A model generated the notes under the pieces. The model had not been told where the DNA came from. It ran no database searches and was given only the letters and a program-made list of their open reading frames with translations. Positions 1 to 64,000 of a stretch of DNA of 64,000 nucleotides are shown here, one piece after another (position 1 is the first letter of the stretch; each line of letters begins with the position of its first letter). The translations under genes and the position numbers were made by a program. Origin of the DNA: Eukaryota sp. GEM-RC1 (Eukaryota); assembly GCA_040285855.1 (NCBI GenBank), contig JAUFOQ010000004.1:2108001-2172000 (forward strand), given 5' to 3'.

Positions 1-119
1 AACAAATGGCAGATCGTTTAACAGAATTAAAAGCATTCTTAAAATCCAAATTGAAAATGCAATTATTTTCAACCGCGTTGAAGAAAACATCAGAAGAAAG
101 GGCAGCCACAGAAGCTCCA

Positions 120-1505
120 TCAATGGTTTAAAAGAAGCTTAACCAAATTGTTGATCTAGATGTAGACAAACAAGTTTCTTTTACTATGCTGCAAGTTTGT
201 CTTGGTGCCGAATTATCTCGTGGTTTCAATTCATTGCGCACAATTTCGTTAGTTATCTGGTTGGTAACAAAGACTCTTCACTTCCTTCTCATTGTTTCAC
301 TTCTACTTCTTTTGGTGGTATTGATTTCACGAAAGCTAAGTACATGCGTGATGGTGCCTTTTTGGGGTCTTTAAAGAAATTTTTGTTTGAATTTCAGAAT
401 CGTTATCCTGTGTTATGGAAAACGAAAGATTTTTCACTCACCTTGTACATGGTTAATTAGTCTTCAAAATTTAATTGATAATCTTGACTCCAATTTGTGG
501 TCAGATTTATTTCCTGTTGGGGTAACAGAAATTCAGCAGAGAAGCATTTTCTCTTTGCCTTTGTGTGTTCGCAAGTTACAGAAGAAGTTTGTTTTGTTTC
601 ACGAAAGCTTGGACTTTAAAAACCGTATTAGCTTGGCTAAGACTAAGAGTCCCGCTTTTTGTGCTTTTTTGAATGATATTTCTTCAAGGGCTGCGTCTTC
701 TTTTGTTTCTCGTTTGCCAAGAAAATTTTGTTTTAATCTTAAGGATCATGAATGGCTTATAAACATGAGACTTAGGTTAGGTTTATGGCCTTCAGGTCTC
801 TTGAAGCATTCTCCATGTCTTTGTGGTCGTTCAAAGGCTTCAAATTTTCATCATTTAGTTAACTGTCATCAATTTATTCATTTTCGATCAATTATTCACA
901 ACAGTATCCGGGATACATGTTTGGATATGTTTAAGGCTAATGGTTTTCATGGAAAAATTGAACCTTTACTTGCTAATCTTTCTGATCAGCCAAAAGTTGA
1001 TAGAAGTCGTGGTGATTTGATTGGTCCTTGGTTATCTTGTCAGGAAATTATCATGGATTTCACGACTGTTGATCCTTGTAATTCAAGATCAATTTCAAAA
1101 AAATTTGATGATGATTTTTCGGCTCTTGAAGTGGCTGAAAAAGGAAAAAATACAACGTACTGTCACTTAATTAACCAATTGAATGTTGACAGGTACAATT
1201 CTTTGTGTTTCAACCTTTTGCGGTGTCGATATACGGGAATATTGGACCAGCTGCACAAGGTTTTTTAACTTCCTTTGGTAAATTGTGTTCTGAGTATGGT
1301 AAAGTTTTCAATGAAAATTTTTGGTTGAGTAGGTTAACGTTTGCGTTGTTTCGTTCAATGCACAGATATTTTAATTCAATTTTAGGTAAGTTGTTCGGTG
1401 ATGGACAGAAGGATCATAGTTTAGATACTTTAGTTAGTGTCTGTTAGTTATTAACTTCTGCAAATGCATTTATGTCACTGACTGATCATAAACCCCGTTT
1501 TTTTT
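120..1505 (+). mobile_element. CRE-like non-LTR retrotransposon, 3' part (family A): post-RT region, CCHC zinc motif, restriction-like endonuclease, 3' UTR ending CCCCG-T8
   Basis: ORFs 387-1268 and 1205-1447 carry CLCG...HHLVNC, the RLE motif RGDL...IMDFTTVDP and FAVSIYGNIG. The same 3' end recurs at 12223, 29070, 42027, 51916 and 58255. The 5' boundary is approximate. Confidence 0.85.
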
Positions 1506-1905
1506 ATTGTGAGTGTAAAGAAAAGACATTGATGTACAAGCCACACTGTTAGCCTTTCTTCCAAACCCAAATATCAGTTTAAATGTTCCTGTGAATTGAA
1601 GCAAATTTCATCTTGAATAATTGAAGACTCAGATGTAGTTTCCCACTAATTGAGAAGTATAAGTCAAAAGTCTATCAATTCCAAATCCAGAGAGTTCCTA
1701 CTAGTATTTGTACTCACGAGCTTTTATGCAGAACACACTTCGTATAATTTAGACCATTTTCATACAATAGCTTGGAAACATTCAACAACAAAAACACCAC
1801 ATCCACCCTTTCGAAATTTACAACACGTTCAGAACACGTTCACACTCAACACCGTGTTCAAACACGCCCGGTGTTTTGTGTACTATGGTTCAGATACTTC
1901 CCAAA

Positions 1906-4900
1906 ATGTCCTTCAGGCTTGACTCATCATCTCTCCTCGTTACTCTGTTTCATGACGGACTCTTTCATGATGTTGAGGTTACTCTCGAAAACCAGCGATT
2001 CCACCTACACAAGGCTATCCTTTCCCGCCTCTCTCCTCGTTTTCATCGGCTGTTTACAAAATACAAGCATGAAGGAACTCAAGAAGTCGATCTATCAGAC
2101 GATACTGATGTCAGCTATGAAGTTCTCAAGACCTTCCTTGGATACTTTTATGGACTTCCGATCACACTGACTCTCGAGTATCTTACTGACATTTCCTTCT
2201 TAGCCAAGTACTTCAAGGTCAGTTGCTTATCTACTGCTTGCTCGACTTTTGCTCTCGACTCCTCTGCAAACATTGTCTCTCTTGATCCTCAAGAAATACT
2301 CTCATCTATTCACACAGAAAGGAACTTCTGTGACTACACCATAAATCATGGTGATCATGCATTCCCTCTCCACAAGTCTGTGTTGGCTTCCTCTTGTGAG
2401 CTCTTCAGCAAGCTTTGGGAGAATGATGACAGCGTTACTCAATACGATCTATTACCCAACAACGTGTCTTCCTCAAATCTTAAACAGTTCCTTTCTTCTC
2501 TGTATGGTCAGGAAATCGAAATTAATCTAGAAAATGCTTATGATTTGTTCTGTATCTGTACAAATCTCATATGTAAGCCTTTCTCCCAGAAAGTTGAAGA
2601 AATAATTACTGAGAATCTTGACCAAACTCAGTGGATATTGACGTTGTTAGAGAAAGCAGATGCAGAGAATAACTGTTCATTGATTACTATTATTGACCCA
2701 TTTGTTCAAAAGTTGAGCTCTTCTAAATCCAAGTTGTCAGCAATTGTGTTGAAACCTTCCACTCTTTTAAACCTTTCTTCTGTAGATATTGATTGGAGAA
2801 TTGAATCTCTAGTTAAGTCCTACTCTAAAACAAAGGAAGTTTACAATTGGAATCCATCACTAATTGAGAGTTTGATTGAGAGTTTCTGTTCTCAGACAAG
2901 TGATCCTGTTAAAGTCTACAGTATTTTAGTTGAACCTTGGGCTGGAGAAGATCTTTTTGTGGAGCTATTACTTAAATATTCAGTATTGTTTCTGAAAAAG
3001 GTTACTGATAATCTTTTTAAGATTCCTGCTGAATGGTTTCCATGGTGTATCTCTGTTGCTGAGAAACTGAATAGTTCTTTACTTGGTGACGTCATTGCAA
3101 TCTGTAATGCATGTCAAAAGGTCATTAATCCTGTTTCGGTTAGACCGTCAACTTTTGATGCTTTTAAAGTAACAAACGTTCAGTGGAAGTTGGAAAGTCT
3201 AATGAAGTCGTATTTTGACCCTCTGATGACGTCATCATGGTCTTACTCTAAATTTGAAACCCTTTTGGTTAATACAATAACCAATTCAATTGTTTTGCCT
3301 TTTGCATATAATGTGGTTGTTAAAAAACTTTACCCGTCTGAAGATTCTACTCGTTCAAATTTTAATTAAATATTCAATTCAACTATTTAAAAAACATTCC
3401 AATTTAAGTTTATTACCTTTTGATTGGTTGACTTTATGTCTTGAATTATCTGTTGATGATCCTAAACATTTTCATTATTTCGCAAGTATCGTTTCTACTG
3501 CTATTAGTAACCAACCTCTGTCCGAAGTGAAAATTCCTCTATTCAAAAGTGAAAACGTGCTTCTACTAACTCATCACGTCTCCAACGACCCAACACTTGT
3601 TCTTTGGATGATTGAAGTCTTTATTAAATCTTGGGTTTCTTTTGGAGTTAAGAACTGGAATGTTTCTACTTTTATTCATGGATTAAAATCTTTGGATATT
3701 TCAAGGATTCGAGGTAAAGATCTTTATAACAAGGTAGTAGTGCCACTTCAAGATGATCTTCAGTTGGCTTCCGAGATCAATCTTTATTCAACTCGATTTC
3801 TTGTTCCAAAACTTATGAATATGGATTCTACCATTGTTTTATTAAATGGAAAACAAAAATGCAAACTTGTTGCTAGGTTGTTCTATGACGATGACGATGT
3901 TTTTGAGTCCATTATTGATGTAACCTCTTTGAATATTTCCATCGACAACCTCACTGACATTTTAGATCATATTAGTTGCCGAACTTCTATCATCAACTCA
4001 GCAAATATATTCAAACTCGCTGATTTCGTAAAATCTGGGTTATTGGTACAGAATTACCTAATTAACACAATGTCTGCTGGATGTATCACCGTTGAACCTA
4101 AAAGGTTTTCCTTTGACTTTTCCAGTCTTTAAAGTGGAATTATCCTCCGTCTATTTCTCTCTGGTTCATACTTTCCTTATCCAAGTCAAGGAAGGAGAGC
4201 AATGACGTGAGATTTACCTCACAGTTTTTAAACCGATGTGTTGATGAGGGTTTAGTTGTTTTGAACGCTAGATTTAAGTATGAATACATGCCTTATTTTT
4301 GGCATTTATTTGTTTTTACCGAATCCCCCAATGTCCTCAAATGTATTCTTTACAACACCAAACTTGGCTTTTATGCTCCCTGGTCATGTTTTCAAAAAAT
4401 TCCGTTAGAAACTCCACTTTTTGGAAACTATGAAACTGGTAGGAAATATTGGTGAAAGACGACGTCTTTGTTGCTTCGTTTATATTTGTTTCCTTGTTAA
4501 TAATAGCGATCAAACACATTTTTGGCAAGAGAATGTGATTCAAGAGTTTGAAAAGCCAACAGAGTTTTCAGATGATTGTATTTGCACTTTTATCAAAAAA
4601 TTACACATTATGGGCAATTTCGATGTCCTTAATGTGCTTCCATTATTTGATATTCTTCCAAAAATTAATCAACATAATGCTATATTAAATTTGGTCTTGT
4701 ATTTACAGAGTCAACATACTGCTTTTTCTTTCGATTTCCTTCTGGAAAAAGCACCTCATGTTCGATCCACTGTCAGCTATTCTGAAACTCTTTTTTTTGC
4801 CAACAGTACAGAGATTTACAGAATTCCTTTAGAGCATTTTGATAGAGTAATTAACTCTCCCCAATTTAAAGTTCAGCATATTCCTTTTTTGGCTCTGTGT

Positions 4901-5949
4901 GTTGCTAAATCACTGATCAATTATACTGATGATACTCTGATTAATGAAGTTTTTCAGAAATTGTCTCAAAAGAAATTTAACCCTTTCAGCCCTTTCCAAA
5001 GTCATTTTACTTTTGTTGATCTAAATCCTTTAATTGGAGTACACTAAGAAGACCCTCAATCTATTTCCTCTTTTTACTACTTTGTCTGTAGTTCAATGGC
5101 CCATTACTCATGAATATCTACGATCTATTGTAGATTGTTTGTTTTTAATTCCTTTAAGTAGCTGGGAACAAGTGAAGTGGGAAGGGTTGGTGTTCAGTCC
5201 ACTGCTTCCTGAAGTGTTTTGGACGTGTTTAAAGCTTCGGATAACTAGCGAAACTGAGGTTACAATTGAAAGAATTAATACTTTGATATCAGCTTTTACT
5301 GGGTCAAAACACGTGTTCCAGGACCGTGTTGGTATTCCCTCTAGTTTGCCTTCTTGCAAAAGAAGACCTTTGACTCTGATGTTTAAGACTGATACTGCAG
5401 TGAACAAGTTTGACCTGACTTTTCAAAGTTTTGCTTTCTACTTGTTTGTTTTGAGATTAATCGATGATTCTTCTGTATTGATCTATTCCCGACCTAACTC
5501 AAGAGTTTCTATTTCTAAAGGCTCTTTGGAATCAAAACCGGAAGATTACAAACTATCGACGTCCTATTACACATGTACTTCATGTTTTTTTCCTGATGGG
5601 CGAGTGGTTACATCTAATGGAACCTTAGAGCGTGAGTTTACGGATAGTTTACGAGCTCATAAACAGTATATGAATAGAATAAGTTTTGAATTGAAAGATG
5701 AGTTCGACTCTTCCAGAATTCTTTTGCTAGTTCTCTCACAATCTATCCAAATTTGTCTTTCGAGGTTAAACCTGTTCATGTGATGGTTCCTTTTAGAAAT
5801 GCACCTGTTCTTCAAGTTGTTCCAATTCTTCCTGAGTCTGACCAAGTGAACTCTTTAGATAGTCCAAGTTTTATTCGCGGATTGGATATATACCGGATAT
5901 CATGAAGAGAATTAACCAGGTGTTGGAAAACAATACCGTTAGTTTTTAG
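1906..5949 (+). CDS. Large tandem BTB/POZ-domain protein (frameshifted in this assembly; C-terminal extent uncertain)
   Basis: Two BTB motifs (FHDVEVTLENQRFHLHKAILSRLSPRF; FCDYTINHGDHAFPLHKSVLASSCELF). Co-oriented overlapping ORFs 1876-3369, 3290-4132, 4207-4455, 4421-5047 and 5034-5783 continue it. Confidence 0.65.
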
Positions 5950-6340
5950 TGTTCTTACCGTTTCAAAAAGAGATTTTATACACATAACTTTATGAAATAC
6001 ATGTTTCCTTTGTCCAGTGCGCCAAAACACAATCCTGATTTACACAAAGAAAACATGTTGCAGTAAACACCTGATATGTGATCACACATTTGCAGCAGAG
6101 TGTGATTTGGAATCCTCATTCTTTCAATGATTTCCAATTCTCCTACTAGCTTCATACTGATTATTTCATTCAGAATAGGAGCTTGATATGAATATGATCG
6201 CAGCTACCTGTAATAACGGTTACAAACATAGATGAGTATCACAGTTTTTAATGAGGTGATTTGTGTGATTGATTTTTGAGACGGTCAAAATGTGATGGTT
6301 TTATTCTAATAGAAATACATATAAACAAACGCTTTGAAAC

Positions 6341-6438
6341 TTTTTTTTTAAACCATTTATTTATTCTAAATGTAATAGACAATAACACTACAGTGTACAT
6401 ACATCTAATAATCAATATCCTCAAAGTCCAGATTGCCT
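6341..6438 (-). mobile_element. 98-bp 5'-truncated retrocopy of CRE-like family B with poly(A) tail and 14-bp TSD
   Basis: Matches the 3' end of the element at 55302-55390 (…DFEDIDY*). T9 on the + strand. AAACGCTTTGAAAC flanks it at 6327-6340 and 6439-6452. Confidence 0.9.
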
Positions 6439-6479
6439 AAACGCTTTGAAACCGCAAAAGAACCACACACACAAGTGGA

Positions 6480-6890
6480 CTTTTGAAGAAGATTATCAGA
6501 TCATTAACCTAGCCTCTAACAAATGTTGATAAACCATTCATGTTTTTTAGGTTGAAACCGTGTCTTTGAGGATAGCAAGTAAATATAGTAGAAGCCTCAT
6601 CACTAGAAATATCGTTCAAAAAAAGCACAAAAAGCGGAACAATCAATTCTAGCTAAGCTAATGTCATTTTTTTAAGTTCAAGTGTTCATCATAGTTGATA
6701 AATTGTTTCTGCAATTTACGGACACTTAGTGGTATGGAGAACAAACTTCTTTGAGGGATTTTAGTAACAGATACTAGTATGGGGGAAAGAGACGCCCATA
6801 TAACAGCAACAAGTTTTTCAATCTGATCTGGCAAATTTGAGCCTATGTATGATTGGAACGAATTAGACACGCATTTTGACACATCCTAAT
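6480..6890 (-). mobile_element. Degenerate CRE-like retrotransposon fragment (family A-related)
   Basis: ORF 6664-6882 QRSLFSIPLSVRKLQKQF parallels QRSIFSLPLCVRKLQKKF in 387-1268. Confidence 0.7.
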
Positions 6891-6959
6891 AGAAAGTTCT
6901 TATTCCTGAGTGCATGTATACAAAATAAACATTTATAAAACAAATAAATAAAACCAAAT

Positions 6960-9900
6960 CTACAAACGGAAGAACATCTTAGCAGCATTCATAGCTAAAT
7001 CAACAACACTAAACTGCTTCAACCTATCCTCCAAAGACTGCTTCAAAGCAACTGCCGAGTCACCCTTATTCTTCAACTCAGTATTTAAATGAGTAATAAC
7101 TGATTGGAAGAAGTGGAGTGAAGCAAAGAGCTCATGTTGATCCAAGACAATCAAAACATAGACCAATCCCAAAGCAAATCCATCATTTACAAACAAACCA
7201 CGTGTAACAGCACGTGATCGACCTTTTCTCATCATGAGCTTTTCTGTTTCGACCTGCATGTGTTCCACATGAGAGAGGATTAGAGCGGGTGCAAGTAAAA
7301 GAAGTTCTTCATGTGAACATTCTTGTCAGATCGAAGTTCAGAGGTGAAAACTTGTGACAAAAGACCAAGATAATTAGAATCTGATGAGAAATTCTCATTT
7401 AGATTTTCAAGACAAGCTCGAAGTAATTGAACTGCCTCTTTCGAAACAGCAGTCAAATTTGATTGATCATCACACGCTTTGAAAAAATCATCAATCTCTT
7501 CTAAATTCGGAATAAATTGAACTGTGTGAGCAGTATGAGACAAAGATCCACTTCTCAACAACCTAACAAATCCCAAAGCATTACCAATTTCACAAATCAA
7601 TTCTCTAAACTTGTCAAAGAAAGAAACACCATCAGGAGTCCTACCCAGAGCTCTAGCATCACGAAGAATAACTTCAGCATCTTTGAGTAAGAATTGAGCT
7701 TCTAGAGTTCCTTTTTCTTGTAGAGTGTTGGTCCAAAGCTTGTTAGCTCGAAGTAAACGTGATTTGATGTGATCGTCGTACAGGAATTGAGAGACTAGCA
7801 ATAACTTCTTAGCTAAAAAGGTGTAAGTAAAGTTGACCGTTGAGTGAACAATACCAATTCCATGACTTCTGATTGAGTTAGAAGCTTGTTCAATGGTAAT
7901 CACATTGACGTTTCTCTTGGCAGTGTCAATCTTTTCGACAAAGTACTGTTGATGAAGGTCGTAGTTGAACTTGCGAACAAAAGCATTCAAATGTCGGACA
8001 ACATTTAAAATATCTAAACCACTGTCGACAGTTCCATAAGGCAAAAAGGAAGGTGTGATCTCTACTCCAAATCGTTGTTGAGCGAAGTTGGCCATTTGAT
8101 TGTAGGTTTTGAAATCATGAAGGGAAATGGCAACTAAGTCGTAAAAGAGCTCAGAAAGATGACGTTCGACTGTCCGCTTTAGATTGAAATCTTCTTCAAA
8201 CACTAAAAGGTCAGAATAATGAGAAAGCACGTCACCAATTGATTGAGTGGAGAAGGCATTCTTCTTCTTTCCATCATGGGAAACCATAGATCGATGACCC
8301 ACTAAAGTAGAGTTCAGAGTGGCGACTCTGATTCTAACAGTTTCCTCAATGATTGTACTGATTGGTTTGGTGATGTGAGTGACTATCGACTGTTTTACAT
8401 CAGTTTTGAGCTCTTCAATCAGTTTTGATCGTTGAGCTTCATTGAGATGAGGAGCTTGTTTCAAAAGGTCAACTGAAGGCTGTAGACCGATCAAAAAGCC
8501 ACGCAGATATTTGATCTTATCCGGAACTAAACAAGCAATCACCGGATCGACAATCTCTCTAACAGATAGTATAAAATCAAGATTAGAAAAACAATCAACA
8601 CACGACATCAAAGTCATAAACGTTCCCAATTTAGCAAGTGCTGATCTCAACTCTCCATAATCAGAAACCTGCTTCGCAATCACATCACTCAAAAACAACG
8701 ACACCACAATCTCCTTTGGTCCTACAATTCCATTCATTACCTTATCTAGAATGAAACTTGCTGCATACAACTCCTCCCTTCCAGCTGGAGGTCTAGCACC
8801 CTTTCCCCTTGCTGACTTTAACACAGGACCAACACAGTTCTCAGCAATGAAGGTTCGAGATAAACCATTGATTGAGAAGTGTAATAGGTAAGAGATACGT
8901 GATGAATGACGACGGAACACGTTTGCTACGACTGAGATGGAGTTGAACAGAGCGGCGGTGAGTGTGAGCACTGTTCTAGGCATTGGTTGGGAAAGGAAAG
9001 GGTATATCAGAATTGAGGTAGTTAGAAAGTTTCTGGCATTGTAGAGGAAACTTATACCCTTGATTATGTCGTTTTCGACACTTTCCAAAAGAGGATCAGA
9101 ATCACGTAACAGGTCAGAAAACTTTTGACCCCATACGGCTATATCAAAATTGAGCTTGTCCATGCACTGTGATAGTAGTGGAGAACTGAAACGGGAAAGA
9201 TGTGACGTGATGATTGTCTGGCATTCCTTGATCGCAGGGTTTGAGTAAGTTTCGTCTTGTGTGAGAGATCTGTAAAGGAAGTGTACAGGCGAGACGGCAC
9301 ACTTTCCGTAAATGTGACACAGGGGGTGGACTTTTGAGCTTCAAGTAATAACTTGACTGACTTGCGTTCATTTTCGAAATCAGTATTGGTGAGTTTTGCT
9401 GATAGGGCAATCAGACACGTGCACGAGAAGAGATCATAGTTGCCGATTGTATCAATTGCTGTTTCAACTGAAATAAACCGGTCAGCGATTGACATCCACG
9501 AAGAATCAAAAAATGATTGTAACGAAACCATGTTTGATGACGTTTCCTCAAGCAAAGCACGTGATATTTTGACCAACTCCGCCAAAAACTTCGAATTCGT
9601 AATATTCAACGATGGAAGATCGAAATTCCTGTTCAAAAACACTAAAAACGACTTTCCTCCCAATACTTCCCCTTCAAACAACGTAATCATCCTAGTTACC
9701 TCCATCAGCTGACTCACAGCTTCTTCTTTGACCTTCTCCTTATCCTCTCCTTCTTGAACTTGCCTATTAAGGAAGAGATAGGGAGTGTTGGAGTGGAGGG
9801 CAAGGGATAGGACCTTTTGATTGAATTGATGTCGTCAGCAACAATGTCATCGACTGAGATGAGCTCGTCAACTGAAGCTAGGATGGACAAGAGCTTTCCT

Positions 9901-10469
9901 AGGAGTCGGTAAGGGTATTTAAGAACAGATTTAGCAACCAGAGGAGCAGCTTTAGGATTGGCTACGAGATTAGCAAGGAACTGAAGAAGGCAGGAAGCGG
10001 TCTCAGTCACTTTCTCAGAGTAAGTGAGAAGCTCTTGGTAGAAAGGAAGGGTACGAGAGAAATCAAGGGCAGCCTCACCTTCTTTGACGTTTGTGCGAGT
10101 GGTTGTCTCGGAAGGAAGACGTTCGATGAGGAGAGAAAGCCGGGGGTAGAAGTAGGTGTGAGCTTTTTGATAGAGAGAGAAGGCAGTATCAGCTAGTTCT
10201 GTGAATTGGATCAGAGGTCTATCCATGGTAATGTAATCGCTGTTGATGAGGTCTTCGTAAGAAATATCTGAAGACTTTGAGTCAGCAAAGGAAACAGACA
10301 GTAAGTTTTGTGTACTAATGGATGGCTTGAAAGAGTGTTCAAAGAGAAGTTTCTCAAACTCGAGTAGTTGTGAGGCGTGTGCTTCCAGAAATACGTTGTA
10401 ATCCTCCTTTTTTAGCTCGCTAGGGACATCATGTACTCCTTCATTAAAGTCTGAATACTCCCAGTCCAT
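6960..10469 (-). CDS. WASHC4: WASH complex subunit 4 (SWIP), split by frameshifts and/or small introns
   Basis: Motifs [65 protein letters not shown] and [17 protein letters not shown]...FASLHFF across ORFs 9714-10490, 9139-9717, 7280-9163 and 6960-7268. ATG at 10469 (MDWEYSDF). Confidence 0.9.
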
Positions 10470-10535
10470 TTTGTAAGGAAGGTTCAACAAAAGTTAATTT
10501 TTGATGAAGAAGTAAACTCTCTTTTCTCCTTACAT

Positions 10536-11027
10536 ATGGTATCTCGCCTCTCAAAGAATCGCAAGAAGCGTGGTCATGTTTCAGCCGGTCATGGTCGTGT
10601 CGGAAAGCACCGTAAGAATCCCGGTGGTTCTGGTAACGCCGGTGGTCAACACCATAAGAGAATCAACTTTAACAAATAGTTTGCTATATCTCAACGTTCA
10701 TTTTAGTCATCCCGGATATTTCGGAAGAAACGGAATGCGTCAAGTAAACCAAAGACCTCACTGGAACCATTGTCCCACTATCAACGTTGAAAAACTCTGG
10801 TCTCTTGTACCTGAGGAAATCAGACAAGTTGCATCATCGGAACAAGTTCCCGTTATTGATTGCACCAAAGCCGTATGATTTCTATCTTCTCATCATAGGG
10901 AATCTTCAAAGTCCTTGGTAAGGGTCTTATCATCAACAAACCAATGGTCGTCAAAGCCAGATTCTTCTCTAAAATTGCTGAAGAAAAAATATTAGCCGCT
11001 GGTGGTGTTTGCCAATTAGAAGAGTAA
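10536..11027 (+). CDS. RPL27A: 60S ribosomal protein L27a (uL15), two tiny introns (10679-10706, 10873-10898)
   Basis: Spliced translation [31 protein letters not shown]...NKY|HPGYFG...[13 protein letters not shown]...[11 protein letters not shown]...[10 protein letters not shown]. Both introns are GT-AG. Confidence 0.96.
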
Positions 11028-11279
11028 TAGGGTTGTTGTTACTGTTCGATCTTGTCTGTTTCAGTCAGATCCTTCAAGACGAATCAAATGACTGGAATAA
11101 ATGTTTGCGATGTCATCATCAAGATTTGTCTATGAATTGAACCAACTAATTCTTGGTTTGTTAGAAGAAAAACGTTAACTCTGACATTGTCTTCTTAACC
11201 ATGTCTTTAGGGTTACTTGGAGTGTTCTCATAATAGTCCAAAACGAGTCATCGCTTTCAACATGCTGTACATTTTTAAG

Positions 11280-11715
11280 CAGAGTGAGCAAACACGCGGT
11301 GTTAAGGATTTTGGCAGCGTGTCAACACGTACTAACACGTGTTGACACGCCAAACACATAGTGACTTCATTTTGGAAGATAAACTTAGTCCCAGGGCTCA
11401 TTAAAACGTGTGTTGTGGTATCGAAATACAGTACAGAGTGTTTATATCATGGAATAGGTCTGTCTCCTCATAAGAAAGTAATTCTTTTGATTTTTGCTAT
11501 ATTTCTGAATATTCGAACCTTTATAAAGGCAGAAATTACCACTTTTTCGAAACATACTGGACTGTGATTGAGATGAGTACTCACAGGCCAATAAAAAGAC
11601 CAAAATAACATCAAAACTTTACGTGTTGAAATACTCCATTTCGGTGTTAAGGATTTTGGCAGCGTGTCAACACGTACTGACACGTGTTAGTGTAAACACG
11701 TGTTTGCTCACTCTG
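11280..11715. mobile_element. Non-autonomous hAT-like element (MITE), 436 bp
   Basis: 17-bp TIR CAGAGTGAGCAAACACG. 8-bp TSD TTTTTAAG at 11272-11279 and 11716-11723. Subterminal ACACG/CGTGT motifs and a ~47-bp direct repeat at 11297 and 11642. Confidence 0.9.
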
Positions 11716-12222
11716 TTTTTAAGTCACCCTATAGTTAGACGTTAGATCAACGATTTATCATCCTATGTTGATCATCAATCTCAATAACTGTTGGATACAC
11801 TTTTAAAAGAATGAAACAGTTGGTCAGCATCATCATTTTTGCAAGGACAGATACTATCACACAATTACGCTCTCCATATGAATCAACAACAACAACTCCT
11901 CCGTTTTGCTTTTATGCGAGCTCAGAACACGTTCGTTGAACGGACGACTTGGGTGAGATGATTGTTCAAGTGTGCTCAGAACTGGTGTTGAGTTAATCAA
12001 TGTCCTAAATAAGGAAATAACATTGCGAACAAAGCCTGACCAAGATGTTTCTTGAGTTTCTGAATTACTTCTATAATCGGTGGATCCAGACTGTGTTGTG
12101 CTAATAATAATGAATAATGAAAGTTCTAAATCTCAGTTGAGTGTGTCTTATTTATAGACCAAAAAACAGTATCCAAAAATATGTTGCAATCTCGTTTGTT
12201 AATACTGATGATAGTCTTTATT

Positions 12223-12250
12223 AAAAAAACGGGGTTTATGATCAATCAGT
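12223..12250 (-). mobile_element. Minimal 3'-terminal fragment of CRE-like family A
   Basis: Reverse complement ACTGATTGATCATAAACCCCGTTTTTTT matches 1477-1505. Confidence 0.7.
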
Positions 12251-12304
12251 CCATGAACAATAAGACAAAATTTGGATCCTGAAATTTCACACCAAAAGCT
12301 CCTC

Positions 12305-12848
12305 ATGTACAAGTTCCATATCAGGGCTTACACAGTGCTGTCGCTAACTATCACATGTTTCGGCATTCTTGCTGGATTTAACGCCCTTTCAATGTTCTGG
12401 TTAAACCAACCAGGCAAGCTTCAAGATTTCTCCATTTCGTCTTCCACGTTTGCTACAACAGTTGTTCCGACCTGATCTCAGACATACACACTCTAACTAT
12501 GGTAAAAATCTTCATTATGCACTTTTCAGTTTCAACCTGACACTCGATCTAACCCCTGAGATCAATTGGAACACAAAACAGGCTTTTGTTTACATTAGAA
12601 TCAATTATCTGTATCACAACAAACCACAAAGCAAGATCATATGGGATACCATCGTGACACGGACAGATAATTGGCATCTACAACTTTCTGAGGATATTGA
12701 CGGCGTGTCCCATTTTCCCTTAGTGTTACACCAACCATCCATGAACAAAGACTTCACTGCATCTGTTCATTGGGATATTTCTCCATACGCAGGGCTTCTT
12801 TATAGACGTAATGCTGACGTTTCCATTCCAGTCTCAGTGAATAAATAA
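12305..12848 (+). CDS. SPCS3: Signal peptidase complex subunit 3 (SPC22/23), one frameshift near 12450-12475
   Basis: N-terminal TM segment, then FNLTLDLTPEINWNTKQAFVYI, IIWDTIV and VHWDISPYAGLL. Confidence 0.85.
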
Positions 12849-12878
12849 GAGAAATATGTAGTAAAAACTAAGCGTTTA

Positions 12879-13529
12879 TTATGTGAAACAAATGAGCTTT
12901 GGAGTTTCATGTGAACTATAAGGGTTGATTGTTCTATATACAGCGCAATGTTTTGGAAGCATATCTGATAAGCCTTGAAGCAGCGGTAGTGAATCGTCAT
13001 CAAGTTCTAGGTATTGGAGGCAAAGACAATGTTTCAGGACATATCTGAACAAATAGCGCTTATAATCAAATCGATTAGGACGTATACAGTGGATGAAGCT
13101 ATTCCAGAAAGTAGGGAGACAGAGGCGGCGTATGTTTTTCATTGCCATGATACTGTTGGAGTAGCATCTCTCAGAGACTTGTTTGATCTTCTCATTGACA
13201 TTGAAGTTAGCGTTTTCGCATATTATTTGAATGTGTGTGTCATCTAGACAGAGAGTCTTTGAAGGTTTGAACTGAATACAAACTTTCTCTCCATAACGCG
13301 AACAGAAAGATTTGAGACCGCAGAAGGAACAGAAAGGGCCGCTGAATCGGATGAATAGCGGATGGTTGTTTTGACGAAGATAGAAATCCAACGTTCTGGC
13401 GATTGATGATTCAATAGACTTGTCTTGACTTGTATTTGCGACTGATACGTTAAGCATTTGGAACTCCTCTTGATCGAAAATGATGTCTAACACATCTGTT
13501 TCCATGTTGAGTTGAAAACTGCAGGACAT
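12879..13529 (-). CDS. Hypothetical protein (may extend further upstream)
   Basis: 216-aa ORF convergent with SPCS3; no motif recognised. Confidence 0.5.
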   Translation of the reverse strand: MSCSFQLNMETDVLDIIFDQEEFQMLNVSVANTSQDKSIESSIARTLDFYLRQNNHPLFIRFSGPFCSFCGLKSFCSRYGEKVCIQFKPSKTLCLDDTHIQIICENANFNVNEKIKQVSERCYSNSIMAMKNIRRLCLPTFWNSFIHCIRPNRFDYKRYLFRYVLKHCLCLQYLELDDDSLPLLQGLSDMLPKHCAVYRTINPYSSHETPKLICFT

Positions 13530-14468
13530 TGGAATACGTGAGATGAAAGAAGATATCGGACTGAACCGAAATATTCAAACTTGTCACCTTTTGACATGTC
13601 GACATCTACATCGATCTGCAACAAGGGCATAAATCAGAACTATGCGATTGAGATCGAATGTCCATAGCAAGAGAAACATACCTCAACCACACCACTGATT
13701 CTTTATCCCCCCCTTCTTTGACGTACATCAAACTACGATTGAGTCGTATTCAGACTTATTCTTGTGTTGTTTCGTCATCAAAAAACTAATCTTTGTCAAA
13801 CTAAAATCTTGAAATAGTCATGTCGTGGCTTTGTCAACATTTGAAGAAGATTTCCACAACGAATTTTTCGAATTGAATGGTATAGAAACGCAAATTCTGT
13901 ACTAAATCATAACATATACTACACATCAATGGACACATTCAGACATATGGACGCGAAATATAATTCAATATTATATTACAATTCAGAAATTTGATGCTCT
14001 TAACGAGAGCTCATATATGAACAAAACAGGTATGATTGAGAATTGTAGTATACTATTTGCTCCATATTGAAAATGTGTTAAATCTTCCAAATCCATAACT
14101 GAGCAAGACTGTCTTAATAGTGCATTTCTAGAGGAAAAGTGTTATGAAGTCTAATAACTGACATCTGACGAGATCTTTAAGAATGAATTGTGAATTCATG
14201 TAATGATATATCCTAAACTGTACTATTTCAAAATATATTGAATTGATTAATCTGAATAATCACGTGTAACGCAGAACTCAATAATGATGACGTGTCCATG
14301 ACTTCATTATATTATCTAGGTAATTGTTAATTGTTCAGTTGATTGTTTCTCTATTTGTTGTTTTTTGTCAATACTGTCAACTTCTAAAAAAAAGTAAAGT
14401 AAGTGTCCTTAATGAAAAACAACAAATGTCTCAAAAACTCATTCAACAAACAGAAACAACAGATACAT

Positions 14469-15326
14469 TTACAGACTTTTTTTATTAACAGTCTCATTCT
14501 GGAGCAAATCACTTACTTTCTCAAAATATTTGTGCTGGTTAAACGACACATTATCTGGAACCAAATTTAAATTTTTCAAATCCTTCAATAACGTAGATAT
14601 TTTAAATAAACAACATTCAAGCTCTTCAAAATCCCGAACAACAGTCGTAGTCTTATCCAAGCCCTCTATTAAACCTTCAGACGGTGTATACTTCTGCTGA
14701 ATCGACCTCTTTGCATCAGAAACTAGTGGTGAAAAGTGTGTGTGGAACTCATTTAGACTGGACAGTAGTGAAACTAGCAAGGAATTGATTTGTGAGTGTT
14801 GTTGGACAGTGGAGAATTCAGCGACAGATCCTAGTTCGTTGATTTGATTGGACAACGATGATGACGTGGACTGAGCTTCTGCTATGAGGTTTTCCAAGTT
14901 CTTTTTTGAGGGAAGAGATTGAGGAGAAGAGAACTTACGCAGGGTGACAACAATATCACGTGGGAAACACGCAGGATTTGGATTGAAAAGAGAAGCTGCT
15001 TGTTTGCATATGTTTGATAGGAGAGACGGATCGAAACTTACGTGACGATGTGTAATGTTGTTTGTGACAAATTGAGAGAAAAGTAGGAGAAACTCATATC
15101 GTGAAGGATATACAGTGAGATCATATCCTAGTGTATGTATTAAAGAAAGACATTCATCTAAGGAAGAGCTAGACACATCAACAAAGACATCATTTAGTGT
15201 GGAATATTTGAGAAGAAGGAAGATACAGAGCTCTTTGAAGAACAAATCATCAGAGAAGTCAGTTTCTCTACTGAATTGTTGGGCAAGAGGGTGATCTAAA
15301 CGAAGGAGGTTTTCTGCAAGAGACAT
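14469..15326 (-). CDS. 285-aa coiled-coil protein, possibly augmin subunit HAUS7/AUG7-like
   Basis: Intact ORF. LLSNICKQAASLFNPNPACFPRDI...LPSKKNLE followed by coiled coil resembles the HAUS7/AUG7 core (recalled from memory, not searched). Confidence 0.45.
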   Translation of the reverse strand: MSLAENLLRLDHPLAQQFSRETDFSDDLFFKELCIFLLLKYSTLNDVFVDVSSSSLDECLSLIHTLGYDLTVYPSRYEFLLLFSQFVTNNITHRHVSFDPSLLSNICKQAASLFNPNPACFPRDIVVTLRKFSSPQSLPSKKNLENLIAEAQSTSSSLSNQINELGSVAEFSTVQQHSQINSLLVSLLSSLNEFHTHFSPLVSDAKRSIQQKYTPSEGLIEGLDKTTTVVRDFEELECCLFKISTLLKDLKNLNLVPDNVSFNQHKYFEKVSDLLQNETVNKKSL

Positions 15327-15738
15327 TTTTCCTTGGAAATCACTTCAGTTCTTTTGGTCCATGTCGATATGTACTTGAAACAAGTATTGTTAAATCCTCT
15401 ATAGGGCTTTTGGAGTTCATTTTTAAGCTAGACTGGAGTCTCGTGAATGAATCCGATCTCATTCTTAAGTTTATCACTCGTTTTAACTTCCCCTTTGCAC
15501 TTGTATTTTGCTGCTCTCGCTGGCTTAACCGTACTTTCAGCTCTTCGTGCAGAGTTTGATCGGTAGTGATTTTGATGACGTCATCGAATAGTTCTTTGAT
15601 TTCTGTTGTTCTCTCCTTGATTTGAATTTATCTTGTGTAATTTCAGAAGTAATTTCTCTAATTATGGTACATTTTCTAATTCATTGTGGTCTAGAATTTT
15701 AAATTTGTTCCAAAAAAATTCAACACAATTTTCGCTTT

Positions 15739-17232
15739 TCAATAAGAATGAAGAAGGTTCTTTTGAAATATATCAAAACGAGGTCTAAATAGGTCTAAAA
15801 AACTGGAATAATGGTTCTCAGTGCTCGTACGTTGAAATGTTATGAGACGCGCTAAAAGCGACAAAACCAAAGTATTGACGACCAGAGTGTACTGAAAGTA
15901 GATTAAAAAGAGTTTCTTGAAGGAGCCAAAATATTGGCTTAACGACATTAAGACGGACCATAAAGAAATAGCAACAATAAACTTCTTTCAATGAATCAAG
16001 AGCTGTGAAAACGGTACTTGAAATCAAAGTAACAATCAAAGAATCATATGTAGAAAAGATTGAGTGAGAGTTACTAATGAATGGATACATTGAACAAAAT
16101 AGGTTTTGCTGAGTGTTCTTCTGAATGTCCTTTGAGTTCAATTAATTCACTGTCTGGTGAGGGATCTTTTCTTAACCGTAGTGGTTTCACTTTAGTCAGG
16201 CAGTCATTTAGCATTGTTAGTGCACAATGATAAACCGCTCGTAGTTCAATTTGTGAATTGCAAATAACTCCCTGAGAACTGTCTGAGACTTCTGACAGTG
16301 GTACAACAATTAGCTTGAGATACCGTAAGTACAAATCCCACTGCTCAGGAAGTAATTTGATGGCACATGCCTTTAATTCGAATTTACCACACACATTTTG
16401 CATTTCGTAAATGTTCCGCAATCGAAAAACTCGAGAATGTCCAACAAGAGATTGATTTTCTGCCTCAAGGCCGATTGAAAAGAAGTACCAACACCAGAAA
16501 CACCACGTGGATTTCGAGTTAGTTCCAATTTTGCTAAAATCAGTAAGTCTTACGTAGTTCTTCATTGAAAAGTGAGTCAGAAACTCAAATAGAGACGCTA
16601 TATCGGGGTTATAAAGGAGAGATAAACAGATCAGATGAATAAAACAGACGGGACTCTGTCAGAATTTCCAGATCCACGAATGTTTAAGCAACCATAACAA
16701 AACGACATACGTCTTCAACTGAATTTTTTCAAAGATGAATTTGGTTCAACGAGAAGAAATAAAAGGATACAAGTAAAAAATTTTCCTGTTTGTAAGGAAT
16801 TTTCTACTTCCTTTTTGTTGTTTCGAGGTAAAAGAACGAATGAATACCTTCAGTGTAGGGTTAGGGTTCTTGGTGTCCTTGGTGAGAAAAATCTTCGACA
16901 AAGTACTCATCACAAGGAGGTAGACACTCTTGAACAAACTCGGTAGGAAGTTATGATAAAACCAAAAGTTTATCACCAATAGAATGATCAACATCTCGAA
17001 AGCGAGTATACACATGTAGTAGTGAAAAATGTACACAGGCTTGATCCTTCTTGTCATTAGGTATCAGCTCCCGTAGGTACTTTAGAACTTTTCTCACTTC
17101 TTTATCATGTAAGTCACCACTCACATCATAGTAATCAGTCCCAAAGATCCAAGTAAGCCACAACTGTAATTGATCACCAGAAGACTCTATTAGAACAAGA
17201 AATGAGAAATACAACATACCTAGGCACGACAC
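15739..17232 (-). pseudogene. Fragmented gene of unknown function with hydrophobic segments
   Basis: Chain of co-oriented short ORFs (16951-17232, 16746-17057, 16074-16565, 15818-16141, 15739-15948). Confidence 0.35.
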
Positions 17233-17859
17233 AATATTGTAATGAAATTGAATTCTGTCATGACGTTATGACACTCCATGACATGGCAGTGAGACAAGCA
17301 ACCAATATTTCCAATATTTATTGATGGTTATTCATTACTTTTATAAATCTCTTGTTAAAAATAATTGAACAATTTTCTATGAATATTCTATTTCTTCATT
17401 TTCTTCATCTTTTCCAAAAAAAAATTGAGTTCTTATACCACTAATGTCGTCACTGAATAACCTTTTTGAACCAGCACGAGTTTGTTTCAATTTCCGATAT
17501 TTCAATATTTAGGAATATTGGATATGTTGATTCATTTAGATGTGTACAAACAATCAATAGATTCTATTGGAATGTTTTTGAAATTGATTAATTAGCTTTT
17601 TGATGGTTATAACTACTCTTTGCAGCTTGAATCAAATGTCTACACAAATCTAATTAACTCGTTTTTTTAAATTAGAATAACAGTAAAACGATTGCTTGAT
17701 ACCAATAAGAATTAGACTTTGAAATGCTTTGAGTAGTTCAGCTAAGTCATCTCGAAGTCTACTAACATTTCTTACCTGCTGTCCGAGACAAACCTCAATA
17801 GCTTCTCCAATCAAAGAGCCAAGTCGGATATTTAAAATATCCATTATTTCTACCCCAGT

Positions 17860-18900
17860 CCATTTGCATTTCTCCAACGAAACTCTCTATTCAAATTGTA
17901 CTTTTGTAGAGGTTCAACAAGGTGATCCGCTACGACCATTTCTATTTTATCTCGTTTTACCATCAATTTGCATCAAATTCTTCAAAGTAGGACTCTGAGG
18001 TGGAATTGCGTGCTTGTGCTTATGCATATGATTTGCTCTTGATTGAAATGGTGAAGATATATTTCTTTCAACAATGTTTTGTTATCGAAAGTTGTCCCTC
18101 CTAAAGAGTGGTCTGCTTTTGGTTTGGTTGCACTAATCAAGGAGTTTCTGTGGCTGCCCTTTCATCTGATGCTTTCGTCAATGGTGTTGAAACTAATTGC
18201 ATTTTCGATTTGAATGTTAACAATGTTTTCAATTTTGTTAATCGATCCGCCATTTTTTCTGAATTCGAAAAATGTTTTCCTGAATTAAGGACATTTTACA
18301 CTGTTTCTACGGTCTTTCTTCTGATTTAGTTTTTTGTTCATTTCTTTTAAAATCAGTTTCAGGAGTTAAACAAGGAGATCTTCTTGGCCCCTTCGGTTCT
18401 GTCTGGTTATACATTCATTGCTTAAACTACACCAATCCAACACTGAGATTTAGAAATTGTAGCTTTTACGGATGATATTTCATATAATGCCCACATGTCA
18501 ACTATTTTGTATAATTGCAATTCAGGCTACTGATTTGTATAATGCTCTTGGAATTCAAAGTAATGTGCAAAAATGTTTCTTGATTGTCAAGGCAACCGAT
18601 ACTTTAATTGTAAATTCTCTAGGTTCCCTTTGTAACTACTTATCATGAAGTTTTTGATTTCTGGGTTGCTATCTTGGTTCAATCTACGACCTTGTGGACA
18701 ATTTGAGTCGATATTTGGATCAGAGCAACAGGAATTAAATCAAATTAAGGAATTACAATGGGAAAAACATCTCAAATTAGTGCTGCTGATAAGACTTTGG
18801 GTAAAAAAAGAGCTGATGTCATCGTTGTATCAGTCAATGATGAACTGATGGTTGCTGACGTGATTTCTGTAGATGTTTGTAAAAACGAACATTTAAAGAT
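17860..18900 (+). mobile_element. Degenerate CRE-like reverse transcriptase/RLE remnants
   Basis: VQQGDPLRPFLF (~17910), FDLNVNNVFNFVNR, SGVKQGDLLGP (~18360), FTDD (~18465) and RADVIVV...VADVISVDVC (~18810). Confidence 0.8.
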
Positions 18901-20213
18901 GCTATTAATTCACTCCAGAAAACTTTTAGTCTCACAGCAGAATTAGTGTCAGTCCAATATTAGTCTTTCTGTGACTAATTTTGTCTTAAGACTATATTTG
19001 TCCTGCAATTTCAAAATACAACAACTTTTTTTTCAATTGAACTGTTCTTTACAGTCCATAGATATACAGTAACAACAAACATCTGGAGTGAATTACCTCT
19101 GTACGTTTAAATTGAATACAATTTAATAAATTGTATGCAATTGAAGTGAAGAACTTCACTACTTGTACCACTAAGTAGTGGAAGGTTATCACTCATCTCC
19201 TACGATTAGTAGCGTGTCCTCTAGATCCTCCTACATGTTATCATGGACAGAACTTGTTGAGGTTAGCCTTTCTCCTCAAGCCTACTCCACTTCAGTCCAT
19301 CATCAAATCATTTCCAGGAATCTCCATGACCCAGAAAATCTCACCTTGTTGCCTTTCTTTCTCTTTCACAAAGTCCCGATGTTCGCCAGACGCAACGCTT
19401 TCGATATAGCTTATGCTCTTTGTTTGCCCAGCAAATACATTCTCAAACAACGGATTTCTTTCAAAGCTCTGGCAAAACTAGTCCAAGTCCGCTCTGGTCG
19501 CTTCTTTTGTCGTGAGACTAAACTTCTTCCTCGTGACGAAAACTTTTTCAAACTCTTTCAAGATTGTCACACTGATTCTCCCATGGACTTTTTTGAAACG
19601 TTTCTTTGTGGGTCATATAAAATCAGATACTGTATCTCGTTTAACTCTTCAAGGCTTTATGCAGTTCTTTATTCCTGACTATTTTGATTCAGAAACTCCA
19701 CCTAGAGTAAATCCTGTTGTTCAAAACGCCATCACTTGTTTTCTTAGAGTTCCTCTTACTGAGAAGGTTTACGGCTATGATGACAAAATGTTTGTTTTTG
19801 TGGATGCCTTTATTTTGGTAATGAAGGGTAATGAAGGAGTTGCACGTGGAGAACGAATATTTGTAAAGGTTAAAGAAGAATTTGACTTTGATCCTGATTT
19901 TTTTTAATTATGAGGTTTTTAATCCACATGAAATTGTTGTAATTGATTCTTTTTCGTCACCGTTTTTTGAAGGATGGGTACACTTCATTGTGAGAGAGTT
20001 TGTAAGTCTTAAAAGGTTTCATCCAGTTGTCTCGTGTGATACGCATCATTTTTTCAGATTATCATACACTTTTTGTCTTGAGGAACAAGAGTTTTGTGAA
20101 TTGTAGATTTTTTATTATCTTTTCTTTTGGAGAAACAATTCAAGATTGATAAGTGTCCTGACCTCTTGTTCAATGTGAGTAATACTAATTTCTTGTTGAA
20201 TATTGAATATAAG

Positions 20214-21124
20214 CTAAGTTACCGAGTACGCACTCCGCGCGAAGTATGATATCGCACTCACTTTGTGTTAACTTTCTTTTGCCATTTTTGAATGCAATAC
20301 CTCAGCGTTGTGATTGAATACGGTATTGATTTTTTTGCTGCGTTGATCCAACCTTCAGACTATAAACTTGCCATGTACTTGTATCTCATAGCTGAACAAA
20401 TTGGAACTGAAATGTTTCAAACTTATAACCATTACTGTTATTACGATAACAGTTGTACAGAATACAGGTATTTTGTAGCAATATTTGCAAAGAAGAGGTT
20501 TTTCGCTTTTATTTTTCAAAGAGTGACGAATCCTGTCACAGAAGTCACTGTTATTGAGTTCAGACGAAGAATCTGTCTATTCATTATAACTCATTGAGTC
20601 TTCTACAATAATGATCGAACAAATAGGAATCATAAGCAAACAGTGTATTTGTTGTACCAATTAAACTACAATTACTAAACTATAAAGATTTTACATGCAG
20701 ATATAAACTAATACAAACTAATTCAGAAAATGAAGGAAGTTTAATTCTCCACATCAACATGAGAATTATCGCTTTACAACTTCGAATGAATGGAACTTAA
20801 ATACTTCGGAATGCTTCTTTAAAGAGCAAGCATAAATCGATTAATCCGTACAGCACTATTAAAAACCTTACCATTAGAACGACATAAAAGATTACAATCG
20901 TACAGAAATTTTAAAGCTGGACCAATATTACCAAAAATTGAAATTGCAAATGATACAAATGAAAACTTAGAATATTAATTTTCATTAAAGCTTCTTCAAA
21001 GCATTTATTAAAATATACTAATAATGGAGTCTAATAAAAAATACTATTTAACGTTATGTATCGCACTTGTACTCAGTACGTACAGACTCAGTGCGAGCAA
21101 AAATCGTCACACTCGGTAACTTAG
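20214..21124. mobile_element. Non-autonomous hAT-like element, 911 bp
   Basis: 14-bp TIR CTAAGTTACCGAGT. 8-bp TSD AATATAAG/ATTATAAG (7/8 match). Confidence 0.8.
20640..20960 (-). mobile_element. Truncated CRE-like RLE C-terminus nested in the MITE
   Basis: Minus-strand translation FAISIFGNIGPA...CRSNGKVFNS...IPKYLSSIHSKL parallels FAVSIYGNIGPA...CSEYGKVFNE of family A. Confidence 0.75.
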
Positions 21125-21907
21125 ATTATAAGAATGTTTATCATCTAGGGATTTAGAGGCGTTATGTAGAAAAGATCTGATAGATCTCCCAATTCTGCCT
21201 CATTTTATTGACATTAAGAAAGGAGTTCTTTGTTTTTCACCTGAGACATTTTTACCATTCCATATATAGTGAAGAAGATATTGCTACTGTGGATTCCCTT
21301 TTAAAGTTGTTTGATATTAAAGTACTTGCTTTGAGAAAGTGTATATTTGAAGGAGATACGATTTCGTTGTGGCTTTCAATCGCAGGCATTGTAACATTGA
21401 CTTCTCTTGATTGCAGTAATTGTAAGTTTTTGGGTGAATGGTTTGAAAGCTTTTGTATGATTGTTTATTTTCTAAGTCCACACAAAGGATCAAATCTGAT
21501 TACGATCAACTTACAAAAGACTTCTGTAAGTGATAATGATGCTAAATTATTTGCTGAAGTGTTGGAAACTAATTACACGTTATCTATTATACTTCTACAG
21601 TCCAACTCCATTGGTAATGAAGGAGCTCTGGCACTAGCAGAAGCCTTGAAGGTTAATTCTACTGTTACTGAAATTAATTTAAGAGGGAATCCTGTGGATA
21701 ATGAAACTAAACTGTTGGCCAGTAAAATTTCTAATGATCGTATTAAATGGACTTTTTGGTGAGTTAGTTTTTGGTCTGAATTTGGTCTTGAACTTTTTTT
21801 GAAGGCAACTCATTGTTATTTGTTAATCCGGTGGTATTGTTTACTTGATTCGAGTATTATAACTTATTTTTATCTAAAAGAACTTTTATTAACAACAACA
21901 TTTCATT

Positions 21908-22012
21908 GCAACTACTTTTCGGAATTAGGTAGTTCGTTTGATAATTTGTTTTAATAGTGTTTATTTATTTGTTGTTTTCTTGTTGTGTGTTTTTCATATA
22001 AATCCGTTTTTT
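21908..22012 (+). mobile_element. 3' terminus of CRE-like family C, ending ATAAATCCG-T6
   Basis: Near-identical to 53224-53332. Confidence 0.75.
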
Positions 22013-22019
22013 ACACTTC

Positions 22020-22200
22020 AGTGTACATACATTGTACATCATCTAATAATCAATTTTGATTGCGAATTTGAAGAAACTTTCAAAGTCCAAATGGCCTATG
22101 TAGAAGTTTTCACGTCAACAAAGTGATGTAGTTGTCGAATCGTCTTCCTTTGAAGATATTGTCAGAAGGACGATCATGTTTTGAGGTGTGTCTAAATTGC
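22020..22200 (-). mobile_element. Degenerate 3' fragment of CRE-like family B
   Basis: AGTGTACATACAT...CTAATAATCAAT...TCAAAGTCCA matches 55339-55378. Confidence 0.55.
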
Positions 22201-22323
22201 AATTAAAGTCCCGATTCATAATTGAGAAGAAATGTTATGAACTAGAATTATTTATGATGTTTGTAAATCGCATCCATGAAAGAACTGTAACCACTACAAG
22301 TAAATATAACAATTATTAAAATA

Positions 22324-23075
22324 TTAAACATAATAAGAACCCTTAGATTTGCGAATTCTCGATAAATAAACTTTAGCCTTTGCTAAAACCACATTCAGAT
22401 CAGCTGCACACAATTCAAAACTTTTTAAAAATTCCTCAAATACACACGTGTTTTTGTTATCAAAGATCGCCGACAAATCAACCAACGTAGTTGAATCTCT
22501 AATAGCCAAACAAGAACATGGAAAGCCCTTAAACTGAGACTGGTTTATCAAAGCAGCGCTAATCCCAGAAAGAAAGTGCGGAAAAGGTAGCAAAGGAATA
22601 GAGAGAGGAGAAACATTGACAGAGACCTGGGACATGACTGGAAGAGAATGAGCATGAGACAATAGAGTTAAAGTGTTGATTTGTTGGGGGTTTAGTGTGA
22701 TTAGATGTTCTGATAGAGCTAGATCGAGTTCTGGGGTGGCTGTACAGAGATAGTCACATATCAAAAGATTTAGTGAAGGGACGTGGTAGAAAGATATGGA
22801 TCGCTTGTCATTGTAGCGGATGTGTGATGACTGGAATGGGTGATGAAGTTTGAGATGGATTCTAATGGACTCAGATAGGGATAGACACACGTCAGAGGAA
22901 AAACAGTAGACGGTTTTGATATCAGAGAAGGATCTGAAGTGAGGAGAGAGTGGAAACCATACGGGAGCGGGGGAATCACACATGTGGAAGGTTCAAGTTC
23001 TTCTTCAGCATCCAAAACAGCGGCATCATAGTAAACTCTGGGAACTGCTTGTTCAAGAAACTGCGAAAGAGACAT
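22324..23075 (-). CDS. Probable proteasome assembly chaperone 1 (PAC1/PSMG1)-like protein, one frameshift near 22985
   Basis: Acidic N-terminus (VYYDAAVLDAEEELE) plus PLLPFPHFLSGISAALINQSQFKGFPC, resembling the PSMG1 C-terminal motif. Confidence 0.5.
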
Positions 23076-23216
23076 TTTGTTGAAACAAATTGAAGCAAAT
23101 TAATCTGTTTTTGCAAAACAAATGCAGAGGCATTGAACATTCGCTCATCTACATAAATTCTGCTGGTGCATAATCCAAAACAGATGAAAACTCAAACAAA
23201 CCAAAAACAAAATTTT

Positions 23217-23289
23217 CTCCTTCGGTGGGGCTCGAACCCACGGTCCCCGGGTTAGAAATCCGATGCGATTCCAACTTCGCCACGAAGGA
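23217..23289 (-). tRNA. tRNA-Arg(TCT)
   Basis: Acceptor stem TCCTTCG/CGAAGGA, D-arm GCG/CGC, anticodon loop TTTCTAA, T-arm GTGGG-TTCGAGC-CCCAC, downstream oligo-T terminator. Confidence 0.93.
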
Positions 23290-24331
23290 TGGTTGACTGT
23301 ATTCTCCTATTACAAGCCTCATGTAACATTGTACAGCTCAAGCATGACGAACAGTGATCTTAACGAGTTTCTCACCTCATTAACACAATTTAAGATCACA
23401 AGACGAATAATATGCAAGTTTAATGAGCAATGATTTTGTCATATGTCAATCACTGATCTTCTTCGAGTGGATTTAATGAAGGATGATTTGATGATATTGG
23501 AGTCAATTTTGGAAAGAAGAGATGCAAGTGGGCATGTTGATAACATTGAAGAAGAACGTGGACATTTCTGTTTGTTTTTGTAAGTAATCTCCTTTTTCAC
23601 TCACATGTTCAAACAGTTATATTCTTGGGTGGTCAAGGACTGTGATAAAATACTTCTCTACAAAGAAAGCTAAATGAAAAGTAACAATATTCTTTTTTTG
23701 ATCAATATGGTTGTAAGGATATACTATCCTTCTTCTGATCAATGTTCTCAAAGTCCAATTTTCCTATTTGGAAATTTTGAGTGACCTTGTGTCCCTAATG
23801 CCTGCAAATAGATAAAAAAGCCCAGTAACAGAAGTCACCATAGCTTCAGAGACGAAAAAAGCTAAAAGAAAGATATAGAACACTGTTAGTTTACCAAAAG
23901 TCCTGTATATTGAATCGTTAATAAATTACACACAGTTCGCAAGTAATGGTGTCGCCGATTCACTTAGAGAACCAAATAACTAAAAAGCGATTACAATTGA
24001 ATTTCGAACTGAGTTAATTAAGTTCAATTTAGCACAATATTTTTCCATTATAAATTTTTCACCATTCAATAGAGGGTTTTTAGCATTAGACTTGGCAAGC
24101 TTCTGGTTGGAATCATTAAAAACATAATGAGACTTAACATTCGCATTTACTAAAGAACCGTCAAGACCGGGAAACATGACATCATTGTATCATCGCGTCA
24201 GTGTTAACATGAATTGTTAACATCCGTATAATCGAGAAAACCAGCCGAAACTGGTTCTACAAAAGATATTGTTCCCTAAGATCTACACATACATTACATT
24301 AGAATTGGTCTCATGATTTAGAGTCTGAACC

Positions 24332-25619
24332 CAGGCCCTGGAAAAATTGAATTGTCAATACTAATATTTCAATACATTGGTATGAAACATTGATTGGTAC
24401 AATTTAAAACATTTAAACATTGATTGACTCATCATGAATCATTGAAACATTGATTGATATAATGTTCAAACATTGCAACATTGGCCAATTATATTTTGCG
24501 AATTATCCTATTTCACTCAACACTACAAATCGCAATACCAATATACAGCTGATGTAGAAAGCCGTTTTAACATGTTCTTTAAGAACGAAATAAATAACTT
24601 TTGCTATTTCAATTCTTGGTAATATTGGATTTGCTACTGAAAAATTCTTTGATACCTTTTCAAAGTTGTGCCGTGACCATAGGAACAATTTTAATCAGTC
24701 TATTTGGCGCAATCGCATTGTCTTTTCCTTATATAGAAGTTTTCCAAAGTATTTGAATCGTATTCAGGACAAATTGTATCGTGGTAGTTCAAGAGTAGAT
24801 GTGGATCATTTAATATCTTTTAAGTACTAGTTGTTTGTATTTCGTTAATATATAACATAAAATTACTTTAGTTTAAAATAAATAACTTATATGATTTGGC
24901 TGTTCTACTAGTAGTAGTACACTGGTTCGTCAAATTAGTCTCACTAATGAGACTATTTATCTGATGAGACTAATTTCAAGACTTCTTTACCATTGCTTAT
25001 TACTATTCATTGCGAAAAACTATTGATCATTCCATAAAAACTCTCTGAATATTTTCCATTATGTTCGTCAAAAACAGGGTACATTTGAGTGATGATTAAT
25101 TGCTCAAACAGAGTCCACGTCCAACTGCAGCATATCTAGTAATTAATACCATCAGAATTCCAATTATCTTCTCGGAAATACTAACATCAGGGTTGTGAGG
25201 TCGAGGGATGCGTGCTTAAACGAAACCAAACGCTGCAACTATCGGTCATGAAGAGAGACGAGCGTAGTCCTACAAACCAGTGTAGTGGTTTCTAACAAAA
25301 TCCAGTGACATTATTTTGGAACTTTCTGAATTAATGTCAGTGACATTACTTTGGGTTTGGGCTTCCAAAAAAGTTCGTTCGGAATTGATGTCAGTGACAA
25401 TAATTAAGGTCAGCGGTGTAGTAGTTGTGGTAATACTTGAAACATTGAACCAATATTAAACATTGAAACATCGTTTCGACCAATATCTAACATCCAAACA
25501 ATGATTGGTTTCATTTGAAAAATTGAAAAATTGATTGGTTCAATTTGAAACATTGACATTGGCATTGGATAAATACCAATCATTGACATTGGCAATCAAT
25601 TTAATTTTTCCAGGCCCTG
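24332..25619. mobile_element. Non-autonomous TIR element, 1288 bp, CAGG...CCTG ends
   Basis: TIR CAGG(C/G)CCTGGAAAAATT(G/A)AATTG. GTCTGAACC is duplicated at 24323-24331 and 25620-25628. Subterminal AACATTG/ATTGATTG repeats. Confidence 0.9.
24600..24870 (+). mobile_element. Truncated CRE-like RLE C-terminus (family E) nested in the TIR element
   Basis: Translation FAISILGNIGFATEKFFDTFSKLCRDH...WRNRIVFSLYRSFPKY...HLISFKY*. The 56 nt at 24808-24863 match 54997-55052 at 55/56. Confidence 0.8.
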
Positions 25620-26008
25620 GTCTGAACCTTACTTCTCAATTATAGAACAGTTACAATTCAATAAATGTGAAAGTGTTACAGATTGCCCAAACTGGCATTT
25701 CGAATTATGAGAACGATCATCAGGCCAAATCAATGACCGTAAACGCATGTGTAATGACCAATCATAACGAAAAGAACTGTGGGATGTTTTCCCTTGCCAA
25801 GCCAAATCTAAAATTACAGTCCAGGCTTTCAAAATCCTAGGCATATTTATAGAAATTTCTTTTCATTGCTTAGTCAAAACGGGAGATTATTACCTAACTT
25901 GTCAGAAAATAATCTTACAGAATTTTTAAAAGTGAATTTCTGTCAAAATCTTTTCCAAAAGTATAAATACGAAACATTTATTTTTACTGAAGTGAAGTAG
26001 TAGCAGAA

Positions 26009-26216
26009 TTATGTCATCAAAATAACAATCCAAGCGTGAATGATTCCTGGAAGCCAACCCAGCAGTGTCAACAAAACATTCAACCAAAATTTGCCTTATA
26101 ATTAGTGAGAGATCTCACATACCATTCAGGAAATCTCCGTTAAGTGCCACAGCAAGGGGAGGGAGAATGATGGCAACAATTAACAACAGAATAGTGTATA
26201 GAATCGAAACTGGCAT
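26009..26216 (-). CDS. PMP3/UPF0057-family proteolipid (59 aa), one 28-nt intron (26095-26122); absent from the ORF track
   Basis: Spliced translation MPVSILYTILLLIVAIILPPLAVALNGDFLNG|KFWLNVLLTLLGWLPGIIHAWIVILMT*. Confidence 0.9.
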
Positions 26217-26595
26217 CTAGAAGTGATAGGAAACAAGCAAATGGGGGAGTAAAGTTCAACTCAAATGGCTTCAACTGACATCGCAGATATCAATTAGGAC
26301 ATCAAGGATATCTGAAACAATAATACTCGGACTCAATAGTGGAAATCCAATCAGAGTAACTGTTACAAACACGTTAGGTTGCACCAGACGTGACTTTGCT
26401 ACGACTGAATACGTATAAAGACACATAATCAAATACAAAATCAATAATATTCACCAATAAAGAATGATGCATGCTCTATAGTTAACAAACATTAGTTGCT
26501 GACGTGATACAGAATATCAACTTTTGCATCATTGATTTAAAGAGAAAATCAATACTTTCCTCACCCTTTACTTCTTCAGTTCTTAACTTAAGTTA

Positions 26596-27990
26596 ATGCC
26601 TCGTGAAATTATTACTCTTCAGATTGGTCAATGTGGAAACCAAAGTTTGTCTTTCTCACCCTAATTGACTCTAGTTGGGTCTGAATTTTGGAAACACCTT
26701 GCAGCAGAACATGGAATAACACCTGATGGTCTTACATCCAACCAAACAGCAGAACACAGCAATGCAGGTGACCGAAAAGATGTCTTCTTCTACCAAGCAG
26801 ACGACGACCACTACATCCCTCGAGCTCTCCTACTAGATTTAGAACCTCGAGTCATACACAACATCCAAAACTCTGACTGGGGTTCCTTCTACAACCCTGA
26901 GAACATCTTCTGCTCTGCAGACGGAGGAGGTGCAGGTAACAACTGGGCCCAAGGTTTTGAACAAGCAGAAGGACTTTCAGAAGAAGTTCTTGACATAATT
27001 GATAGAGAAGCCGAGAACTCAGACTCTCTAGAGGGCTTCAAGCTCTTCCACTCCATTGCTGGTGGTACTGGCTCTGGTATGGGTTCTTACATCCTAGAAG
27101 GCCTTGCAGACCGCTATCCCAAGAACCTCGTCTCCACATATTCCGTCTTCCCCAACCTCGAAAGCTCAGTTGGTGGGTCTGACGTCGTCGTTCAACCATA
27201 CAACTCCATCCTCACGCTTAAACGTCTAATCCAGAACTCTGACTTTAGTGTTATTCTGGATAACACCGCTTTGAACAGAATTGCCGTAGAACGGTTGAAG
27301 ATCCACAATCCTGGTATCACTGAGACTAACTCTATCGTTGCCACTGTCATCGCCGCCGCTACTTCCACGCTACGCCTTCCAGGTTTCCTCAACAATGATT
27401 TCCTATCTCTAGTTGCTAATCTAGTACCAACTCCAAGATGTCATTTCATTATGGCTGGTTATACTCCACTTGGAGCCAATCTAAACATATCTAATGTACG
27501 CAAGACTACTGTAACTGACGTGATGAGACGTTTGTTACAACCAAAGAACTTTTTAATTTCTCAACAAATGAAGAAAGGATATTTCTCGTCAATAGTCAAT
27601 ATTATTCAAGGTGATTTTGACCCGACAGAAATCCAAAAGTCGTTGCAGCGAATCAGAGAACGGAAACTTGCTCCTTTCATTCCATGGGGACCAGCTAATT
27701 TCCAAGTGATTTTGGGTAAGAAAAGTCCGTTTGTTGAGCGTTCTAATAGAGTTTCCGGACTCATGTTGGCGAATCATACTTCTATACGAGGTATATTTGA
27801 AAAGATTACTAAACAATTCGATAAGTTGTACTCTAGAAAGGCTTATTTGAATCATTTTGAGTCTAAAGAAGGTGAGTTTGATGTGGCTAGACAGGAAGTA
27901 GCTGATCTTATTAGTGAGTATGTTGCTTCTGAAGGTGTTGATTATGTTAACTTTACCCCTGGGTATGAAGAGGAATTAATGGAAAAGTAA
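26596..27990 (+). CDS. TUBG: Gamma-tubulin, 30-nt intron 26645-26674
   Basis: [79 protein letters not shown]. Confidence 0.98.
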
Positions 27991-29069
27991 TGTGTATTTT
28001 TAGTGTGAAATAAATTAAAATATTAACCTTTTAAACCTATTTTTTTATGTCATAAATTATCCGTTTATATTCTATATGTTTGGCGTTTTGTTTTGAATGA
28101 TGGTTTTGCTTTTAGCTTGAGTTTCTTGAGTAGACTTCACTTCCAAATGATTACTGCTATCATAATGACCAGCAAAGCTGTTAAATAGACTGAAATAGAT
28201 ACAATACTAGTATGTGGAATTTCAAATTCAAAACGGGAAATTAAAACAACTGAAAATACAAATAACGCATATGTGTTAAAATCACTTACTTCCTTACATG
28301 ATTGATATAGAATCTATACAGTAGTGATTTGTTTTTGTCCCTTTCATCAAACATAACAGTAATCTATAGTGAATATTCAAAAGTTCTTTTTTTTCTCTTG
28401 TCGCTAATTGAAGAGATAGTTTGATTGTGAGGAATATTTGGGAGTGGGATCGACTCAACCAAATGAAATTCCATAAAAGAACATTCTCAAAGAAGTACAT
28501 ATGAACATAAATGTAGTGTTAATAAATTAACATGTTATTAATTTGACACGTAGTTGAAACATCATCTTGTGAAGAAAATTTCGTGTAAGAAAATCTGTGA
28601 GTATCAATCTGAAACTTGTAGGTTACGATTCGTAACTATTCACTCCAACATTTTAATGTTTTTGAAGTGCCCTGGAAACAATTCAGACTTCAGATGATGA
28701 AGAAAGGTTTGTCATGTTATGAGTTTGGTCATTTCATTGTATTTTAAATTTTATTCTTCAATAACAACATGCAAAATTTGATCAGACACAGGAAAGGACA
28801 TCAGTAACTCTTGGTAACTGGGTAAGGTGGATTGAGAAATTGACAAAGTATCTTGCAAATTTGAAATTTGGTTACAATAACATACCGCATTTTCTTGGTA
28901 TTGTTTCAGCTGATAGGCTCAGTGATGTTTCATTCTCAAGTTGCACGGTATTCTAATTGTTAAAGAGAAATGACGTCTTACTGATGAATTAAATGTGTGT
29001 GTGTGTGTTTGAGAAGAACAGAGAGATATCAATACGTCAATGAATCTTTGTTTTCAAATATGTTTATAC

Positions 29070-29275
29070 AAAAAACGGGGTTTATGATCAATCAGTGAAA
29101 TAAATGCATTTGCAGAAGTTAATAACTAACATACACTCACTAAAGCATCTAAACTATGATCCTTCTGTCCATCACCGAACAACTTACCGAAAAATTGAAT
29201 TAAAATATCTATGCATTGAACGAAACAACGCAAACGTTAACCTACTCTACAAAAAAATTTTCATTGAAAACTTAA
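29070..29275 (-). mobile_element. 5'-truncated copy of CRE-like family A
   Basis: Reverse complement aligns to about 1300-1503, including the CCCCG-T6 end. Confidence 0.85.
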
Positions 29276-29369
29276 CTTTGTTTAAACTGATGCTGATCAA
29301 CATTATACGCTGTATCACAAAACTAAAATTTTAAATATCACTTATATATTTATGAATTTGTTTTAGAGT

Positions 29370-32300
29370 TTATATAAACTGATATAGATAAAAAACAGAA
29401 ACTAGGGAACTAAGTCCAAGAGTAATTCGTTCCAAAGAAGTAGAAATACAGTAAAGGGAAACCAGAACAACAGTCTGAATAATAAAATAGACCGAACTAG
29501 GAAATAATTCTGAAAACAAAGTACTACTATAACCCAAAAGAGAAAAGAAATAAGGTTGAGTTCGTTGAATAAATATAACGAAAACTATAAATAAGAAGTG
29601 AATAAAAGCAAAAACAAATGATAAAAAGGGTTGTTTTTGAATGTAAAATTGAGTCAATAAGAATCCAAAAGGTAATTAACAGAAATCAAAGCAGCTCCAG
29701 TGAAGAAGGCGCTATGAAAAATATTGAATGTTTTGAATTTGAAATAATTACTTAAACAAAATCTTGAAGCAAATGAGAGAGAAGCAACACATAATATTAA
29801 CAATATCATTGATTTTTTTAAATAAAACAGAGCAGAAATATACTCAAAGAAGATTATACAAATAGACACTCTTTGGTAAATGAAGACAGTAATAGAAAAC
29901 AAAAAAATACTTAAAATATTTGAGTAATTGGGATGTTGCTTCAAAATTTGAGAGGAACGGAAAAACGACAATGATGACGTGGACAATCGAAAAGCTTGAG
30001 ATATTACTTTTGATTGAAGATATCCCATTGAGAATCTGTCTGTAACAAATAGCAGTAAAGCAAAAAATACCAAGAAAAGGATCTTGATCAATAAATGCTC
30101 TTTCCCAATACAGTAAATTCTACTGAAAACAGCATCTTCATTACAGTATTGACACAAATCTCCACAGGCATGACGTGATGTGCAAGAATTTTCTTGACAA
30201 TTGAACCAAAAACACATTCATCTATTTCCCAAGTATCAGTATTTAATCTAAAACCAGGTTGAATTCCAGTCAAATTTCCATATCCACATTCAGCTAAATG
30301 AGGACAAGGTAAACAAGAATCAACAGAATCTAGAGTGTTTAAAGGACAAACACAATGGTCAAGATCACTGGAACCTTTTTGAAGAGTAACTCTAGGAAAA
30401 GGACAAGATCTACATTCTGTATTGAATTCTAAATTTGAATAATAATTTAAAGGACATTCAACACATTCACCAAGAAAATTAAATTCCATTCCTGTTGGAC
30501 AGAAACATCGACGTCCAGAAATCAATTTAGGAAACTGACAATCATTTGTGATTAGATTCAGGTTAATTGACTGAGAGAAATAGGAAAGAGTGATCACTAT
30601 CGGTTCAAGTGGCGGTCCAATTATTTCCAACCTAGTTTCATCAAGAATATGCAACATTGTTGTAGAAGAGTCAACGAAAATAATTAAATCTGAAATCATG
30701 GCATTTTTTGAATTATTCATAAATTGATGTTGAGTTATCAAGCTAGCAGAAAGGTTCAAAATAGTACAAGCATTGTCCAAAGTAAATTGATGGTCACAAC
30801 TGTTGATATTAAAGTCACTTATTTCGAATATTTGATTAAAATTTTGAACAATGGTTCCATTCCATTGAAATTGACTTTGAGTAAAAGAAATCCAGACAGA
30901 ATGTTCTCCTAGATTGACCATATTCGAAAAAGTGCAAATTACTGAATTATTTAAAAAATCAAAATCCGAGAATTCAAATGACGATGAATGTACTGACAAC
31001 ATTCCATCACAGTCAACAATAAAATTCAAAGGATCAACGCAAACAATTGGAATTGAAATATTTAAATGTTGCGGATTTAATTCGACTATTTGAGCTTCAA
31101 AAATTACAAATGATGCTGATGAAGCAGTCAAAACAGTTGGATAACTAACAGTAGAATAATAACAATGACGAGAATACAACCCAGTGGGAAAAGTTAGAAG
31201 TGATGATGACCAAAAGTTGACTCGTCAACCACGGCTTGTTTGAATTCTGAAATTGAATAAAATGATTGAGAATTATACCTCAAATGAACATCTTCATCAA
31301 TTACTTCACCTAATGAAGTAACGCCTTTTCCAAAAGAAAAAGGTTTAAAACAAGTATTAGATTTGTAACCATAAAACTCAGATCTTCTAGAGCTATTAGA
31401 GTAATCTCAGAAGTTTTCGGTAATATATGATCTATTTCACACATTGATGCAAATGAATAACCACTGGGAATTTGTTTACAAGAAATGAAAGAGAAAAGAG
31501 TTTGATTGTTGATTATCAATTTAAAAGGAAGGTCAGAAACAATACCTTCACAAGTAGAATTTGTCGTAATTGTAACGTAATGAATATCGAACTGTGATTG
31601 AAAAAGGAACAAAACTGTTTCATTTTCCGTGATTAATTCTGCACAATGAGATACATCAACACTACAGCACCTTGATCCATCAAATATTAAATTTGTATCG
31701 ACATTTGAAATAATTTCTGAGGAATTTATCAAAGGATGATGGAAGAATGAAATGAAACAAATTTCCTCCAAAAAGGCTTCCCCCGAAATTTCAAAAGAAT
31801 TCAAGAAAAATTGGTCATAGTAAACGTCAACAAACACGTGTTGTTGAAAAGTAGGGATTCTGACATTCTTACAAACCAAGTAATTATCAACAATTTGACC
31901 AAAGAAGTTTTGATTATCAATAGAACAAGTCAAATTTGAAGTAAGATTTCCTTGGAAGTCAACAGAAATATCACGATGTTCAAAAACACTAACGTGATCG
32001 TTACTACTGAATTCAAAATTGAAGAATTTAATTTCACTAATGAAATGTTTTTCAAAGCCAGCTTGAGACCAAAACAGATTTTGAATATATTCATCTTCAA
32101 AAACTGGCAAAGAAGTAAGATTTAGTCTAAATCTGTAAACAAAGAAGGAATCAGAACTGGAGATGAGCTCAACATTAGAAGGTTCAATAATAAAATTATT
32201 GATGGAAAATGAAGAATGTAATTCAAAATGTGAGTAACTCTGAATTATGATGTAAGATTTCTCAGATGATGTCACAACATTTGGACTCACAAGGTCAAAT

Positions 32301-35272
32301 TTTGGAGGATTTTCGACTATTTTTGGTACTTGAAAATTGAAATTTGAATTATGAAAAAAAGCGAATACCTCAAGGTTAATCATTCTTAGCTCAATTCCAG
32401 TAAAAGAAACCCTTAGAGTTGAATTCTGAGTATAATCTAAGGACAAGTCACAACCATCAGAACAACTTATACCAAAATCATAATGAAATTGATTCAGATC
32501 AATCAAAATCGATTGAGGGTAATTAACCTCAATTACTTTTGCAATTTCTGAGTCAAACAAAGAAATAACAAAGCTAACGTTCATTGACTGGGAGAATCTG
32601 TGAAGAGTGAAAAAAGTAGAAAAAACTCTCAAATTTAAAATATTGGCACCATGATTGACTGAAATCCGTTGATTTCCATGAGAAATTAAGAGATCAGAAA
32701 TATCCCCAGATAAATAAAATTGAATGATAGAATTAAAACTAACAGTTGGTGGGAAAATTAAATAATTCGCAACTTCAACTGACAATTTGAGATGGAAATC
32801 ACTTAAAAAAGACGATCCAATCAAAGTACAATTTCCCACTGTGGATATCTCTCCATCAAAAATAAGAGACGATACGCCCAAATAGGAAAGCTTGGATTGA
32901 CAAGTGTCAAAGTGGAAACTATTTTGAATTATTGAGAAATTGTAAGAAGATATTCCCTCAACTTCAACAACAATTTCAGTAGTACTAGACTCATTTAACC
33001 ATTGGAAATACTTTGGAGTAATATAAGACGGTTCAACAACAAAAGGCAAATTAAAAATAACAAAACATCCAAAATTGGCACAAATTTTTAAATCTTCTGG
33101 AACCCCTGAATTAAAGGAAATGAATGTAACAAAAGCAGAAGAAACAGTTGAACCAAAGTAGAGAAAATAAATACTATCAGGCACATTAGGTTCAAAAAGG
33201 TTTCAATAAACGAGAAAGTTTCCAAATAACTATACACTTCAATTTCACAAGCAATTCCAACAAAACAAACAAATTCAGTATTTCTAGCAACAAACGATGT
33301 TACTGGAATAGAAATTAAAAAATTGAAACCTTTAAAAAGTTCAACAAAGATTATAAATTCAGTTAATCCATATAATTCAGGTGTAGTAACAGTCATTTCA
33401 TGGTTATCGGAAATTTGAGAAGAAGCACCCCTAACAGAAAATTCCATAGTTGAATTTTAAAAACAATGAAGTGACTACAACTTCTTCTTCTAAGTAGAGA
33501 TCACTATGTATTAAGTAGAATAGAAATTGATTTGCAATAATGTGGGAGAATTGAGTGAAATATGCAGTAGAAAAACTCAAATTGAAACACTTGACATTTT
33601 CAAGAGAAGAATTCACCATGTTTAAAACAGAATTATATAACAAAATTTGACTAAGTGAAGCAGTCATTGATATTAGTTGTAGCTCAGAACTATCAAGAAC
33701 CAAAGATCCATTTCCCTTGAACCCCGGGGGTACCCCCAGGGACAATTTTTCATAAGCCGTTGTTGCATCTCTGTTACAAACGACCACAAGAAGAGGATCT
33801 TTGGAAAAGTGTGGAATTGCTCCAGGGAATCTAGCGTCAGAGGTAGAAGCTGTACGTCCTATCCGACCATGTTGATTTGAACCCCAAGTGAAAAGAGTTC
33901 CATCAGTGTCAATAGAAGCCGTATGGTCGTATGCCATTGAAACAGAAAGAACATGAGTTATACAAGCAATTTCGTACGGAGTTGATGAAGGATCTGTAGT
34001 TCCATCTCCTAAACTGCCTTCACTGTTTTCTCCCCAACTCCAGAGTTTTTGATCTTTGTCAATACCAACAGCTGAAGTGGAAGTGGTATGAATGAAGGTG
34101 AAACGAATGTCTAAGTTAAAAAGTTGAGGTTTAGTAGAACTGATATCAGAACCCCAAAGTCTTCCTCAAATAGCAGTAGAACCGTTCTTAAAAATCAAAT
34201 AACTAGATAATCCTGAAGCAACAAACTTAACTGGGGGAATATCTTTGATAAGTTGAGGACGATTAACATTCTCGTCATGACCCAAGCATAAACATCCTGC
34301 AGGATTATGCCCCCAAGAGTAAACGTCACCATTAGAAATTAAAGCAAAGAAGGAGTTTCTGGTTCCAGAAAGCTTGATGACGTCATCAATGTAATCATTA
34401 TGTACTGGAACAAATTGATTGACGGTCGAAACGGGATCTAACCCCAACTGATGATAGTCGTTTCGACCCCAGCAATAGAAAGTACCATCATCCATTAGAG
34501 CAAAACTAGAGTGTTCACCAGCAATGACTTGAAAAGCTTTTGGAATATCAACTCTATTGAATTTATGTGCACTCATTGAACCACCACGACCACGTTGACC
34601 AAAAATATTACTACAACAACTGTAAACATCACCATTTGCAAGAAGAACCAACGAATGGCCACTTCCCAGAGTTACTTCACGAACAGAAAGTGGAAGCACG
34701 ACATGACTTGGACTGAAAACAGTGGTCGTCGACCCAGTTCCTAACTTTCCATCAGAGTTCCCACCCCAAACAAAAATCCTGGTATTCCCTGGAAGCTCAG
34801 GAGTACCATCAATGTTTGATTGTACATTGCTAATTCTTAGTGTACTTGAGTTATCCATTGAGAATACTCCATGTGGCCAAGAAATGTTGACGGTTACAAT
34901 CAAGATGTGAGAAAACAGAAAGAAGTCAAAGCCATCGAGTACAAGATAGCGTGTGGAAGTGTTTGAGAGAAAAGAAGAAGAATGACTCGTCAGGATACCT
35001 CCAAACATGGTGAAAGAGTTTAGCACTGTGATAGAAGCATTGTTAGTGAAAAGAAGAGTGACGTCATCAACAAGGGTAATATTAGTAATGGTGACGTCCT
35101 TATCGATGGTCACGGTGATAGGAGTAGAATGAAATGGGAATCGAACAGATGATGACTCAGACGGAGCCTGAAGAGCGATCCAATTTGCATCTGAGGATCA
35201 AATACCATCATCAGAAGCGAACCAAACTGAGAAGCAGGAACTTAAAGTCAAGAACAAAGAGATCAACAACAT
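29370..35272 (-). CDS. Giant surface protein: signal peptide, RCC1/BLIP-II repeats, long beta-rich stalk, Cys-rich (GCC2/GCC3-like) repeats, multi-pass TM C-terminus; frameshifted
   Basis: ATG 35272 MLLISLFLTLSSCFS. RCC1 repeats WGGNSDGKLGTG and WGRNDYHQLGL. CVECPLNYYS...CRSCP...CVCP. Hydrophobic ORFs 29654-30217 and 29370-29657. Confidence 0.75.
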
Positions 35273-36285
35273 CGATACTGATTGATGACGTGGAAGCAAA
35301 ACCTCCTCACAATGATCGTTTGGTTTACTCTACAAGTAGTCCATGTCTGTCTACGAAGTTACTCGTTATTGTGATGCCAAGAACCTTATCCACACTTGAA
35401 CCGCAACCAACATTAGGTGTTGATACTGGATTTCTCTTCTCTGACGTTGTTTGAATAGATGTATACAATGATTGCAGCTACAAAACAACTGTTTGTTGCA
35501 AATGATTCTCCTTTGGTCTCTTATATAACTTCAAGCCTATTTGATCCCAAAATTTTCATCAATGTTAAGCCTTCTCATGTTCTCATCATGTGGAAAGAAA
35601 GAAGAAATACGGTATTTGTTCTAGTTGTACCTTTGAAAAGAAAATATATATATCTAAAGCTAACTGTAAGAAACTCGAAGACGATCTGTAAATTATCGTG
35701 GTTTAGTACAGGTAACAACTCATACTGGGTACTGATGGATTCGGACAGAGATTGTTTGAGAATAGGATAATGGTGATGATGACATATCAACCAAAACATA
35801 AACAATTAGCTGTGTTCCAATATAGGTGATGTGAGGAAGACACAATCAAAAGTTGTCTTTTGCTTGCTACTGCAGGATCATAACAGTAGGATAACCATAA
35901 AACGATTCGTTGTATACAGATCATCAAAGACCTTAATTCCAAGATGTTGACTGATCATTGCATTAGGTCTAAGTAAGAACAAACACCGGGAAAATCAGCA
36001 GTGAGGAGGGAAATGTAAATTAGAGCTAGTTCTGGAACAAGTAGTAACTATACAAAGCCAGATGGAAGAGTAAAATCGATTCACTAGAAAAAAAAACAGG
36101 CACGGGAATTCTGACAGCTTGTACAAAATGACTAGAAAATCCTTTGAAGCGTTTATTTTACCACCATCACACTAACAACATCTTCTATTCTGTATGTTTC
36201 AGAGCCATACATGTGTTCTTGATACAACTTGCTTGGTTGGGAGTCATTTGAAGCCATTCCATTTTTCAATGTTCTTACTTCAGAC

Positions 36286-36896
36286 ATGCGAACCAAGAAA
36301 GTTACTGAAGGACCCAAACGCTCCAAATCTGGTTATCTCTTTTTCTCAGCGGACAAACGTGAGGGAAGTCAAACGCGATCACCCCGAAATGAAGTCTTCT
36401 CAAATTATGTCTGAGCTTGGCCGTCGTTGGGCTGCACTGTCAGAAGAAGACAAGCTCCCTTATCATAACCTCGCTGCTGAAGACAAGAGCAGATACGAAA
36501 AGGAAAAAGCTGAATTTGGTCCCATCCCATCAACCCGCAAAAGAGTCTCGAAAGACGCAAGTGCAGAGCCCAAGGCTAAACGTGCACCCTCTGCTTACAA
36601 CATCTTTATGAAGGAAAAACGTGCTGAAGTCAAGGAAGAAAAATCCCGAAATGTCTCAAAAGGAAATCATGACCGAAGTTGGCCGTCTCTGGAAAGAACT
36701 AACGGACGAAGACAAAGAGGAATTCAAGGAAAAAGCAGCTGCATTCAAACCTGAACCCAAAGAAACTGTCAAACCCGCTGTGAAGAAACGTCGTCTGCGA
36801 AAGGCTGTTGAATCAGAGGAAGAAGAATCAGAACCTGAAACACATGATATATCGGAAAAGGAAGAGCAATCTGAAGAGGAAGAAGATCAAGAATAA
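36286..36896 (+). CDS. Double HMG-box protein with acidic tail (HMGB-like), two frameshifts
   Basis: GPKRSKSGYLFFS...SELGRRWAALSEEDKLPY; KAKRAPSAYNIFMKEKR...EVGRLWKELTDEDKEEF; EEEEDQE tail. Confidence 0.85.
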
Positions 36897-37054
36897 TCGA
36901 TACCTAGTTTTTTAAATGTTTTGCATAAATGTATTTTTTTGTAATGTGTCTTGTTTCGATTAGACGCAAAATTTCCCAATTAAACACTTGCAACCCTTCT
37001 GGAAGCTCAGCGAAATTGCGATTGTTATCAAAGATAAAAAGAATCGTTTTCGAC

Positions 37055-37985
37055 CATACTTGGGTATCACACTTTGTTGCATTTTGTGATACCTGTGAAT
37101 CACACATATCACAACATCACATCACAGTGTGATATGTGTGATAATTGAGGTATATCACATGACAAATACAGACAATACTGATCTTACTCAATAGAACCTT
37201 ATATAAACAAACTTGAAGTATATTTTCTGCTAGATATGGAGGCTTTTGCATTATGGAACTCCATCGAGCCTCCTAATCATAGATTGTGATTGAGAAACAC
37301 AGTCAGTAGAATCCAGTAGTCGCAAATTGTTCAACTGATTTAAAGGAGACGTCTGTTGTTAATCAACATTAATTCCCACAGGTATACAGTCTATTGTAAA
37401 ATGATCCTCAATATAGCTATGGAAACACAAGATAAGTACAAAAACCCTTTAATGACTCTTAAACATGTGTAACGTGTTGAATGTGAAATATGTCCTTTGG
37501 ATGTATCAATTTACGATCGTTTAGGAAACAGTGGACTCAATTTTCTAAATGATGTTAAAAAGAGTCGTAAAAAGAGGATGAACAACCGTTTTGATCATAT
37601 GTTAGTACTAGTATATTGTATTCTGTTTGTAGAACAATTCACGGAATTGTTCTCTAAAGCTCTACTATCAGTGAGTTCCAATTTTGAGTAAATAACTGTG
37701 GTCATGTGACAAACAAGACAGAATGTAAATTTATCTCTTACATTCTTTCAGATTGAGTCATATAAATCGTTCGAAAATACACACACAATAGTAAGTATTG
37801 GTCGAGTTTAGTCTTCAATTCGAATATATCACCATATTTTGCGTATTTCGACCCCCACATGCACCACAAATATCACTCACAACTATCACAATTATCACTC
37901 ACAAATCAGTCTTTTTGTGATACCTGTGAATCACAAAAATCACTCACAAATATCACATCACAAAAAAGTGTGATACCCAAGTATG
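37055..37985. mobile_element. Non-autonomous hAT-like element, 931 bp, with an internal CRE-like remnant (~37400-37690)
   Basis: 21-bp TIR CATACTTGGGTATCACACTTT. 8-bp TSD TTTTCGAC at 37047-37054 and 37986-37993. Subterminal TCACA/TGTGA repeats. Confidence 0.92.
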
Positions 37986-38527
37986 TTTTCGACAGAACTA
38001 TTAGTAAATTAATGAGACAATTTCATATTCAGACATTAAATCGCTCCAGTGAAGAAGGATCCCCTGTGGAAAGTATAGATGGTTGTGAATCAGTAATATT
38101 TGTTTCAGCTAAACCGTGAAGCAAACGAGAGCAGTGAACGCTAACCCGTTGTTGCATTCTAAATTTTACGTGTTGGACCATGTTGCGTGTTAACGTTCAC
38201 TGAGTGAGGAAGCCCAATCACATAGTATTAGCCCCTTCATTGACTTGTCCAAATCTGAAACAAATCTGAAACTTTTTCTTCGCTCTAGTAGTACGTCTCC
38301 TCTACACTAAACACTTTGACAGCTTTTGAAAATACAAAATACAATGAAGTACGAGCTGTTAAACTACTTCTTACCAAATTCTGAACACAGATTTTCAAAA
38401 ATTCATAAACTCTATTTATACACTAGTAGAAGAACCAAAATTAAAATGATTTTTTTGTATAAATGAAGATGCCTGCAGATATGCTCATAGCGTATTCATC
38501 TATTTTAATAAGGTTTCTTCATTGTGC

Positions 38528-39461
38528 TTATCGAGAATGAATCATAACTTCATGTTCACAAGAATGCATGCTAACAAATGGATAATAGTGTCTACCCCTG
38601 ATTATAGGAAGTCTTCCTGACAATCGAATACTCTGGCTGTTCATTGTTTCCATTGTCATTGAGTACCTGATCATGTCCACTGTAATCTCTAGTAGTCGAG
38701 TCTCATTCCATGAAGATTTCCGACCTGACAGACACCCAAACGCATTACAGCCATGATTGTGGAAACAATGAGCTCGTGCGTGGACTTTGGCGTCAGTTTC
38801 AAAAGAACCTTCGTCAATGACACCTACCCACAATCCTCTGGATGGACCTCTAAACCCTAATTTCCAAGAATAGATGTTTCCAGGGAAAAGAGGCTGAGTA
38901 CCTAGGATGTTTCTGACATTGTTATCCTCGTCATCTCTATTTAAAACAGTCTTTGAACTATTACTGACATACAGTGCTGTAGACTTCTCCGTTCTAGAAA
39001 AAAGGATTTCTGAAGGCGTTTTCTGTGACTTTGCAGACTCAACTTGTACAAACAGCCTCTGAATTTGGATTCCGAGTGCAGCACTTGAAGACTTGACATC
39101 ATTCAACTGTGACTCCAAGTTCAGTATTTGCATCTATTAAAGAATGAACAACTGTAGCAGTCTCTGATTGTAGAGCATCAATATGCTGGGTTTGACGATG
39201 ATTCTCACATCTTAACTGACGAAGTACTTGATGAACTCCTAACAGAGACTCAGTATAATGGAATGTACCATTATTAAACGCCTCTACAACGCTAATCATT
39301 GCAAAGTTGGGCTTCCGCTCCGCCAAACATGAATTTCTACATATGGGGCACCTAGAAAGACGATGAGAACATAACTCACAGACTGTATACCCCTCAATAC
39401 ACACAATGAGTGGATGCTTAACAGAAAGGTCAAAGTGTTGCAGGCAAACGGGACAATCCAT
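38528..39461 (-). CDS. RING finger - coiled coil - SPRY/B30.2-like protein, one frameshift near 39130
   Basis: MDCPVC...CIEGYTVCELC...CPICR, then a SPRY-like segment (GNIYSWKL...LWVGVI...YYPFVSM). Confidence 0.8.
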
Positions 39462-39513
39462 TTCGGTTGTAATATTTAGAACAAAAACTCTGTTCACAAT
39501 GTTCCTACAATAA

Positions 39514-40562
39514 ATGCGCTTCCTCCAGTCCTTTTCCCCCAGAGCTACTCCAACAACTAACAAAACCACACGTCCAGCTACTGCGTGTTCGTGTTCTGAT
39601 GCATCTCGTCCTGCAGTAAAACCTCGTCCGGCAACCGCCTCTCTTTCTCGTCCTAAACATGGCTACAACACCATGAAAGATGCACAGCCTTTCGTCACTA
39701 CACCCAAAAAACTGAATCGCCTCGATGATGTTCTCTGCAAACAACTTCACCACTGTCTCCGCGCCTACCTCATTGAAAACTTTGAAGAATATCTCAACTC
39801 ATACGAAACAAACAAAGATAAGACCTACCTCTACACAACAAATGCACTAGATAAGATCGCCAGATACCGTTCCCTAGTCATCATCCTTCGAGATGTTGAA
39901 CGTATCAACCCTGAAAAGGATCTCGTCAACTCTTGTCTTTATGAGTTCAAAAACAGCTCAAAAGAGTAGTAACCGGTTCTCGAGATGCATATACAATCTC
40001 CGCCTCAGAAATGGAAAAGTTCTCCATAGATGAAGAGAAACACTCTATATGCGGCTTCATTGATCGTCTTACTGAATCAGATCTCTTCAACATTGAACCT
40101 CTTCCCTTCCGTAGAACTCTCTCTTCAAAAGAAGTTGACGTCATCAAGCTTAACCTCGGGGCTCAGTTCTCTATTCCACTTTTCACATCTGGTCTGCCGT
40201 CCTTAGAGTCTTCTCAGTGGTTTCCGATAACGGAATTCCGCCCAGAATACACAGAGGCCTTCAATATAGTGGATTTTGCAGCATATGTTGGGCTTGACAC
40301 TCTGCGTGCAATGTTTGAGATTCTAAATTTAGAACGTGTTTTAATGATTAGAGAATTTGGCAACTCAAATTATGAAGTAGATGTTGACGTTTACGATCCG
40401 TCGTATTCTGCCATTGATGGGGGCGAATCCTTCACAACTGATAGAGAATTTAGCTTTTGTATATATGTTTCCTCAGAAAGAACTATCACGTTTTCAGGAC
40501 GGGATTTACTACTACAGATACAAAGTGTATGGCGAGAGTGGATCCAATTTGCTTATAGATGA
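39514..40562 (+). CDS. ~350-aa hypothetical protein (ORFs 39514-39969 and 40011-40562 joined across A5 at 39949-39953)
   Basis: Adding one A gives an open frame FKKQLKRVVTGSRDAYTISASEMEK into the second ORF. Confidence 0.65.
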
Positions 40563-40651
40563 CTGTATCATAATACAGAATGTACAATAAATGTAAAAAA
40601 GACTAAAAACTAAAAATAGATTGGCAGATGGTTGACAAAACACGGCAGAAG

Positions 40652-41731
40652 TTAGTGAGATATTCTGGAGTAATTGGGTAGACCTAAACCTACAGCAGAC
40701 ACCAACACATGATCCTCATGTTGCACCACAGAAAAGTTAACACCAAACACTTCCTGTGTCATTTTTACGATCTGTAATCCTCTTCGAGAGACATGGCCTA
40801 AGCGGATACAACTTCGAGCAGCAGGGGCCATGAGCATTAGATAAAAAAGCCATGGTTGACAATGTGAATCAACCAATCCACCGTCTTTCACAAGCCCTCG
40901 TAGCTTCTTACATGTTTGGGCAGCGAGATCTTCAGGCACTTCCCCGGGGTTTAGGGATCCCCATGTAGACACAAGAGATCCTCGTTTGGATTCAGCAACT
41001 AAGAATATTGATGCTCCGGGAGATTTACCAGCTTCCACTCCTTTGACATGGTTTGTTGATATATATGTGTCAGGATATTTTACACCTAATACGTTTCTAG
41101 ATTCACTTATCAATCTACTGGGGACTGCTGGTGAAATTCTAGCAGCCGTAACTGTTCCACGGACTGACACTATCTTTCCTCTTGGTTTTTCCCATAAAAC
41201 ATTCCGTAGCGACCGTACTTGCTTAGATCTAACAATGACCTCACCACCTCCAGAAGGTGGAAACCCACGATTATTGACTGTAATTGAAGCATCTGTGATT
41301 CCAAATGCATGAAATATAGGGATTAGAGTTTGGGAAAAGTAATCCACGGGCGGACAATCATCGAAACCATCAGTAATTCCATGTAACACAACTTCAGTAG
41401 GTTGTTTAGCAAATGCAGATAATAGAAGGATTGTAGGGATGTAGTATCCTAAGCCACGGTAAAGTTTGGTATCAAAAGTGAAAGATCCACCAGCAATGAT
41501 TCCAGGCTTGACAAAGACTCGAGTACCAGTGATGTTGATGCGGACTGTGGTATTGTTGGTCAAGCGTTCAATAAGGCGTAAAAGCATGACTTCACCATCA
41601 GTAAGACCAGGAGAATCGTCATCTTCACGTATATGATCAATGGAAACAGGTCTATGAGATAAGACAGCAGCACAGATGCGTAGATCGAAGTATTTGTGTC
41701 CGGAGAACTTAAGAACAGAAGGGCGAGACAT
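40652..41731 (-). CDS. RCL1: RNA 3'-terminal phosphate cyclase-like protein (40S biogenesis)
   Basis: IDHIREDDDSPGLTDGEVMLLRLIERLTNNT...INITGT...KPGIIAGG, RGLGYY, RGFPPSGGGEV, GKSPG, PEDL, VDSHCQ. Confidence 0.93.
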   Translation of the reverse strand: MSRPSVLKFSGHKYFDLRICAAVLSHRPVSIDHIREDDDSPGLTDGEVMLLRLIERLTNNTTVRINITGTRVFVKPGIIAGGSFTFDTKLYRGLGYYIPTILLLSAFAKQPTEVVLHGITDGFDDCPPVDYFSQTLIPIFHAFGITDASITVNNRGFPPSGGGEVIVRSKQVRSLRNVLWEKPRGKIVSVRGTVTAARISPAVPSRLISESRNVLGVKYPDTYISTNHVKGVEAGKSPGASIFLVAESKRGSLVSTWGSLNPGEVPEDLAAQTCKKLRGLVKDGGLVDSHCQPWLFYLMLMAPAARSCIRLGHVSRRGLQIVKMTQEVFGVNFSVVQHEDHVLVSAVGLGLPNYSRISH

Positions 41732-42026
41732 CAGCTAATAGATTACTAATGTCAAACAATGGTGATTTGGTTAGATCACTGGAAGGAAGAATCTAGAATT
41801 ATCTCTTGAACATGAAGGATCTAGATGAAGCTCTCCTCCCAACTTCCACATGCAGTCTACCATTTTCTCTAACATGATCATCTACATGTACCATATAAAT
41901 TATGTTCTTTATAACACCATTGTTACAATAAATTTGAGCATCTGTATGAATTGTCTCACCAATGGCACCACCAAGACCAAAAAGACCAACAAACACACTG
42001 TTAAGAGTAAATTGTTTATGAGTTTC

Positions 42027-42162
42027 ATTTTAATTCAATTTTAGGTAAGTTGTTCGGTGAAGGACAGAAGGATCGCAGTGTAAATACTCTAGTTAGTGTC
42101 TGTCAGTTATTACTTTTTGCAAAAGCATGTATTTTACTGATTAATCATAAACACCGTTTTTT
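42027..42162 (+). mobile_element. 5'-truncated copy of CRE-like family A
   Basis: Aligns to 1368-1503; ends CATAAACACCG-T6. Confidence 0.85.
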
Positions 42163-42618
42163 GATCATATGTAAGTTGGGACGGATTATTAAAAGGAATA
42201 TTAAGAGAATGTTTAAGAATTACACTTAGATAGGATGTATACATTCTGACAACATCAATTATTTGAGCAGCAGATGTTGAAATTCTTGTTGAAGAAGTAT
42301 TGTAGGTCAAAATTTAAAATACAATGAACAAACATACATCAAGGACAAACTTGCTTTCTTCATCAGCAGGTATATGAATTGATTCCAAGCCACTTAAATA
42401 TACACAAACATGTTGAAGGGCGCTTGATGTGATAATTACGAATGGTATGTGACTTATAAGATCAAATGCAAACAATGGTATGCGCTTAGTAAATGACAGA
42501 AACAGTAGTCTTCCTCAGTTTTTAAAGTTAAACTGTGTAATTGATCTATGATAGTGTTCGTCATTGAACGGATTGATAACATCAGATTTGATTTCATTTG
42601 TTCTTTCTTGTTGAGAAT

Positions 42619-44451
42619 ATGAACAGTGAGCAGTTGAATGGATTTTCCTGTCTTCCACCCCCTGTGTCTGACGGCAGACACTCTACATCTACCCAGTATG
42701 TGTCTTCTTTCAAGAGCTGCTCCACTTCCACTCAGATTCCACTCTCTCAGGAAACCCCCAGTGTTGGAGATGATGGTTACCTATCCCTACCTCAAGTATC
42801 CGATTCACCATCCTCGGTTCTCTGCCCCTCCAAGACCTTGTCCATCCAGCAGTCTCTATTGAACTCCGTCAATCTTCACTACCTGAAACGCCAATTAAAG
42901 GCATCTTCTATGATGAATGAAGGTAATCGTGATCAACACCTCCTTAGTTTGCAGGAAGTAGTATCTTCAATTGTTCAAAAACTCGGTTACGTAAGTGAAC
43001 TTTTCTTCAAATCAACTTTTCAAGCAGTTCAAATATATTTTCAAACAACAACAATTCAGGTTGAACTTGACTATCTTCCTCAACTCTTTTCATTTGCTTC
43101 TCTCTTTGGAGCAGAAGTACAGTCTATTTTCTTACACGTAGACGGAAAGTTTAAAGTTGTAGAATTTCTCAAATATTCTAATGTCATTTCAGGATTGGAA
43201 ATTAATTTAGAGGCTCAAAAAGACCTTGACTTTCTTGAAAATTCTTTGAACTTCTTCCCATTTCTTAAAGATATTCATGTTTGTGTCAGTTCTTCAGTTG
43301 TTTTGCCGTTTATTGAATTGTTAAAAGTGAACAATTCAGTTACAAGTGTTAGCATGCGGAACAAATCTATTGGAGATGCAGGCGCCATAGCTTTATCAGA
43401 GGCTTTGAAAGTCAATGATACAGTTAAAATTGTTGATTTGTTTGGAAACTCTATTGGGGATGAAGGTGCCAAAGCCTTGGCAGAATGTGTATTAGTTAAT
43501 AACGCACTCACTAGTCTTGATTTAGAATTCAACGATGTGGGAGACGAAGGTGTCAGATCATTAGCAGATGCTTTAAAAGTCAATGTTGTGCTCACAAATT
43601 TGAATCTGTGCTGGAATTCCATTGGTTATGAAGGTGCCAGATCATTGGCGGAAGTTTTATTCTTTAATCAGACATTGACAAGTCTTGGTTTGGGCGGGAA
43701 CTCTATTGAAACTGAAGGAGCGAAAGCTTTTACAGAGGTCTTAAAAGTCAACACTACCGTTACGTCTGTTCATCTTGGTGGAAGTTCTATGGAAGCTGAA
43801 GGGGCGAAAGCTTTAGCAGAGGCGTTGAAAATCAACACTACCTTGAACAAAATTATTTTGAATGGAAACTCTATTGAGACTGAAGGTATTAGAGCTTTAG
43901 CACAGGCTTTAAGAGTCAACACTACTTTGAAAACAATTGTTTTGAATGGAAATTCTATCAACACTGAAGGCGCTAAAGCAATGGCAGAAACTCTAAAAGT
44001 GAATACTACTTTGACAAGTCTGGCCATGAGCCTCAACTCTATTGGAGATGCCGGCGCTAAAGCTTTAGCACAGGCTTTAGAAGTTAACACTTCTTTGACA
44101 CGACTTCTTTTGAATAGAAATTCTATTGGAGACCAAGGTACTAAAGCTTTAGCAGAGACATTAAAAGCGAATACCACAGTTACTAGTATTGATCTGAGTC
44201 TCAACTCTATTACAGCTGAAGGCGCTGGCGCTTTGGCAGAGATGTTAAAAGTCAACACTACTTTGAGAACTATATTTTTGAATCGAAATTCTATTGGAGA
44301 CGAATGTACTATAGTTTTAGCAGAGGCGTTGAAAGTCAACACGACTTTGACAGAAATTACCCTTGATGGTAATTCCATTGGAGACGAAGGCATCAAAGCA
44401 TTTGTAGATGTATTAACAGTCAATAGTACAATCAGAGTGTTAGATTTATAG
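42619..44451 (+). CDS. RI-like (NLRC3-type) leucine-rich repeat protein with ~13 tandem 28-aa repeats
   Basis: Intact ORF with repeated LxxNSIGDEGAKALAEALKVNTTLTS. Confidence 0.9.
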   Translation: MNSEQLNGFSCLPPPVSDGRHSTSTQYVSSFKSCSTSTQIPLSQETPSVGDDGYLSLPQVSDSPSSVLCPSKTLSIQQSLLNSVNLHYLKRQLKASSMMNEGNRDQHLLSLQEVVSSIVQKLGYVSELFFKSTFQAVQIYFQTTTIQVELDYLPQLFSFASLFGAEVQSIFLHVDGKFKVVEFLKYSNVISGLEINLEAQKDLDFLENSLNFFPFLKDIHVCVSSSVVLPFIELLKVNNSVTSVSMRNKSIGDAGAIALSEALKVNDTVKIVDLFGNSIGDEGAKALAECVLVNNALTSLDLEFNDVGDEGVRSLADALKVNVVLTNLNLCWNSIGYEGARSLAEVLFFNQTLTSLGLGGNSIETEGAKAFTEVLKVNTTVTSVHLGGSSMEAEGAKALAEALKINTTLNKIILNGNSIETEGIRALAQALRVNTTLKTIVLNGNSINTEGAKAMAETLKVNTTLTSLAMSLNSIGDAGAKALAQALEVNTSLTRLLLNRNSIGDQGTKALAETLKANTTVTSIDLSLNSITAEGAGALAEMLKVNTTLRTIFLNRNSIGDECTIVLAEALKVNTTLTEITLDGNSIGDEGIKAFVDVLTVNSTIRVLDL

Positions 44452-44989
44452 ATTTGTCAGTTTCAGTTTTTCATGTGATTTGAATCAACTTTAATTACAT
44501 ATAAACTGTTTTATACTAATTAGACTAATTGGTGTAGTACATGGACAGATACGTCTCCAACATCAAGAGGGAAGATGCAAACCTTGAAGAGTCTCAGTTT
44601 CAAAAGCACAACAAAAAAAAACAAAGCAGCAAAATGAACTTGATGAATTACTGACCAAGTCGATTGTAACACATATGATAAATATATTCATTTTGACGTT
44701 TCTTTGAACCTTTAAAACAACAGATTTAGAGAATAGTAACATTTTTTATAAAACAAGCACCATTCAATTGAATAAAAGTAAACACATGGCTTCAATGTAA
44801 CAGATTGGATCAACCTATTACATTGAAGCAAATACAATCCTCATTTCATTAAAGATTTTTGAACAGAATTCAGAGAGACTAGTTTAGGTGAAGTACATGT
44901 CTTCTGTTAAGAACATCAGCCCTAACAACTACCAAACTCTATCAGATCAGGTACTATTAATTTACCACATCTACATTCAAGATCATTAG

Positions 44990-45420
44990 GTAAATTGAGG
45001 GAAACAAGAAACATCGCAAGTTTTTGTTGAATTGTATTGTATTTACCATATTAAAAACAAGTCCTTTTATGATTTCAAGAGCTCTAGTAGCTCTCAATAT
45101 TTTTTAAGAAGAAAAAGCTGGTGTGAGTTTTAATGGCAATGAATGTTGCTTTAATGATATTGAGTTCAAGTTTTCGTATTTATCTTACTGGTTTTGTTCT
45201 ATAAATATTCTACATTAAAAACAAAAAAATTGATATCATTAAAACAACACTCGTTGCTATCAAATCTTACAACAGCTTTGTCCTCATAAAAGGAACTTAC
45301 AGAAAACGTTAATTGTTTTCCACAGCTACATTGAAGGTCGTTTGACAAATTGAATGGCCACAGAATAAACAACGAAGTCTCATCGTAGTGGTCCATTGAT
45401 GATCATTTAATAATAAACCA
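44990..45420. mobile_element. Two degenerate CRE-like 3' fragments in tail-to-tail orientation
   Basis: + strand CIVFTILK...EEKAGVSFNGNECCFNDIEF and - strand WPFNLSNDLQCSCGKQLT...EDKAVVRFDSNECCFNDINF both parallel the family B C-terminus. Confidence 0.6.
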
Positions 45421-46029
45421 TAAAGTTGTTGAATTTTTATTAATTAATGCCACAGCAGAACTCTAAATTAGGTGTATGTACTAGTACATGAAGTTAAAAA
45501 AACTAATTATGAATGCTTTTGATATACCCTCAATAAACTACGTGTAGCTTTAAAAAATTGCTTGTCGAAAAGTGATTTAACACAGATATTTTTAAAAATT
45601 TCATCATGCGTTCGTTTCTTTGTTGATGAATTTTCTGATTTAGCTGACAAATATCCTCCTATGTGCATGTACAACAACACACTGAAACAAGGCATATCCA
45701 CTGTTTTCAAAGATGTTTTAAATTTCCAAGGGAATTTAGACGTTGAAGATTCTGATTCTCAAAGCAGATACATTTCAATACTCAAACTAGCACCTTTCCT
45801 AGTTCCATTCTCCCTCCGTCTCAATGCTTTACTTGACTCCAATTGGAAAGAAGCAACGATCTAGAAGTACAATGTACCAAACTGACCAATTGCAGTTGTA
45901 TTTATAGGAGTCAGATCAAATTCTGAATTGCCTGCACACAAATAATTGCACCTCAATACATGCCCTTTACTTTAACAAACTGGGACCTTCTTCAAGATGG
46001 CGAAAGAATTTGAACAACTTCGTCAGGAT

Positions 46030-46987
46030 TAGACCTTGCAATCGGATCAACTTCGGATCGGATGATCCGATCGGATTTCTCAGATCGGAGCGATTTTCTT
46101 GGTTTTGTTCGGATTCGGATTCGGATCGGATTTATCCTACCAGATCCGAAATATCCGATCGGATTTCTAATGATTTTGATATTGTTGTGGACGCAAAATA
46201 CATCTGATTACTTAACTAATACTAATATAGATTCATTAGTTGGTCTCTTTGAGTCATTCTTTTTTACAAAAGTAATTCCTGTAATTAACTGTATATAAGA
46301 GTTTATTTGCAACAATAAATTAATACATACTAATTAACTGTATTGATCATAAACCCCGTTTCTTTACAAATATTACACGTTATTGAAAACGATTGATTTG
46401 AAAATATGACTGTTGAACATGACTCCTCTCTAAGTTAATTCGGAAACTGCATCTGTTTCAAATGTCTTACTATTCGGATGTAGAAGTCCTCTGGGATTCT
46501 GCTAATCTTCTTTGATTATTGTTCAATACAGGTATCGTCTGTACCATTGTGAAAGACTGTTTCCCCGTGATGGGTTACCTGTGTCCGAAAATAGAGCATC
46601 TTTCAAATGTGACACAATTCAAGTACAGTATTGGTTTTACTCAATTTATGAACAAAACTTGGATTTATGGCCGATGATGGACTTTTCCTTGATGATGACA
46701 ATGAATGTTACTTTTTGACTAATGAATCTTAATAGAATTTTGTTATCCTTCTTTTTTACAAACACCCAGTTCAAAGGACGTCATTTCTTTATGGAACTAA
46801 AATAGTAAGATAAGTGCAACACTGAAAACAGAATCTAAGAAAGGTATTAGATAAAAAGCTGAATCCGATCGGATCTTTCGGATCGGATTCGGATATTGAA
46901 CACCAGGATCCGGATCGGATTCAGATCTCGATCAGTCAGATTCGGATCGGATCGGATTTGAGATAAAAAATCCGATTCCAAGGTCTA
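46030..46987. mobile_element. Non-autonomous hAT-like element, 958 bp
   Basis: TIR TAGACCTTG(C/G)AATCGGAT. Perfect 8-bp TSD GTCAGGAT at 46022-46029 and 46988-46995. Dense subterminal TCGGA/TCCGA repeats. Confidence 0.92.
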
Positions 46988-47085
46988 GTCAGGATGCTAT
47001 CTGGAATGAGACTAAGGTCAACTACATCAAGTCCATAAAGCTTCATGCATCAGAAAACACATAGACACAAAGTTATAACTACATG

Positions 47086-47175
47086 TACAACATTTGTAAC
47101 TACAACATTTGGTGATACAACATTTGTAATGACAACATTTGGTGATACAAAATTTGCAACTACAACATTTGGTAG
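47086..47175 (+). repeat. Six tandem 15-nt units (three 30-nt dimers), consensus TACAACATTTG(T/G)(A/T)(A/G)N
   Basis: tacaacatttgtaac/tacaacatttggtga/tacaacatttgtaat/gacaacatttggtga/tacaaaatttgcaac/tacaacatttggtag. Confidence 0.9.
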
Positions 47176-47201
47176 CTCCAATACGAAAGACTCACCGCCG
47201 T

Positions 47202-50200
47202 ATGTCCACATTGGAATCATCGGAATTACCATCATCTGAATTACCGTCATTAACTGATCTACCACCATCTGAATTACCACCAAAATCACAGGCCTCCATT
47301 ATGTCGTATCCATCGCCAACTCAAAAAGAAATCCATAAAATGGAAGTAAATCTACACACTGAGCCTATCGAACAAGAAATACAAATTCAAGACTTTCTTA
47401 AATCCCCTCTACTTTGGAACAATCTGCCAACTTTTTGTTTAATTCATATTCAAAGTGATTTTGCCAAAAAGAAAGAATTAATGGCAGAAATGTTCAACTT
47501 GTTCAAGAAGATGATGATGACATTGAAACTGTTGAAGGTGAAGCTGAAGATCAATTAGAAGTTAAACGTGATTCTTCTGTTGATCCGATTGTATCAATTT
47601 CTATCCAGATCATTGATCACAATGAGCTAAGTGAAAAACACTTATTTTCATATGGCAATTATGACACTACAAATTTGGATTTATGTACCTTACATATTTC
47701 AAACAGTGAATCCAGAGTATGCTTAAAAACTTCATTTCCTTCATTACTCAACATTGTCCACGATTGTTTGTGAGTTATGACTTTCACTTAGATACATTTC
47801 CCTTTCTTGTATCACGTTGTCAAGTCCTCAAAATCAATACAACGTTTACTTTTCCAGAATTTAAACCCTATATTCCCTTTTGGTTCAACAAATGGTGTAA
47901 GGAAACAACTGTTGGTCCGTTTTTTAGTCTCGATTTGAATGCTGTACTGAAGAATTTTTATGTCTTTACTGGTGGCCGTTTTTTGGAAAATGTTGTTCAA
48001 ATTTTTCTTGAAATGAATAATTTTTCTAAAAATGAAACTGTCAAACGCTTGGAAGATCTTAATCATGACTCTGATCCTGATGAAGTTCAATTGGTCAATA
48101 ATGTCCACAACTTGCATGTCATAATTGACAGTATTAATGTTTTAGTTCCAGACAATCCCAAAGTGAAGGTCGATAAGATTGAAAAGAAATTTGTAAGATA
48201 TTTGGAGAAAGTAAATGAACTTTGGGCCAAGGAATCGACAAGACCGCTATTGTTGATCAACTCAATTCAACAATTACCTCTGATTGAGTACTTGTTGGCT
48301 GACCTATTGGATCCCAAAAAACAAACATTACGTTCAAAGTCACCAATGAAAGTGGCTAAGAAACGACTAGACAATGTTATCATGAAATCCAAGGTTAGAA
48401 TGATTGAATCTCGTGTTAAGAGAGCTCATCAAGTAAGAGTCCGTGGTTCTCTCTTTTGAAGCATTTTTTGTTCATAATTTTCACCATTCGGGTATTTTAG
48501 GTTACATTCAGAAGTTACTGCCTGCTACTGTTCCAAATGTAACTGTTAAGGAAGAATTGAATTCTGATACAGATGAGTCAACTGAAGAAGAAACACATGT
48601 ACATTCAGAGTCTATCGATGTTGCTACTCCTCCTATTAAATTAGAAAATATTGAAGATGCGAGTGATGAACCTGAACCTGACCTTTGGACTAGAATTCAA
48701 ACTACCAAAATTGAATTGCCAGACTGGAAGAATTTTTTTACGTTGAAATCAATGGAACAAGTGTTGTCTATGATGACGATTAGGGACTACAAACTTGTAA
48801 ACAATCAGAATCATATTAGGACTGTACAAGAATCGTTAACAAACATAATTTCTAACACAAATGATGGCTCAACTCAAAATCAGTTTGCTCAACACTTCTT
48901 GATGCATTACATTCCTCGTTTAGAACTAGCTGCTCGATCTGTTGGACTTGATAGGATAGTGTTTCCCAGTAGTCATCGTTTATCTCGTATATTGCATTAC
49001 ATGACTACTGAAATTATAACGAATTACAAGACTAACATGAGTGAACACTTTCACGAATATGTTTTTCAAGTATTTAATTTGGTTACCCTGAAAAAGATAG
49101 ACTTAACAAGCTTACTGATAAGAATCAACGACAAGAGTTGTGTACAAAGCTTAATGAAGTCAGACAGTTGATCATTAATGGGGAAATTTCAAAAATTAAT
49201 TTTCAAGATGTTGAAGTGTTTCCTGATCCCAATTCTATACTGAGTTTACTATTTTTTAACTATTTGTTTACTTTTTTTGAAGGTAAAATGGAAAAAACAA
49301 TCTATTATGCTGAAAAAATAGATCCTTTGAAATTCTTAAGTCATGCAGTGTATTTGAAACGTCTTGTTGAAGACTCTTGTACTGGTGTTACTGCCAATAA
49401 TCCTTTTCCTCTGACCAAATCACTGATTCCTAATCATATCAGATTGGACACTACATGGTTTAAAGAAGTTTATGCATCAGAAATTAAAGGAAGCTATGAT
49501 GACGTTCGAAAAGATATTTGGCACTCAGTTTTGAAACCAAAGGGTCTTCCAAAGTCATTGTCTCATGACTTCAAATACAGTTCTATTTCTACAGATGGAG
49601 TTAGCTGTAGTTTAATAATGATGCGGAAAGATCTGCTTGATGGGAGAGGAAATCCTCATAAGAAGGTGAAAGCAGTTAACTACACAGCTACTGAAAGGTA
49701 CATTGATTCTTTGAGTTCCACAGAAATTCAAAACTTAAATTTGAAATCCAAAAGAATTGTTGCTATTGACCCTAATCAGCATGATTTGATGTACTGTGCT
49801 TCTTTAAAATCTAAGGAGGAAAAGGAAATCGAAGGTTTCGATACGTCAGCCAATCTCAGAAGAAGAAAGATATCTCCAAAATCATCAAAGAAAAAAGGAA
49901 GCTTGAAAAAATTAAAAAAGGAATTGAAGGATTGGAAAGACGCACCAACTATTGACAAACCATTAACTGTCATGTTGAAAAATCGTGATGATTGGAAAGT
50001 ATTCAGATACACTGCTGGGGAACGCAATGCCGATATTAATAAGTCTCCATGGAAAAGAAAAAAACAAAGAAGGAAAGAAAAAGAGCTAAGAGAAAGAAGA
50101 GGAAGCTGGAGAAAATAATAAGACGATACAATCTCTACCGTTTATCTGAATCCGAACGGTTACAACAATATTCTACCCAATTTATTCACAGTCCAGATGA

Positions 50201-51221
50201 CAGACGCATTGACATAAATGGGCAACAAATTTTAGATCAATGGGGCTCTAACTCGCCAGGCAGTAAATCTTGTGATTTGACTCTGTATTGTGCTTTTGTT
50301 CTTGGTAAAGAAATTGCCTGTTCTTTATTACGATCACCCACTACTGATCAAAGAACTACTGAAGGAATTTACGAAGAAAAGTGGTTTAGAAGGAATCGTC
50401 TCACACAGTATTCAAAAAAGGAACGAAGTGAGAAAAACATGCTTCACAGATTTGCTCTCCAGTTTGGTAACCCAGATGAAGTCGTTGTTGGGTATGGAGA
50501 CTGTAACGACACTGCTTTTCGTCGAAGAAGAGGTAAAGCATCGACTGTAAAAGGTGCTTCAATTCGGAAATTATTAAGAAAATTTGGATTTAAAGTGTTC
50601 CTAGTTCATGAATTTAAGACCAGCAAATGTTGCTCTGCTTGTGTTTCCAGAAACGACGAAGGTATCTGTTCCAATCCTGAAAGGATAAAAGTCACTGATC
50701 CTCATTGGAAGAAGAAGTTACAGAAGGAAGCGAAAGAATTAAAAAAGGAAATTATGGAACACAATCAATTAGACAATATTGTGGAGCGTAACTTTGATGA
50801 TGAATGGACCATACAGTTGCCATTATCGAAAGAAAGATTGAAGAGCAAAAAAGTCTCACCATGGGGCTTAGTTGAATGTGCTAAATGTCATGTCCTCTGG
50901 AATAGAGACTTCAATTCTGCTATCAATATTTACAATATTGTAAATGGAACCATTCAAGGTCAAGGTAGACCTGCCATCCTCGAGAGACCAAAATCTCAAA
51001 CAACACCTGTCGTGGATGGCGGGAATACAGATCAGATTCCTAAGAAAAAGACTGTGAGTAAGGGTAAGGGTAAGGTAAAGAGTCCTCCAACAAGTGTCAG
51101 AGGTCCTTACAAGTGTGGTATATGTTCTCAACCTGGACATAACAAAACAACTTGTCCAAATAAGCCTAAGAAAGATGTACCCAAGGACTCACACGTAAAC
51201 CAGAAAGATCAGGAATCTTGA
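47202..51221 (+). CDS. Fanzor1 (eukaryotic TnpB/Cas12-like RNA-guided endonuclease), ~1340 aa after correcting five homopolymer shifts, with N-terminal extension and C-terminal CCHC knuckle
   Basis: Motifs in order: ILHYMTTEIITNYKTNMSEHF, FPLTKSLIPNHIRLDT, ISTDGVSCSL, RuvC-I IVAIDPN (D 49768), FRYT, VVVGYGDC, RuvC-II VHEFKTSKCCSAC (E 50610), CAKC-LWNRDFNSAINI (D 50907), GRP. The start codon is inferred. Confidence 0.9.
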
Positions 51222-51406
51222 ATCTATGAAGTTAGCTCGTCTTAAAAGACTTTGCGAATGAGGATATTTGTCTAATAATTTAGACATTTGTCAAACTGTG
51301 AGTTTTGCTCTATGAGATCATGAAAATGTGAAGGGTTATGCACTTACTAGTATGCATTTGGAATGAAATTCACAGTACGTGTAGATAAGTACAATACTTA
51401 TCTTTT
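51222..51406 (+). ncRNA. Candidate Fanzor omegaRNA / element right-end region
   Basis: Lies directly 3' of the Fanzor stop. Stem-loops at 51239-51250, 51263-51292 (13 bp, 2 mismatches), 51293-51305 and 51383-51403 (9 bp, followed by T-run). Boundaries unverified. Confidence 0.5.
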
Positions 51407-51915
51407 GGAAAATGAACAACACGTATATAGCTTCATTTGTTTATTGCTTAAAAGATTGTTAATCAGATGTAGGTGCTCTAGGTAACCCATGTCTAGAATC
51501 ACGCGCTGAGAATATAACTTCACCATCTTTTCCATGTACTTCCAGTTTTGCTCCAGGACGTTCGTCCCAGTTGATAGCTCTATGAAAGTCATCTAAATGA
51601 ACATTCACTTCTTCATCAATCTCCCAAGCTCGATGTAATCTCGCCATCTTTCTTGAGTTACGACGTAGAGCCTTCGTTCTACCGGCTTTAGGTCTAGTGT
51701 AATGCGTTGGACGAACGTTCTTGTCAACGGTTTGTCCTTTGTTTTGGATACAAAATGTGGAGTTTTTGGGCATGTAGATCACTCAAGGAAAATATGGAAA
51801 GATCAAGAGAGTAGCTCGCAGATATCATTAACAAGATTTCTTGAAAAAGATCAGTTTGGTTTCAAACAGTGTTCGAAAATTTTCCATTTGGACACCACCC
51901 AGGTAACAATTGTAT

Positions 51916-52035
51916 GTAAGTTGTTCGGTGATGGACAGGAGGATCATAGTTTAGATACTTTAGTTAGTCTGTTAGTTATTAATTTCTGCAAATGCATGTA
52001 CAGTATTTCACTGATTGATCATAAACTCGGTTTTT
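51916..52035 (+). mobile_element. 5'-truncated copy of CRE-like family A
   Basis: Aligns to 1386-1503; ends CATAAACTCGG-T5. Confidence 0.85.
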
Positions 52036-53189
52036 AAATCATATTGTATCTTTTAGTTGTACGAGGATTCAGAACACTTAAATAACATAAAATGTGTTGA
52101 ATAGAACAAATATACATGTATATAGTATTTTTGACTTTAGTCAGTAAACTTTACATATCTTTGAGTTGACTATCAAACAGAAGGTTTCTGAGTTCACCAA
52201 TTCTAAAAAGTAGAAGTTTACATGAGATTTATTTTGTAGGTGTGTACGATTATGCAATGTGTGATGTATTTATGCATAGATGGGAAATACAGAATACATG
52301 TATTCTGTGTATTTTGTATTTTGTATTAGTATTTGTATTAATACAAAGCCATTATTTGTATTTTTTTGGAATTTTTGATATCAGCATTTAGTGATTACTA
52401 TTTAGTCTTATTCATTCTATCAATTTAGAATAAAGTAGAATTGTGTTGAAGCATTTGAACTCCAAAGTAGAAGAGAGCATGCAGTCACGGTGGCCGAAAT
52501 AAAAAATTGAACAAACGTAAACAGCAACGAACTAATCAAGATTTAAAATGTATAGATTTATATTGTATATTTGTATCTAGAAATGAATATGGGATGCTCA
52601 TAGTTTTGTAGGAAGGTTACCTTATTGGGTACCGAATAAAGCTTTGACATCTGGGATGCTTTTCAGTAGAGCTAAGAAGGACTTCAGGAAACACTAAACC
52701 AAATCTGAACTCAAAAGCGTTAGGAAGGCAACTGTTCTTGTTGTACAATGTTGATCTATGGGATTAAACTTCTATTGGAAAATTTTAATAAAGTATCTCA
52801 CACCTCAATCAGGCTAAAGTTGATGAATATGACCAAATTCTTGTTAGTGATTTGTTACTGTCGTTATTGAAGATATATTTATTGCTTTGACCCAAGATAA
52901 CCAATAAATAAGATACGATATCATTCCAGACAATACATTTAATGTTGAATGTCAGAAAAACAATAAGATAACAATAAGACTTTTTACATTGCCGATTATG
53001 TTATGACAATTGCCGATTATGTTATAAATAATTTATGTCGAGCACTAATTTAATGGATTCACTCTACCACACAACGAAGACTAAAGCAAGGCCAACACAA
53101 ACCACGTAAACAAATTGACCAATACCACACACAGATGTCACCCAACATCGTACCTAAAAAAACATTGTTACTGAATTTATCAGGATTCA

Positions 53190-53332
53190 ACATTTAACAA
53201 AATTTTGTCCAAGTTGTTTGGAGGCAACTACTTTTCGGAATTAGGTAGTTCGTTTGATAATTTGTTTTACTAGTGTTTATTTATTTGTTGTTCTCTTGTT
53301 GTGTGTTTTTCTCCGCACATAAATCCGTTTTT
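53190..53332 (+). mobile_element. 5'-truncated copy of CRE-like family C
   Basis: Encodes FNKILSKLFGGNYFSELGSSFDNLFY* (compare family A FNSILGKLFGDG); ends CATAAATCCG-T5. Confidence 0.75.
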
Positions 53333-54089
53333 ACATTAAACAACATTGATTTTACAAGTGTCAGTAATAAACCTTTAGATTATCACTATTACAATTTTCG
53401 TTCCTTGATCTTATTGGAAAAAGTAATCCCCTGAGATGAAACCAGGAATTGTCATCACCATACAGAAACTGTATACAATTTGAGTTTATTTGATATCAAA
53501 CAAGGAAAGTAGAATTTCTAGTTTAGGAAAGAAATGTCAGAATTTCAATAAATTCTAAAAACGTTGGCCAATCTGTAATTCAACAATAGTAAGATCAAAA
53601 CAAGTCCATCGTTGAACTAGCCATATTAACTATCAAAAGAGAAATGGAATGAAGTACGAGACGTCGTTGTTCACGACACATGTCTAAGATGTGGTTCAAA
53701 ACTTTGTATTTAAGATTTCAATGTAACATTGTCTACAAGTCTCACCAGTTCCTATCCCTGATGTGCTAAGCACAACAGAAAAAGTCAGTCAGAAAAGATA
53801 ACAAACACATCTTATCTCTTAATTGTGATCTTTCTAAGTGGAAAGATCACAAAAGAGTAAGTAGAACCTGTAAAACAAGGACCAAGCAGATAGTGCTTCA
53901 GACTGTTGAGAAGAACTAATAAACAAATTAGGAACATAAAAAGGGGAGAAAGGATTTCCAGGATTATCCTTTTGAACTTTGAAGTGAACCACACTCAGTT
54001 ACTGAGAGAAAGCAGGTCCGATCCTTCTCGGAGTTTCAGTCACGTCATCAACTCGAATTTGGAAATCAAGTTATCCACACATGAAATAA

Positions 54090-54776
54090 TCAAGAAAAAC
54101 TAACATTAGAGATGTCACAAACGTCAATAATCTTGATATCAATCATTTGATCTTCAGACATTTCATAAACATCACGCCATACTTTCCTAAATGCTTCAGG
54201 GGCAGCTTCCGGTGGTGGCGGAGGATAAATAGTTGAGAGCTTATATATGGGTTCGTCATTACTTGACTTTTCCAATACAAGAGCTTCAATAACTTGAAAC
54301 GGAGAATCTAAAGGCTTAAAAGCAATGATGTTCCCGACAGAAATGTCCACGTCATCTGGTTTATTCTGTATTGCTGAATACTTACGAGGATGACCAGGTG
54401 GGTATACACAGGACAAAGATCGAAAGGACGAACATGTATCTCTAATGATTAAAGGAAGAGGAGCGGCTGGAATGGGGACTTCACCTTCTTCGTCTGAGGA
54501 AGAACTATCAGTAGAGTCAGTTTCCATTGCAGAAGAACTATCAGTATCAGACTCAATTCTAGGTTTCTTCTCAGCAGGATGATGTAGTTCTTGATGACGA
54601 CGAAGTATAGGAAGGGTTTCTGCAGGGTTGGTTGAAGATATGTCTCCAAACAGTTTCATTGTTTGATCTAGGAATGTGTTAAGAACTGGAGCTCTTTGAG
54701 GAGATTCCTTGAGTATTTCATCTTGTAGAAGGAAAATGCGTTGAAGAATGGAATCTAGAAGTGGTTGTTGAGACAT
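54090..54776 (-). CDS. 228-aa protein with NLS-like/acidic linker and a coilin-like C-terminal Tudor region
   Basis: Intact ORF. RKYS...VGNIIAFKPL...EALVL...MIDIKII resembles the coilin C-terminal domain (recalled from memory). Confidence 0.45.
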   Translation of the reverse strand: MSQQPLLDSILQRIFLLQDEILKESPQRAPVLNTFLDQTMKLFGDISSTNPAETLPILRRHQELHHPAEKKPRIESDTDSSSAMETDSTDSSSSDEEGEVPIPAAPLPLIIRDTCSSFRSLSCVYPPGHPRKYSAIQNKPDDVDISVGNIIAFKPLDSPFQVIEALVLEKSSNDEPIYKLSTIYPPPPPEAAPEAFRKVWRDVYEMSEDQMIDIKIIDVCDISNVSFS

Positions 54777-54870
54777 CAGCTATTAGTTTATTAAGATGAA
54801 CTAATGTGGATGGGATGAGGGGGAAATTCTAAAAGAATATCCTCAAAGAATGTCTTTGATAAATTGACAC

Positions 54871-55297
54871 TAGGGTTGTTAATCAGTTCAGCCCAGTTCA
54901 AACCTCGATGAACTGACTGAACTGATTGAACTGATCAAAATCTGATGTTCAAATCATTATGAATTGATGTTAAACCTTCAATAAAGACAATCGTTTATTT
55001 AATATCTTTTAAGTACTAGTTGTTTGTATTTCGTTAATTTATAACATAAAATCACCGTTCATTAGTAAAAACATTAACAAACCTAATAACAAATAAAAGA
55101 GCTACCTTTGCTCCACGACATGGCTGTTACTTTGAAGCCATGAGTTGACACACACAAGTGATTGGACAGTGTCATCAGCAAGTTTGGGACTATGTTTGGA
55201 TGCAATAGCCCCAGCAACGGAAAACATTCTTTCGGTAACAGCGCTAGTGGGTTGAATCGCAGCATTGCTAAAGAACAACTTTGCCAACCGTGGTAAA
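54871..55297 (-). mobile_element. 3' end of a hAT transposon with transposase C-terminal dimerisation domain remnant, truncated by a retrotransposon insertion
   Basis: End TAGGGTTG with GAACTGA subterminal repeats. ORF 55102-55287 LAKLFFS...PTSAVTERMFSVAG...L...TVQSLVCVNSWL. Confidence 0.85.
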
Positions 55298-55301
55298 AAT
55301 A

Positions 55302-57900
55302 TTTTTTATTATCGTGCTTTTATTGACAACAACATTATAGTGTACATACATCTAATAATCAATATCCTCAAAGTCCAGATTGCCTAACTGGAAATTTTCA
55401 CCTACCTTATCTTCAGAATGTCTGCCAAGAGATAATAAAGCACTAGATACAGAAGTCACCATACCTTTAAAGATAGCAAACACGATTCGATTTTTCCAAA
55501 ATCTAAGATCAAAAGTCCTAGATGTTTGTTCTTTTACAATCTTCACAAAGATTTCAAGTAATGATGTTGCAGATTCACCTAAAGAACCGTACAGTGAAAA
55601 TACAAAAGGGTACAACAAGTAATTCGAGTGTGACGTCGGATTCAATAATTTCAATTTAGCACAATATTGTTGCATTTTAAACTTTTTACCAATCAACAAG
55701 GGGTTTTTAGTATTAGATTTAGCAAGTTTCTTGTTGGAATCATTACAAACATCGATAGACATAACATCAGCAATAATGAAAGATCCATCAAGACCAGGAA
55801 ATATGACATCACCACGGCTATTTCCAAACGATTTGTCAACATCTGTATCATCAACTAAACCAGCCAGAACTGGTTCTAAAAAGGAAACTATTTCATAAGA
55901 TTTACACATACAATATACAAAATACTAATATTGTAATTGAACCCTTACTGAATCATGAACCTTACTTCTAAAAGAAATAAAACGCTTACAATTCAATAAA
56001 TTTGTAAGTGTTACAGGTTGCCCACATTGGTATTTCAAATTATGTGGAAGGTTATCATGCCAAATATATGACCGTAAACGCAGGTTTAATGACCAAGAGT
56101 TATCAGCAAGAAGAAGACCGTAAACGTGAGGGATTTGAGTAATCAGATATGAAGCAGAGCTATTAGAAACATCCGTTAAGAAATTTGCAAAAGCGGCATT
56201 TTTTTCCTTGACCATGCCAAGTCGAACATTATAATATAAGCTTTCAAAAATATTTGTGAGTTTCTGTTGTACTTTTTCAGTCAGAACTGAAGATTAGTCA
56301 AACATCATTCAGGTATTTCAGACACAGAATCTGGGAATCACTGAGACCAAACGTCCAAAGGTAATTTGATTAACGCTTCGTTTAAGTCAAATAAGAATTT
56401 ACATGAAATGGGGTTAATAAGTGAAATATCATAAGGAAATCGATTAACAAATTCAAAGATGAAATTTTTTCCACCGCCTAACAAGCAGATTTGCAAAATT
56501 GAAGATTTGGTAAAACCAATACCACCAAAATCAGCAGAAGTAAACAAATGACTTCTAAGTAACGTTGAATCAACTTCTAACAATGCAGCAAAAATATTAA
56601 TCCTCAACTCGTTAAAAGATCTACAAAAGTTCATAGCGATTGAAGGAACAGTAGATCTCAAAAGATGTGAGATTTTTCCGGAGTAGCAAATTTTTAAAAT
56701 GAAAAACTTGATATGTTTTTCAATATCATATGAAGAAATTGTGTTGAGCTCTGAACCAATTTTTTCCAAACCATTAGATAATTCTTGGGAAATTTTAGGA
56801 ACATTCCCAAGCCAACAACCGAGAAAACGAAAAGCGTCTTAAACATAATTGATAAATGGAATCTGAACTCCATTAATAAATAATTCTTTTGTAGATCTAC
56901 CAATTAATAAACATTTTTCTGGGTTCAGAGATAAACCCAATGTTTCATAAATATCAGCCACTTCCACAGCTACCTGTTTTAACAAGTCAAGGGGACCAAT
57001 AATAGAAATATCATCCATATAGCCAACTATCTTAAGGTCTGGGTATTTTTTTTAAAATGCACAAAAGCGAATCATGAATAGCTAAACAAAAGAAAAGAGG
57101 ACCAAGAGGATCTACTTGTTTACCACCAGACATAGATTTCAATGAATATGAATCATAAATTAAATCGCTTGGTTTTCCATAAAATAAATAAAAGTAGGAC
57201 GTCAACTCAGGAAAGTCTTTTTCAATAGCAGCAAAAACAGATTTACGACTAATTGAATTAAACGCATTTTTGAAATCAAAATAAAAAATGAAATTATCAT
57301 CATGTGAATTGAAAAACAAATCTAATGTTAAGGCAGCAACAGAAGCCCCGTCAATTGTCATAATTCCAAATTGAAATGGAGACAAAAAGCGACCCGCTTT
57401 TTCTACCACTCGATTAAACACAATTGATGCGAATAAACGAAAAATTGATTCTCCAACTGCAATTGGACGGATTCCATCAGGCTTAATTCCGATACCTGGT
57501 TTTACTCAAGCAATAAGTCGAGCAGCAGCCAATTCAATTGGAGGAATAACTGTCAAACAAACCATCTGTTGAGAGTAATTAGCAAGGTCTTTAGAAATTT
57601 CTGGAGCTGCTTTGTAAGCAGTTTTCAACAAATCAAATGAAATGCCTGAAGGTTCAGCTGCTTTACCTTTAAGAAGTCTAGCAATAGCATTTGCAACTTC
57701 AGTTGGGAAAATAGGATTATCAATCCAGAATTGACAAATTTGAGGTTTAACGTACAAAAACTCTGCTTTGGGAGGCACTTTGACCAATTTCTGAACCGTT
57801 TCAGATTTTGGAATAGCCATTGCAGAAGAAAAGATGGACTTAACTCCAGAACCATAAAAAATTGTGGTAAAGAGTCTTATTTAACTTCCAATATTCGAAT
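55302..57900 (-). mobile_element. Long CRE-like non-LTR retrotransposon (family B): RT, CCHC, RLE, AATAAA and A-rich tail; disrupted
   Basis: GIRPIAVGES, FDFKNAFNSISR, KQVDPLGP, GYMDD (~57015), QCGQPVTLTNLLNC, RGDVIFPGLDGSFIIADV. The 5' boundary is approximate. Confidence 0.9.
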
Positions 57901-58254
57901 GGATCAGCATTTGTCTCTTCTGGATCCAAAACTGCTTCCGCCAAGTAACAGTCCAATTCTACTTTGGCCTGTTCTTTGGTATCCTCGATTGGTACGTCAG
58001 GTTGACTTATAGGTTGAGATTGTATTCTTCATTTAGTTCCTTGATTCAGAAAAGCAGTCCATTTTGTTTAAACAAATATCACGTAGAAATTTCTTTTGCT
58101 TTCCTGTCTTTATGTAACACAGTTTTTGAGGGTGTTTCTTTTGGAAAGATAAGTTTCTGTTTGTTGGTGTATTTTGTTTGTTGTAGAAAAATTAAATTCT
58201 GTGTTTCTAAGTACTAGTACAATGTAATACTAAAAAACATATCTCTATCTACAT

Positions 58255-58783
58255 CAGTATCCGGAATACCTGTTTGGATATGTTCAACATCTCATCATCA
58301 TCAATCATCTTGTCAGGAAATTATCATGGATTTCACAACGGTCAACAGTTGATGTTTAGAATTCAAGACCATTTTCCAAAAAAATAATTATGATGATTTT
58401 TCTACTCTTGAGGTGGCCGACAAAGGAAAGTATTCAAAGTACTGTCATTTCATTAACCAATGGAAATTTGACAGGTACAATTTTTTGGGTTTCAACCGTT
58501 TGTAATGTCGATGTACGGTAACGTTGGACCAGCTGAACAGGGTCTTTTATCTTCATACGGTTTTGTGTTCTGACTCCATTAGAGTTTTCCATGAAATTTT
58601 TGGTTGATTAGATTAACGGTTACGTTGTTTCGTTCAATGCATAGATATTTTAATTCAATTTTAGGAATGTTGTTTGATGAAGAACAGAAAGATCATAGTT
58701 TAGATACTTTATTTAGTGTCTGTTAGTTACTGTGTTTTCCAAAAGCATAAATTTAACTGATTGATCGTGAAACCTGTTGTTTT
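58255..58783 (+). mobile_element. Degenerate, internally deleted copy of CRE-like family A
   Basis: Aligns to 902-935 and 1035-1500. Confidence 0.85.
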
Positions 58784-58862
58784 CTTCTTTGATGACTTCA
58801 TCGTCCGACAATTTGAATTTAGGAATATGGTTTGTATTTAGATGTTGAGGAATAGTTAAGTA

Positions 58863-59794
58863 CATAGTTGCAAAATACACGAACAAAATAATAATACAAT
58901 ACAGAATACAAAAAATACAGAATACAAAAATACAATACAGATACAGAATACAAATACAATACAGAATACTGTATTAAGTGTGTATTTTTTTTCTTATAAT
59001 TGCAAGTATTAAACAAGTGTATTGGAGTCCAACGACTGCAAATGGGATTGATCTTTAGTAGACCTCTTCGATAGGCATTTTTAAACTTCTTTTGATTTAT
59101 CAATTCAATTGTTCTTTCGATTCTAAAATGCAGCAAGGGTTCAAATGTTGATTTGGTCCACGGAAACAACTTAAGTGGATTTACACAGTAATAAAATGTG
59201 ACTTTGGACGCTTTTTGTCTCGTATATTAGTTGTAAATCGTCTTAATATACTGCTTGTAGGTGAAAATGTTTAAACTCGAAATCGTAGGATCCAAAAACT
59301 ACCCGTACAATCTTCAACACAGGATCAAACTGAGTGTCGTGTAGCTCGTCTCATCAGTAAGAGTGTTATGAATCTTCCAAAATTGACAGTAGTGAAACTA
59401 GATTGCACAACTTCAAATGGTTTGGTATTTTCAATTCTTTAGAATGAACATTATTAAGTGTTTCTAAATCTTGTTACTTGACTTTGATCGGTGTTTAGTC
59501 ATCTAGCATATGCCGTTGACGTTCAGCCGACAATTGTACTAGTATTTCTGCAAGTTGTAAAAATATACATGGACCAATTGTATTACACAATAGTATAATT
59601 GTTCAGCAAGATCCACCGTCGAATGTTTCTCTCATTTACTTCAGTCATTTTCATCAAATAAAGGGATTTTCGGGTTGATAAAAAAATACAACAAATACAA
59701 ATACATAATACACTTTTCCAGAAAAAAATACAATACATGATACAGAAAAAATACAGAACACAAAAAATACTGTATTTTGTATTTTGCAATTATG
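58863..59794. mobile_element. Non-autonomous hAT-like element, 932 bp
   Basis: TIR CATA(G/A)TTGCAAAATAC. Perfect 8-bp TSD GTTAAGTA at 58855-58862 and 59795-59802. Subterminal AATACA repeats. Confidence 0.92.
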
Positions 59795-60364
59795 GTTAAG
59801 TACAATTCGTGGTGTGTTGGTGCAGTAAAACACTTCAGAAACACACCAGATAATCCACCCAATTATACGTGTATGGACCATCTGGCAGTTGAAAAATTGG
59901 ATTACGGCATTATCCTCAAAGCATATAGTTGATATACATGTTTCAATACTGTGGTCTAAGAATACAGACCTAGATTTAGACGATATAAAAGAAATCGTAG
60001 TATAACATAGACATAGCATCGACACCTAACTTTCCTTATAATTGACAAGATATTTTAGCTCCTAAAACCAAAGAGACTCTACCTAACCTTTGGAGAAATG
60101 TCGTCTTTCAACTTACACGGAACTTACACGATTTGAAGTGATGAACTGGAACCCATCGATAACAAAGTAGTTTACATTACACAACATCCTTCTACAATTA
60201 TAACACGTTCTAACACCATGACAAAACCACCATTCGATTTGTTGGTTTGTCGCTGACGTTTTGCGATGTGTAAGATCTTATGACAATCGATGGAAATCAC
60301 TGTTGAACTCCAAATTCAGTTCTTCATAGCAGGACTTCTTCTTTCTACGTATCCAATGTGATCA

Positions 60365-63300
60365 ATGATGATCCCGATTGTTGTGTTCCTCTTGCTTTCA
60401 GCTCTTTGTCACTGTTCTTCTGTGTGGTCTCTTTCTCAAAATGGGTTTTGGACTACCGATATCAATTGGACCCCGCCTGAAGTTCCTTCTGAAACATCAT
60501 CTGTTCAGTTCACTACCTTATCGTCTCCTATCACCGTTACTATCGATTCTCCCGTCATTATAGGAAATCTCACCCTTGTTGATGACGTCACTCTTCTATT
60601 CACTAACAATGCTTCTCTCACAGTGCTAAACTCTTTCACAATGTTTGGAGGTACTCTGCAAAGTCATTCCTCTTCTTTTCTCTCCAACACTTCCACACCT
60701 TATCTTGTACTTGATGGCTTTGACTTCTTTCTATTCTCTCATCTTTTAGTAATTACCACCAATATTACCTGGCGTAATGGTGTTCTCTTTGCTGATTCTA
60801 CAAGTGAACTTCTGTTAAGAGACTGTGATTCTCAAATCAAACATACTGCAAATTTCCAAGGGAGTAACATTATCTATGGCTGGGGACTCAATGTCAACGG
60901 ACAATTAGGCTTAAGTCACAATAACAATCAGTTTAATCCTTCTTCAGTGTTATTTCCTTCTAAAGTGCGGCAAGCTTCACTGGGACGTTTTCACTCGTTA
61001 GTTTTGTTAGCCAATGGTGACGTTTACACATCTGGAAGCAATCATCATGGACAATTGGGGCATAATGACGGTGATGCAAACTTCTTCAGAAAAATTGAAA
61101 TTTCTAGAATTATTCAGGTCAACACTGGTACACATTCCTCCTTTGCACTCACTTCCAATGGATTGGTACTAGTCTGGGGCCGTAACAATGACGATCATCA
61201 ATTGGGTTTGAACTCTACTGGCGACATTTTTGAACCAATCCTCAATCCAACCCTTTCTCACGTGATCCAACTCGCCGGAAAATTAAATTCTTTTTTTTGC
61301 TTTAAATTCCGATGGCAGAGTCTTCTCTTGGGGATCCAATTGGGAATCTAGACTATGTTTTCCAGATCCTCCAATTGTTACCACTCCAACTCTAATCGAA
61401 TCACTACCAAAAGTAACCTTTGTTGCTGCCGGTCGGTCTTCCTTTTCATTCTAGTGTCAGGAACTACTTCTATGTGTGGGTTCAAACTCGCTTCTTCTGG
61501 AACTATTTATCAAACCCCAACTCATTTCACTTCTCGTCTATTTGACTACATAGACCTGACAACATCTTCAGCTGCAGGAATTGATCCCAGTGATCAGCTT
61601 TGGGCGTGGGGAATTAATGCAGATGGAAGGCTAGGTGATCGTACAATCGTTCATCGATCAGATCCAGTCCCAACTCTCTCTAATGTTGTTGGTGTAGCTA
61701 TGGGCTCTGAGTTTGGAGTTGCTGTGGATACTTCTGGAGTTGTAAGGACTTGGGGTTTGAACCGAGACTATAGCTTGGCTAGAGAAGCTGGTTTTACTGC
61801 ATCGACGTTTCCTAGACCAATTCAAAATTTGATACACAATTCAAATATTCGATTTTCTAGTCATAATAGAGGTACTTTGGCTTATGAAGCAATGTCCCTA
61901 GGGGTATCCCCCCGGTTGATTGGTAACGTGACATTTACATTAGATCATTCAGAGTTGCTTCTTTCTCTGGTTACAATGTCAGTTTCCAATATATTTCTCT
62001 TTAACTCTTACTTATATGCTTTTGACGTGTTGTTTCTAAATTTGGATCTCATGAACTTGACTCAATCCATGGTGGTTCTTGGTGGAAAAACTACACTTGA
62101 AGCAGATATTCAGATTAGTCTGATTGACAGTGAGCTCTTTTTAAATGAAAACGTGACATTCCAATATTTTTCAATTGATTTGATTGCACTGGAAAGCATT
62201 ATTTCCGTGTCTGCTGAATATCTTCAATTTAACGCACTTTACCTTTTCCATTCAACTCTTTCTTCCATGTCAAATGTAGATCTCCTTTTCAACTCTTTTG
62301 ATTGTGTAAGTTGTCAAATTCTAACAAGCCATTCAATCTTAGTTACTGATCAATTCTTAGTTTCCTCAGCCAACTTTTTCTTCTACAATGTTTGTGACAG
62401 AATCTGTTTCTACTGCACTTCTTACAGGTAATATCAGGACATCCAACTCAATTCACTTACTGTGCAACGTCACCCTTGTAGACTTGGATTTATCAGAACT
62501 ACCTTCTACTTCCTTGTCCGAACTACCTTTTACTTCTTCTCCCTCTTTAACATTTTATTCTTCAGTTTGGCTTTGTAACAGGATCTCTGTTTTGATTAAT
62601 GTAGAGTTTCAACGACATGTATTTCTGTCTAATGCATCGTATTACTCAGATCGAGATTTAAAAATAGATTTTCTTTTGTCTGGGACGGGGGATATTTATA
62701 CTAATGTGTTGAATTCTGGTGGTTTAATCCCTAAATTACTTGAAATTGACGCACATTTGACTTTCTTTGCAGTTTCAAAACTACAAGTTTCGCTGTCATC
62801 TGGTATTATTCCTCTTTCTGTAGTTTCAACTGCTAGTTTATCGGGAGCTCTTGAAGTAGAAATTGATGTTGACAATGACACACTTATACATGATATAATT
62901 GGCAGAGAGTTCACTTTAGTGAGAGCCGGCGAAATAATTGGAAATTTTGATGACATTGATAGTGATTGTAATTCAATTTTATCTATTTCTTATACTGCTT
63001 CTTTTGTTATTGCTTCTGTTAATGATTACATTGTTAACTTGAACCAGGTTTCTTACATTTCTACTACTGGTTTTGATGATCCTTGTTGTGGAACTTTTAA
63101 CAGTCCCTGCGCTTCTTTTAAAGGAGTTTTAGAAAGAATGGGAAGAAAAGGGAAGGTTTATTTCCATGGAGGAAGTTACTCATTTAATCAAGGATTGGGG
63201 AAGGTAAGTAATGTTGATTGGGAGGTGATTGGTCTTGGTGATGTGAATATTGAAGGAATGTCGGAAACTTTATTTGAGATTGATGAATCTGTTTTTGTTC

Positions 63301-64000
63301 TCTCAAATGTTTTTGTAAATACTTCAACCTCTAGAACTTTTCATATTTCAAATTCCTCTGTTTCTGTCAATAACTCTACTTTTCAATCATTGAATATGTT
63401 TTCTGATGGAGTTGTTTTTGATTCCAGTTTTACTGTATGTTCATCTATTTTTATTTCATTTTCTTTTGAAATTGTAAGGTCTGACGCTGAATTTTCGAAT
63501 TCTACATTTGCTGGAGAAGTTTCAGGCTTTCTTTTTCAATTCTTTCATCATCTTTAGTAACAGTATCTACTTCAACTTTTGAAAAATTAATTGCAAATTC
63601 TCTTTTTGATTCCGATTCTTCGAGTTTGTTGTTATCACAGTCGATTTTTAGTAACACTATTTCTAGTTCCATTTTTAATCTGAACAATTCTGAATTGATA
63701 ATTAATCATTGTGACATTTTCAACAGCTATGGAGATTTCTTCATCGATGGGTATGAAAGCTCTTTGATTTTGAATTCTCCGGTTTTTCAGTTTTCAAATT
63801 TTACGCAATGGTTCAGTATTGCTGCTGGTTCATTTGATGGTCAACACATTTCGTTCTTTGAAATCAACCATGATGTTTTCTATTTTAATAATTGTTCAGA
63901 AGCTTTACTACAGAATGTTACAGTTGATGGATCAATCATAGATTCATTAATTTATTTAAAAAGTTCTAATATTTCAATTTCAGACATTTCTCTTCAGGGT
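60365..64000 (+). CDS. Second giant secreted RCC1-repeat / beta-helix-like protein, frameshifted, runs off the window
   Basis: Signal peptide MMIPIVVFLLLSALCHC. RCC1 repeats WGLNVNGQLGL and WGINADGRLGD. YISTTGFDDPCCGTFNSPCASF motif followed by Ser/Asn/Phe-rich repeats. Paralogous to 29370-35272. Confidence 0.8.

Follow-up and report, generated by a model that had tools for sequence, protein, structure and literature searches.

The window, a stretch of 64,000 nucleotides from Eukaryota sp. GEM-RC1, is AT-rich and protist-type in character, with introns of 26–30 nt. On its forward strand lies a locus in which a Fanzor1 nuclease core is preceded by an exonuclease domain (Table 1), and we are very confident that the two are fused. 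The preliminary description had proposed a fused extension of about 380 residues: the fusion is real and the segment 47202–48345 amounts to 381 codons, but in the window it is spread over three frames (ORFs 47202–47558, 47459–47773, and 47710–48459) instead of one ORF. The Fanzor core occupies three further frames (48437–49171, 49078–50118, and 50043–51221). The Fanzor start methionine at 48346 stands in the same unbroken frame as 212 codons upstream (ORF 47710–48459), in agreement with the roughly 210 residues counted before, and this ORF together with the read-through copies described below bears out an accessory domain at the Fanzor N-terminus. The SELP repeats, the acidic stretch, and the aromatic region were present where they had been placed, and no transposase was found in the element, as had been noted for transposase motifs.

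Table 1. Features of the exonuclease–Fanzor1 locus and its borders in the window
Feature	Position	Strand	Basis
15/30-bp tandem array adjoining the 5′ junction, probably flanking DNA	47086..47173		
Truncated polyprotein start: Ser/Pro-rich low-complexity linker with SELP repeats	47175..47414	+	tblastn with fuller copies
PolB (Pol delta-like) DEDDy 3′–5′ exonuclease, predicted catalytically dead	47415..48308	+	Pfam, profile, Foldseek, VIA
ExoI position: His and Gln in place of Asp and Glu	47445..47453	+	Family alignment with intact relatives, register by eye
ExoII motif: catalytic Asp replaced by Thr (47794)	47776..47802	+	Alignment with Pfu polymerase and Pol delta
ExoIII position: Asn and Gln in place of Tyr and Asp	48259..48273	+	Family alignment, register by eye
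Fanzor1 core (WED/REC/RuvC/zinc-finger TNB), broken near 48458, 48466, 49092, 50054	48346..50990	+	phmmer, PF07282
C-terminal CCHC zinc knuckle	51114..51155	+	PF13696 E 0.039 (sub-threshold), evident from the sequence and also from sister copies
Weak candidate for the omegaRNA scaffold / right end	51222..51410	+	Three predicted stem-loops

Six frame breaks were placed in the window copy by frame-aware alignment to three sister copies that are 92–95% identical to it. Five of them are single missing bases in A or T runs near 47467, 48458, 48466, 49092, and 50054, and the sixth consists of two surplus bases near 47718. For all five junction regions tested, sister copies with uninterrupted reading exist: at the first junction four fetched sister proteins read through and three break, at 48466 six read through and six break, at 49092 five read through, and at 50054 only 4 of the 17 spanning fetched copies read through while 13 break. 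Comparable slips were seen by eye in an HMG-box gene of the window. Since read-through sister copies exist and the HMG-box gene carries similar slips, the breaks are most likely errors of the assembly; they may also reflect decay of the window copy. Introns were considered and rejected as their source: candidate GT-AG spans are present, but the sister copies are collinear with the window there. The genuine introns of the window differ in look from the break sites. An obligatory −1 ribosomal frameshift at 50054 was likewise rejected, since four copies read through; we favor a systematic homopolymer error there, though the site may allow optional frameshifting.

Homology to fuller copies reaches 47175 and stops there (tblastn with P0003, P0010, P0052, P0206, and P0207), so the window copy is 5′-truncated, and the element's protein does not begin with the ATG at 47202. 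The SELP stretch ahead of the exonuclease is a linker. In the fuller GEM-RC1 copies (P0003, P0010, P0052, and P0207 show the upstream modules), variable tandem repeats are followed by a 2A-like peptide, one or two Ulp1 domains, the linker, the exonuclease, Fanzor1, and the CCHC knuckle. The true extension thus measures about 850–1050 aa in these copies, well beyond the earlier figure. P0207 is continuous from 2A through Ulp1 and exonuclease to the Fanzor REC, and P0018 and P0028 are continuous from the exonuclease to RuvC-I. By joining overlapping copies, the GEM-RC1 polyprotein was estimated at about 1800–2000 aa. These read-through proteins are automated gene models, some of which may contain false introns (e.g., a 17-aa gap in P0003).

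The 2A motif D(V/I)ExNPGP with upstream helix-forming residues occurred in 11 of the 209 fetched proteins, all of them family members; 10 of these motifs were canonical and one had Pro changed to Leu. It is a putative StopGo site and is missing from the truncated window copy. Ulp1 (PF02902) scored above the cut-off in P0002, P0003, P0010, P0052, P0206, and P0207; its His/Asp/Cys triad was read by eye, and in the second Ulp1 of P0003 and P0010 the Cys appears, also by eye, to be replaced by Ser. Ulp1 is missing from the window, where P0006 (2A plus Ulp1) had no match, and from the full-length TZLM3-RCL proteins introduced below.

The extension has the fold of a family-B DNA polymerase (PolB) DEDDy proofreading exonuclease, where the preliminary description had reported an unknown fold. 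In the window the domain lies in three frames, with breaks near 47467 and 47718 and an acidic insertion after ExoI, and the window ORF by itself matched PF03104 at E 0.033. The read-through copy P0010 matched PF03104 above the Pfam cut-off (E 8e-8). ESM Atlas scores for PF03104 clusters, 0.90 (window ORF) and 0.85, were taken as leads only. A family profile of 12 sequences gave 78 matches in the PDB with yeast Pol delta as the best (E 7e-11), and every one of the best 60 of the 78 was a family-B polymerase or an engineered form of one. The AlphaFold and Foldseek check named in the preliminary description agreed: using a model of the window-family domain with mean pLDDT 52 (60–90 in the core, below 50 beyond residue 189), the best match was 3iay (Pol delta, E 1.2e-6). 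In a VIA comparison with 48,161 chains, the first 16 rows were all family-B polymerases with Z up to 11.9, and human Pol delta was aligned over residues 307–529 with Z 9.8. The polymerase domain PF00136 had no match in the window ORFs or in the family proteins scanned, and no polymerase domain was found after the Fanzor in any fetched protein.

The downstream half of the locus was assigned to Fanzor1 by sequence. The window Fanzor matched SpuFz1 by phmmer (E 5e-8 and 1e-4), with PpFz1 and GtFz1 also matched, and the read-through copies P0018, P0028, and P0040 support the core. The RuvC residues D 49768, E 50610, and D 50907 are intact and align with SpuFz1 D383/E541/D606 (PMC10432273). The Fanzor1 motif D-X(125,275)-[TS][TS]-X-X-C4 zinc finger-X-RD, with the RuvC-II Glu just before the zinc finger, was recovered: in the window E 50610 is followed by TS and the zinc-finger cysteines, and inserts stretch the spacings beyond the published ranges. 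The fold test used a model of the relative P0198 (pLDDT 78.8, pTM 0.77), which superposed on SpuFz1 with TM 0.78; its top seven Foldseek matches were Fanzor1 structures (E 2e-16 or better), and the Fanzor2 structure 9b0l followed at E 0.013. The CCHC knuckle beyond the core is missing from the full-length TZLM3-RCL proteins. The candidate omegaRNA had a folding z of −2.3, with 2 of 200 shuffles equally stable, as judged on the single window copy; one coding window (50900–51049) scored lower than the candidate, and Rfam returned no relevant match, only one irrelevant sub-threshold hit.

The pieces of the locus fall in 90%-identity clusters of 11, 18, and 26 proteins on many contigs, and for all members listed (15 of the 18 and 15 of the 26), apart from the window's own, the NCBI label reads "Eukaryota sp. 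GEM-RC1". P0018 was the query of an exhaustive HMMER search that yielded 248 hits. Among the best 150 of these 248, eight proteins carry the exonuclease, six of them being GEM-RC1 proteins and the other two coming from "Eukaryota sp. TZLM3-RCL", while 73 proteins of at least 550 aa, one of them a family fragment, lacked it. The TZLM3-RCL proteins P0057, P0197, and P0209 (1473, 1479, and 1491 aa; clusters of 4 and 6) are continuous over 2A, linker, exonuclease, and Fanzor1 (PF07282); they lack both Ulp1 and the knuckle, and P0057 matched PF03104 at E 5e-13. The extension therefore accompanies the Fanzor in sister copies as well as in TZLM3-RCL, a co-occurrence that the preliminary description had raised. 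Family proteins deposited at NCBI from the two assemblies include KAL0225525.1, KAL0227451.1, KAL0237921.1, KAL0246494.1, and KAL0249641.1.

Other searches were narrower in yield. A word-based near-range homolog search returned four clusters, all from GEM-RC1, and one with the intact exonuclease region returned only two, both from TZLM3-RCL; the longer-range version with the C-terminal ORF, a weak test, found no homologs, and a scan of viral contigs gave no match. Eight metagenome loci with 25–27% identity were rejected, their ORFs of 812–1259 aa looking like ordinary PolB and none of the eight matching the Fanzor profile. In a quick maximum-likelihood tree of 82 REC-to-RuvC-I segments (midpoint root, no bootstrap, exonuclease-only fragments left out), the fused Fanzors, five GEM-RC1 and five TZLM3-RCL rows, formed one clade with SH-aLRT 99 among 72 ordinary Fanzor1s. 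The simplest reading is that the two parts were fused once, long ago, with inactivation in one lineage afterwards.

The window element is a truncated copy of a multicopy element that is likely mobile. The preliminary description had considered a domesticated protein. A host gene that repurposed the Fanzor could explain the large accessory domains, the basic NLS-like stretches seen by eye, and the lack of a transposase in the ORF. Domestication is disfavored, however, because a multicopy, dispersed family with an intact RuvC triad fits a recently mobile element; with dozens of near-identical copies, several subfamilies, and 5′-truncated copies, we regard it as very improbable.

In the window family, all four acidic residues of the exonuclease are replaced (Table 1), and the domain is predicted to be a pseudo-nuclease member of its fold. 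The change of the ExoII Asp to Thr was found in 17 of the 17 window-family proteins holding the motif. Residue-by-residue alignment to solved polymerases was limited to ExoII; ExoI and ExoIII were placed in register through family alignments and by eye. The ExoIII position lies 25 codons ahead of the first WED strand, with equal spacing by eye in the intact relatives; in the P0198 model, the ExoIII Asp is residue 17 and the first WED strand begins at residue 42. All four TZLM3-RCL proteins P0057, P0197, P0199, and P0209 have ExoI, ExoII, and ExoIII, with ExoII aligned residue by residue to yeast Pol delta and ExoI and ExoIII assigned by motif and position. Intact motifs occur in two TZLM3-RCL families, the P0057 type and, for ExoI and ExoII, P0097. 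Across the domain, the window family is 20–21% identical to these intact relatives. The dead domain is retained in at least four GEM-RC1 subfamilies that are 31–45% identical, a retention which suggests continued selection, and these divergent subfamilies share motifs such as the W..W...GPF and GGR.L.NV segments.

The loss of all four acidic residues and the low identity to the intact relatives would also suit a captured piece of host or viral PolB that was fused, then decayed, and never had a role with the Fanzor. We consider such a passenger unlikely, given that frame, fold, and the 25-residue spacing to the WED are kept in both organisms, that two TZLM3-RCL families have intact catalytic motifs, that the divergent dead subfamilies hold common motifs, and that no polymerase domain follows the Fanzor in the fetched proteins.

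At the window copy, which is 5′-truncated, the search for target site duplications (TSDs) and terminal inverted repeats returned only 7–10-mers at chance level, and no poly(A) tail or TSD was seen. A hAT remnant and remnants of non-LTR reverse transcriptase (RT) also lie in the window, and nothing ties them to the Fanzor element. Several features nevertheless recall LINE-type elements. An N-terminal 2A ahead of the nuclease has been reported for non-LTR ORF2 proteins (PMC13405545), as are ubiquitin-like proteases, with Ulp1 in NeSL and Utopia (PMC4640811); the CCHC knuckle, the variable 5′ tandem repeats, and the 5′ truncation of the window copy point in the same direction, and the RT remnants of the window can be added. 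The GEM-RC1 counts also drop from 3′ to 5′, from clusters of 26 and 18 to 17 proteins with ExoII and 7 with 2A. The element could accordingly be a non-autonomous, LINE-like retroelement with neither transposase nor RT of its own, in which the Fanzor takes the endonuclease's place and nicks an RNA-guided target, the Pol delta domain trims, prepares, or clamps the 3′ primer, and an RT borrowed in trans from non-LTR elements, or a host polymerase, copies the element in. If true, prime editing would have a natural counterpart, and this would be the first retroelement driven by a Fanzor. We hold this to be rather improbable: besides the missing poly(A) tail and TSD at the window copy, the scanned family proteins, among them the complete P0057 and P0209, contained no RT, frameshift fragmentation and uneven search depth confound the 3′ bias, and the Helitron2-borne Fanzors CRe-1/2/3 are likewise 5′-truncated (PMC3627910).

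On balance, it is somewhat probable that this likely mobile element uses its Pol delta-like exonuclease, predicted dead in the window family, for the repair of Fanzor cuts in homing. At the 2A-like peptide, StopGo would free the protein from the variable upstream repeats. The Fanzor, guided by RNA from the element's 3′ end, would then cut the empty site, as in TnpB restorative homing, which has been described for TnpB and IscB only, the empty site being cut and repaired from the element-bearing chromatid (PMC13565253). SpuFz1 cuts the non-target strand after base 16–17 from the TAM (PMC10432273), so that a Fanzor1 cut would leave the TAM-side strand ending 16–17 nt into the right flank, with a 3′ tail unmatched to the element-bearing template. 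Since the template continues into the element after the TAM, the tail would find no pairing partner there and would have to go before synthesis. A live exonuclease, held 25 residues before the first WED strand, could trim the tail, whereupon synthesis would copy the element back; in yeast, heterologous flaps no longer than 20 nt are removed by Pol delta proofreading (PMC10622511).

In the window lineage, the dead domain would likely only bind or shield the 3′ end. With engineered MmeFz2, active exonuclease fusions impaired editing and DNA-binding fusions improved it (PMC12923547), which is consistent with a dead domain being useful as a binder. Tail trimming cannot be essential, since the higher-copy window family has lost catalysis. 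The Ulp1 domains may alter SUMO or NEDD8 marks near the cut, and the enzyme that excises or moves the element would act in trans.

The same domain could instead act on RNA, by shortening the omegaRNA precursor at its 3′ end to the length of the guide, with the dead version binding the guide end. The omegaRNA extends 14–15 nt into flanking DNA and requires a defined 3′ end, DEDD nucleases do likewise for other small RNAs, and DEDD RNases have the same fold (ERI1/3′hExo, Z about 6); for the DEDDy domains of Terminons, processing of RNA or ssDNA 3′ ends has been proposed (PMC6431247). Yet the nearest relatives are DNA-polymerase proofreading domains (the best 60 of 78 profile matches; Z 9–12 vs. 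about 6), and most Fanzor1s have no exonuclease domain, which makes RNA trimming quite improbable in our estimation. Under restorative homing, the cut should carry a short non-homologous 3′ tail, and in this family the nuclease is fused to the type of domain that yeast uses against such tails. Since live and dead natural versions exist, the homing model is directly testable.

Compared with Fanzor1 (SpuFz1, PDB 8GKH; PpFz1, 9CF0; GtFz1, 9CER), the element has the same rearranged RuvC, in which the Glu directly precedes the zinc finger, together with the D/E/D triad, and it shares the fold and the multicopy, transposase-less loci (Bao and Jurka 2013, PMC3627910; Saito et al. 2023, PMC10432273). 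It differs in the exonuclease of roughly 300 aa straight before the WED, in the 2A peptide, and, in GEM-RC1, in the Ulp1 domain or domains and the C-terminal CCHC knuckle; the polyprotein reaches about 1480 aa in TZLM3-RCL and an estimated 1800–2000 aa in GEM-RC1, against about 600–850 aa for Fanzor1, and no inverted repeats were found at the window copy. According to PMC10530073, which refers to its fig. S1B, Fanzors often carry extra domains. We found no description of a Fanzor fused to Ulp1 or to a polymerase exonuclease in the main text, titles, and abstracts of open papers, nor of Fanzor in metamonads in the full-text literature. The word "exonuclease" is absent from PMC3627910, PMC10711439, and PMC13565253, and "Fanzor" and "TnpB" are absent from the accessible parts of 10.64898/2026.09.24.754024 and PMC13405545. 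The exonuclease–Fanzor fusion may thus be new to the literature, and a listing in Repbase is possible.

With the Pol delta exonuclease (PDB 3IAY, 6S1M; PF03104), the domain shares the fold and the order ExoI-ExoII-ExoIII, the motifs being intact in TZLM3-RCL. It differs by having no polymerase domain, an acidic insertion after ExoI, and the fusion to an RNA-guided nuclease, and in the window family by the replacement of all four acidic residues. Exonucleases on mobile elements have precedents: as here, Dada has a 3′–5′ exonuclease, in its case DEDDy inside the transposase (PMC3706591), KolobokD carries DEDDh (PMC9587614) and Terminons DEDDy (PMC6431247), 3′-end processing being proposed for them, and Cas2-DEDDh (PDB 8FYC) is a 3′–5′ exonuclease with the same proposed function. 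Those domains, described as DnaQ-, TREX-, or ERI-like, are paired with a transposase, RT, or integrase; an RNA-guided endonuclease is the fusion partner of none of them. Engineered TREX2-Cas9, T5-Cas12f, and TREX/T5-MmeFz2 resemble the present protein in tethering an exonuclease to an RNA-guided nuclease, whereas the present fusion is natural and polymerase-derived. It thereby offers editing a naturally evolved fusion of this kind, where artificial exonuclease–Fanzor2 fusions lowered activity. Non-LTR ORF2 proteins (L1Tc/Ingi/CR1/L2; NeSL, Utopia) share the 2A before the nuclease, the ubiquitin-like protease, the zinc knuckle, and 5′ truncation, but the present element is a Fanzor element that lacks reverse transcriptase, APE, and RLE, and neither a tail nor a TSD was seen. 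With its 2A and Ulp1 modules, it blurs the border between Fanzor DNA elements and LINE-type polyproteins.

The Ulp1 modules of the exonuclease-Fanzor1 polyproteins differed between copies of the same family, with two tandem domains in P0003 and P0010 but one divergent domain in P0052, P0205, P0206, and P0207. Since the exonuclease regions behind these differing modules were near-identical, the arrangement suggests that Ulp1 modules have been swapped among exonuclease-Fanzor copies. The translated tandem repeats preceding the 2A peptide also varied by copy, with mutually unrelated units of 33 aa in P0003, 38 aa in P0207, and ~25 aa in P0209 (a full-length protein of Eukaryota sp. TZLM3-RCL), and they may represent exchangeable promoter-like 5′ arrays. 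Across additional divergent exonuclease-Fanzor subfamilies, represented by P0055/P0203, P0063, P0082, and P0044/P0047 in Eukaryota sp. GEM-RC1 and by P0097 in TZLM3-RCL, the exonuclease motifs graded from intact to fully substituted.

Within the window, conserved HMG-box and WASH-complex-like genes were broken by frameshifts, and ORF-level calls in the GEM-RC1 assembly are consequently unreliable.

The 5′ junction of the window copy of the Fanzor element was located ~190 bp downstream of the end of a hAT-like non-autonomous insertion with numerous subterminal TCGGAT repeats, and its stop codon lay ~700 bp upstream of one copy of a dispersed repeat, whose copies in the window shared 76–95% identity. 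A decayed non-LTR retrotransposon was present in several copies and might be a source of RT in trans.

Features of the window and of the family proteins
Feature	Position	Strand	Details
Tandem repeats 5′ of 2A peptide	P0003 1-190; P0207 1-140; P0209 1-90		translated
HMG-box gene	36176-36900		frameshifted
WASH-complex-like gene	6960-10493		frameshifted
Non-LTR retrotransposon	55352-58000	-	RVT_1, E 1e-5
Related non-LTR pieces	375-1268; 23700-25800		
hAT-like insertion	46030-46987		9-bp terminal inverted repeats, 8-bp flanking duplication
hAT dimerisation domain remnant	55102-55302	-	PF05699, E 6e-9
Dispersed repeat	1315-1504; 29066-29260 (-); 41974-42163; 51907-52035; 58594-58783		~190 bp
Imperfect inverted repeat, MITE-like	45102-45291		~190 bp; 59-nt arms, 81% complementary
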